A stretch of DNA of 63,991 bases, the filler included, from Sphacelaria rigidula (lineage: Eukaryota): NCBI GenBank assembly GCA_964200075.2. It is 10 parts of 10 records of this genome, joined end to end, with 100 filler letters (N's around TTAATTAATTAA, not from the genome) between each part and the next. Parts side by side here need not be neighbours in the genome. Positions count along the whole stretch, not along the records: positions 6,411 to 12,719 come from CAXNAA020020866.1; 9 more parts are not named here. One strand, 5' to 3'. This document shows, one piece after another, positions 1 to 63,991 of the stretch (positions within the stretch are counted from its first letter, which is position 1; the number at the start of each line of letters is the position of its first letter). The position numbers and the translations under genes were made by a program. The notes below the pieces were generated by a model that searched no databases, was not told the origin of the DNA, and was given only the letters and a program-made list of their open reading frames with translations.

Positions 1-1803
1 TTTTGTTTTCCCGATTTTGAAAAAATCAAGATTCGTGCTTGCCATAAAAGTGGGTCTAAGAGGTCAAAGGGTAAAAAAATAATTGTTGCGAGATCAAGTC
101 AGCCTATTATTCGTGTGGATGAGTCATTCCACGCCTCAAGTGATCTCCAAGAAAATGATACTTGTACCCGGGGGCACCGTTGAATATTGCCCGTTAGCGC
201 CGTCCTCCCTGCTCCGCCGATGTCAGGCCAAAACGCGACCGCAGTGTTGCGCCTGGTTTTGTCATGTTTTTTATCATCCCCCGAAAAAGCAACGCTTGGT
301 GGATTCACAGCCACTCACGGATATCGGTACTTTGCTGTGGATTTGCTGTGGGTTGTTTGTTTTAACGTCATCCTCCATGAAGTCCGACGTATTTCTACGC
401 GTCACAGCCTACAACATGGCGACGGATATTTCCTAGCGCAAGAGACAACGCACTTTTTGTACGAAGCTGGTGGTCATTTTCCAGCCTGTTCTTCCCAAAC
501 GCAATCGCACAGTGCACTGTCAAGGTATCTAGCGTCCACGCTTGTCAGAAGGCATCATTACCGACCTGGGTCATGGACCTCACCGCCCAAGATGATACGC
601 GATATTCGCTGAAACTCGAATCAGCTCTGGCTCTTATTTTTGTTGATGCATTGCATCGAGTCAGCGCGGGGTGATCGCCACGCATAGCAATTGAAATTGG
701 CTCGGTTTGCGGTCTGTGACTGGATATGTCTTCGTTGTATCCAGGGACTTTAACATAGATCCAACGTAGATAGCGTCTGTTTTCCGCGGAAAAAGGCTAC
801 ATGGGCCTTGTCCTAGATCTGCGTTACTGTACTTACTTTCGAACGATTCTTGGGCGCAAGTCGTTTTGTATCTCTCTACACACTTGGTCCACAGTGCGAG
901 GTGACCTCTTTCCAAATTTTCGTAGTCGGCATCAGTGGTGTAGTCGGTCCAGAGTCGAGTCGAATTCGACTGAGCAACTCGAGATACTGTCGATTCTCCA
1001 CCAACTTATTTCATCGACGAGATGCATGTGATGCCACGTTTTGGTTTGGAATTCTCATTGAGTTCAAATCATGTGGAAGTCTCTGGTACAATGAAGTGCG
1101 ACGGAGCACGAGAGAGTTCGTCACTTGATTTCAACGCAGCCGTCGTATCCGAAGAGTGAGTGCTGCTGCACCAGAACGAGCTTTTTGACTCGTCTTTTCG
1201 ACCGAAAATTCGTATGTTCTCCAACTTTACTCGCAACGGTTGATCAGCGAGATGCAGGTGAGGCGGTAAAACCTCTTGAAATGAAACGCTTATTGTTCCT
1301 CAATTCCTCCTGGTCTCTTGCCGTGTCGGTTCGTTACCGAGCACAAGCGCGGCAGACTCTCGTACTATAAGGCGGATCTGCATGGAGGGGAAATCGTAAA
1401 AGCAAATTCGGTGACAACGTTCGGTCTCACTCGTCTCCCACCAGCCCATGCTACCCTACAATAACTTCCGTACTTTCGTTTTTACGAGCTGGGCCAACTG
1501 ATCGTGTTTCTTGTCGGTAATCGGGTGATGCGGTGCTCAATTGGAGGAGGTAGGCGCTGAATTTTTTACATATTTTCATCAACACGCGCAAGATTTCTCG
1601 GGATGCCAAGAAGAAAAAAAACGTTGCCCCGATTTGAAATGTCAACAAATGCTGGAAAAAATGTTACAACTCGGTGAAGAAAAAAAAAACGACGGCATCC
1701 TCAGAAATGTCGTCCGTACTTGGGCGTAGGAGATCCTGGTGAAGTTTCGACTAAAAATAAAAGAAGAAATGGCCCCAGTGTGGCCCTTTTTGCGTGACAC
1801 CGC

Positions 1804-1870
1804 TGCACCCCGGTGGTCCAACTGATACACGAGCCTACAATTACACAAGTCACGAGTTCGGATTCCGGCA
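1804..1870 (+). mobile_element. tRNA-derived SINE head (degenerate Pol III A/B boxes)
   Basis: gcaccccggTGGTCCAACTGA...GAGTTCGGATTCC; resembles the head of the SINE at 49620-49694 (minus). Confidence 0.5.
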
Positions 1871-3395
1871 CGACAATATTTCCCCCCATAATGTGACAGA
1901 TAAGAGAAAACGATTACCGTCGGGGATTTGATCGAGGAAAAGCGTTGCAGCCCAGTCTCAGTTGGATACTCGTGCCTGTGCTCGTTGCATGTGACAATCG
2001 GCTCGGAATTCCTCTCCCACGATGGAGCTGTTGACAAGCTTGATACCATCTCGCAGCATTCCCAGTGCACCCTCGACTGTGGGTGTCAAAGTTGTCATAC
2101 GTAATTCCGCCGCGTTTCCTGGGGGAAAAAACTCAGAACACGCTCTAACGCCACGGAAAAAGACGTACCCGGTACTCAGTGCAGTCTAGAAGAGTCATCG
2201 CCTAAACTCCGCTAATCGACCAGCTACGAAGCCGTGCAGCATCAGCTTGGTCTGCAGTCCACAGCGATATGCTTCGATCGGGGTAATTGGGGAAACTTGC
2301 GAGGTTCGCGTGTGCTATGCGCTTGTAAGTTTCACGGCTGGCCCAGCTCGTATACCGTACACGTTTTAATATTTTGTTTAGTCGCTTGTGCTCCTTCAGC
2401 GCTGTAATTCGGCGTAATAGTATGGGGGTCAAGTACGCATGATCCACCCAAACGCGCGGTATATCTTATCGTCTGCGAAAAATACCGAGGCGTGCATCAG
2501 TCTGTACAACAAAGTAAAAATCATCCGGGCGCAACCCTGATCGGTCTGTACAAGTCGTTTAATGTTGACGGGTAGCAGCACCCAGCGACCTACGCTTCAT
2601 CACTAGCGCTAGTCCTACTCCGCACTCTATCTATACCTGGCCCTACCCGTGAGTTAACGTCATGGGGCACTCGAATGCGTTGGTGGGGTCTACGGCTGTG
2701 TGCACTGGTTGGGTGTACCTCTGGGTTGATGTGCTTTCGGTGTATATGGGGTTATGCAAGTTAATAAGGTAAACATCCACTGTAGGCTATGTGCATTGGA
2801 GGAGTGAACGGTTAAGCCGTGCACGCCGGAAGAAGTGAACATCTGACGTAGTCTGTCTAGGTGTGAATAATTGCGCGCGACGACCATAATTTTTGCTGAA
2901 CAAGGGGTGCAAATGAAGTTGCATGTACACCCGGGTGCATTCATAATTTTCTCGAGTGGTATCATGCTGTTGACCCTGTCGTTCACATCTACGCGAGTAG
3001 TGGCTGGTAGTCTTCAAGTGTTCGCTAGCGTCCGTTGCACTGATTTTGGCCTTGCCAACACGTTGCGAACTTGGGTCGGGGCACCGTTGCACACTCCATG
3101 CCCAAGGGTTCTGGGTCCATATTGACTTCGGGTGAGGGTTACGACGTAACGAAGACACAATACTGAAAATGTATCTGCCAAGACTTTCAGCGACGATGAG
3201 CTTGTGCATCGGCTCAAATGCTCAATAGTCGTGGTATCTGCCCACCAACACGATGCATTGCGATCATCAATACGGCACTGTCTTTACGTGACTGTAAAAT
3301 AATGCAACATCGTCAGAAAGGCGACAGCTGTTGAGACAAGACCGAACACTCAACGTTTTGTTATTGCGACCAAACTGCACTGTTGTCTTCACCAG

Positions 3396-3637
3396 TCGGG
3401 AAGGGGAACGCCGCGACGGGGGGTGCAGGTGGCCAACAACAACAGCAAGCAAGGGCTGCTGTGCCGCAGGGTCATGGTGCACCGCCTCCCACCGTGAAGC
3501 GGGCGGTCGCCACAGACGCCGCTTGGGCGAATCAAGTCCAGTCCTTAGCGCAAGGCGTGCTGAAGCAAGCCACAGCGTTGGATGGTCTGATTGATGTCCT
3601 GCCGGGGGCAGAGCTGCGGGAGGATCAGCAGATGAAG
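3396..3637 (+). CDS. MED21: Mediator subunit 21 (Srb7), internal exon
   Basis: Acceptor cttcaccag|; encodes ...QVQSLAQGVLKQATALDGLIDVLPGAELREDQQMK, matching the MED21 LAxxxxxKAxxIDxLIDxLPG...EEQ pattern; donor AAG|GCGAGT. Confidence 0.85.
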
Positions 3638-4158
3638 GCGAGTCGTTTATGTGTACTCAGTCACAAGCGATGGGGAAGACAACGTAATAAACGGACTTAC
3701 ATCTTTTTATTTCCCTTGACGGACTTACACGTGCGAAGTCTGTTGATAGCGGCGCATAGTACACGGGGGTCACACGCCCGATACGGCCCTCGGGTGCCCC
3801 TGCTGTACCGGAAATATCTCGACGGCAATGGACGAATCTACGTGCTCGATAACGATCTGGGCGGCTGTTTCCCTTTCCCTTGTCAGAGTGTGCAGCGAAA
3901 GCGGACGAAGCCACATATCGCGGTGCCGCTTCACAATTACTAGTCTAAACAGCGCGGGGTGAGCTACTGTGGTTCACGTGCGCACCATCGGTACAATCCT
4001 TGACGTGGCGCCGCTCTGGGTCACGGGTGGACGCGCGCGCCCCGGACACATAATGTGTACTGCGCTAGATTTTTAGGCTATGGTGACATCTCACCCCTTC
4101 CTCTCTTGCTATGTACTCGTTTGTGTTTTGGTCGATACGGGATGTTGTTGACTTGCAG

Positions 4159-4299
4159 GAACTCGCTCGTTTGGACGCACAAGGACGAAAAAATAGGGCA
4201 GAGCTGGCGAAAACGGTGGAGAAGGCCGACGAACTCAGCAAGGGCGTCAACGGCAGTCTCGACAAACTGGCGGAGCACATGCTTGCTGCCCCGCGATAG
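4159..4299 (+). CDS. MED21: Mediator subunit 21, terminal exon
   Basis: Acceptor acttgcag|; phase 0 with the previous exon; ELARLDAQGRKNRAELAKTVEKADELSKGVNGSLDKLAEHMLAAPR* fits the MED21 C-terminal coiled coil. Confidence 0.85.
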   Translation, partial: ELARLDAQGRKNRAELAKTVEKADELSKGVNGSLDKLAEHMLAAPR

Positions 4300-4543
4300 C
4301 ATCAGTCGATCGCCGTGCATGCGGTGTTGTGGTCGTTTCTGGCACGCTATCCTTTCTTTCGGGTGGGGGGTTGGGGGGGGGGGGGGGGGAACCGGTTTGA
4401 TCAGCCCTGGGTAATGGGGAGATTTTGGGTTGGGGGCTGGGCGGGGGTGGGGTTGCGCGGGTTCAAANNNNNNNNNNGGTTGTGTTTTCTTTTTCCGTTT
4501 TTGGGTGGGGGGTGTGTGGGTGGTTGTGTTTGTTTTGTGGGCT

Positions 4544-4585
<42 letters not shown>

Positions 4586-4895
4586 ACATGGTGTTCTCAG
4601 CCCGTGATAATAGGTATCTTTTGGCTTGGGAAGTCGGCAGGGCTAGTGTTGCCCAGGTTGAAAATGGCCAAGTGTGCACTTCGCCACCGTAACCCGTCTG
4701 AGGTCATTGAATGAGGAAGGTTCGTTTGTGTTTTCGAACCGTGGAAGTGCATAGCGAGCTCCGGGTCCACATCAATTCACAACTTCTGATGGGGTGTTGG
4801 ATTTTATTTCTTCGTCGTTTGTGTCCCCATTCCAAGGCGAGAGCAAGCACAATGATCTGTTTCTGCGCTCGTGTTGAGAATGTTTCACACGCTGA

Positions 4896-5045
4896 ACAAT
4901 ATATGGTCAAGAGATCCAATAGACGAGAAGTGTACTGCATAAAGTATAGGCGTATTGCAACTATTGCCGGCCGACAATAGCCGCAATAGGCCTATACTTT
5001 ATGCAGTACGTTTCTTGTCTATTGCAACTATTGACCATATATTGT
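4896..5045. repeat. 150-bp imperfect palindrome (foldback/MITE-like)
   Basis: acaatatatggtcaa...gtactgcataaagtatagg mirrored by cctatactttatgcagtac...ttgaccatatattgt; centre at 4970/4971. Confidence 0.85.
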
Positions 5046-5479
5046 CCAAGGTCTCGAAACTCCCTGACTCGTTCGATGTGCCCATGATGAGTATTTAATA
5101 CTCCCTCAGCACGATCACTCTACCGCACGGCTTCGTGTTACCAGGCCTCTCGACGAAATGGGCGTGCTGTTGTGTGCTTCGCACGCAGTCAAAATCTTGA
5201 CCGCTTCTCGAGCCGAATTTGCACAACAGCATGTGGGCGTCGGTCGAGATGGTGTCAATCGCACTTGTGCCCTTGACGTCCAGCAGACCACATTGCTTTC
5301 ACCCCCCAAGAAGGAAATATACTGGGGCTTCATTGCTCTTCTTTCTGACGTGTGTACCGCGGCCGACTATCGGAGAGAGGTTCATCGCACTATACATCTC
5401 GGTTGTCCTCGAAATGATACCCCCTCCCTGGGACGTTCTATACTCTGCGCGTTCTCAATAGCAAAGTACTGCAGGATCT

Positions 5480-5619
5480 TCACTGATTGAAGGCATATTT
5501 GATGGCGCCAAACAGGCCTCCTCCTCCTTCTTCCTTCTCGGGCGGAATGTCTCCAGACTCGAAGCGGTTTCGTAGGTCATACACAAAGGCCAGCGCATCC
5601 TGCTCAGACTTCGTAAGGT
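5480..5619 (-). CDS. Terminal exon of an unknown gene convergent with MED21
   Basis: Strong pyrimidine tract and acceptor (cccctttccctcaatccccttcccgcgcag|); DLTKSEQDALAFVYDLRNRFESGDIPPEKEEGGGGLFGAIKYAFNQ*. Confidence 0.7.
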
Positions 5620-6310
5620 CTGCGCGGGAAGGGGATTGAGGGAAAGGGGCAGACAGAAAGACAGACAGTCGAGGCATCCCGGTGAGAAACATGTCAGGAT
5701 AATGTTCTAGTTGGAAATGTACTTTAGTATAACTCTCACGACGCGGTCTCAAGATATGAAACGGTCAAGAACATTGGGACATTCAGTACCAGCTAGATCA
5801 TCCAGCAATCACCAGATACTGATGCTGTACGTTAGACGGCATACGTATGATGATCCAGTACGAAAAGGGTCGCAATCGTGATGTTTCCTGCAACCTTGCA
5901 AGGGTCTCGGGAGTGTGCTGTACACCCTGTGAGGCAGTCACGGACTTGGCATTCCAACATGGGCTGCGATCTTAATTGCACGCGCAGGATACACTTGTAT
6001 CGGCAGAGGAGAATCCATCTTCGAGCTCGTCAAGTTGCCTGTGCCTAGTTACAGTTTACGGCCAACAGTGGGGGTCCACCAACCGGTAGAGGTCTTTGCG
6101 CATTAGGCTATATTATTTGGTGGGCAATAGTCTAGAAAAGGTATACCTTCTCGTTTATTGCCCAGGAAAGGTACGAAAAGTGGACAGGAACGCGAAAACA
6201 GCCAAACACGCCATTTTGACCGTTTTCGCTCCGGATTTTTCACGCACATCGTTCGGGGGGGGCATTGGCACCCGAAAATAGAAAAAAAACGGATACAAAA
6301 TATGTTACTC

Positions 6311-6410
6311 NNNNNNNNNNNNNNNNNNNNNNNNNNNNNNNNNNNNNNNNNNNNTTAATTAATTAANNNNNNNNNNNNNNNNNNNNNNNNNNNNNNNNNN
6401 NNNNNNNNNN
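6311..6410. other. Artificial scaffold linker (N44-TTAATTAATTAA-N44); also at 12720-12819, 19129-19228, 25538-25637, 31947-32046, 38356-38455, 44765-44864, 51174-51273, 57583-57682
   Basis: Identical 100-bp spacer with stop codons in all six frames. The flanked segments are all 6309 bp (first one 6310), consistent with size-sorted concatenated scaffolds. Confidence 0.97.
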
Positions 6411-7335
6411 GGGGCCCCCCCCCTACAGGGGGGGGAGGAGCCCGGCGGGTTTCCGGCCGGCCCCGGGAGATTGGGGGGGGGGTTGGGGGGGTATAAACCG
6501 TTTTCCAGTCTGTAAGGCCCCCTGACCGGTGCAGTGTTACGCCGGGGGTTAGTGTCACGTTCCCCACCACCACCCCCAAAATGAAGACGCGACGAAGTCT
6601 AGGAAGTGTACGGAAGGATATATAGCAACTAAAGCATTACACAGCTGTAGTATATGTCTAAAGCTACCTTCTGGTCGCAGTCTAGCTCAATTCCACCCAG
6701 TACAGCTCACAAACCAGCGATGGATACCCCTGAAAATAAGTTGTAACTATTCGTACAAGCAAAAACGTCATTTTTCAACATGCCCCTCCTTCACGCGACA
6801 GAAGATTACTCACTACTGACGAGCGTTACGAAGCTGGAACTCTACAGGCAGGTACTACTAGGCACTAGCCGTCGTTCAAGCCTTGGCAGACTTCAATTGA
6901 GTGTCGAAACAGTGCAATATCTTTAGTAGATGATCTCCACTTCACCCCGACTTCCAATTTTTAGACAAGGGTTTTGGCCGCCAAGAAGTGGAGGACTGGT
7001 GGGTACGCGTTTCATCTACACAGAGCAATCCGATTTGTGTCGATAGCTGCCGTGTGCGTCGAGATATTGCCATCTCGGTGACGGGTGTTATAACGTGTGA
7101 GGGGCAGCGCGAAAACCCATCGGGTCACATGTGATGTCCACATTGAGCAGGTAGTGATTGATTGCGCCGCGTCCACTTGGTTTGTAGCGTGGGGGGTATC
7201 TTCTCCCGCAAGCATACATGCAACAATTAACATTGCCCGCCAGTGGGAAAGACGTTCTAGACATGTGCTTGTCACTGTCGCTGGGGCGGCGCGTGAAGCT
7301 TGCTTACGGGATCGCCGCGCAAGGTGTAAACGACA

Positions 7336-7394
7336 CTTGATTGATTTATTGATTATCTCACATTAGCTGGTTGCTACATTCCAGCCCGTGGTCA
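7336..7394 (-). mobile_element. 3' end of (CAAT)n-tailed retroposon; a second degenerate copy at ~7600-7647
   Basis: Reverse complement tgaccacgggctgg...ccagctaatgtgagataatcaataaatcaatc, similar to 13104-13160 and 39764-39840. Confidence 0.6.
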
Positions 7395-8659
7395 GGAGCA
7401 GCAAAAATAGAACAGAATAATAAAAACAAAAACAAAAAAGAATGAACAGAAAAAGACAAAAGCAACGGCCTCAGAAAAGAAAGAAAGGGGGCAGCGATAA
7501 CAACAAAAAAACAACAACACCACCACCACCACCAAGCAACAACAACAAAATAACGACAAACAAACAAACACGAACACAAGCACAAGCAACACAAAAAGAG
7601 GATGATCGCGCATTACGTAGCTGACTGCAACATTCCAGCTCGTGATCAGAGACAAAAAGGAGAAAAATGAAAAAAAAAAATGACAGAAAAGAAACACTCG
7701 CGGTCTGCCGATTCCTTGTGTCGTCAGTGATACTGTAAGCTGTCGGAAACAAAAGAGAGATGCCACGGAAACTGCTTCAGGGTTTGCTGCGAAGCACACG
7801 TAGTCACATCGACTGTGCGGTGTGATGGGGACCGAAGTTTGGTGGGCAATAATGAAGGGTTAGGGACGGAAAACATCATCTAATGTTCCTCCAGCGTGCA
7901 GCACTTGGAACATGTGTTCTGCCACATGGAGGATGGATTACGTGTTCCATCGTCATCACGTACCCGCCCCCCCCCACCATGACCACAGAACATATACACA
8001 TCGGACCCCAGAAATTCGGTCATCAGATTTCAATCTTGTATGGCATGCAGAAACTGGTGATAGCTATCGGTACGCGAAGGAATGCAGGCACATTTTTAAG
8101 AAAATGGTCTACATATATGAAGATTGTAATAAACCGACTTATCATTGTCAATGAAAACCGTTGTCCTCAATTTTCACGATCGGTTGTTATCACACCAAAT
8201 ATTCGTGGCGGTTCGCCCGCTGTGCAGAGCGCTTTGAACGCCGCCTCACGAATGGAGTCCACGCGCGTGTAGTGGTCGTGTTGCACAGTATTCCATAAGG
8301 TTCTCTCCAACACCACGTCTTGATCATCATTTTCGCTTTATTAGTCGTTCGTTCCACTAGTATCACGCAATGTCTTGAGATACAACCGGCTATTCTCCCA
8401 GGGGTGTCGCCGGACGACCCGCCGTAGACGTCTGCACACAAGGGCGCACTGCATCAGGCACTCTACAACGTCCCCATCAACCCTATGCACGGGTTATAAC
8501 TTCCGTCTGCAGAAGATAACTCCCACGGTTACTTATATACCTATGCAACTCATCTGCAAGAAACATGTCTACGACTTTCGACTCAGGTGCAATCAAAACG
8601 CGAATTCGTCGTCGTGGTCTTTGCCCGCTTCCAATGCCGAATCCTCTTCCTCTGAGTCG

Positions 8660-10471
8660 CTACACGGAGTCCGAATCTCCAAGCCAGATCCCGGCTGGAT
8701 GCTTCGATCCGCCCTCTGGCGGACCATCTAGACCGCCGTCGCAACAACTGCGACTGATATGATCTGGTCCCGGATCCGATTTCCCTCCCGCTACCCTCGC
8801 CATCCTCTCGCTATCTCGTCGGCAGCACTCCTCACCACGGCTACTATCAACACCTGCCCCCGGGGCCTTCCTCGCTCCATTCGCCTGCCCCCCGCCACGC
8901 AACGCCGCTGACCCGCCCCTTCCACGGTTGGCCGTGGATCCGCCCCTCCCCTTACGACGTCGGCGGGACGTATCGACACATCCTCCGACGGAATCACCTG
9001 TAGCGTCGGTCGCTGGGTCAGGGGGTGGCGGCAAAAAGCAGCGGCCCTGGCAACCGCAGCTCAACGTACAATTCCCCAAACATCTGCAATCTCGGCAACG
9101 GTGACGTCTTTGCCCCGCCCTTTCCGGCTTGCACGCGCATCTCAGGGTTCGCACAATCCCGGATATATCGACATACTTGTGGCTTGACAAGTATACCGCT
9201 ATGTTGTCCCGTGTAAGCTCCACCGCCCCTCTCCTCGCCGCCTTTACCCCACCCTTGTGGTGAGTCTTTTTTTCTGGTTCAACCCCCCATCCGCGCCCGT
9301 TGAAGTTCACTGTGGGCATGCTCATCCCATGGTCCCCCCCCCAGTATTCCGATACTGCGTCGGTTCTATCCACGTGCTTCTGGCAGGCGTCCAAGTCCGG
9401 GCAGCACCGGGAAGGCATGTGCTCATGTACTGTGGTGATGCACAGACGAATCTTGTTCACGAAAGACTCCAGATTCTGCCCTGTCGTGGTGAAGAGATGT
9501 CTAGGATCCGCGGCGACTCGCGCAAATGCGTTTTCGTACCTGAAGAAAAAAATCATGGCCAGTAGCTTGACCACCTCGTCCACCTCCACCCTCGCCTTAC
9601 CCTCGTCGATCACCACTATCGCTTTCGTTGACAGATTCGGCGTTCTCAGTGCCTTTAGAACGAATTCCCACGTGTTGGGGAAGGGAACCCCGGATACACG
9701 CGGCAGGAAGTCGTAGCCCGCCAATAGAAAGGTGAAAACGAAGAGCGCCACCTTTACAGGATGCGTCAGCCAATCATACAGTCCGTCGGGAGGCCACGCA
9801 CTTTCGCTCCCGTCCCTCGCAGTCACGATGCCGCTGTACACCCTGTTCACCAGTATGTACCGAGCGCCTCCGTTCACAATGCGTCTGACAGCTACCTGCA
9901 CCGCGTTGGAGCCTTGTGGCTCAATATGCCCACAGGACATGGCCAAAAGGACAAGTATATACTGATCAGTATCAGTGGAAGTCACGAGCCACATCTTCAA
10001 ATGCTTCTGAAATAACGTCCCGGAGTGAAAGATGAAGTGCACTGCGGACATCTCCCCCTCACCTATGCCGGGTCCAACTGCGCTACGGATGCTCCGGTCA
10101 GGCCCCTTGCCATCACGCCACCACAACAGATGAAGTTGCAAGTCACCAATTGAACGGTGCCCCCCCCCACACACACGTGGTGAACATGGTTCTGCTGCCG
10201 CCGCTATGTCCACGCTCCCGCTCTCTGATGACGCCGCGAGAGACGAAGGTGGAGTCGTCCGGACCCCCCCGTCGGCGCCGACACCAGCGCGTGGCGCCCT
10301 CCTCGCCGCCGCCGCCGCCGCCTCACCTGTTCCCCTGCCTGTCACCACCTCAAGATATGTCCGCGGGGGCGCCCTTGCCAGATCGCTGCAGTCGACACCT
10401 CCGCCGGCCACAGCTGTTGCCACCCGCGGCACCGCCGTTCCCCCCCGACCGATGCCGCCGCTGAATTGCAC
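8660..10471 (-). CDS. XPG/FEN/XRN-like 5' nuclease plus C-terminal CXC (9 Cys) finger; AcademX-like transposon protein, probably partial or degenerate
   Basis: Intronless 603-aa ORF with GIGEGEM, VTSTDTD, FLLAGYDFLP, CPDLDACQKHVDR..YW..GRGW and CACKP...CRDCRC..CTLSCGC...C motifs. Confidence 0.7.
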   Translation of the reverse strand: MQFSGGIGRGGTAVPRVATAVAGGGVDCSDLARAPPRTYLEVVTGRGTGEAAAAAARRAPRAGVGADGGVRTTPPSSLAASSESGSVDIAAAAEPCSPRVCGGGHRSIGDLQLHLLWWRDGKGPDRSIRSAVGPGIGEGEMSAVHFIFHSGTLFQKHLKMWLVTSTDTDQYILVLLAMSCGHIEPQGSNAVQVAVRRIVNGGARYILVNRVYSGIVTARDGSESAWPPDGLYDWLTHPVKVALFVFTFLLAGYDFLPRVSGVPFPNTWEFVLKALRTPNLSTKAIVVIDEGKARVEVDEVVKLLAMIFFFRYENAFARVAADPRHLFTTTGQNLESFVNKIRLCITTVHEHMPSRCCPDLDACQKHVDRTDAVSEYWGGDHGMSMPTVNFNGRGWGVEPEKKTHHKGGVKAARRGAVELTRDNIAVYLSSHKYVDISGIVRTLRCACKPERAGQRRHRCRDCRCLGNCTLSCGCQGRCFLPPPPDPATDATGDSVGGCVDTSRRRRKGRGGSTANRGRGGSAALRGGGQANGARKAPGAGVDSSRGEECCRRDSERMARVAGGKSDPGPDHISRSCCDGGLDGPPEGGSKHPAGIWLGDSDSV

Positions 10472-11048
10472 CCGCTGGCCCCCATCGAAACACTATCGCC
10501 GCAACCACTCGCACACGACGCCTTTGCCGCCGTTTCCGTGTCCACCGCCCCCCCCGGCAGCTCGCCCATCATCACTGTCGCATCCCACTGCTGGGCCCCA
10601 CCCCCCTCTGTGCGTCCCAGAGCATCGGTGCGTCCCGTCGCGTATGCCATAATCGCCGCCGGTGTCGCGGCCCCTCCTTCGCCCGGTACTGTGCTGCAAC
10701 GCCGCCTGCTGTTGTTCATGCCACGCTCCCCATACGCTGTCAACCTCCGGCTTATTCGTCACGATTCTCTTCCGCCTCGATGCACGTACGTCAGCATGTG
10801 GTGGTGTGCCCCTGCCGGAGTTGGGCGGTGTACGTCTTTTCTTGGCCTTGGCCGATGGAGTTGAATTTTTTACCTCCGGGGCTTCACCACCGGCAGCTAT
10901 CCCGATTTTACGGGGGGTGTTACCCACTTCCCTGAGAGGTACTGTCGGCGGATTCCGTGGTAACACCTCCCGTATATTGTTTTATGAGGCCGAGGTGATG
11001 GAGACATCACGAGTCGCGCCTTCCCCGGCCGATCGAAATTTGAAGTTG

Positions 11049-11627
11049 CTACCTTGTGCACGGATGGCTATTGCACCCCTCCAACCCCTGCTTTTCTACA
11101 GATGCGCCATCACTGGACGCGAAGGATGTCTCCGGCGCACTGAACAGGACAGTCGCCGGATCTTTTCCGTAGGAACGGGGGCTCAGCCACTTTTGCGGTT
11201 TGACTCGTTCGCCGGTGTGACCCTCGGCGATGTCCCTCACATTTTCCACCGGTGTTGCACATTCGGAGTGCGTCAGGGGAGATCTACTTTCAACCGCGGA
11301 TGTGGCATGTGTCGGTCGGGATGGAGGCGACAGTGGTGCAGACACGTCATCACCTGCCCGGAATAGACGGGAAAATGATAGATTGACGCAACGTATCAGT
11401 CGTGCAGTCTCATTTGTTTTTATATTGCACAAAACACGGGCTCGTGTGAAATGATGATATCCTGGAACGTATCCGCAATTTAGTTCAAATATCTCAGTCA
11501 TAAGCGGGAACAAGAGGAAATCAGTCAGATGAGCTGGGTCTTCAGCACCTCTATTTCGCACGGTAATAGTGCACGAGGGATATCGGGGTGCTCTTACCTC
11601 GAGGCCGATTGCGGTGCCGTATCTCAC
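11049..11627 (-). pseudogene. Unknown 192-aa ORF upstream of the nuclease ORF; possibly a disrupted part of the same element
   Basis: Same strand, intronless, about 0.6 kb upstream; no motif recognised with confidence. Confidence 0.3.
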
Positions 11628-11969
11628 GTTCGGTCTGCCCCGGCTGGCGTCTCAAAAGTGCTCCAGACGTTGCACTCCAACTGTGAGTCTTGGGGACCTT
11701 CCACATCTACGGTCAGCAAATGCGCGGGGGAATGGGTGCGTATAGGATATTATTACAGATGTCTTTAATCGTGCGGTTGACGTGCTGTACTGTCCAACGA
11801 TAACGGGGTTTTGATTGCCGCGCCATCTAATGTCATGATCTTGCATGTGATCGTCGTACTGATGTACTGTCCAAGTTCACAACTCGAAATCTGTGTCTTT
11901 TATAAGTCGGACAATCTCGCTCCACGTAGGGGGTCGTCCGAACCCGAGCGCAGTATCCAAACATGCCAT

Positions 11970-12380
11970 CGATGCGCAATAAGAAGGCGCCAAGTGGGAT
12001 CAAAACTTTCCTTCATGGCGTACCTAACCCGCAGAATCACACATGACCCACGGCCGCATGTCGCCCATCGTGCAAGACCGTCATGTAGTACAGTACGTGC
12101 TGTTTCTTCCCGCACTCGGCGCTGGTCATACCCGAATATTGCACTGCACAGGCTGTACAATACATGCGCAATAAAAAGACACCAGGTGATATGAATACCT
12201 TCCTTCATGGAGTACCTAACCCGCAGAATTACACATGATCCACGGCCGCATGTCGCTCATCTTGAATGCGGGGGGTTTCGATAAGACCGTCACACAACTA
12301 CAACGGTATTGTACATACTGTTTCTTCCCGCACTCGGCGCTGGTTACACCCGAGCATTGCACTTCGCGGGCTGTACAACA
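11970..12380. repeat. Tandem duplication, period about 192 bp
   Basis: ttccttcatgg(c/a)gtacctaacccgcagaat(c/t)acacatga at 12008 and 12200; gcgcaataa at 11974 and 12166. Confidence 0.85.
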
Positions 12381-13090
12381 CTCTGTGCTGCACTACACTT
12401 NNNNNNNNNNCTTCACTCAACAAAGTTATGCGATTCTGTGCTACACTAGGGTGCATGATGTTGTGCTGCACGCGTTTGTACTGTACTGGGGTGACCACCT
12501 TGTAGAGCACCAATGGGGCTCTCTACTGCACCCATGTGCTGGTGCGGAGCAAAGTTGAAAAAAAATTCAACGTCACTCACGTCGTTAATTTTTAGACAGC
12601 GATGGATTTCAGTGAAACCTTTTGCAACAGAAAGTTTGCGTTGTCTACATGGTGAAACATTCCTCTGTATCTCTCCTGGTCGTGTAGGTCGAGCACCATG
12701 TCCTCCCATGACACCGGAGNNNNNNNNNNNNNNNNNNNNNNNNNNNNNNNNNNNNNNNNNNNNTTAATTAATTAANNNNNNNNNNNNNNNNNNNNNNNNN
12801 NNNNNNNNNNNNNNNNNNNTGGGCAATCAGGCCGAAGAAATCGTGAATTTGGTGATTTTGAGTCGTGATGATTTATCCTAACCGTGCAATATTTTCCTTT
12901 CCACGGTCTTTTGTTTCCTATGACTGAGTATGAGTTTGGTTGTGCACAAGACCTTGTACGCCGAAGCCGTGTGGCAGAGATCGGTCATTTTTTTTTTTTG
13001 TACCTCACGTCTCAATTTACAGTGTTGTTCTGTTATACTTTTTCTGTTTTTTTTTTCTTTTCAGCGAGAGTGTCAGTTTCGTTCTGTCTC

Positions 13091-13160
13091 GGGGGTACGT
13101 CTATCATGTGACCACGGCTGGATCCTTGGGGGCTCGGTTAAAGTACGACAATCAATCGAT
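13091..13160 (+). mobile_element. 3' end of (CAAT)n-tailed retroposon
   Basis: gggtacgtctatcatgtgaccacggctgg...ggttaaagtacgacaatcaatc; matches 20070-20262 and 39764-39840. Confidence 0.7.
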
Positions 13161-13731
13161 AAAAAATTAAGTAATAATAATGAGAATAACAATGAACATA
13201 AATATACATAATCTGGTCGTATGCTTTACATTTTGTGCATTTCCGTGTGTGAATCTTTCCCGTGTTTGTCTCGTTATTACCCCGATAGGTTGGCTGGAGT
13301 TGGTGGTTGGTCTTCCTCCCGGTTTGGTTGGTGTACTGTTTTACCTTTTGCTGTTCGTGCCTCTCCAACTTCGCCTTTGCGGGGATCGCTGACGCGGACA
13401 ATCCCGATGCTGAGTCTTCGGAAATCCAGGTGATTTTCGGAAAATATTGAATATTTCACAAAGGGAAGAGAAGAATACGACAAGAAGGAAGGCCAGGTTG
13501 AAAACAACGACAAGTGAAGAAGAAAGATGAAGCCAAAAAATGAGGCGAATTCATCGCTGCAGCGAAAATCTTGTTGCGATATACCAGGGTGTTTTTTGAA
13601 AGCTTGTCCTCATCTGTGAAGTTCTCCATTTGTTGTAGGTAGTCATGAGTGAGCTCACACCGTTGCGGACCCCGATGTACTGGTGCCAACTAACTCTGAG
13701 AAGCATTTATGTATATAACAGGTCTTCGTAG

Positions 13732-13960
13732 TTTTTTTTCTCTATCACACGCTGAACCCTCCCTTTCCTGGGGATGAGTCCGTGGTCTCAAGGGATCAAC
13801 CCATCGCTCCTCCGGTATGGTACACGCCTTACATTTTGGTCTCGCGCATTGGATCAGCACTACTCCCGCACCGCGTCAACTCTCGTCAAACAACTTCAGT
13901 CAACGACTTGTATCTCTACTCGCGTACTCACGCTTTCGACGGTGGAAACCGAAATCAGAT
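13732..13960 (-). mobile_element. SINE copy with A-rich tail
   Basis: Core gtccgtggtctcaagggatc...ggatcagcact..cccgcaccgcgtcaactctcgtc shared with 49430-49694, 56423-56640 and 63666-63760; T-run on the + strand is the tail. Confidence 0.75.
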
Positions 13961-14644
13961 TCTCCGAAATAATTAAACCCAACCAAATCCATTTGGAATC
14001 GAATCGCCACGTTTTGCCCACCCTGATGATGACAAAGTCTCTTGGGCCGCACTACTGCAGGTTTTCGCGGTTCAGCAGTCTCGTTGATATCTTGACCCGT
14101 ACGACTTGTTACCATGCTCTCACGATCCATATACCTATGGTTTGGACGTGATGAAGATAGGGTAGCGTGATTGGATCGACTAGGCAAGGATACATATACC
14201 TATATCTCCAACCACGGCACTGTCGGACCCAGAAAACGTCCCAGCTGTCACAATGATGGTATGCACTCCACCATACTATTAGAGTATGTGCATTGTTCCT
14301 AGTAAATCAAATAAACATCAGCTTCGCAGCTGCTATCTAGGAGAATGTTGTGTGTGACATGGGATTCATCACTGAACCAAGTCAGGTCACTCAATGATGC
14401 TTTCTCCCCTATATCATGCTTCGCTCACATGTAGCAGGGAAATAATGTTTTACGCTGTCCCGTGGATGAGGGGATTGGCGAAGTAAGCCACGCTAGAGTG
14501 GAGTATGATTTATGCGAGAAGATGACATGTCTTTGTAAAGGGCTGCCCAAACACAGGATGGGTGTCAGCGTCTATCTCGTAGGCTATAATATATCGTTGC
14601 TGTAATACGTCATGGTTACCCCCCCCCTCTCCCCCCTCCCTCCG

Positions 14645-14775
14645 CTTGGTGATTGTTTGTGAGCCTGATCCGGCAAAATCCGGGCGTGCTCCATCCCGGC
14701 TTTGTAGGGATGCGAGGTCAATGGCTACATGACTACGGCATGCACGATCATGAGTACACCCGTCTCCCCCCCTTC
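14645..14775 (+). mobile_element. 3' end of C-run-ended non-LTR element (family B)
   Basis: gtgagcctgatccggc...gtcaatgg...gactacggcatgcacgatcatGAGTACACCC; matches 38562-38740 and 45339-45450; C-tracts on both sides. Confidence 0.7.
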
Positions 14776-15492
14776 CCCCATCTTGCCCGCCCGCGCCTCA
14801 CGACCGTCGACGAACAGAATCGAAGGAACGCGGCAATGGCTGCGGTGCAATTTCAAAGGACAACCCACCCGTTATCAGGCATATGGATAGTGACGGCCAT
14901 TCTGGCCGTGGCGGCCATAAGTGGTGCGAATTTTTCAACGTTCATAATATTCGTTCCGCAGTTCATCGCCTCCGGGCTGCTTCTGTGCGTGCTGCTGTGC
15001 TGCATCTGCTCTTGGCGAGTCAATATCCCCGGAGTGTTCCAAGCGGCCCGTGAGGAATAGTAACATGTTTTAGTAAAAAGCCGTTCAAAAAAGAGAGAAA
15101 TGATTTCATCAAGACGGAACCAAAACACAAACACACAACAATAATACACTTTATTGATGTTTTTTTTTGTCCACCCGTTATATATTTTTTCTGGGATTTG
15201 ATTGAATATGTTTGTTTCTTTGTTCGTTTGTGTGTGTTTGTTTTTTTATTCAGCCCCTTGGATTGGATGTTGATTATCATATATTGAGTGTATGATGACG
15301 AAAGTTGTATGTCGAGCCCCGTCCTATCTTGTACTTGTGTGTGTGTCTCCTGTGTGTGCACGTGCTTTTTTGTTTGTCTGTTGGTCTTCCGTAGCCTTGC
15401 GTTTTGGATTCTGAAGTATACACCCCCCCCTGCCATTAGGATCCTGTGCATTCCTTCGCGGACGCGATATTTGAATACCCCGCCCCCCCACA

Positions 15493-15540
15493 ATGGTCGA
15501 ACGACTAAGGCAAGCAACAAATGAGTACGCCCCCCTCCCT
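15493..15540 (+). mobile_element. 5'-truncated 3' end of C-run-ended LINE (family A)
   Basis: atggtcgaacgactaaggcaagcaacaaatGAGTACGCCCCCC lying within a C-rich tract. Confidence 0.7.
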
Positions 15541-16399
15541 TTACTCTGCCACGCTCTTACCCACCTCAGCCGTTGTACATTCTGGCGCCCACCAGATTTG
15601 AAAAAATAGTAGGTAGCTCTGTGGCTCTCGTTTTCATGTGAAGGCGCGGCAACAAAGGAGGAAGAGCACGCATGGACGTACACTGATTCCGTCCTTGAGG
15701 GACTCTGTTCTCGCTGTAAATCTTGCGTCAAGCGGAGATTACGCAGTGGATCATCAATCAGCACACAAAAAGGGGGACCCTAGCAGCCGGAGGATGACGT
15801 TGGAGCAACCCTCTCTCGACCATAACCGCCCACATCACTCACGTACTATATATAGAGGAGGAGTATGTGTCCATAATGGGGGTGACTGGCGACGTCTCTG
15901 AAGCGCACGCATTCTCTTGTTTTTCTTCCCCCATATTTTTTTCCGTTTTTTTTTTTCCCTCCAATTTTTTGTGGTGTTGGCCGCAAAATCAATTCAACAA
16001 CAAACAGCATCTGAAATAGAACAGGCGCAGTGAGTGGGAGAGGTCTCTAGGCATATGAACAGGTTGGTGATTTTCAAGGGTGTGTTCGGCAGGGTCAAGT
16101 ACCCCAGGTATTTTCTCTGCCGAATGTTGGTGTTGCGGTGGTTCGATCTCCAAATTCGACCCAAATATTTTATTGGTTTCAGTTCGGTACTGTCGTCATA
16201 CTCTACCCAGTATCTGGTTATTGTTGAGAATATTCTCAAGACTCTACCAAAGTTTTGGGTCGTTAGAGTTCCATTTTTAAAAATATCCGAATGTAGGGAG
16301 TGCCCTACTCAGTCCACACCCTTTGATGGTTTTGATGCCGTTGCGAAACCGTACGGCGATAACGAAGCTGATCGCGAGTCGGAAATGTCGCAGCAAAAG

Positions 16400-16559
16400 T
16401 TTCACACCCTGGATTGGATAATGACAGTAGGCTAGATTGTCGAAAGTTGTACTCCATACAGTATCGACTAGTGCGTCTATTGCAATAGACAATATATTAT
16501 TCCATACTGTACGCAGTACACTGGCAATGTAATCAATTGCCATTATCCAGGGTGTGAAA
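16400..16559. mobile_element. Foldback MITE-like element
   Basis: TIRs tttcacaccctggat...atccagggtgtgaaa; central palindrome gtctattgcaatagac. Confidence 0.75.
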
Positions 16560-19012
16560 AAGTCGCGTTAGGACGGGTCAACCGTGAAGTCGTAGTATAT
16601 GTATATATGTACACACATATATACCCTTCGGTGCGTGCAAAAGTGTCTCGAGCTTTGCTTTCTTGTGACTCTTATGGGGTGATGAGTTTTCGTGCGAGTT
16701 GCGCGTAAGAAAAACGAAATCAGCGTATTTTAGCCGAGAAGCCCAAATGAAAAAAAACGTTCAAGATCGTTTTTTTTCTTGGTTTTATTTTTATCCAAGC
16801 TGTCCTAACAAGGATTACAGATTCCCCACCCACCAACCCCCTCCCGCGCTCGCAAAAAGTACCATCTTGTGATCCCGGAATGGTGGGAAGTGTATTTTTG
16901 CTTTCGGAAAAATTTGTGATATTCAGATTTTCAGAGATCTTCGGAAACTGGACGATAGCGGTACTCTGTTGCCGTGTCTGTGGATGATGACAGGCAGGAA
17001 AACCAAATTGTTGAAAAAACAAAGAGCTGTTGTGATGCATACCTTAGTAGGCTTCTCCCAAGTCGTGTGTTATAGCGTTACGTTTGTCTGGGGTACGGAG
17101 TGCAGTACTTGGTATTTGGTATGGAGGCGTAGCCTTCCGTCGTGTAGTCATGGTTATTGCCCTGTCCACGCCCACGGTCCTTTTGTTCCGAATCTGGGCT
17201 GGGCGTAAAAGTGGCGTTTAAGGTTGAGGATCTACCACAAAACAATCGCTACGCCTTTCTTTGTGTGTCTGATTTATTTCATTGAGGGGTGTGCAGTTTG
17301 TGATGTTTTCGAAAGCTCTTATGCTTTTGTTGTGCCCTACAATTTTTGTAGTTTCGTTTCATTCATTTATTTATTAATTTATCATGTATGTTTCGTATTT
17401 CGTATGTTTTGCTCAGTGAGCCCACGTAGCAGCTTTGGCCCGTCAAGATTATTCGCGTCAGGTGTTGCGCACCGCAGAATGCGTTGGGAATGATTTGGAG
17501 TGATGATACTTTCAGGAAGGAGCTATTGAGTATGGTGCCGTCTCATCGAGGCAAAGAAATGAGGATGAGATTCTGAGAACAATATTAGTGATGAACAGTC
17601 CACTCGTGGCAACATTTTACTTTTTCCTTCACGTTGTCATCAGATTATCCCTCCGTTCTCACGAAAACATGATTCGAAAACAGTTACTTCTAATGAGAAT
17701 GCGCAAGTTGACGTGTAATGGTTGGCAAAAGTGGGCTATTGGCGAGTTTATTTTCGTGATCATTATCGCAATCTCTCTTTTTTTTTTTTTTCATTTTGTC
17801 GAGGCGAGGCTCAACAATCGTCGGGGTGATTGGCGTTGAAGGCTGCAGGCGGCAATAATGCTCCGAAAGGTGGCTTCGCGCCAAGAGAGTCAAGTTGGTT
17901 TTAATCTGAGGTTCGTTCCGTGTGTGGTGATCGATTGCATGGGACAGATATTTACAGGATGTTTTGTGACAAGGAACCGAGTGACGTATGTGTGTTGCAA
18001 AATAGAATACACAATTAAGAGCCCCGACTTGTTTTGTTCGGCATGGGGAAGCACTGAAGACTTATTCCCGTGCGCATTCAAACGTGACAACTTCTGTTTC
18101 CCCCCAAATATTGTTGGAATGCACATTCAAGGGCTTCATGAACTGGAGAACAAGGGAATCGCCAGTTGTGCAGTTGGTAATGACGCACTTGATGAGGGTG
18201 GTGACAGGCAATTTCGTTTGAAATTTAATAATAATAGTTGTACCATTTCGTTTCTGGCTATTGAAGATGACGAAACTTTCTTCAACTTGAATATTATTTT
18301 ATTTTTTTATCTTCGCCGATTGATGGGGTCGAGGTTTTGAAAAAACAGCGATTTTGCAGAACACGGCCGTGGTAACCCACGCGCGCCGAATATTTTTTTG
18401 TTTATATATATATATATTTTTTTTTCTTCATGTTATCTTTCACGCACGACTGAGAGTGTATCTTGCGTGTCTTTGTTGTTTTGTTATACCGCGTGGAACA
18501 AACAGCTCCGTGTTTTTTACGGTTTCCGCTACGCGTTCAAAGTCAGGTCGGCTTGCTGTCTGTCCATAGCGAAGGCCGTATTAGAAGAGATTGGTTACCC
18601 CAAGTTTGCCGTGTTGGTGCTGTTGAGCACGACTGGCCAGTAAGGCAGAGCTGCGGTAAGATCAAGGTATGATGAGTAAAGGGTGCTTCTGTAATATAAC
18701 CGAGTCCTTGGTGTTTCATTCATTAGTTCTGGCGGGGGAAGGAGGTGGGTGGGCGGGGGGAGAATAGGATGCTCCTCATTTGTACGGAGACGGGGTGTGA
18801 TGTGTTGTTGCTTTACTTGTTTACGTTTGGGTCAGTTGGATTCGACACATACCGAGATGCTTTTCTCAAACCAACCAATAACAGTGAGAAACGCTTGGAT
18901 TCCCAGCCCTTTGATTGTTTTCTTCTGTCAGTGAAGATAGCAAAAAGTCGAGTCAGTGAGTAGCTTTGATGATCAGGCGTGTAAGATTTAGGCGCGAGTA
19001 GATCCGGGGGAT

Positions 19013-19128
19013 GGGGGGGCGTACTCATTTGTTGCTTGCCTTAGTCATTTGACCATTGACCATGCACCCCTTTCGAGACGGAGCATCGGGGGGGGGGGGG
19101 GGGCCCATGATAATGCATGACATAAGAA
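19013..19128 (-). mobile_element. C-run-ended LINE 3' end (family A) abutting a probable family B end
   Basis: ggggggcgtactcatttgttgcttgccttagtcatttgaccattgacc...cgagacggagca, then a G16 run and catgataatgcatg. Confidence 0.7.
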
Positions 19129-20099
19129 NNNNNNNNNNNNNNNNNNNNNNNNNNNNNNNNNNNNNNNNNNNNTTAATTAATTAANNNNNNNNNNNNNNNN
19201 NNNNNNNNNNNNNNNNNNNNNNNNNNNNTGCACCCACATACACCGAAAGGTGTAGACTGGTGCCCAGAATTAATGGGACGACAACACACACACAACACAC
19301 AGTAATGCCCTCAAGTCATTGAAAAAAAACGTTGGGACCTCACAGACAGCCTTTCTTCATGCCCTGTTGATTGTCCATACCAAATTTCACTTTCTAACTC
19401 CAAGAAAAGAATTGCGAATTTGCCTGCAAAAAAAATCCGCTTGTAGGCTGGCCCAGCCTGTAGCGAGAAGCCGAACCTGTCGCTTCGACACCCACGTGTG
19501 GCATCACCCAACATATACTCGACATTTTATCACGCACGAGGTGCGCCTTGTCTCAACGCCTGATCTTCCAAAATACCGCCTTCATAATATGACGAAGGAA
19601 CACTGGGTAGTATACATGCCCGCGAACCCGTCGAAGAACGTCTGAATCTATGCTACCCCGCTTCCACAGCGCATGGGCTCGTGACGAATATCTTGTATCT
19701 TCTCAAAGAAGCATGGCAGACACACTTTTCTACAAGTCCAAACGCCATCTAGTCTGTCGTGCAGGCCCTTGTTTGGCGCAGGACTCACGCTGCACCTTGC
19801 ACGGTCCAGTGAGACGGCACCCACAATTACCCACATTTGGCGTTCTGCACTCAGTCGTACGATTAGTGCGAATAGCATCATATGTCATATTTCATTTTAT
19901 TCTCTTGTATTTTTCTTTCTTTTAGACCGGCCATTTCTTTCTGTGCTTTGGTTTTGTCGGTTTTTTTACCCTTTTTTTTTCGCGTCTGAGTCTACACTAC
20001 GTCGTTTTGTTCGACTTTTTTTCTCTTATTTCCTTTTATTCAAGGAGTAATTTATTTTTGTTTCGTGTTGGGTACGTCCATCATGTGACCACGGCTGGA

Positions 20100-20126
20100 C
20101 CCTAACCCTAACCCTAACCCTAACCC
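20100..20126 (+). repeat. Interstitial telomere-type repeat (CCCTAA)4+CCC
   Basis: ccctaaccctaaccctaaccctaaccc read directly. Confidence 0.9.
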
Positions 20127-20142
20127 ATGGGTGGTCAGTTAA

Positions 20143-20241
20143 CCCTTAGACCGCGAGATTAGTCTTTCTGGATCATGCATACTTGTTTTCACTTGAAATT
20201 CATGCCGACTCAACAGAAGAATAACCTCGCGGTCTAAGAGG
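20143..20241. mobile_element. About 100-bp piggyBac-type MITE
   Basis: TIRs cccttagaccgcgagattagtctt / aagaataacctcgcggtctaagagg, flanked by TTAA and TGAA at the host cagTTAA site. Confidence 0.7.
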
Positions 20242-21349
20242 TGAAGTGCGACAATCAGTCATTCAAAATCAAGATCATGACTAAATTTTGCTCATTCTCG
20301 GGACCTGCGGATTGCGAAGTTAGCGGAAGGAACGGGGCGGTGTACAAGTGTGGCAACGCAGTACTCAAGAGAAGCACATTAGCCGTGTGACATGTCAAGG
20401 TTGCCAAATTCAAACTTTTCCACTAGGTCAATCGAGTCGCTACGTGACCTCCCATGATGCAATTTCGTAAAATCTGCCCGCAGTGCCAAGATCATGATCC
20501 TTCCACCATCAATATCCACTGTGGCGTTGCCACGATAGGCCCTAACCATCGCACAGGGCTGGCTGGGATCGGAGGGTGTGGGGTATGCACCCAAGTTTGC
20601 ATAGATGATTTTTTATCGTCACCGAGCATGGAGCGAAACGTGTTAGTGTACCGAAATAACACATCTCATTCTTGTCGCCGTCTGGGTGATGGTGTCTGGT
20701 CCGCTGATACATTCATCGTGTGTGCGGGAGGGACCTTGGATACTCGTGCAGCGTGATATTCGTCATCGTCCGGCATTTCCAAAGAGGCGTTTTGAACGAT
20801 TTTGTTGCGAAAGAGACTGCCCAGCCGCAACACTGAAAAAAAAAGACAGAAGCCGAGAGCAATATCAAACCAGCGCGAAAATTGGGGGTTGTGCGCGTAG
20901 TGCTGTATTCCGCCCTCACGTGTATCAAAGCGCGTTCGGACTTTGGAGTATCCGTCACAGTTCCCGCTGAACAGTTCCATGTTTGTTTTGGTTTTCACGG
21001 TGATTGAGTATGAGATGGGCCGGCCTAGACGCGAATTTGTGGTTTGCAGACCCTGTCTCACCTCGATTTTGAGAGTTGGACTTTCAAATCTGGCAATTTA
21101 AAAATTGGGCCGGGCGGAAATGGGAAGGAGTATATTCCAGGCCATTTACTGGCCTCGGTTTGGTACTTGGGTCCTGAAATTTTGTGTGGGACCTCGCTAG
21201 GCTATAATAAATCAGAAGAAAGTGGGACATATTGGTTTTGTTTTCAAATTCGCACTTGTTGAGGACGTTTTAGTATAGCAAATACCATATGTTCACGAAA
21301 AGGCCCACCAATATATTTACGAAATATATTTTTTATTCGGCATGCCTTT

Positions 21350-21930
21350 GCGACCCTCTGTGCCAAGTTTCAAAAAACAATTGTAGAAGTTGAGCTGAAA
21401 AGCTGGGATAAGGTTCGAGAACACTGTCGACTTTTCCCGAAAACTCCCCTGAAAAAAAATGAACAAAAAAACCTTTATGTTATTTTGTTATAAAATAGCG
21501 ATGGTCCATACGAGATTTCGGAGCACAACTCTCGAAAACTGAGTCGCGATATCCAGATCTGGTGCACTTTTGTGCCTCTGCTCGTAATGTACTGGTTTTA
21601 TTGTCGGACCTTCCGTGCCCCATATCTCCAGATGAATGACGAATTAGGCAAAGGTGAGGGTATCGATCGTTTCCCCGTGCTCCAGGGAATGTCCGCACGA
21701 AAAATCGTCATCATCCGCTGTATATATCGTGTGGGGTTCCACATTGATTTCATTTTGGAGGCTATCTCCGTACGGTATAGCCATTACTCGACATGGGGTA
21801 CAATCAACGGGAAAAAATTGGCCCAGACTTTTCAACTGACGGGAAGCTTTTCCTTGATCAGACGATTATCGCTACATGCAAATTACGGCCCGAGTCGTCT
21901 GTGTCGATGAGATGTTGCCGTGAGAGCTTA
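21350..21930 (+). repeat. Dispersed non-coding repeat, diverged copy at ~26045-26655
   Basis: Shared blocks such as aattaggNNaaggtgagggtatNNatcgt..cccgtgctccagggaatgtcc and gtgtcgaNgagatNttgc..tgagagctta. Confidence 0.8.
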
Positions 21931-22771
21931 GCTCGTACTGCGGGTGTCAGCCTGAAGCGGTTGCCAACTAATTTTCGTCAGTGCCCGTAGAAAGCATAGC
22001 CAATAGCTCCGTATCATTTTGACACTGCTGTACTCGTATTCCCGACCCCCTATCCCCCCTGTCGGTGAAGAGGTGTTTTTGTCTCCCGAAGAAAGAAGGA
22101 TCCCCAACTGCAGGATCTGTCTACATGTGCAAAATATGAGTTGATCTGAAGGAGAGGGAGACATGGTTGTCAAGAGCTTGAACCACTCCCTTTTGTCGTA
22201 ATGGCGCTTGAATTGCATTCCGCAGTGGTCGTGGCAGCCGGTAGTGTTGCTGCTGCTACATTGACTCGTGCTATCATTCTCAAGCTTGATTGTATCAGTT
22301 AACCTCGGCGTGTCGGCCGGTAACATTCCGTCACTTATTTTCATCATTTTTTTGTGCTTGGCGTTGTACTTGAATATCCTACTCCTACGGTTGCGGCAAC
22401 TGCCGGAAGAAGATGATCATGATGTATAATATTTCATCGTTTTCGTCAACGGTTTGTCCGTTTTAATCACTGAATGCGCCGCGATTTTTCTTGCACCAAC
22501 CTCACCGCAGGGTCCCTCTTTTTTTTTCGGCTTGGCGCGACGTGGGGAGTGAAAGGGAGAGCACGGCTGGGCATATTGGTTCACCTCGGCCGTCTTCGAC
22601 CCCCACACGCCGTTCCCCTGGTACAGTAGTGAGAGACACGCTTGTGTTCGCTGTGTGGAGAGTCCACTTTCATCCCGGTGTTTAGTGTCTGAAGAACAGC
22701 TGGACTAGCCCTTCCACAGTGGTGGAGGGACAGCAGCAGCTAGGGGTAAGAATAGGGATAGGACAGCAATT

Positions 22772-24196
22772 ATGTCGTATACAGGGCCTCGAGACGGGCT
22801 GATATCAGGAATGGATCAACTCGAAACTCTCGCCCCGACCGACGACAACGATTCCACCACTATGGATACCACCATGGACGCGGCTACCGCTGCAGACACT
22901 GCTACCACTGAGGATACCGGTGAGACTAAAGATCGTGCCCGTATTGACACCCATGCTGGCGGTAACGCCTCCTCTCATCCCTCGAATGTTTGGGCTGGCC
23001 GTGAAAGTACCACCAGCATGCCCCAAACGGCCGTATCCGTATCGACATCAGGAACAACAACAGACAATGTTTCAGGGAATCTTTGGGCTGTCGAACGCGA
23101 CGAGGATGGTTTCGTCACCCCAACGCCGATCTCAAGCTCATCAAGAGGCGCAACGGCAAAGCGAACCGTTCGGACGGCCGGCAGTCCAAGGGCAACAGTG
23201 ACGCCAAGGGCTACACGAGCGCCAGCAGCGATACAAGCGGCAACGGGTATGCCGACGCCGACGGGTATACAAACTCCGACGGGTATACGAACGCCTACAG
23301 CAATACAATCGCATATGCGGCAATCTTCCACTTCTACCATACTGTCCTGGAAGAACAGCAGCGGTAGCCTCGGTACTCCTTCTGGCGGGGGTCATCATGA
23401 TGACGGTGGGAACGGTAGTAGTAGTGCTGGCGGTGTAGGAGATGGCGGCAGTGGGCGACGCAGCAGCACGGGTGGCTTTCGAGGAGTTCCGAGCAGAACC
23501 GGGTTCGGGTTTAATCAAAATCGGTACCCTCCACCACCCGCTGCAGCGCCCGCACCAGGTGGGCTTCCCAAGCATGAACGGCCGGAAGACAACCCGGATC
23601 ACTTTGACGACACCAGTAGCGAGTACTCCGTGATTTCCACGCCACAGGATGAACGCCGGAACAGTCCGGGACACGATCGTCGGAAATCGCTCGGAATGTT
23701 CTCGGAAAGTTTCCGGGGCGATCTCCGGAGGAGTCCCAGGGGTGATCGTCGGTACAGTCCTGAGTTCAATCGTCGGAGATCGATGGGAATGATGTCAGAT
23801 CACTATCGGAATGATTCTCGGGGCAGTCCTCGGATCGGTTCTCGGGGGTTGTTCTCCAGCCTCAGTACCAGAGAATCGCCGACTCGCTCATCGGGCAGGA
23901 CTTCTCCACGTTGGCCTGGTGGAACTATTTCGAGAACCAACAGCCCGGGCTCGCCATCGGATCGCGAGAGCAGCCGGATTCTCGTAGATCACAACCGGAT
24001 TATGGTGGCATGTCGGGTTAGGCCGAGGGATGACGGGGGCGACAATAGCAAGGCGCAGTCTGTGTGTGTGAGTGTCGAGGATGATGCAAAGACGGTGGCG
24101 TGGGCAGGAGATAGGGGTGACGAGGCCAACGCGCGGCATTTCACGTTTGACTATGCAGCCGGAGAGAACGTTGGTCAAGAAGAGCTATTCGACCGG
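22772..24196 (+). CDS. Kinesin (kinesin-12/KIF15-like), exon 1: long disordered N-terminus plus start of motor domain
   Basis: RIMVACRVRP...HFTFDYAAGENVGQEELFDR; donor CGG|GTGAGA, phase 0. Confidence 0.9.
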
Positions 24197-24528
24197 GTGA
24201 GATACGCAGACACGTCGACGGTCGCGTGAGTATATCTATATATATATAGATAGATATATATATAGATTTCTCGGACCGTCACACGATGTTTCCTTGCTTC
24301 CTTCTTGTTATTGTTTAGTGTGTCCTCTGTTGTTTTCTGTTTTCTTATGTCCGCTGTTTTTTGCTGTTTATCCCTCTTGTACTCGGGTAATTTCCTGTTG
24401 TTATTTCTTGCGCAGTGGAAAACCGACACCCCCGAACTTTAGGTACCTTATGCCATCCTTGAAAGATCTCACCACCCTATCGCTCTGATCGTCGCGCGCT
24501 CAACCTCATGGCATCCTGAAACATCCAG

Positions 24529-24819
24529 GTTGGTCGACCCGTAACGAACGCCTGTTTAGAAGGATTCAATGGTACCATTTTCTGCTATGGCCAAACGGGA
24601 TCGGGTAAGACATATACTACGTTCGGTCCCCCGCCGAGCCGACAGCAAGATGGCGATCACGATAATAGTCATGATGAGGTGACGCCGAGGGAATGGGACG
24701 CGGGGCTTTCCGCATACCCCCCGGATGATGCGACCTCCGGTCAAGAACGAGGACTGGTTCCGAGGGTGCTGGAGTATCTGTTCGACCGCTTTGCTGCTCA
24801 AGCTGACGCGGCGAAGGAG
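24529..24819 (+). CDS. Kinesin exon 2 with P-loop; remainder not in this scaffold
   Basis: Acceptor atccag|; [30 protein letters not shown]...[12 protein letters not shown]; donor GAG|GTATGG. Confidence 0.92.
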
Positions 24820-26044
24820 GTATGGCATGCACATCGTTGATGACGGGAGATACCGCTTTCGGAGCATGTGGCGGTAGAGATAAAATGGTTGACGACCCTA
24901 TGAAAGGGCGGGGTTCGTGAATATGTTCCGTTACACGACCCTCGACACATCGGTCGTGCACATGTACGGGAACGGTTATTGTAACTAGACATATTGTAGT
25001 GTCCCGTGTCTTGCATTCCACATCCCGTGACACGTTTCCGCATCATGCCCGCAGCCCTGGCCCCTAATATCATCGTAATGAACCCGAAAAATAGCAATGT
25101 CAGATCTGCAGTGTAAGGCAGTCGTGGCGTATGTAGTATCGGGGCTGTGCGTGCCCCAAGTGCATGAAGCAAGCGCCAGTCCTGATTTTCTGGGGTGCCC
25201 ATTTCCACATCTGAAAATGAAATGCAACGTCGCGATGGGCCACCCCAGAGAAATCGGGCTCTGCTGCTCATTTCATCCAGTGTGCTGTACGCACAGCATT
25301 CATAACTTGTTTTATCTTGAAGTAAGCCAATTGCCGCGCAGAAACTGATCCAAAGATTGCAAAGAAGCGTGGCCAGTTGTCGTGTTCAATTTGCCCCGTT
25401 TTTGGTTTTTGGTCCTGCCCCTAACCCCGCACATTCCTCGGAACGAGTCCGTAGTCTCAGTGATGAAGATGTCATCTCAAGATGTCATCTCTTGCTGGCG
25501 ATGTTTTTTTTTATTTCCTCACACTTTGAACCCCTCCNNNNNNNNNNNNNNNNNNNNNNNNNNNNNNNNNNNNNNNNNNNNTTAATTAATTAANNNNNNN
25601 NNNNNNNNNNNNNNNNNNNNNNNNNNNNNNNNNNNNNCCGATATCTGAAAACTGATTATTGCCCATAACTCATAAAAAAAAAAATGTGTGCACTGGTGAT
25701 TTTTTTCTAATTTGCCCTATTCGTTGTTCATACCAAATTTCAGGGTCCAACTCTAAGTATTGGCCGTATAATGGGCCGTTTAGTGACGGGGTCAGAAGAC
25801 GTTCGGAACAGCATTTTGCAGGCCACTTACCGGCTCACGTTTGGTTTTTGTGGATTGAAACTCTGTGTGGGCCGTGACCAGGGCATAATTGACGAAACAA
25901 AGTGCGTGAGGTTGATTTTTTCTCATTTTTTCACTGGTTTAGGGCGTTTTAGTATGGAAATCGCCGTTCTTTTACGAGAACGCCCGAACCTGTCCCCCCC
26001 CCAAAAAAAACATTACTGAGGGCCCATTTTTTTTTATACAGCGT

Positions 26045-26655
26045 ACCTCTGTGGTTTTTTATCCTGAGTTTCAAATGAAAATTCTAAAAAGTGAGCTAAA
26101 AACTTGAGATAGGGCCCAAACGCAGTGTTCCTTTCTCCTCAAAACTGCCCCCAAAACCCGAAAAAAACGAAAAAAAACGAAAACTTGAAAAATCTGTGTT
26201 TATAAGCTTTATTATGCACTAGCGGTTCTCCATACGAAATTTTATAGCATAACTCTCAAAAACTGAGACGCGATATCCAGGTTTAGCTAATCTGGCGCTT
26301 CTGCTCGTAATATACTGATTTTAGTATGCAAACTGATGTGCGCCATATCTCGAGATAAATAACCAATTAGGTGAAGGTGAGGGTATATATCGTCTACCCG
26401 TGCTCCAGGGAATGTCCACACCAAAATTCGTCGTCATCCGCTGAACGCATCGATCGGGGGTTTTATGGAGATTTTAGTATGGACGCTATCTCCCTTAGGT
26501 ATAGGAATTACTAGACATGGGGTTTGATCAACGAGAAAATATGGGCCCAAAAATTTGAGCAGATGGGCACCTTCTCCTTGGTTAGACGATGAATACAATA
26601 TGCGGATCATGGCCCAACTCGTCCGTGTCGACGAGATATTGCTTTGAGAGCTTAA
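26045..26655 (+). repeat. Second copy of the dispersed repeat at 21350-21930
   Basis: Direct similarity between the two regions, aligned by eye. Confidence 0.8.
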
Positions 26656-27729
26656 ACCCGTGTCTAGGCTGGCCCAGCTCGTAGTGCCATGCGTAGAACG
26701 TTGCGCCAGGATTCGTAACCCTGAGCTCATGATTATGAAGGCCAAGTTTGTGATTTAGTACGATGTTTCTCCGTATACACACCCGGCCCGCTGTCGAGAA
26801 ACGTGGAGATAGACAGTAACCCCTTGTTGTGAAAAATTGAAAAAACTTTGCCTGAGAATCAGAGCTCGAGATCTCCCAATATGTCAAGTAGCCAAGTACG
26901 AAACCGCCTAATTCTCAATCACACGGATAGAAAACGTGGCATTGCGACGCACCAGGCACTAAAGGAAATGGGATCCACGCTTGTTGTCGCGGACCACCAG
27001 TATCTCTGTCATGATGTCGCTTTGAAATCTGGTAAAGGGTGGCTATGTTGTGCTGTGCTGCGATGCACATTTCTGCCATAATCGATAGACTCATTCAACT
27101 TTCGAGTTGTACACTCTTTTTTAACCCAATTTGAATCCAAGTGACCAACATGTTCCATCTTAGCGCGGGTATTCTTCTCATGACACTGCAACTATCCACC
27201 CTCCAAGTAAAAGGAACCAGGCAACTGTTCAAAAGTAATCTGCCGATTATTACATTGAAAGAACGGGCAGCAGACAAGGAAATCAGCTTGCAGCCGCTAC
27301 GATTTTTTCCTGAAAATCCTTAATCGTGCCGGGTGCGCACTGCGCATATCCCGGATAGTCTCAATGTGTGTCAAGAAATTCAAGGGTTGTAAGTGTAACA
27401 CGACCATGTTCGTTCGGCGGATCTCAAACATCAAACATCGGCATTCGAGGCCAAATAACGTCGCAACATCGTCGATGGACTAAGTGGGTGCAGAAGAATT
27501 TCAGTTTCGAAAGCTGATGGTACAAAACTTCGATCTCGCGAGAATTGACAGCGAAGCAGATGCTCGACAACCGACGATAAGATATCAATTTATTCATGTT
27601 GCTGTTCATATGGACATTGGATGCGGCCGCCCCTTGTGCAGGACCTCCTACTTTTTGGCTCTGCTAGCCGAAGCAACTGACTCTTCCAGGAATGAAAATA
27701 GATGAAGACCAGGTCGACCCATTTCACAA

Positions 27730-30700
27730 TCAATAGTGGAGAGGCATCTGCGATGCGCGCCGTAAGTGCATCCGGGGAAGATTGTGATATGGACGGTCCT
27801 CCTTGTCCTCTTCCTCGAACATGAACGCCTTGTCCTGAAAATCGTCATTGCGGGTCACGGGCGAAGTTTAAAGTGGTCATAACTTGAAAGGGGGTGAGTG
27901 TAGAGGTTCTTGTTCTTTTTAGCGCCGTTTCAAGCATATTCAACGATGTTTGCGTGCTCGTAGTGAGAACGGCGACCAAAATAATTGCGGGAGTAGCCCA
28001 CCTCGACAGTCCATTTCTGCCTCCCGGACACTCGTTCTGCAATGTTGTTATCTTGGATATATCGCGCCACTGCCTTGCCTACCATCCCTTCGACGGATTT
28101 ACCCTGCTTGAGAAGATGCCGCACCTGCGAAGACCAGGGATGTACGATACGCGCCATTTGTCATGGCCACCACTGTATCTTTTCACTGAAAATGTTGCGG
28201 TAAAATGGAGTCCACCTATGTCCACCAGATGGTGGACATAGCGGAACTGGAGAGTGCGTTCCTTGGCATCACTTCTCAGCACCGCATTTCTCAACCAATG
28301 CCACCGAGTACTGCTATGAAGTACCATGGAGAACAGTTGTAAAAATTCGCCAGTTCTTGTGTGAACGGTTAAGCTAACATCATTAAGCTAGCGACGCTTC
28401 CCACTCACCATCGCCGAAGACGTTTTCTCAAGCTCCGCGCCCAATATCTCACCATCCTCCACAACATTCGTGATGCTGCGAAAGCTCGGACTAAGCTCTT
28501 TCAGAAGCCTCTCCTTCTCAAGCAGGCGACAAACCGTGATCACGCCGAACCCTCCCGCTCGCAGCAAGGCTGGATTCAGGTGATACATCTACATGGACAC
28601 ACACGACATGAGAGGAAGGTGTCACTCACTACCCCGTTCGAAAGTGGCCAAAAAGGTTGCGGATAGGCACGCCGTTCTCTTCTACGGGTGACCTTGTCGC
28701 GTTGCACCGACGCGTATACCGTGAGTGTGCGCAGTCTACTGACCGGAAGAATCTCTGGATTTCGAGCGGTGTTCTCGACCTTTGCGTAAAGCTCAACGTA
28801 TTTCATTGCGCCTGAAGGGCAGAAGTGTACCGATCCCTACCTGTGATGCTTGGCACATGTACAAAATAGTGATGTCGCCCACGTGCCCAGGGAAGGTTTC
28901 ATGACATACTTCCTTCGCGTGCTCCAAAACACTCATGTAGTCCATGATACGCTTCCGCGTGACCTCCCAGGGGTCCACAACGAGCCAACTGTTGCACGCG
29001 AGAAAGCACGACGGGCAAGATATCACGGTCTAGAGATGCACAGGTGGTGAGTGCTCTTCTCTGGTGGATATACACGTCTTCGCTCACGGCGGTAAAATTT
29101 GCCACATGTATTTTGTCGGTTGGTATCAGCTGTCACACAGTGATCGATGTAGGTGCCGCGGTTGCGGCAGAAAGCAACCCTATCAGGAATACCAAGAGAA
29201 ATTTCACGTGTCGACACCCGCTTCACCTTTACCTCCTTTTCCCCACGGCCGCGCGAGCCATAGACAGCCTGTGCTTCGGTGGGATGATTTCCGCGGCCCG
29301 GACTCGATGTCGCTGACGGACCAAAGTTGGGTGAGAAGGTGAGACGATCCCGCCCACGACTCTCATCTACGCAGGGGAGAAATGGCAAAGAGCGGTGTTT
29401 GAGATAAATTTTGGCAAGCCCGCTGTCATCCCACTTGCGACATACGAGCATAATTGACGTGCATATGCAGTTGAGAAATGTTACGCTGAAAAATGGGGCT
29501 CGTTTGCCCGGGGTGGCGACAGGGGGTAGGACGAGAAAGCAGCACAGCTCAAAGAAGATACTGAGGCAAGAAACGGCCGAACGAATAACAGCAGGGATAG
29601 ATACCCACACAAGGTACGAGCCAAAGTCACTGGTGTACGTGGCCCAAAGTGAAACCTCGCCTAAAAAAAGAAATTTTGAAGTCCACGAACACTGGCATGC
29701 GCCCAGGGTGCCCAAGCGAAGACCCTCACCCCACGAATTTCCCTCAAACTGGCCAATAAGAATGAAGAACTGTGTATAGCGCGCAGAGTACCGCCGGCGA
29801 TGCTATGCTGTACACTTGCGACTTACAGGCCGCCACTTCTGATCACTTCATGTACACAATCGCCGGTTCGAAAAGTACCCGTGTGCGTTTCTGTGGCGAA
29901 GGTTATCCCAGACTCGACGCGTTAGTTGGATGCTTAATGCATGAGTTTGGCAACGCATGCTGTCCTAACAAGTGACAATCGCGTTGTTGCCTGCTAATCG
30001 TGCTTTATCCCAAAGCTCTCTCACCCCCAAGTCGGCCTCCAAGAAAGCCCTTGCCAGATGGAATCTTCGTATGTGTAGCTTGTGTACGGGGTTGAACGTC
30101 CCAGACCCAACGAGCAGCACCTTCGGCCGCAGTTCGCCTCCTTTTCGTAAACCTTCTTTCACCCTTGCCACGACAGCGTTCGAACTCAAGGGGTTCTTTG
30201 GAGATAGGAGAAGTGATCTCGATGACCCAGCTCGAACGACACGCAATTTCGGTTTAGAAGATGCCCCGACAACAACCACGGGCGAATTGTTTGTGCTCTC
30301 GCTTGAGCCATGGCTGCCGCACTCTCCATTGAGTTGGTCTTTTCCAGTACTGCGCAGTACTCGACAGAGCGGGGGCTCATCAACCACCAGATCGTCGAGT
30401 GATTTTTCACATGAAGCGGCAGTATCTCGATACGCTTCTGCCAAGCCCGTCTTCTCTTGTGATTGACGACGACCACCGCCGACTTGTCTTGCAGAGGGAG
30501 CCTCCATCCGTTGATATTTACAATCCGCTAGTGCGCAGTTCTCACCATCATCTGGCAACTCACTATGACTGTGAAATTCAATGCCGAATGCGCCTGATCC
30601 ATATTGCGTCGTTGTCCACTGCTGTACAGCTGGGAAACTGGGATGGATGGCAATCCCATCAGATCTTTCATCAGATCTGAAATGCTGCGCCGATACCACG

Positions 30701-31134
30701 CGTGGTGCACCCACTTCCCCAACAGTCGCCGGTGATGGACGTTCAACGTCGCAGCAAGGATCATGTTGTACAGTTCCAGTGTGGGGGAGGTTTCCGCGTC
30801 CTAGGGTACACTTCTGGCCGATCGGCTGTGTCCACGGTATCGATTGCTCCTCGGGCGACCGAATCGGAGTTGCACCCTGGATAGTTGCTAGTGAACGCAC
30901 AGCAGATAGCCTTCTTTTCCTGCGGTGACGAGGTGAATCGTAGCTATGACCAGATAGGACTTGCCCGTATCCTCGTGTGTGGTTTTTGGGTAGAAGGTCA
31001 CGGACCAAATTCGAGAAGCCGAGGTCGTTTTCAAGACGCTTAACTCGTTTCCATTGCCTCGTAGTCGATCCCTGCTCCGCTTCGCCGTCGGCCGAAGTTG
31101 CCTGGTGGCGAATCTGTGGTAAAGAAGTCGCCAT
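27730..31134 (-). CDS. NMNAT-like (cytidylyltransferase-fold) protein, 599 aa; exons 31134-30025, 29366-29233, 28988-28841, 28588-28409, 28124-28002, 27834-27730
   Basis: All five introns are GT-AG and phase-compatible (1800 nt spliced). Motifs GTFNPVHKLH, GGIVSPSH, HRLSMARAA, SWLVVDPWE, VLEH, TSSAMVR, V..YIQDNNI. Confidence 0.88.
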
Positions 31135-32046
31135 AATTGTCCGCCAGCATCTGTCCTCTTGGTGTGTAGACGACGAGGGACTTTCAGATGGTATTTACCA
31201 GTTGCTAACAGCGGAGAAGGTGTAGAAAAGGTTGGATGCGGTGTAACTGCACTACGTACGTCCCAGGTGGCACAGGATATTTTTGTTCCGGTTCGACGAG
31301 TCGGCGGTCTCTACATCATTTATTTTCTTTTGCATGTAGGCCGGTCATTATTTCGCCATATCACATGTTCCATGTATCTGTGAAGTGTTGCCTCACAACG
31401 ATGGGATCCGCGATCGGGACAACAAGAGCAGCGACTCCACCAACTTCAGACGAGTTGACCGCGTATGTGGCAGTCAGAAAGGTCGGTGAGGGAAAGATTG
31501 CAAACTGTGTGCTGTATATTTTGTATGATCCATGAGTACAGTCAGTATCTCAACAACGAAAGACGCGTACTGTGGTGTGTTCTTGGCGACTACACTGTCC
31601 GCGACTGTGTGCGTGTACTACCTACACCATAAATTGCACACAATGACTCGCAGATCATGTCGGTGCCATGGGAACCCAAACGACGGCTGTAGCCACGCAG
31701 GAGAAGTGTACAAAACTGTTGTGAAACTGATAATCAACGATGGTAACGTCAACCTCTCGATTTTATCAGCCTCACCAAGATGGGGATATACTGATACACG
31801 AGCATCGCAATGACCCACTGCGACGACAATGTACCACTCGTTGTTTGCTTGTCTGCTTGCAGCTCCGTTTCTCTGCTGCTGTTCTATCCATCACGGCGAA
31901 CACTACAGGTGTGACTAGAGCCTGCGAGCCAATCACAAGCAGTTTTNNNNNNNNNNNNNNNNNNNNNNNNNNNNNNNNNNNNNNNNNNNNTTAATTAATT
32001 AANNNNNNNNNNNNNNNNNNNNNNNNNNNNNNNNNNNNNNNNNNNN

Positions 32047-32116
32047 AGATAAGGAGCTCCTAACAATTCTAACCTCAGAAAGTATTTCTGTACCCCTACC
32101 GTAGCATCACTCACTG
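32047..32116. mobile_element. One end of a CAGTG-type MITE abutting Gypsy RT
   Basis: Reverse complement matches 41724-41790 (cccctaccgtagcatcactcactg). Confidence 0.7.
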
Positions 32117-33800
32117 ACGGTGAATAACCAACGATTGAACGCTGTCACCAAAATTGCCAGGCTGCCACTTTCATGGGTTGATGGAATTATTGACTCTCTT
32201 GGCGGGGGCAAGGTGCATTTCAACGTGTAATTTACCGTGCGACTGATGGATTGCCCAAATACCATATGTACCTTGATGATGCAGGGTGCCACGACTGCAC
32301 ACCGGCCAAACACGTCGAGCACCTGGCATCATTCTTTAATCGGTTTGTACAACACGATTTGAAACTCTCCCCCTCGGAATCCCGCATCGGCGCCACGAAG
32401 ATTGAGTTCTTGGGCCATTGCATCACCCCTGAAGGTCGTAGGAGCCCAAACCTAGACAAGGTCGCCGCACTCGCCGATATGCCCATGCCAAGGGGCATTT
32501 CTCAACTGCGTTCCTTGTTGGGAGGTCTCAGCTACTACAGACAGTACTTGCCAAACCTTGCCCAAACGCTACAACCTCTCACCACCCTAGACAAAAAAGG
32601 GGTGAGATTTGTCTTCACATCGGAAATGGAAAAAACCGTCCGCCGTCTTCTTGACACCCTTTCGCGCGCCGATTCTCGTCTTCCCCGACTGGTCGGAAGC
32701 GGAATACGGTTCCCGCCCTTTCCATCTCGACACAGATTCTTTCATAATTGGGTTCTGCACATTAGAACAGGAGCAAGACGATTCTACTGCTCGTCCCATT
32801 GGATACCTAATCGCGCCACTTTTCCAAATGAACAGAATTGGTCTGTCATGGAACAAGAGGCCGGCGCAGTTGTCTGGGGCGTGCGACGTCTGCGTCATTA
32901 TTTGTATGACATCCCGTGTGTGACTTACACGGATTATAAGTCTTTGGAAAGCCTCGCCAAAATGGCGGAACACAACGCTAGGGTACAACGCTGGTTCGAA
33001 ACCCTGTCGTCTTACAGCTTCCAGTTGAAATATCGCACAGGCCCGCAAAATGCAAACGCCGACTTACTGTCACACTTGCCCACACCGGCTCAACCTATCG
33101 ATGAATCCCCCATGGGACGTATCACCGATGCCACGAAAGACATTGTATTTCTCATCATCAGGAATGGACGGTCGAGAGTGCGGACCCCTGGAACGCGTTG
33201 AGGTAGATAGGATTTCGGGCCATCAACTGGTGCACCGTCGTGGTGGTAAGATAGCGATAATGTATCAAACACATTGGAAGGGTATCATGCGTGTGACATA
33301 GGAGAGTGAAGCTGATTTGCGTCATTTTCGTCCGGGGATATTGCTGTACTGGGTAGGAGATGGCGTCCAACACCGCCCGTTGAATAAATAAGCGATATCG
33401 GTCTATGCGCAAGGGAGCTGCCGCTCGGGAACTGGCACGTGAGCACTCAGCGCGGTTTGTTGTATCAGGCTTTAGCCTTCTTTGGCGTTTACAATACATG
33501 CAGTCTTTTGACGGACAACGCTTGCCGAAGAAGGCGTACTTTTGGTGTAACGCCTTTGATTCACTGTGGTGGTTAGGTAAGATTCATGTGGTCGACCCTG
33601 CATCTGACAACTCCTACTTTATCCCCTTCCTCGATGATCCGGGCCCCCTTAAGATTTGCTTGGATGATGCCTACTAGACCGAGGTGCCGACCGCCCGCCG
33701 GGGATCCTGGTGACTCCAACGACACGACCAAGGCGATCTCGACACAGCCGTTCTACGCAACACGGACACCACTTGGGATGCAGAAGACTCATGATGCCGC
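32117..33800 (+). mobile_element. Degenerate Ty3/Gypsy pol (RT, RNase H, chromo-like C-terminus; integrase core absent)
   Basis: YLDD, FLGHCITPEG, QLRSLLGGLSYYRQY, EAGAVVWGV, TDYKSL, NANADLLS, then VDRISGHQLV..YQTHWKG; frameshifts and stops. Confidence 0.9.
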
Positions 33801-36239
33801 ATCCGAGTCTGTTCACCTTGCGTAGTGTACCATGTTCGAGTCGCCTATCGTGCCTTAACGTCGTTGGGAAACCATGTGTTCCCCCTCCCCCCCGTTTCAT
33901 TTTTTTTCCGCGCTGCTGTAACCTCGTACTCGTAGTGTTTGTATTTATGGTATTTCGTATTTTGTATTTGCTTTTTGTATTTTTTTGGCTTGGACCCTGC
34001 ATAAGTGTTTTGTTTTTGATCTTGTATCGTGTTGCTTTCTCTTCGCCTGTTTTTTATCTCTTCGCCTGTTTCTTTTATTCTTGTGTTTGATGTAGATATA
34101 TCTGTTTCTATTCGGTTTTCTTTCTGGGTTTATATGGCGAAGTATGACGTTACGCCCGTTCCACAAACTTCTCTGACCGCAAGTCTGGAACACTTGAACC
34201 TTCGTCCCCCTCGCGTATAGTCGCGACCATTCCATATTCCGGAACAGTCACCACGAGTTGTTTTCCTCCTGTCTCTTTTTTTTTCGTTGTACGCACATTC
34301 TGTCTTGTTTTGTTCATTAAACTGCCTTTTTTTTCTCTATTTGTTTCGTTCGAGAGTTTCCGGAGCGAGCGCTAGACATCCCTGACCCCCACGTCTGGAA
34401 TATTTGCGCTCTTGTTCAATCGCTCCGCACGCGAATACCGCCTCCCTCTTCGGGATCGGTCGTGACGTGTCTCCTTTAGTGTGCGTTCCACTTCGGGGTT
34501 TGATATTAATGGGCGATAGTAACCGAAGCCGAGTGTCTGAAAAATTTTACCTTCTTGGCTGAAAATTTTGACCCTACTTGCTTCGTACACACGATAGCCG
34601 CTCCTGTTTACAAGGACGGTCGCCAGGTTTTCTTTTTCTGCTTCATGTTTCTGACGTTTTGTTTCGCTGTTGCCCAGCGTACCCCTGGTTTTGTATTTAT
34701 TTTGGCTTTGGTTTTTGCGTCTATGTCGAAAAATTCGCCAAGAGCGTTCCAACGTTCCTGACCCTCGACCCTCGAGTCTAGAACACTTGACCTACTTTGT
34801 TTTTCGCGAGTCCTGCACACGTGTGACCGACCTCGTTTATAGGAGGGTCACGTGTGATGCGACTCAACGGATGATTTATACTTTGGTGATTGGTAAGTTA
34901 CAACGCACCACTGGCCGCGTGGTACGTAACGATGTTGAGGAGTTATCATTGAAATCGCGGTATAATTGGTTGCAAACGTCTCCTCAAACAGGATGGATTG
35001 CTCTTCCGGAACTGTCCATTCCGCCATCTCGATATTCGAGCATTGGTACCGCCTAAATGATCAGAGTCCGCCATTCGCCATTTTTCTTTGTCACTTTTGA
35101 CCATTTTTTTGTGTACCGTTACCCGCCCATAAAATCGGTCGATGGTGTTTTGTTTTTATCAGGGGCTATTGGACGAAGTAACGTGACGGTACGACCGACT
35201 GTTGTGTTCACTCCAGTTTGTGATCAAGCCAGTTTCGTCTTAGTCCGAACGGACAATACTGTGAGGGGTGGACTGCTTTGGTCCTCTCTGTCCCGTGTAT
35301 TTGTCGTGGTTCAGATATGTGTTGGGCGATTCGCCTCGGAACTGCATACCACTCTGGCCGGAAATATGGCGTCGTTTCAGACAGAAACCGGCAAAACTTC
35401 GCCTGGAGAACGTTTTTTTCGGAACAAATCTTTGCATTGGATTCCTGCTGTTCTCACAAGACTGTAAAAGCCGTTGATTTTTGCAAAACACAAATTTCCA
35501 ACCCTTCACTGGCAACCGCAAGAGCAGTACTTCGACCTGCGGCCACGTATTCACTCGCTGTGAGGGGGTATCAACTTTTTTTTCACCAAAGAGCTTTTAC
35601 TGCGGATTCATGACTATCCCGGGAGACGGTCAAGTCGGGTGATTTTTTAAAAATCTCAATTTGGCGGAATTTTGATCGCATGTCGGTTGGCGGGTCTCCA
35701 GCTGGCCCTGGGTCTCCGGCTGGATTGTCCACTGGGTTTATCAGCAATGGTTCGACTGGGTCTGCGGAAATCATGGGTACAGTAAACCCGACAGAAGCCC
35801 TGTAGAGTAGTCCACCTCCAGTACACGTACGGGCAGGTTCATGATGATATACAAGTGGAACAATCTGCTGTAGGCGTTTTCTATTGGTTGACGGACTTGG
35901 GGGTCTGATCGGCAGACTATGTAGATTTGAACATGACATGCTTCACGCATGTGGTTACTTCCGATAATGAAGGCTGTGTGTTTATGAATAACAACTGTCT
36001 TGAAGTCTTCAGGCCCTAGTGAGGGAGGAAGCCCTTGGAGCAATCTTGTGACCTTGTTCTGAGTCGAGGAGGGCTCTATAATGAATGTTTATTATGAGGA
36101 ACCCGCTGGTTTCTGGAAGAGGTTTTTCAGCTGTGGGCAGCTGCGGGGAAATAATCTAAAACTCTGTACGTAGGAGTGTGCACTCTGTAACGTGAGGGAG
36201 CTCGCTGACAACAGAGAGACGACTAGGTTGGCTGCAACT

Positions 36240-38355
36240 GTTGCGTGCAGCTATGGCAACGCGCGAGAAAGTAGGTGATGGCGATGCAGGCGAAGAGGTG
36301 AAGTTTAAGTTTATCGAGCTTATGCCTGCAGGATCGCTGAAAGCCCCAGAGTTAGGCATTTTAGCGACAATGCGTCCCGACGTTTTCATCAGAAATACGT
36401 CGAGTATGAAGAGGCGGTCAAAATGAACAACAAATGACGTAGCATGCAGGCGTGTTACTTACTGACTGTTACTGAACTGGTGCCGAAGCACATCCGTGCA
36501 TGTTTGTAATGCACGATTTTTGACGGATCCGTCCTTGACGAAGATGATCTCAAGGAGGCACTTGGCCGACACGCGAAATACTGGCAGGATGAAGAGATTG
36601 ATCCTTCAGTTGCTGCTGCTGGTGTGCGGAAAGCGTTGGCGGCCGGCAACGAGCAAACTGCAATGGGAAGAGTAGAACGGAAGTGGGGTGCCCTGGAGGA
36701 ATTTTTGGCGCAGAATGCTAGCGCTGAGCGTGCGTTCCGTGATGATGCAGATCTCAAACCAGGACCCGCTCAAATCATACCACGGGAAATGTTGAATGGA
36801 CTGACCCCCCCCCGAATTCAAAACTAAAGTCCTTAACATGTTGAACATGAAGGGGGGGTGGAAGGAGGACCCTGGGCTTGTGTTTAACACGGCTTGGGAA
36901 GCAGCCGAGGCATGGAAGACGGTGGAAGCGGCGGATAAGCTGCGCCGTCAGCAGCCGCAGCTGAAACAAAAGGGCGGCAGCGGGACCTCCGAATCCAAGA
37001 GCGAACCGAATGGTGGAAAAACAGCGACCGCTGGCAGTGAGACTGCCAGTTCCAGGGAATATGGGGAACCGGGCGCAAGCTATGCAGATTGTTTCTCATG
37101 GTGAGACAAGGGCCATTTCCGGAAGGATTTGCAAGCAGCAAGGCCAGGCTGCTACTCCACAACATACTACAGGTGGGCAGACGAAGGCCGGCGACACGCA
37201 GCAGCAACAACAACAGCCGCTGTCGCAGGGCCCTGGACAGGTGCCTCGCGGAGGGGGCACGAGTCGGGCCCCTACAAGGGCTGTCTTTTCAGCCGATGGA
37301 CAAAGTGCTCCCAGCGGGGGGCGACGTTGCCACCAGAACCGGTCGCTTCTACTGGTGGCGTGCAGCAGACCATCTCATCGCACTCTTTCCCGGGTTCAAA
37401 ATCTGAGGCGGTGCCAGCATGGAGATCGCTCTAAGCGGGTGAGGTGTCAGGTTTTCGATCTGAGGGTCTGCAAGTAGATAACAAGGAAACGTGGTGTCGT
37501 GCCGACTTGTCTGTCCCGAGTGCAGGGGCACAGACTGTTTGTCCGGTCAAGGCTATTTTAGACTCGGGATCTGGGCATACGACCATGTCAGTGGGTGTAG
37601 CGGCGAATTTGCAAGCTATGGTTCCAGATGTTCGAGTGGTCACACCGATGGTTAATGAACAGCTGATGACACCGGCTAACGGCAATATTGAGCGCGTGAA
37701 GCAGAAAACTTGCCCTGTCCGAACCGCTTTACACACCAGCTTGGGACCGGTTGTGCTGGACCCATGTTCATATGCGGTCATGCCGGGTACAGATGATGTG
37801 ATCATCATGGGGAGCCCTACGCTGGAGGCGCTGGGCATTGACGTGTACACTAGCTTACGTGCCTGTGCACGTGCAAGAAACACTTCGGTGCGAGGTGTAA
37901 ACACGCCTGATTTCACGGACTGTCGGCGTGTCAGTACCGCGGTTGACGCTTTACAGCAACCAGGAGGCCGGGCGGAGCCCGTTTATTCCTCAGTCGAGCG
38001 GTTGTTGTCGAGAAGTCCGGCGATGAGCATATCCCCGGAACAAGAGCTTGCTGAGCTTGATGTTGCGCCGGAGGAGACAGTACAAGCCGCCGCGGATGAC
38101 GGTATGTCGGAGAGCGACGTGAGCCAAATTCGTGAGCCTGTACGGAATAGAGCGAGCATTTCTAGGCGAGTGCTGCATGGTTATCCGCCTGCTCGCGTCG
38201 AGCCCTTGAAGGTGAAATTCAAAGCTGTTGCTGTGGAGGCAAAGGCTCGGCCGAGGGCGTACTTTCCGGTCGGGATGGCGTGGTTGGCACGCTGCATCGC
38301 AACATTGGTGGCGCTCGGGCTCGTGTACTGCAGTTTGCAGGTAGAGCGGGCGACA
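36240..38355 (+). mobile_element. Degenerate Ty3/Gypsy gag-protease and pre-RT region
   Basis: Broken CCHC-like knuckle near 37090-37130; aspartic protease AILDSGSGHT and DVIIMGSPTL; PPARVEPLKV..KARPRAY. Confidence 0.8.
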
Positions 38356-38561
38356 NNNNNNNNNNNNNNNNNNNNNNNNNNNNNNNNNNNNNNNNNNNNT
38401 TAATTAATTAANNNNNNNNNNNNNNNNNNNNNNNNNNNNNNNNNNNNNNNNNNNNAAGCACTGTTTTAGGCTTGAGCCTCATCTCGAAGTTAAACCTCAA
38501 TTCTCACAATTTGTTGTTCTTATATATATATATATATATATATGTATCTACGCCAAAGTAT

Positions 38562-38740
38562 GGGGGGGGAGGTGTACTCATGACCATGCATGCCATATTA
38601 ATAGTCATAAGACCATTGACGGGGGGATATACTAATGATCTCCCATGCCGTAGTCGTATGACCACTGATTTCGCATCCCTGCAAAGCCGGGACGGAGCAC
38701 TCCAGGTATTCGCCGGATCAGGCTCACAATCACCAAGCGC
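38562..38740 (-). mobile_element. Two stacked C-run-ended family B 3' ends
   Basis: gggggggaggtgtactcatgaccatgcatgcc and gggggatatactaatgatctcccatgccgtagtc...cggatcaggctcacaatcaccaagc. Confidence 0.65.
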
Positions 38741-39284
38741 GAAGCGCCGTGAGGTGTGCGGCAGGGAGAGATAAATTGATTCCTTGAGGCGACGGAACTA
38801 TCCCGAGGAAGGGACGGGATAGAAGTGAAACGAGTAAAGATGATCATAGATATTCATCATGGATGTGGACGTCCATCCCGAATACCCATCTGGGATATCC
38901 GTTGTAGTCAGTATAATGGAAGAGTATCCTTTCCATCTCTCACGTTACAGTTTTCAAAAGTACCACCATGCCAACACGCCTTGCATTATACCGCCATTGA
39001 TTTGGTTGCACTATGGTGGCCGGTGTCAATATGCCGTTGATCGTGGCTGATGCACGAAGCATCACGACGCGCTGCACATGATTGGCAACGGCCCTTTACA
39101 TGTAGATGTTGTCTCCCCACCAGAAATCGACTAATTCGAATCTTTCAGTGGTTCGAGCGATTCAACGGTAAACAGATGCGTGGCGAAAGACCCGAGGCAG
39201 TGCGTGCTTTCATTCAGTTGCGGGAGGCGCAAGAGGGCGAGCCAGTCGTCAAATGGCAACTAGGCCCGGGCGTGCGGTAGACAC

Positions 39285-39807
39285 ATGGGACTATATGACG
39301 TCAACTTGCTAGCAGTTGATGTACCGTCGCATGCACACAACACATGCATCTTCCCAGTAGTTCATCGCCCTTCCAGCTTCCCATTTGGGATTCCTCTGCC
39401 ATCAAAAAAAGCCGACGGGGTAGCCCCCACAGAATCGTGCCTTACCTTCGGTGTTCCTCAAAAGATTCGATATGACAGAGGCAAGGAATTCAGGTCCGAG
39501 GTAATTACCCATCTGTGCAGGTGGTTATTGAAAGCTGACATCGCTTTCGGACCGTCATATCGCCAACGCGACCAGGGCGCAGTCGAGGCACTGGGGGGAT
39601 GACTGTTGGATATGCTGTCAGTTCTTTGCAGACCATGGCCTCAGAGGTAGGAGGAATATGTGCCACCCGCTCTTTGGATCAAGCGCACATTGCTTGATAC
39701 GTCGCTCCGCTCTGGCATCTCGCCCCTCTAGTTACTGTTTGGCGGCAAACCGCACGCATTGCTTCATGAGACCACGGCTGGACCCCTGGGGAGTCAGTTA
39801 AAGTGCG

Positions 39808-39842
<35 letters not shown>

Positions 39843-40750
39843 CTGCTAGGCTTGCTCGTACCTCTTGCAGAAGACGCAGAATCAGGTAAGGGACTGAGTG
39901 ATTTTGTCCAAGAGCGCAAACAGAAAATACGAGAGGTAAGGCGGCGCTGGAATAAACGTCAGGCAGAGAGAGCAACTATACGAGCGAGCGGTAGCGCCAC
40001 CGTCTCTAGGCCGCCAGTAGGTGTGGCAGTTAAGGAAGGAGACCTGGAAATGGTTCGGGAGAGTGAGAGTTCAACGTATCGGGATGGGAGAGGCAGGAAA
40101 CTGCAGCACGATAAGTACACGGGACCTTGGAGGGTAAAAAAGTGTTGATGGTGGGGGTCAGGGAGGAGGTGCAAGGACGCCAACTACGCATTCGGAAGGT
40201 AGCTCCGTTAGACGTCAAGCCGAGTCATGTGTGCCGCCACACCTGAGACACCCAATTTACCTGGGGGCCAGACTTGAAGGTGGCGCCAACTTCTAACCTA
40301 GAAACTCACCTGCCCACCATGATAGACCCTCGCGAGTTCAAATCCTTGACAGGAACTACAGGTTCAGAATACCTAGGAAGGATTCAGGATGGAGCTGTGT
40401 CGGAATGGCTACCAGAGAGCAAAGTACTAAGGAGCTTCACACCCTTGGAACTCGGCGAGTTCCGCGCCCTCTAGCATTTACACCACCTCGACAAGGCATG
40501 TGACATGTTGTTCCACCCAGAATTGCGACATTCCCCCCTGTCGTGCAGTGATGCTTTGAAGCTGCTCCTCATAGGTTTCACATTTTGGAACGTCTTCGGT
40601 GGGGTTAAGCGGAAGGGGCAACTGTTCGATGATCTCAAACGTTTCTGCATAATAAAATACGTGGACAGGGATTGGGAGGAACGGTCACCTAGAGGACTAC
40701 AACAATTGTTTCAGACGAACAACCCTACGGTAACGACAGCTATTAGCTAG
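39285..40750 (+). mobile_element. Degenerate Gypsy integrase and C-terminal region
   Basis: LTFGVPQKIRYDRGKEF, QGAVEALGG, SPL*LLFG, KYTGPWRV; multiple stops. Confidence 0.85.
39764..39840 (+). mobile_element. 5'-truncated (CAAT)n retroposon inserted in integrase
   Basis: atgagaccacggctgg...cagttaaagtgcga(caat)8, flanked by cattgct / cactgct (probable 7-bp TSD with one mismatch). Confidence 0.8.
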
Positions 40751-41723
40751 AAGACGGCATAATGCGACAGGAACGGAGAATAGCACTAGTCGGAGCAGAG
40801 AGTAGAAGAAGGACGTCTTGTGCTGTACCCTAGGAGTGAGAAGCAGTTCGGTTATTGTTTCTGCTTTTTCACGATTTCCTGTTTGTTGTGGGCTTGGCTT
40901 TCCTCCAGTGTTTTCAACTTCCATATCTTGGTTGCGGTTTCCTGTCTTACTGTGTTCGATTTTGTTTGCCTTGATTTTGTGTTTCATTCTGTTTGGCCTG
41001 GTGCTGTCAACCTACGTTTGTCTCAGTATGATTCATTTCGATTCTTTCGTTTTAGACTTTTACTGTTCCCGGTCCGTTCGTCCTTTTTTGTTCTTCCCTT
41101 AGTTAACGTTGGCCTGACCTCACGGTGTCTCATCCTTTCCCTGTAAAAAATATTCATGTAGCCTATAAATCGTCACAAAAGTTAGTCTTGGGGGTCCGAT
41201 CCCCGTCACTTTCACTCCGAGGAGGGCGACTCCCCTTGCCAGCGCTGTTCAACTGTTCGCACTCACGGTATCGGTCTAATGTTGCCACACGTATCCATTC
41301 GGAGTTACTCGTCTCCCCCACTCATTTCCAGAGTGTGTGCACTGGGGTCCCTTGCAGTCAACTGGGGGGTTGGACTCTCCCCCATCACCCTTTTTTTTTA
41401 CCGGAGGTAGGGTTTTCCTCTTTTTCTTCAAAGAAAGTGCGTCAACCTACGTTTTCCACAGCTTTAGTATCGGCCTTGCATAAAAGGGTGGGTACCGGAT
41501 ACTTGCTTGGACTCTGCGTAGTGATTGAACAATCTACGAAACTATGCTGTAGGAGTCCCTCAGTGTCCGGTAGGAGAGTGGTCACTGGTCGATGAGAGAA
41601 TAGTCCATCAGCTTTCTCAGCAACCAGTGAGCGCATTCTTGGGGGGTTTTGTGCTGATTAAAGTCCCATACAACCCGACGTGTAAGAGGTGGGCGATATC
41701 TAAGCGCAGTTCCCCTCTGTTTC

Positions 41724-41989
41724 CAGTGGAGCGATGCTACGGTAGGGGTGCACAAAACGTTTCTGAGGTCAGAATTGTTAGGAGCCCTTTATCTCATGCA
41801 AAACACGACCTATGAAAATATGTGAAAGTACGCCAGGATTACTACTCCAATGTGCTGAGGATATCCCGAATGAATTTTCAAACGGGGATGCCCTGACCCA
41901 TATTCTTGTGCTTCCAGAATCGTTAGGAGCCCCTGAACTGGACATAACTTCGCGAAAAAAGTGCACCCCTACCGTAGCATTGCTCAGTG
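41724..41989. mobile_element. MITE with about 30-bp TIRs starting CAGTG (hAT-like terminus)
   Basis: cagtggagcgatgctacggtaggggtgcac ... gtgcacccctaccgtagcattgctcagtg; no TSD seen. Confidence 0.75.
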
Positions 41990-42298
41990 GTAGCTATCTC
42001 GAGTGTAACTGAGATGTCGGGAAGACATAGGACACGCGACAGCTGTCGCTATGATCGTAAAAGGCGCAAGAGATTTTTCCCCAAGAAATGAGGCTTCTCC
42101 CTGGATACCAGGTTTTTTCCATCTTCCGAAATTCACGACAGCCTTTTCCCGCAGCCAACTCTAGTCCCAAAATTCTGCGATTTTCTCGTCTTCCTCGTGA
42201 CGAAAGGCTGGTGGGATACAGATTTGAGCAAATTACCCCCGCGGTTGTCTCAATGTCGAGGGAGTCTGTGCCTCGTGTCCGAGACACGCACAAGGCAA

Positions 42299-42510
42299 GG
42301 GGGGCGTACTCATTTGTTGCTTCCTTCGCCGTTTGACCATTGACCACGCATCCCTTTCGAGACGGAGCACCGTTCCTACTCCTCATACATGCGCCTCCAA
42401 CATTCCGGTGCTCATTACGTTGCTTCCATATATTTCACAAAAAACATTTACATAGCTTCTCCCCGTCCTGTTTCGCCATCTGTGGCCACAATCTACCTCC
42501 TAGTATATAT
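42299..42510 (-). mobile_element. C-run-ended LINE 3' end (family A)
   Basis: Encodes ILGGRLWPQMAKQDG...RSRNGAPSRKGCVVNGQTAK; matches 44865-45335. Confidence 0.8.
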
Positions 42511-42899
42511 CGCAGAAGAAAAGTAATGCATTGGTTAGGTGTGGAAGGGAGCCTCTGGATGGGTTGCATCGTGTACGCAAGGCATCCTAGGACCCCGTAC
42601 AACAGTATGCAACGGCTACCGTAATAATACAAACTCTTTACACAACGCCAAGACCATGCCTGCCTTTCGCTTCTCGAGTCGATAATAGCTTTGCAGAAGA
42701 GCGGCACGCAATGAGCATTGCGTATAGCATGTAGGTCATCCTAGGTGAAGAGTGGTTGATGTCGCATTCAGCGGTCAGCAATTGTGGAGTGCAGTTCATT
42801 ATCAAGTGGCGAATATTGCTCTCAGAGATCGTTTTGGGCTTGCTTTGCTTCTGGACGGAAGGGAATCACCGGCTGTCGCGTATCCCATGTTTTTAGTGT

Positions 42900-43960
42900 T
42901 TCATCCTCGAGCAGGTTAAGGTGTCAGGGCCCGCAGTTGATTCACTTTATAGTCTCCTCTACTGGATCATTACTTATCCTATAACATCCCCCCTTTTAGA
43001 TTCGCCAAGTGTTTTACCAGGCATACCTAATCGGGTTGAGACTAGTGCGATCAACCAGGGACCGTGTGATATCAAGGCGGCGCTTCATACAAACGTCCTC
43101 GTAGTTTCCCACGAGGAAATACGGGATGTAGCCCGTTTCGGCTGCACCCAGTTTCGTACACACTTCCCTGCAGTTCCCTACAAGGAAAATACGGGATAGA
43201 GTCCCGTTTCGGCTGCACCCGGATTCGGCTGCACCCGTGGAACCAGGTAACTTTCTCATCTTCTTCTGCATCTCTGAGCTTGAGTGAATGTTCCACCCTT
43301 GTTTAACCTGTATCGGGTTCTCCACCTGTAAATCACTCACTCGGGGCGGGGCGCGTCTGGTGGCATGGCTTCTGCTACCTATAGTTTGCAACCCGTTGTC
43401 GGTGTGTACTGGATACCTCTCACTCTAAACTGCTAATTTTACGCAGTTCCCCCCTGCTGAATTCCAATTACTCGTCGCACGGGTATCTCACGCGCTCGTA
43501 TGGATCAAAGTCATCATATAGGTCACCTGTCTCTACTCTATCGCCGACGTTCCCGAACGTGTCTTCTGGTGCTTGCAGTTCGTCTCTGTTGGGCATTTTT
43601 CTTGTTTCCCTGTTTGGCTTCTAAGACTACCTTAACCTGGTCTAGCTCACGTTTTAACGTTTGTTTCACGAAAATCCCTAGACCTATCGCGGTGTCAGTG
43701 CCGCTCATTTGTCGCACAAGAGTGTCTAGGGCAGCCGGGAGAGTACGGCCAAAGATGATTTGAAATGGAGGTATGTTGAAAGGGCCGGATGGATCCGGGG
43801 ATGTACGTTTGGTCCAACACGTTGGTTCTACGTACCCGTCCCACTTGTCGGACAATATATCATGCATCCATGCCCCCGCCCTCTCAACGGTACCTTGACC
43901 TCCTGGGTGATTCACGGGTCGGTAGTCCATTGATAACTCAAGTCATCTACATAAATACCT
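42900..43960 (-). mobile_element. Second degenerate Gypsy integrase, opposite orientation
   Basis: NHPGGQGTVERAGAWMHDILS..WDGYV..WTKRT..PFQIIFGRT; homologous to 39500-39960. Left boundary approximate. Confidence 0.75.
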
Positions 43961-44864
43961 CACTCATGCTGCTGCGGGGCTCCCCCCTTTTTGGCTGCAA
44001 ATTAGTTTAGGCATAACGAACGTTTCACACAGGATCAATAGCGGGATGCGGGCCACCGGTATCGACTCTTTTGATCGGCGGAGGCAGGCAAAAGGGTTTT
44101 GGTGCCCAGTCGATAACCTGTGGTGTGTATCGGATACCGGATGTATATATGCAGTGAGTGTCCTGGAAGTTAATCTCCAATATCAATCAGAGCTACAAAA
44201 GGCAACTCTTTGGCATCGTTATAGGTTGAGACCGCCCTCTTCCCAGCGTCTGCAACCGTATGATCGAGCGTACTCGCGGTAGTCTCTGTTCGTACTGTTC
44301 GAGCAGAAATGACGCTGCAAAAATAGCATGGTCTGTGCCAATTCAATGTACGCGTATTTAGTGTGTACCAGTGCTGTCAGGTCACACATCATCAGTTGTC
44401 GCTGGATGACTAAAGTTGACATATGTTCATTACCGGTATCCACAACAGACAATGGTCGTCCCTGGCGTAGCACTCTGAAAAGCGTTCTTCGAGTCTTCCC
44501 TCTTCGTATCGTTGAAAAGAGCAGCTCGTGTTCGGTTAAGTTGGGGACTGTTGTTTATTTTTTCTCCCCCTTTTTTTGCCATTACATATCAACAACTACA
44601 CTGGATAAGTGGGGGAAAGTGCTGATAGCTTTGGGGGTTTTGGATATGAAACTAAACGATTTCGGAACACAACCCTCAGGTGTTCAACACTCCTGACAAT
44701 TAACAGGGTTGCCAGAAAAATGAGAACGTATTTTGAAATGAGAATCAACCGCTCCCCGGGATTGNNNNNNNNNNNNNNNNNNNNNNNNNNNNNNNNNNNN
44801 NNNNNNNNTTAATTAATTAANNNNNNNNNNNNNNNNNNNNNNNNNNNNNNNNNNNNNNNNNNNN

Positions 44865-45450
44865 CCTTTCGAGACGGAGCACCGTTCCTACTCCTAATAG
44901 AGACACCTCCAACATTCCAGTGCTCATTACGTTCTTTCCAAACACTACACAACAACCTCGTACAGGGACGGGGGGGGAGGGAAGGAGGGGGCGTACTCAT
45001 TTGTTGCTTGCCTAGTCGTTCGACCATTGACCACACATCCCTTTCGAGACAGAGCACCGTTCCTACTCCTGATAGAGATATCTCCAACATTCCGGTGCTC
45101 ATTACGTTCCTTCCATACATTACATAAAACCTTCTACACATCGCATCCTGGTCATGTTTCGCCGTCTGTGGCCACCATCTATCTCCTAGTATAGCCCTCG
45201 TTTTCTCCCTATTGTCTAGTGCATCAAACGACTTCATGCCACCTTCGTTCACGTCCCGTATTTTCCTCTCTAGCACGTCCCGTTCCTCCTTGTATAGTTC
45301 ACATTCTGCCGCTACGCATCCATTTCGAGACGGAGCACGGGGGGGGGGTGTACTCATAATCATGCATGCCATAGTCATCAGACCATTGACCTTGCATCCC
45401 TACAAAGCCGGGACGGAGCACGCCGGGTTCTCGCCGGACCGGGCTCACGG
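44865..45450 (-). mobile_element. Stack of nested C-run-ended LINE 3' ends (families A and B)
   Basis: ECELYKEERDVL...ILGDRWWPQTAK (after the end of a probable C-terminal Zn knuckle); ends GAGTAC(A/G)C-run at 44991 and 45349. Confidence 0.8.
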
Positions 45451-46439
45451 GGGTGGGGAAGCAAGGAAACGAAAAGGAAACATAACTCAGTAAGCACCGA
45501 AAACCAAAGTGTACGATTGTTATTTCACCAAAGCAGCCCTCGCTCCCGAAAAAATGGTGTTGAGGCACATGTCGCCAAAATACAGGACCACCATCACATT
45601 TTCACTCCAAGTCTGTACTAACTGTTTTACTCCCGACATGCCCCAGGGAGATAGAATCCCGTGTCCTCGGGGTACAATGGAATATCACACCGACGGATGT
45701 AGCTCACACGTACGCCCTGATCGAAAGGAACGACATAATCGCGCTATTATGTCTTCATCTACAACTGTCGTGTATCGACCAGTGTACATATCTGCAAGTG
45801 CAACGGGGTGCTGTACCGTCGTTTACACGCTTGTCTCGTCAAAGCTGTGCTGTCGCTGACTGCTGTACATATTGGAGTAGAGAATGCATGCTTGGGGCAA
45901 TGGGGAGTATACTCTGAATATCCACGCCAACGCTGGAGCATCCGACTGATCGTGAAATACTCCCGAGACTGGGCATGGGAATAGATAGATCATTACGCCG
46001 CAGAATGGGTTGCACGACAGCTACTCAGCCCCCTGTCTGAACCTCTTCACGGCTTTGTCCCATGGCGCGATGATCAGGACCAGTTTGATCGGGTTGTGAT
46101 AGGTATCAAGCAGCCCCAGCATACGCCCCTTGAGACGATTCACCACCCTCCTGTGGCATGCGTGCAAACAGCACAGCAGAGCACAGCAAGTCGCAACAAA
46201 CGAGTCAACACGAGACAAGTATCTTGACGAATGGGGGGAAGAGGGGGCGGTCTGGGCATATACAATGCACCAGACACGCATAGCAGGCGGGCGGGCAAAG
46301 ACGTGAGCGTGATATTGGTGGGGGTGCATGCGAAAGAGGCATGAGATATACGCGCAGGCGACAAAAAAAAAATACTAACGGCATTTCAATACGCTCAAGT
46401 CCTACCTCGCGCACCGTTAAGTGGACACCCTACTGTGCG

Positions 46440-48045
46440 AGCGGGAAATAGGAGGAGTCTGAGGGTGAAAACCGCTCTTCACAGCTCAGCTGCAGTCAGC
46501 TTTGATATTTCATCTGGAGATGATGTTGACACAACCGTTCGTCCTATTTCCTCCCTCGTGAACCAACTTTTTCGCTCGCGTTCTTTGTCCCTCCCCCCGT
46601 TGCCCCTCAATCCCTCTTTGACTCACGGAAAGGCGAGACGACGTACGTGCACATCGATATCGCCCGAGCTGCTGCAGTACGAAAACATATGCCAGGGGAT
46701 TCCCAGGTCACCCTCGACTGAAGGTAGTCGTCCATCGACTGCCCCAATAACGTCCACACGCGGAGAGTGTAGGAACGCTTGCGCTACTACAAGCAAAGGT
46801 ACATGTGACCACCTTTCAACTTTTCGATTTTGGAGCTTTCTTCACCGGCAACAAAACAGGTCACTGTTCATGGGCATTGAATCAACGTCATTTCAAGGCG
46901 AACACAACAGATTGCTCTGTCCAGTACAGGTCAAATGCACTGCTACTGAATATGCAGCGAGGAGAGTACTTTACCATGTGACAAGTGGGGAATATATGCC
47001 TGTATTGCTGGGCAAAATTTCCCCTTCCGCTCCCCCCTCCCCCTCCAGCCTCCTGATTCTCAGTCGGGACTCAATGGACCACGAGCAGAGCAGGTGATAG
47101 AAGGAGAAGAAGAGTGGGTGTGCGAAAGCGGGGAAGACATGACGATACGGCGAAAAAAGCATGCCCCCTTTTTCTACTGGATATCGTGAAGCTTTCGAGG
47201 GGCAAAAGAGGTGCACGCCACGTAGTCCCACCACAAGGTTTCCTACCCGCTTTTGTTCATGCCGCTGACAAGGTACTTCCCGTTCGGATACGCCACCAAA
47301 CACATCACAGTGAAGGACACGTGGGTGTTCCAATATTTTTCGTTCAGGCTAAACTGCTCGACAACGGAATGGTAAAGTATCAGTGAGCTCCACGATGTCA
47401 TGATAGTGGGAGACAATTGAGTGCATGGGGACGATTAGGGGGAAGGGAGGGGAGGGGGGGCGCACACTTCCTTCCATCTACCGTCTCGTTGTTATTTTGA
47501 TATTTTGACCGCTGGTCTGAAGGATAGCACTCGAAATGAAGATGAAACATCAGGTGACCAAATTCACGTCAAATCACAAAAATGGCAAAGGAAACCACGG
47601 GTACGTGAAGTAAAAATAATAACACTAGTGTCGACTCCTCAACGAGCAGAGTCTTGTGCACTGGTGAAACACGAAGTAGCTGCTGCGCTTCGCACCGGTG
47701 CTTTGTTTGATCGAAGGCAGTATTTCGATGATGCGGTGCGAATACCATTTACACACGCATTTGTGCGTGTAGGAACACAGTACATGCTTGAGCACCCCCC
47801 CCCCCCCCCCCCCCCCACCACGCCCGCCGCGTCCTCCCCCGCACACCCGCCCCCCCCCCCNNNNNNNNNNAAATCCCTTTACCCCCCCCTTTGGGCGGGT
47901 AAGAAAAAAAGACATGCTTGCCCCCCCCCCCCCCCCCAATATTTTGTCTGCCTGTTTGCCTCTCTCACACACGCGCACACACTGACCTTCCTTTGCTGCG
48001 CTGAATTCACGCACGCAGGATGTGTCTGGCTTCGTGCGGAGATAA
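46440..48045 (+). CDS. Possible short-intron gene of unknown function (candidate exons 46633-46798, 47191-47271, 47348-47371)
   Basis: Several pyrimidine tract/AG and GT pairs with open frames; no homology recognised and the model is not resolved. Confidence 0.25.
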
Positions 48046-49429
48046 CGAGTTCCAGGCTCCTCTGTTCACCCTTCAACAACAGCACACACCCGATTGCCTC
48101 TGGCAGATACAGCCGAGTTGCCTGCTACACTGAGACCACACGATCCGGCCCAAGATTAACATCACTGCGAGGGCGAGGGATAAGGGGGATACAAGTGGGC
48201 AAGGGGAGTGGCAGTCGGGAGGCGGTGAGTGAGGGCACACTCAAAGTAGCATTGAGGTGAAGTTCATCGTGAGGGCGGGTGAGGAATCAAGACTCAACCC
48301 ATTGATTACGATGTTTCTATTGCTATTGCTATGCCAATGGGAATACTCGTGACTTATCAGCCAGTTTGAGATTGTGTTTGTTGTTCTTGTTGCTGTTGGT
48401 GTTGTTCGTTGTCGTCGCCGGGTATATTCTGATCCTCTTTGCTGTGCCGATTGCGAAGCAGACACGAAGAGGAACAGTACGGGTGCGGTCTGATGATGGG
48501 TGATCCCGAAAGTCTGAATATCCCATGGGCTCGTGTGAATATACCATGTACTCACTCGTGTAGGTATGTAAGCGGGTCATGAGCAGCATACCCTATTCTC
48601 AACACTCAGACGTGCAAGCTCACCTTCGTCTAGCCGGTGGTGCATAGCATGGGAAAATGTTCGTGGGGAAGTTACCGGTATACATTTTCTGCGGAAATAA
48701 TGAAACCTGGACTTGCTCCGAAATAAGGACAATGGGAAGACACGTTTGACAGCATCAGAAGTCAGCATCTAGTCCACATCTATCCCCGTCTACAACAGAC
48801 GAAAATGAGCATGTCGAAGGAAAATCTCATGCAGTCGATCTGTGTTCAAGAAACCCCGCGTGTTGCTTTTTCCTGCTTTGAAACTCCAGTGTTTCAGCCG
48901 AAACAAGTGGCTGCTAGCAAAGCGGCGACCTTGTTTTTCCACCATCAAACTTGGCTTGCCCAGACAGACTGGATCCTCTCGGCAAGCACACAGCGTTATA
49001 CGGAGTTGTTGTGAGACAAACTCAGGTTACCGCGAAAAACGGGGTCAGGGAACAAGAAACCATTGCTTTCATTTGGATTTGGTTATCGCAGATATCACCG
49101 TGGACCCGTCGAAGAGAGTACAAAGCGCAGGAGACCAGACTGCGTGCATCCTTATAGCGGCCTCAACACTTCTTGCGCACCACGAAAGCCCCATTCCTAC
49201 ACTGTCCGTCCATATTTCATGTAGACTTGTGTATGTCCTGTGGTGTTGTGATGTTCCAACGCTCATCCGTTCATCTGCCCCTCGAAGGCTAGCTGTATAC
49301 CACACGAAGGGGTCCAGAGGGCTAGTAACTGCTAAGACAATCGTTCTCTATGAGCCCTGGATCTCTCAACAGATGTCGTGATTACTCTCCACACTGCTGT
49401 ACATTGCACGTTTTCCTTCTCTTGGCTAA

Positions 49430-49694
49430 CTTCTACACCCCCCCCTCTCCTCGAGACGCGTCCGTGGTCTCAAGGTATCAGAGAGATCAGCCCATCTCTC
49501 ACCTGGCACGTGCTTTGTTAGTCTTGCATTGCGGATTGGATCAGCACTCCCGCATCCCGTCAACTCTCATGAAGGCATGCCGTTTCCACCTGATGTACCC
49601 ATGTCTTAACACGTCACACTCATCTGCTGGAAATCGAACCCACATTTGTCTGACCTAGTGCTTACAGTCGTACATTAACACCACCAGGGCGCTG
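49430..49694 (-). mobile_element. Near full-length tRNA-derived SINE
   Basis: Minus-strand head with A box TGGTGTTAATG and B box GGTTCGATTTCC, followed by the shared core. Confidence 0.75.
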
Positions 49695-51112
49695 TAGGCG
49701 CTCGTCTAGACTTGAACAGTATAATTGTAGATATCACATTGTGAGTTGTTTCTTAAGTCGAGGATCAAACGTATTGATTATCTCCAGCTGTGGCCTGAAC
49801 AATGGACTTTTCAGTCAATGCACCCTGAACAAAGAAATGGAACAGTCTTACTCATGAAACGATATGGATACTTGTTGAAAATACGAGAGACAAGTATCCA
49901 ACAAGGGGCCGACACCTGACTGGCGAAGTGTTCCAAGCATATATGAGGTTCTGTGTATCATTTTATCGATCGGCCGTTGACATGCTGTACGCAGTCGTAG
50001 CAGTTTTAGCATATATGAGGTTCGCCCCGAAAACGAGGGTCTACCCCAAAACAGCGCTTTCGCCAACCAAAAACTTATAAAACTAGACGACGTTTTTGCC
50101 GACTCAACGTCCCTGGATCGTTGTCGATTACTTTTTAGCAGCTTTGCCGACTCTGTGAGCTTGTGGCGCTGTGCAAAAGCGTCATACTGCCTCGACTTTT
50201 AGATGATGAATTCAGCAGTCAAGACCGCTCTTGCTAGCGCTGTTGCTCGCGGAGGTTGAGAAAGTCACTCAGGAAGTAGCCACGCCATCTAGGGGCATGA
50301 GGTCAACATTTAGCCACTGGCAGACTCACGACAGTGCTATCACGAGATGGAACATCGTTTCAAGGTTAGAGCGCATGTGTGAAAGCACTCTATAGTTTGA
50401 GAACAGTCTCGGTTGTTCCCTGTGTGGTCATATCAGCAGCCCGTGGTGAGGACCTTATGTGCGCTGTAGGTTCCATGTACATCCTCCAGCGCGTGTTCAC
50501 ATGTTAGTTTCTCTCTACTTATCTCATTCTCCTCTTTTGCTCCCGATCTAATCCGTGTTCTCTTTCGTCGTCGTCTCTGGCTGACTTCGTTTGTGTTCTC
50601 TCCCTCTCTCTTTCGTCTCACCTCTTCCTCGAGTTTCATTTCGCGAGTGGTTTTGTTTGTTCACCTTCGGTACGCCTATGGTGTGAACACTGCTGTATTT
50701 GCAGCGGATCAGTAAATGTTCGACAGACCATTCATCAACCGTGGAGACTCTGACGAAGAAAAGCAGACGTGAAACCGCCTAGCTGCAACTGTGCTCAATT
50801 TTTCAACAATCTTGTGCATACCTGTACTTCCATCGGTCTCACCGCTGAGGTTTGTTGTCGTCATTGCTTCGCTTATCGGCGTGCAGAGTGCTAGGTTCGG
50901 AACTTTGAGCATATTTCACGAAGTCCACCAGACTGGGTACAAATATGTGTATCCATTTGGTTTGATTGATTACTACATGCCTATTCACTGACTCGCTACG
51001 AATACAGTAACGGTCACAACGCAGACGTATCCGGAGTAAGCATAGGGAAGCACTTGCTCATCGAAAGGGTTGCCATTTTCAACACCTCGGTAGCTTGTAT
51101 TGACCGCGATGT

Positions 51113-51173
51113 GGGGGGGGGAGCGTACTCATTTGTTGCTTGCCTTAGTCGTTTGACCATTGACCACGCATCC
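51113..51173 (-). mobile_element. C-run-ended LINE 3' end (family A)
   Basis: ggggggggagcgtactcatttgttgcttgccttagtcgtttgaccattgaccacgcatcc. Confidence 0.75.
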
Positions 51174-54100
51174 NNNNNNNNNNNNNNNNNNNNNNNNNNN
51201 NNNNNNNNNNNNNNNNNTTAATTAATTAANNNNNNNNNNNNNNNNNNNNNNNNNNNNNNNNNNNNNNNNNNNNGGGTGATTCATGAGGTTTTCCCTACCC
51301 CCCCATACCCCCCCCCAAGTCGGGGGGGGGGAGGGGCGGGAGTGCATAATGTGACAAAATTCGAAAGCAACTGCAAAAAACACATATCGAAGTTCTCCGA
51401 GAAACACGGTAGTATTATTTTGTCTCAGCAAAACACATGATGGTTTTTTGGGGGTCGCTTGAGTAAGCGTTTTCCGCCCCAACAGTAGCACTGGGCGCAC
51501 GAAAGATAGGAAAAGTGTGCTGAAATCCTCGCAGAGAGTGCAGCAGCAATTCTTTGATGAGGCGGCACACTCCGCCGAAGGACATATGCCGGTGAAACTT
51601 GGTACTGAATCGCCACAATAGACTTTCTTAGACAGATTTTTCCGTACACAACAAGCGGCTTTACACGAGTTTTCGTCCCTTGCTCCCATGCCAGGCAATT
51701 ACCCCGCGAAAAGAACGATGGGTTGATCCTGCTTGCAAGTGTTTAACGGTCCAAACCCAAGTCTATATATTTCCCGTGACCTCCCTTTGAAACGGGGGTG
51801 TAGTCGGAAAGACAACGGCGTGATTAACCGGTAATTAATGTACTGTCAATATTTATCAACATTTGTTTGAGTAGCAACAGCGACGATTGAGATCGGCGAC
51901 CGCACGTGACCCCAACAACACAACCGCCGCTGCCGGCACACGCACCGTCTAAGAAGGCCGGAGGGAGGGAAATCGGGGGCTGTGCATACAGTAGCTTACT
52001 CTATCGTTCGGTGCGGTGCCGATGTGTTGCCTGCAGTGGATGCGCTAGTAGTGGCGCCTGTCTCCAGAAAACGATATCGTTATCCACCCGCCCCTGCGGA
52101 TCACACGGCTGCACCATCAATTCAACCGTTCTGCGGCATCGTTGTGCCACACTTTATTCTTCTGCGCGATCTGATCGATTATGCACATGAATGTGCTCCA
52201 ATGATTTTTTAATTGTCAGGCGTTGTACCGGCCATGACTCTTAAAAGGTGAAGTTCTTAGACTTGAATCAAGTCATGCACTTCAATGTACAGGCTACCCC
52301 ATGGGCGCGGATGCCTGGTGGCGAGGAAATTTTGTCAGTGTATGGGGTTGTCATTCCTTTGCGGGCAGGCTGTCTTATTCTGCTTGCGCGGGCAGTTCTA
52401 CGCACGCTGCGTGATCGCCAACCTACACACACCTCTTTCCAAAATCCCATTTTTTCTTCAAGTTTCGAAACTACACCCAAATCAAATCTTCAGCTCCCGA
52501 CATTTCACATCATCATTTGCCTTAGAATCGCTCAATTTGGGCGGTGGCGCGAAGCGCCAGAATCCTTGTGCCCCTATACATAATAAATTTGGTCGGAGCA
52601 CAGTACGAAATTCTCTCGGTGCCTGACAGGGCAGCATTCCAAGGGTTCTTACGAGCCTTGAGAGCTCGCCATTTCGTTCACTATAACTTAAACTACCTTG
52701 CAGGCTATCTAGAATCAGAGTACATTTTTTCCTTCGTCCAGCCCTGGCAGCTCACGTGAAATTACAGTACATTTGCTTTTCCGTCCGAGCCCTCCATCCG
52801 TTTTGTTCCACGTCACATGAACAACACCACACGGCTGTCTCCGAAGTACTAACCGCTGGATGTTTTCTCGTCCCCACGTGCGGGTCTCTCTATCTGGACG
52901 TCTGCCGCCACCAACGTGACGGAACGCCTCCCTCTTTCTTCTCTCTGTCTCGCTCACACAACGTGACACACCACCATCCAAGCATACAGTGTGTGCTGCC
53001 TTACCTTTTATGTGTCAGAATTTTCGTGGGAACACAGGGCAAAACAGATCCACTCGATGGTAGATAGGGCAGCGTTCAAATCGGTATGGTGTTGGAAGTT
53101 GGCATTATTTTCTCGCCGAGACCTGTTCATCTCCGGCGCAAAAACTAGTATCGAAATCTTCTGCATAAACTAACCCAATAAATTGCAGTCTGTCACTATC
53201 CTCCTAACCCCGACGAAGGTAGACCGGACTCTCGGGCAGCGACCGTGTTCCACGTAGTCAACGTAGTCAAGGAGTGCACTGTCCTACGGTCGCCGATTTG
53301 AGTAGTGATGCACGTGCCCTCGCACAAACGTTCGCCTATATTCCCAAGGGAACCAAGTGTTATGAGAAACGAGTAAACGCCCGTGTGAAGATCCGGATTT
53401 GGGCTTCTGCCGGCAATCGTTGTACGTACCGCTGTATTTATGGTCAACCTTTGAGGCAGGGGTGGATAATCTCTCTGCTGAATCGGCACAATCTTCACTC
53501 GAATGATGAGTGCGAGATCCATGTCGCCCACTGCGGCGGTCAAAGGGTTACCGACAATCCGAACACAGCATCACCGTTCATCGTATGGAAAATCCGCGGT
53601 AATCCGGGCCATGTTTTCGAGATTTTCGAGTTTAATACATACGTAATGAAGCTCATCAACCCTTTGACCGCAAACCCCCCGCAAGTGATTCACCTCCCAT
53701 AACGTATGCCACATCTGGGGTTCAGAACAGCTGTTTTTTCCAACGACAAAACACCTTTTTCACGAACGAGCGCGTGGATGTTGGGCATGTACTTGTGAAC
53801 AGAGACAAGTCCCGGAGAACCCCTGATCGTTTTTGAGCCACAAGTCAAGTGCATACAGAGTCAGTATGTATCTCTGCGATGGGCAGTTTTGAGTTTTATG
53901 GATTACATGCTTTCATGGCTTGCAAGTGGCGCACGCTGGCAGCTGCCATTACCACCATACATGCAAACGATATACATCCTCTCCTCCCATTTATGCTTTC
54001 GCAGCCTTCCTCAAAACTCGGGACAGGGCTGGCACACCTCGAGCATGCTTTGATCCTGCATGCATATAACAACATCGCCTCTACTGTACCTACCTCTGTC

Positions 54101-56153
54101 TTTTTCACTGTCTGCACTGCTGCTGCTACTGTACAGTACGTGGATGCAGAGTGTTTTAAATCAGTGGCGGAACACAACGGCGTGAAACAGTCCGCGTGCG
54201 GTCTCTCTTCCCTGAACACAGTCTACTTTTTTCGCGTTTATATGTCAAACACACACGGTTGACTCCGTGAGCTTTCCGGTTATTCTGCGAAGAGACACCC
54301 ACCTCAGCCTCAACCCCCTCCCCACCACCACCACCTAGAACCCCCGGGACGTCCCTGGACTTACCCGGCGAAACGTGTCCCAGGTGAGGCTCGCAGTCAA
54401 AGAGTCAAGAGCCCAAAAAATGATAGAAGATGTATAATAATAAAACACGATTGGCAAAGTCGAATCTGAGCGGGGGTTCATGGCGGCGCAGAAGACGAGA
54501 AACGAATCGTCCCCGGGGGATGATTTCTACCGTGAATTTAGGGGTGATATCGACCGTTTTTGCCTAAACCATGCGAAAAGCAATACGTTTAGACTAGGTG
54601 AAGGTCATCTTCAGATACTTGAAACACGAAAAAAAAAAAACAAGGCTCCGTCACCGGGAATTGAATGAGGGCATCCCGCCTTCCAAAAATGATCAAACCG
54701 GTGGTATCTACCGTTTTGATTTGTAACACACGGGCGTTTGACTTGTAGCACACGAACGGCAACACACCTAAACATGAACGAACCGATACAGCGTGTTTTA
54801 CAGTCGGGCTATACATCTTTCTCCCGTTCAAGCCAGAATTGGACTCGCGAGATCTTCGCCTGGACTACCGCGGAAGCGCCCCGCCGCACCAGCACCACGG
54901 ACATTTGTTCGTGTGTTGTGTATATGTAACAAGCAGAGGGGCCTCCGTGATGCGGGAGGCTGGGGTCCCATTTCTGACATGTCGTAAGATTGGACGAGGA
55001 AAGATGCAATACATGTATTCATTATGTCTCTTGGAATTGATCCACTGAGCGGGTGGCGGCGGACGCCATCGAAAACCTTGTGGAGTCTACATAGTACATA
55101 TATAGAATATTTCGAACTCACGAGCGCGAAGCATACTTTGTAACGAGGCGTCCACGAGATTAATGCTGATTTTAGTGTCAATTTCCTCCGCACCCGCCCC
55201 GGGAGATGACTCTCCGGGCCAATGCCAATGCTAGGGGCCCGGTACGCGGAGTCGTGCTACACTTTGTGCGGGGGTAAACATACGTTGGCGACCGTTCGAA
55301 CGGGCGCGTGATCGCGATAGTCCTGCAATGTTTCCGGCGGGCGTGAACATTTCGAGAGAGGATCTATTCTCACGAGGGCTTGGCAAGGCAAGAATACCGA
55401 GGCCCTGGAAAAAGACGGACGAGACCAGGGCGCAGTCTCGGGTCCCGTGCGGCTTGTATATATATATATATATATCCTGGGACAAGCGTTTCCAAACTTG
55501 CCTACTTACGTTCCCGAAGCAAAGTGTGGATCAGCGACCTTCCTTGTACTACAGAAGTGGTTCCGTTGGAGAACAACGACACGTGTTCCACACATATAAA
55601 GGCAGTTGATGGGTTCTGACCGATCTCGAACGAAGCCCTTGTGTGTCCTTCAACGGCAAACTGCACCAAAGTGAGACAAACATAAGCGATGCCGTCGTGC
55701 ACAAAACAACGTTATGATTTAATGTCTATGTAAGGATGAGCGTTGCGTGTTTGCAACGCTCCCTTCGAATACTGTACTTCCACAAGCACCCTCAGCTCTG
55801 ACCACCCAATGTCGTGTGCTTCATCGCCTGCACCCGCCCCCGTCGAGGAGGTAAGATCGGGCCTGGGCTTCTTTACTCTTTCTACGCCTTCCCACAGTGG
55901 GAGGCACTTGCCCGCTTTGTGCACATTCTGGCGGCCTCCCAACCCCACGAAGTGAGTATCTCACGTTCTACCTAGGATTGACAAAATTCCCAGCTCCAAG
56001 GACACATCAAAGCGAGGAATAAAAGGCTAAAAACTGTTGAGAATAGAACAAAACGTTGTCAACGATTATTTATTTCAAAAGTAAAAGGGACTCTGGCCAC
56101 TGCGAGGAGTGACTACAAAGAGTGATCCCCCCTATTGCGCGACGAGTTCTTAC

Positions 56154-57246
56154 CCGAGCAGCTGCAATATACGCCTCGAGCGCCTCCATGACCACCAACG
56201 ACGGCTGACTAGTACCCTCCGTTGCTGCCGCGGTTCTCCCCCTCCTTCCTCGTCGCCTGGCCCAGTCATTTTCTACCAGACTTCGAAGTTCCGCTAGTAC
56301 GGCGGATGCTTGCTTGAGGTCTCCCGTAATCGCGTGAACTAACGCCGCGCCGTGCAATGATGCCTGTGTTGTGTGTGTGCACGTGGGGTGTTCTTGAAGA
56401 TATGTCAGACGAAAACTGCTTATTTTCTTCTTCTTTTTCACCTGGGCCTCCCCCCCCCTTCCTCGGGGCGAGTTTGTGGTCTCAAGACATCAACACGTCA
56501 TTCCACCGGTACACGCCTCCTTACACCTTGGTTTGGTAGCGCGGGTTAGATCAGCACTCCGGCACTGCGTCGACTCTCGTCCAACAAACTCAGCCAAAAC
56601 ATACTATTTTTGCTAATCACGCCTCGCGCTTTCACAGGCGGATATCATATATTTATAAGGAAGAAGTCAAACGAGATGCATCTGGTGATGAGAATCGGAC
56701 CAGTATTTTCCTCGCCCCAATGGCTTCAGTTGTACCATTCAACCACCAGGCCGCGGCAATTTGCTTGAGGTTTGTATTGAAGCCACCATGGTGCGTGCCC
56801 CGTAATCTGAAGTCTTTGACTGGTGAGAAAATGTTCGCGATTTCCCATCGCCAGCGCAGAATGTTTTCGCTGGTTCGGTTTCGTTCCGTCTTTGATATCT
56901 CCACTCTTAGTCAGTACTTCACTTGTGTGTATGAGATTTGTCTTTCGCCTGCCTGTTTAAAGATATATATATATATATATATGTCGCGTATTTAGCTTGA
57001 AGAATGCCCCTGCATTTTTGAAGTTTTGATACGTAATCTTTGGTAACTTTTGCTTGCGTTGCTGTTGCAATCCAACCTGTTTCCGTCTTCTGCTACCGTC
57101 ACCTGCGAAAGAAACTCGTCTTTGTTGGAAATGGCGACATCTTGGACCTCCCTGAACATGAACAATGCTTCTTCGATATCGCCAGCGCACAGCTTCACGT
57201 ACGCAGATTCGATGATAACTTCTCCGCACCGAAACGTGTCGCCCGC
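56154..57246 (-). CDS. Two internal exons (57246-57103, 56363-56154) of a helical TPR-like protein
   Basis: Phase-0 GT-AG junctions; AGDIEEALFMFREVQDVA...LHGAALVHAITGDLKQASAVL has a TPR-like pattern. Confidence 0.65.
56423..56640 (-). mobile_element. Intronic SINE copy
   Basis: gtggtctcaag...gatcagcactccggcactgcgtcgactctcgtc core. Confidence 0.7.
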
Positions 57247-58087
57247 CTGACCCCAACGCAACCAATAAGGTATTTGTGCCAAAACAGAACTCAGTGCAGA
57301 ACAGACAGAACAGGAGAGGGGGATTGTGGCAGCTGCGCTTCACGCAAAAATCTCCTGGTTCTTGTTTTTCGAATTATTTGAAGACGACGAATTTCGTCTG
57401 GTCAATTATTCACGTATTGAAACAATGCTGTATCAAAGAAGTAAAATCTCAGCTGGTGTGAGCGTTGAAAATTAAAAAACTGTAATTTCACGCTGCAAGT
57501 GATATAGTAGTCAGCGTCAGAAGTTTTCAGAATTCGTGGTCGTCCTTTTTTCTGAGTCTTTCTGGAGTACCATCCTTCACTANNNNNNNNNNNNNNNNNN
57601 NNNNNNNNNNNNNNNNNNNNNNNNNNTTAATTAATTAANNNNNNNNNNNNNNNNNNNNNNNNNNNNNNNNNNNNNNNNNNNNAATTTCCCCCGAGCACTA
57701 CATGTTAGTGTTATCAACTAGGATTTACTATAGGATGGTGACCCAACAAAAATTCGGGGGATGGGAGGTCGGGTCTACATAAAATGCAAGTACATGATGA
57801 AAAAGTCGGGAATCCGAGCCCCGACAATGTGGGCTTTCTTTTGCTTCGAAGGCTTTTCTGTGGGCCAGGGACAGGGTACACCGTCTTTGCAGTGGCATCA
57901 CTCCCGGCAACAGCCCCCTCCCCCCACTTGTCGTTCTGATGTGGTCGATAAATTTCGCCTCGCCCTGATTGGACAGGTCGCTCCCAGACTTGTTTATTAT
58001 TATTTCACTATCACGTGAACATGGTGTTAGTGAGCTTCAGTCCCAAAAGGGTTAACGCATTGTCCAGCAAAATTGCTTGTGTCTTTT

Positions 58088-58180
58088 CCCGGTTCAAAGA
58101 TGGCAAGGTGAAACTTGTGCCCGGTTCAACGATGGTCATGTGGAATAATGTGCCCGGTTCAGAGATGGTCATGTGAAGGC
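58088..58180 (+). repeat. Minisatellite, about 32-33 bp x3
   Basis: cccggttcaNNgatgg(tc/ca)aNgtg repeated three times. Confidence 0.85.
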
Positions 58181-61100
58181 TTGCTCTGTTTTTGAAAAAA
58201 CTGGACAACGTTGCTGACGGAACAAAGAGAAGACAGTTATCCCCGTGAATAAAGGCCTTACCGACCAAAAATCCGTTGCCCACAATAAATAAAATGAAAG
58301 CGGACGGATATTGAAGACGTTGAAGACGTCATAGACTGGTCGGGCCTGTGCCGAACCCCTGCTGAACATAGCACACGCTCCATCCCAAGTTACCTAGGTC
58401 TAGTATGCGACAGCTGTAAATTTTTCATCGTTACTATCTCGAAACAGGAAACAAACAGGCCTCTGGAACTTCACAGCCCTCCGCACACACACTAGACGTG
58501 GTGAGTTTGACGGCGGAGTTGCTCAAGTCGCCACAGCGGATCCGAAAAGCCCCAGAACGTTGAAGGAAACGCGTTTTTAGTACATGTTGTGTTTGGTGCA
58601 GCGGTTTGCAAAGTGCTGCGTCCTCCGCGGCACGCGTACGGCGTCCTCCACGGCACGCGTACGGAAACCTCTTCTTGTCGAATTCACTAGTTCTGGTATG
58701 TGGGAAGCGCACGTATCAAACCGCAGTCCAATCCTCTGCGTCGTTGCCGAGAAAGTAGCGTTGAAAGATAAGCACAACAACATACTGCAACAAGAAGGGC
58801 ACAACAACAACACGAGCAGCACCTTCTATCCTCCTGTTGTTGCAACCCTGTGTACAGGTGTACAGCAGGTCAGTCACAGGTGTGTTGTAGAATGTACTAT
58901 AGCAATAGTACATTTTGTGTGAGCGCCGTCGTCATTTTGAGTGACGCGTGTACTTGTGATTGATACTGATTGGCTCATTTAGGTTTCATTTCTCCTGCAT
59001 TCAACTGCCCGTGGAGTTGGTCGGTCCATTTTCCCGGTATATAGTGCCCAAAATCGGGTCCCATTCACGGGCATAACAGTAATGCACCCTTATAAACTAC
59101 ACATTTTTGACAAATGCCCTCCGTTTCTTCTCTGCTTGGTGCATTTTGCTCAAGTATAAGTATGCAGGCTTAACGCTTTGACAATAATGCTGCCACGAAA
59201 ATGTGCCATTCTCAGCGATCACTCAAATCAGGGGACCTCGTAGATGGGAATCAATACACGATAGCCTCGAAAGTTGAAATTTGGTCGGATGGCAGACGCC
59301 ACTAGTGCACTTGAACCTGACAGACCGATCAGTGATGGAGCCCCAGCGCCGGTCGAAGAAACCGGTTTGCCTGTGGACAACAGCTTTCTCGCTTCTACAT
59401 ACGTTATGTATATAGACAACGCATGTTGGCCAAAAGTCCCGCTAAGTTACATCCAAGGTTAACCCTTTCGGCGCCGGGCCTCGTTTCGGTACAATATTTT
59501 GGCTGACAGTCCCGCAGGATATGTGCAACCATGTATTGCAGTGAACAAGATTGGAATAAGATGCAATGCCGACAGTCCAGACTGTCCGTACTTTCTGCAC
59601 ACATCAGGATGCGACAAACTTTTGAACAACGTGCAGTCCAGACAGTACAGTAGTGTCTGCGCTATCCACACACATGGGGATGTAAATAAGATTTGAACAA
59701 CGTGCGGCACAGACAGTACAGTACTGCCCGCACAGTGGGATGTAGATGACAGTTTGCACACAGCAGTGCAGCGGTCTATAGACGATATATATTGACACCG
59801 CCGTGCATGCGGCGGTGCAAAGGAGATGATGAGTGATGGTGACCCCACAACCGCTGGCCAGAGGCCATTGCTTGCCTGTGTTTACTAGGGATATGTGTTA
59901 TTTGACGAAGCGTGGACGATAAACCACTGAGGATCGCCTTGGAGAGTACAGGACCAGACACCGCGCGGTGTTCTCCGTCATCTCTCTCATCTAGTCGAAG
60001 TTGCACTGGGGACTGTCATCAAGATCTAGAACACACGCTCGTGACTGCAAAGATGGCCAAATTTTATGTTAGACCTACGTACCAAAATGTTTGACGACCT
60101 TCTCACCTCCATGACCACCGGAGCTGCAATATGGACTTGAATAGACCGGAATTACGCCGTCCATCTGGCACTATTTTGGTTTTGGTGCACTTCCGTCTCA
60201 CCCACTTTGCCCCGATAACACCCCCTTCCGCCAAAATTTGAAATCCCGAATTCCTGGTGCGTGTCACATGGCGTTTTGGATATACGGCCAAAGTCGACGT
60301 CTTTCGCGATTTTTTGTGCTTGTCCGTGTCCGGTCCGTCTGAGCCTTCGGGCACTCAAAGAGTGCGATCTACTTGCGATGCTACCGTTTCCTCTTTTGAG
60401 CAAACGCTTCTTCTTAGTCCATGAGAAATTTCTGCTTGTCGGGTGCGTTTTCCCGGGACCCTGCTGCCGCGAAGCAAGGCACATCTTGATGGTTCGACGC
60501 TGCCGCGCTGTTTGTTATGCGCACCTTTTACTGTATTGTTATGTAGGGTATTTCCAGCCGTGAAACGTGGAGGGAATGTTTTGCGCGTATTTCCCATCCG
60601 CCGCATAACGCGTAGGAGCCAAGAAAATGTTCGTTTCCAACCCCACACTACACGCGAGATGTTACGGCTTGCCTGCCTGCCTGTTTTTTTCGTTTCGGTT
60701 TTCAATCGAATCATGTGTATCTGAGCTACCGTAGCGCCCCGGTCTCGTGGCCCGCTTCCGATGATTTAAACAGCTGCATATTGAATCAACGTTCGTGCAG
60801 TGTTTGCAAGTCAACCTCCGGAGTATAGTTCTGTCGTGTATGCAGTAAGGCGCTTTTTCTGCGATATCTTATCCAGCGGAAACTAAACCTGGCGCGCTCA
60901 ACCCTCACAAAAATACACACCCTGAACAGTAGATTGCGTTGTCAAAAAGGGTACTGTGTGGAAGACACCTCGTTGCAGTGACATATCAGAGACTGATATG
61001 CCACACATGTATGAAGAACCAGCGCAAGCAGATACAAGGTAGGAACGGTCCAGAAGGACCAGATTACCGAGGACCCTGTAATGCCAACGAAACTAGACAA

Positions 61101-62769
61101 CTCAGGGTGATGCCAGGGAGAGCCTGATATTAGGACGGTCCAACATCCCCCGAGGAACTGGTCGCCCCTGCCGACCACTTATTGTTTGATCCAACTTCTT
61201 GCCCACATATCATAAGAGGAAATCATCGGCAGCCTCGGAGTTCCTTGGGAGTTCCTTCGGCATCAGGACGACATCTCCCACGACAGCCTCCTCCTTAGTC
61301 TGTCTACCCTACAATACGCCTCCCTCACAACTGTACACAAAATAGATTGTCCCTTCGAATGCAATAGACAAAAGATTCCATACTGTCCGCTGTACACTTG
61401 CTGCTATTGTTATCGTTTGCCCGGAGTGTGCAACAATAATTCAAGACAGACCATTTTTCGGCTCATGACGTTCGACTCTGCCAAATAGAAGACCTCTGTG
61501 TACACAAAACATGATGCATACCCGTCTCCTGCCGCAAAGACCAACAAACGCTGAGATCAAACGGGAGATGCCGCGACCCAAAATGACATCGGGTATAGGC
61601 GACTCGGATCCCTTTTTTCTTCAATCGCCTTCGACTCAGAGTAGCTTCCGCTTTTTGAAACAGCCCATAATGTGTGACCCACGGAAAATGCCGCCGCTAG
61701 CCATTGCTCGCGAAATGAGGTCCCTCGTTTTGAGATGATGATGCCTACCCAAAATTCATAACGCACGAAACGATCGGTATACCCGCCAGGAAGGTACGTA
61801 CCATCTCTACACTGTTGGATCTTGCTTTTGATACCGACATGAAAAGGGCTAATTTAGCATACAGTAGCTGAAGCTCCAACCTCAGCACGGTACGACCACA
61901 GCAACTTGAAAAGGTTGTTTCGCAATGCCCCAACGGTGCCACTAGCTCAGTTCGCAGCTTTCAACACGTACTTGAGTACACTATCGGGGTGTTAGTCATA
62001 GCGCTACAGTATGGGTCATGCTGATACACGAACAAACTAGTTTAATTTTTGTCCGAAGTTCGGAGGCGGGATGGGATCGGCGGGGGGTGGGGTTGACCTA
62101 TTTTTTCCTTACGATGTCCCCTTGTACTACCATCTAGTTTATCAGTTATGCTCAGAGATGGAGATTCCAACCAGAGTCCTTGATTTGAGACTTGAGAATA
62201 CCAAATCACCTGGGTTTGGTGTACAGGTGCACAGGGCACTTGAGCTTTTCACGGAACCTCTAATCACATAAATCGAGTATGGCCGGTATTTATGACTTGA
62301 AGACAGCATGACCACCCTATATCCAACTTAATTTCCAACACCCGACTTAAGAGGACAAATACCTGCATTTCTTGGGTTTCGTGTTCCTGTATGCAAATTG
62401 CCTGAGTTTAGTTGGGGTCAGCTAATCACTTGGATCTCGAACGAACGGCAGTATTGTAAGATTTCAGAATAGTGTACCTGTACAAAAATACTCGAATTTA
62501 GTATAGGCAACGTGTGGGCACGCAAAAGCTGAAATTAAGCCTCGTTGGGTGGTGTGTATATGTCCCAGCGAGTACGCGTGAGTCCAAAATTACACTCTAT
62601 GAGGCCCTCAGACCGATGATCGCATTATTACCGGGTGCGTGGAGTTCCAGAGAGCTAGGATCCGATGATCCGACATGCCGCGGGCCCAATAGGGTACTGC
62701 AACACGAAATGAATAGGGAGAAGAGAGCCCTGAGGCGTGAATAAAAACATGAAATCAAGGTGAAGCACC

Positions 62770-62987
62770 AAACAGTGGCGCGCCGCTTCTCGCTTAGCAC
62801 ATGCGTCTTGTCGAATTCGGCGTTGTACTTGGCTGTCGCTGCAGCAGCGACCCGATCTTTTGTACTCGACTTTAGGGGACGGGTTACCACCTGACCAGCA
62901 TCGCTAGAATCGTCGGATTCGCTATCGGAACGCCTTCTCCACGGTGGGAGGAGGTGGTGGCGGAAAAGGTTGCTGAAGCAGCTACCG
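62770..62987 (-). CDS. Candidate exon, unknown protein
   Basis: Acceptor cccgttgtag|; open frame ...WRRRSDSESDDSSDAGQVV...KYNAEFDKTHVLSEKRR; donor uncertain. Confidence 0.3.
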
Positions 62988-63665
62988 CTACAACGGGATA
63001 ATGACATTAACATGCGCGAATCCCTGAAAACGTGACCGGTGAACAAGAACAAATTGAAGTAGGCGACTATGTATCGAGGTGGTGTCTAGGTACCTCTACT
63101 ACTACCCCGTACCAGGAGATATATTAGTGACGACCGATAATGTGTCGGTGCCATTACGCAGCACTACCAAGCGATGACCCGCGAGCGCACGAACAGCGAT
63201 CCTTGGGATACACCTGACGTATCTATCCTTCGCAATATACTTCAAGCTTTTCAAAATCCGCTGTCCCCCCGATGTCCTGCTACGGTGCAAGGAGCTCCAT
63301 GTGCTTTTCCCGTGGCGAATCCTGCCGTACAATGAACGCGGAAATATTATCTTGCAACGTGTATAGTGTTCTACTGTGCGGCACAATACTTCTTATACGG
63401 TATCAACATTCTGCACGGTGAGGCCCGCGCACACACATGCAGTCGGCGCTGTTGCTGCTCGACAGGTCCCGTTGATCGATCAAATCTCGACGGCATTTTA
63501 TTTTCCCGAAATCTCAGCGTTCGGCGGTGTGGATCGCCGCTATGCCGTCGTTTAGAGATCAACCTCGGAGTTGAATATCGTGGGCCGTTGTGCGCCAGTT
63601 TTTTCTTTTTGCACCATTTTCACCGCCCTGTTATTCGCCAGATGTCAGAGAGAAACCGCTGGAGT

Positions 63666-63760
63666 TTTTCATTTATATTATCGCACTTTGAACCTCTCCC
63701 CTTTCTCGGGATGAGTCCGTGGCCTCAAGGGATCATCCCATATCTCCCCCGGTATTATGA
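63666..63760 (-). mobile_element. 5'-truncated SINE 3' end; tail-only piece also at 25504-25537
   Basis: tcgcactttgaacctctcccctttctcgggatgagtccgtggcctcaagggatc. Confidence 0.75.
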
Positions 63761-63991
63761 TGGAAATATACGCTCTGGTAAAACCAAACGTGCATAAGTC
63801 GAGAGACTGGAGACCATGGAATATATCAACGGCCGGACAAATCAATGATTCGTCTGGAAATTACTTGGTTTTAGTGTCGTTGATGCGAATCGTACGAATC
63901 AATCCCCAGGCTTTTGTTTTCAGCGTTGCAACCCAGGTACACACGGTCCACACACGTGGAATGGCGCAAAAGTTGCGTGGATACCCCTTGG

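Follow-up and report, generated by a model that had tools for sequence, protein, structure and literature searches.

The stretch of DNA analysed here (the window; 63,991 nucleotides of the Sphacelaria rigidula assembly GCA_964200075.2) contains an uninterrupted reading frame in which nuclease-like acidic motifs precede a cluster of cysteines. A sequence-only reading had proposed that this frame is the C-terminal half of a decayed AcademX-type transposon protein; we asked whether such a transposon exists in this genome, and how much of it the locus retains. AcademX proteins combine, in order, a transposase, a PIN nuclease and a C-terminal Cys8 finger, and are known from animals and one red alga; the second enzyme of Academ elements has been proposed to set the length of the target-site duplication (TSD). 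AcademX is reportedly a lineage of the Academ superfamily, a division said to go back to Kapitonov and Jurka in 2010 and Kojima in 2020 (Mob DNA 11:15). Our analysis indicates that the locus is very probably a dead copy, with an internal deletion, of a brown-algal DNA transposon that exists in many copies and is likely AcademX-type. In its full form this transposon likely encodes a single spliced protein of predicted transposase, nuclease predicted to be XRN-like, finger and tail.

Conserved motifs in the open reading frame

The ORF spans 610 amino acids from stop to stop (8660-10492, minus strand), and its translation contains PDLDACQKHVDR. Translation and a 50-row alignment confirmed the motifs previously quoted: GEGE at 10063-10052, STDTD at 9979-9965 and AGYDF at 9721-9707, followed by YW starting at 9346, GW at 9292 and nine cysteines within 9139-9038. 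Five acidic residues are conserved (in 24/30, 24/29, 31/33, 31/34 and 36/44 of the homologs aligned), as are the cysteines, all but the sixth (13/22) of the nine being kept in at least 91%; because these residues are conserved across homologs, the motifs are not chance. The cysteine cluster is likely a zinc finger; the proposed CXC/TCR identity comes from a weak Atlas lead and had no Pfam TCR match.

One motif had been misjudged. Base 9714 is G in 17 of the 18 sister loci compared (some of which overlap on the same contig), giving GCDF, which is also found in 37 of 44 homologs; GYDF is thus a mutation private to the window copy, and we rejected it as an XRN signature.

The surroundings of the ORF also need to be read with care, since the window joins ten unrelated contigs of ~6.3 kb through N-linkers with TTAATTAATTAA (6311-6410, 12720-12819 and then every ~6409 bases). 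The transposon copy is confined to 6411-12719, and the other genes in the window, including the intron-rich host genes against which the ORF had been compared, are therefore not its neighbours.

A high-copy family with terminal repeats and target-site duplications

Searching the genome with the ORF, with 108 of 516 candidates scored, returned at least 127 matches at identities of 37-100%, many of them containing stops; a transposase search returned 141 matches. The locus is consequently not a single-copy conserved host or viral gene: it is high-copy, and its relatives carry a transposase, terminal inverted repeats (TIRs) and TSDs. Copy-to-copy similarity ends at window position 6532, at CAGTGTTACGCC, and the same word opens the opposite end in relatives. 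The 3' TIR of the window copy reads CAGTGTTACGCCGGGGG on the plus strand (6532-6548); its pattern has 162 exact occurrences, compared with 1 for a control. In an alignment of 29 5' ends and 41 3' ends, the TIRs are 15-17 bp long.

TSDs were counted in 16 elements whose two unlike ends lie on one contig and point towards each other. Three matches were excluded from the count: a second 3' end lying farther out in L057, a duplicate at a shifted position in L054 and, in L115, a 5' match that was weak (three mismatches). A perfect 4-bp TSD flanks 6 of the 16, and 8 have one with at most one mismatch; mismatched pairings gave 2/240 and 13/240, respectively. At 5 bp the counts are 1/16 perfect and 3/16 with at most one mismatch (null, 0/240 and 4/240), none of the 16 has a TSD of 6-10 bp, and no TSD was found for 5 of them.

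Six TIR-bounded elements of 6-8 kb (L033, L051 and L057-L060) carry the C-terminal half of the nuclease, but neither the transposase query nor the N-half query matched them; this sample is biased, most of the six having been retrieved through their nuclease match. An AGACGC word lies inside the ends, most often at +44 in 5' ends (9/29) and at +54 in 3' ends (8/41); the 10-bp offset is about one helical turn, a weak, post hoc observation that we did not use as evidence. One element that retains a perfect 4-bp TSD contains a reverse transcriptase ORF (L035:5406-7091; RVT_1, E 1.2e-15).

A probable transposase-nuclease fusion in fuller copies

What the window copy lacks is present in relatives. 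L039 and L042 contain a ~6-kb region comprising a zinc-ribbon-like region, an exon with the motif DNCD, a transposase-like exon (AGDEET, GDWH and LDERQE) and the N-terminal half of the nuclease (HAVD, YDN and KxHEQxxR); GDEET, GDWH and DERQE of the transposase are conserved. Matches of the transposase to DUF6589, which we take to be the Academ transposase, have E values of 5e-4, 1e-4 and 4.9e-6 at 19-26 bits, below the curated cut-off of 27, and 10 of 19 homologs carry a precomputed DUF6589 assignment. In the Atlas the transposase falls nearest DUF6589-containing clusters (0.96, 205 shared features; recognition low, 1578), and the ten best matches that have a family all belong to DUF6589's family or clan. 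No helicase Pfam match occurs in the scanned ORFs of the incomplete elements L031, L039 and L119. In one subfamily (L119:3673-6123 and L039:2837-4801) the transposase contains a low-complexity insert of ~300 amino acids with a weak match to the EsV-1-7 Cys motif (E 0.018-0.2).

The two enzymes appear to belong to one gene. L114 has both TIRs, the transposase and both nuclease halves; in Ectocarpus the proteins P0172 and P0173 carry transposase and nuclease in one chain, P0172 being 40% identical to the window ORF over 261 amino acids; and in L039 the intervening gap has a donor and an acceptor site at its edges. At the place of a 244-bp GT-AG intron upstream in the window copy (11354-11597, minus strand), contigs of runs X1 and X4, which we guess to be RNA and which come from one study, skip the 244 bases, a skip absent from X5 and X7, and none of the sequencing runs listed is recorded as RNA; this hints that family members, as distinct from the window copy, are transcribed and spliced. 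The earlier statement that introns are absent thus holds for the exon of the nuclease C-half and fails for the element.

A divergent family with ~38% amino acid identity (L031:1123-5737 and L032) has long open exons, with a transposase of 508 and a nuclease of 925 amino acids. Its two copies are 93-95% identical to each other and the family is perhaps younger; its ends were looked for and not found.

The nuclease is predicted to be closest to XRN

The C-terminal half of the nuclease (9284-10132, minus strand) runs from GEGE through DTD and G(C/Y)DFLP along a predicted long helix to YW..GW. An AlphaFold2 model of ORF residues 110-490, which covers this half only, had a pLDDT of 84 and a pTM of 0.86. 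Compared by VIA with 48,161 chains, it matched human XRN1 best (Z 11.4, rmsd 6.2, 250 residues aligned), followed by other XRNs at 9.4-10.1; XRN1/XRN2 structures scored Z 8.4-11.4 overall, EXO1 6.1, XPG 4.9, and GEN1 and FEN1 4.2, and the top 13 rows were all 5'-nuclease folds at an rmsd of 5-6 Å and 12-15% identity. The top 18 PDB rows shown by Foldseek were all XRN (best E 2.8e-3), and among viral proteins its top 21 rows were XRN-named or unnamed, with giant-virus XRNs best (E 1.2e-5). The half-domain is therefore predicted to have the PIN/FEN-like fold that had been suspected, and to lie closer to XRN than to XPG/FEN1.

The catalytic spacing agrees: 27 residues separate E from D and 85 separate D from D in the window copy. 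The corresponding distances are 28 and 84 for XRN1, but 19 and 52 for FEN1 (PMC5499597). The claim of XRN-like motif variants accordingly stands for fold and spacing, if not for GYDF. Fuller copies have seven acidic residues, five of which are present in the window copy, the two N-terminal Asp being confined to fuller copies. Sequence comparisons were less telling: a Pfam scan of the ORF and 50 homologs gave no XPG, XRN or TCR match, a genome search for XRN_N found 5 stretches on 4 contigs, none of them among the element copies, and PDB sequence searches returned nothing credible. An XRN exon of the host aligned with the nuclease profile (E 0.0025, probability 11.7%); a FEN1-like exon of the host did not. 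In the Atlas, the closest clusters consist of arthropod and cnidarian proteins without a name (0.91) that may belong to ordinary AcademX.

The window copy is an internally deleted, decaying derivative

Read on the minus strand, the window copy occupies 6532-12719 and would total ~6.5 kb, its 5' end lying ~313 bp past the contig break, where the sister copy L140 shows a 5' TIR. The element's 5' non-coding region includes three imperfect direct repeats of ~200 bp (11972-12381). Downstream of these come a short conserved 5' exon (11598-11706, upstream boundary approximate), the intron, and a remnant of the gene's N-terminal exon that contains stops (10689-11353). This remnant ends at a deletion junction (10688-10689): L039 and L042 have ~6 kb between the two bases, so that the transposase, together with the zinc-ribbon region and the N-terminal half of the nuclease, has been removed from an element whose full length we estimate at ~12.6 kb. 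The low-complexity linker between the nuclease halves follows (10133-10688); compared with the fuller copy L119, it loses the reading frame at runs of G, and the first residues of the ORF are therefore not in the family frame.

Beyond the nuclease C-half and the cysteine cluster (9038-9139) lies an acidic C-terminal tail (..SDSEEEDS..DDEFAF*; 8593-8664), which is out of frame in the window copy, as the sequence-only reading had suspected. A 2-bp deletion at ~8665 (8664-8666) causes the frameshift and an early stop at 8662-8660; the two bases are present in all five sister copies aligned, two of which stay in frame to ...DDEFAF*. The locus does hold the C-terminal half of a decayed copy, through the internal ~6-kb deletion and not the frameshift alone. 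Nearer the 3' TIR, a high-copy repeat that carries a short tandem tail is nested in the element (7337-7720, inner boundary approximate); it is common to the subfamily sisters, fixed in the subfamily and looks like the 3' end of a LINE or SINE, and gave 795 candidates, of which the 40 scored were 93-100% identical.

Two further contigs, whose identity to the window is 92-93%, have exactly this deletion junction, and because three contigs have it in common we conclude that the window copy is a non-autonomous derivative of ~6.5 kb that moved in trans. Its nearest copies form a star-like subfamily, ~4% from the root. Over two residue ranges of the nuclease, dN/dS was 0.72-0.78 between the window copy and its consensus and 0.14-0.15 between subfamily consensuses, a pattern that points to selection on the nuclease domain in the mobile lineage and near-neutral decay of the window copy since insertion. 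We rejected selection on the deleted form as a reading of the value for B1 vs B2 (0.34), which is inseparable from selection on full-length masters. With no transposase and without two of the seven catalytic acids, the window copy is to all appearances inactive by anatomy.

Classification, mechanism and alternative readings

The recovery, by aligning copies, of an upstream DUF6589-like transposase, TIRs and mostly 4-bp TSDs supports the AcademX-type reading, as do the PIN/FEN-like predicted fold and the high copy number. The element is probably AcademX-type by domain order, TIRs and TSD. It resembles AcademX in being a TIR element whose DUF6589-like transposase is fused to a PIN/FEN-fold nuclease and Cys-rich finger, and in its mostly 4-bp TSD and the lack of a helicase match in the scanned ORFs. 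It differs in its stramenopile host, in a nuclease whose predicted fold is nearer XRN than XPG/FEN1, and in some TSDs of 5 bp, outside the 3-4 bp given for AcademX, which encodes a nuclease (PMC10045372). It also differs in having a spliced gene and an estimated length of ~12.6 kb, against a mean of 5.6 kb for bivalve Academ elements (PMC10294476). AcademH, whose helicase is RecQ-like, also has a DUF6589-like transposase, and the two have TIRs in common. AcademH encodes a helicase and makes TSDs of 9-10 bp (PMC10045372), lengths found in none of our 16 pairs.

In the mechanism we favour, a DDE transposase would use the D of DNCD, the D of GDEET and the acidic residue of DERQE, a triad suggested by conservation only, to cut at the 15-17-bp TIRs, and would insert with a 4-nt stagger. 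The second nuclease would then, somewhat more probably than not, trim DNA 5' ends or flaps, either at the excised ends or in the product of strand transfer; DNA binding is the likely task of the Cys finger. The window copy encodes neither a transposase nor a complete nuclease site, and the deleted form was mobilised in trans.

The strongest challenge concerns this mechanism and the lineage label, not the transposon itself. The nuclease could be a 5'-3' exoribonuclease of XRN type that was captured independently. Its substrate would be RNA or RNA-DNA hybrids, such as R-loops formed at the element or RNAs involved in silencing; it would act in transposition or anti-silencing and be tied to a 4-5-bp stagger, and the brown-algal elements would then stand as a third lineage of Academ next to AcademH and AcademX. 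We hold this to be a tentative, rather unlikely reading. It draws on the ranking of XRN1/XRN2 above EXO1, XPG, GEN1 and FEN1, on the XRN rows that head both Foldseek lists, on the XRN1-like order and spacing of GEGE...DxD...D with seven acidic residues in fuller copies, and on the alignment to the host XRN exon. Set against the likeness to XRN1/XRN2 (Rat1; PDB 9e70, 2y35, 3pie and 5fir), the predicted best fold match, are the 12-16% identity, the lack of an XRN_N Pfam match, the fusion to a transposase and the low-complexity insert between the halves; moreover, the model covers the C-terminal half alone, and the extra helices of XRN inflate Z through aligned length. The FEN1/XPG/EXO1/GEN1 group is itself similar in its PIN/FEN-like fold, a GCD motif and a D..K..E...R segment past the second Asp, while differing in its lower Z (4.2-6.1) and shorter spacing. 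Also against this reading, the arthropod and cnidarian Atlas clusters may be ordinary AcademX, and the TSD length fits AcademX. Nor would an XRN fold fix the substrate, since yeast XRN1 also cuts single-stranded DNA (PMC5499597).

Two further readings would place the locus elsewhere. That the element, though a TIR transposon, belongs to some other DDE superfamily or to an unclassified one, its Academ likeness superficial, would accord with the sub-threshold DUF6589 scores and with the absence of any sequence link to non-algal proteins; we regard it as improbable given the agreement of the ten best family-bearing Atlas matches and an order of transposase, PIN nuclease and Cys finger that is also that of AcademX. 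The 4-bp TSD fits AcademX as well (PMC10045372). An origin in an endogenous giant virus, of which the locus would be a fragment with a viral XRN, or in a host gene that was domesticated, could account for the giant-virus fold matches, the long uninterrupted exon and an Ectocarpus homolog annotated as expressed. This is the least probable reading, largely refuted by the TIR/TSD pairs and contradicted by more than 100 decaying copies, spliceosomal introns, the near-neutral decay of the window copy and the lack of a relative in viral contigs.

Host range

All named homologs are from brown algae (Sphacelaria, Ectocarpus, Pylaiella, Scytosiphon, Laminaria and Ascophyllum), in keeping with the lineage first guessed for this DNA; 20 of the 150 representative matches listed were looked up, of which 6 were named, and the closest is 93% identical to a family transposase. 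Homology searches returned only brown-algal or unnamed proteins, and no animal or red-algal Academ sequence. Word-based scans, which miss distant relatives, found no relative of the transposase profile or the nuclease in viral contigs and none of the transposase profile in metagenome contigs. The parts of a 2025 curated Ectocarpus library that we searched (PMC12477816, text and supplementary files) list no Academ, although 51 DNA/Unknown families there could include the element, and a literature search for Academ in Ectocarpus gave an unrelated mention only.

The element thus extends Academ-type transposons to stramenopiles, with homologs in six brown-algal genera and none listed in the available parts of that library, and its ends, TSD and gene structure can now be used to annotate an abundant missed repeat. 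The window locus itself is a dead copy. For the family, an XRN-like version that goes with TSDs of 4-5 bp and with spliced transcripts makes the second enzyme's role in TSD length testable.

Elsewhere in the window, another contig holds the remnant of an LTR retrotransposon, with RT/RNase H and aspartic protease matches (32194-33201 and 37435-38403). A low-complexity ORF of 506 amino acids (22709-24229, plus strand) has no Pfam match, and its end resembles the beginning of kinesin motor domains.
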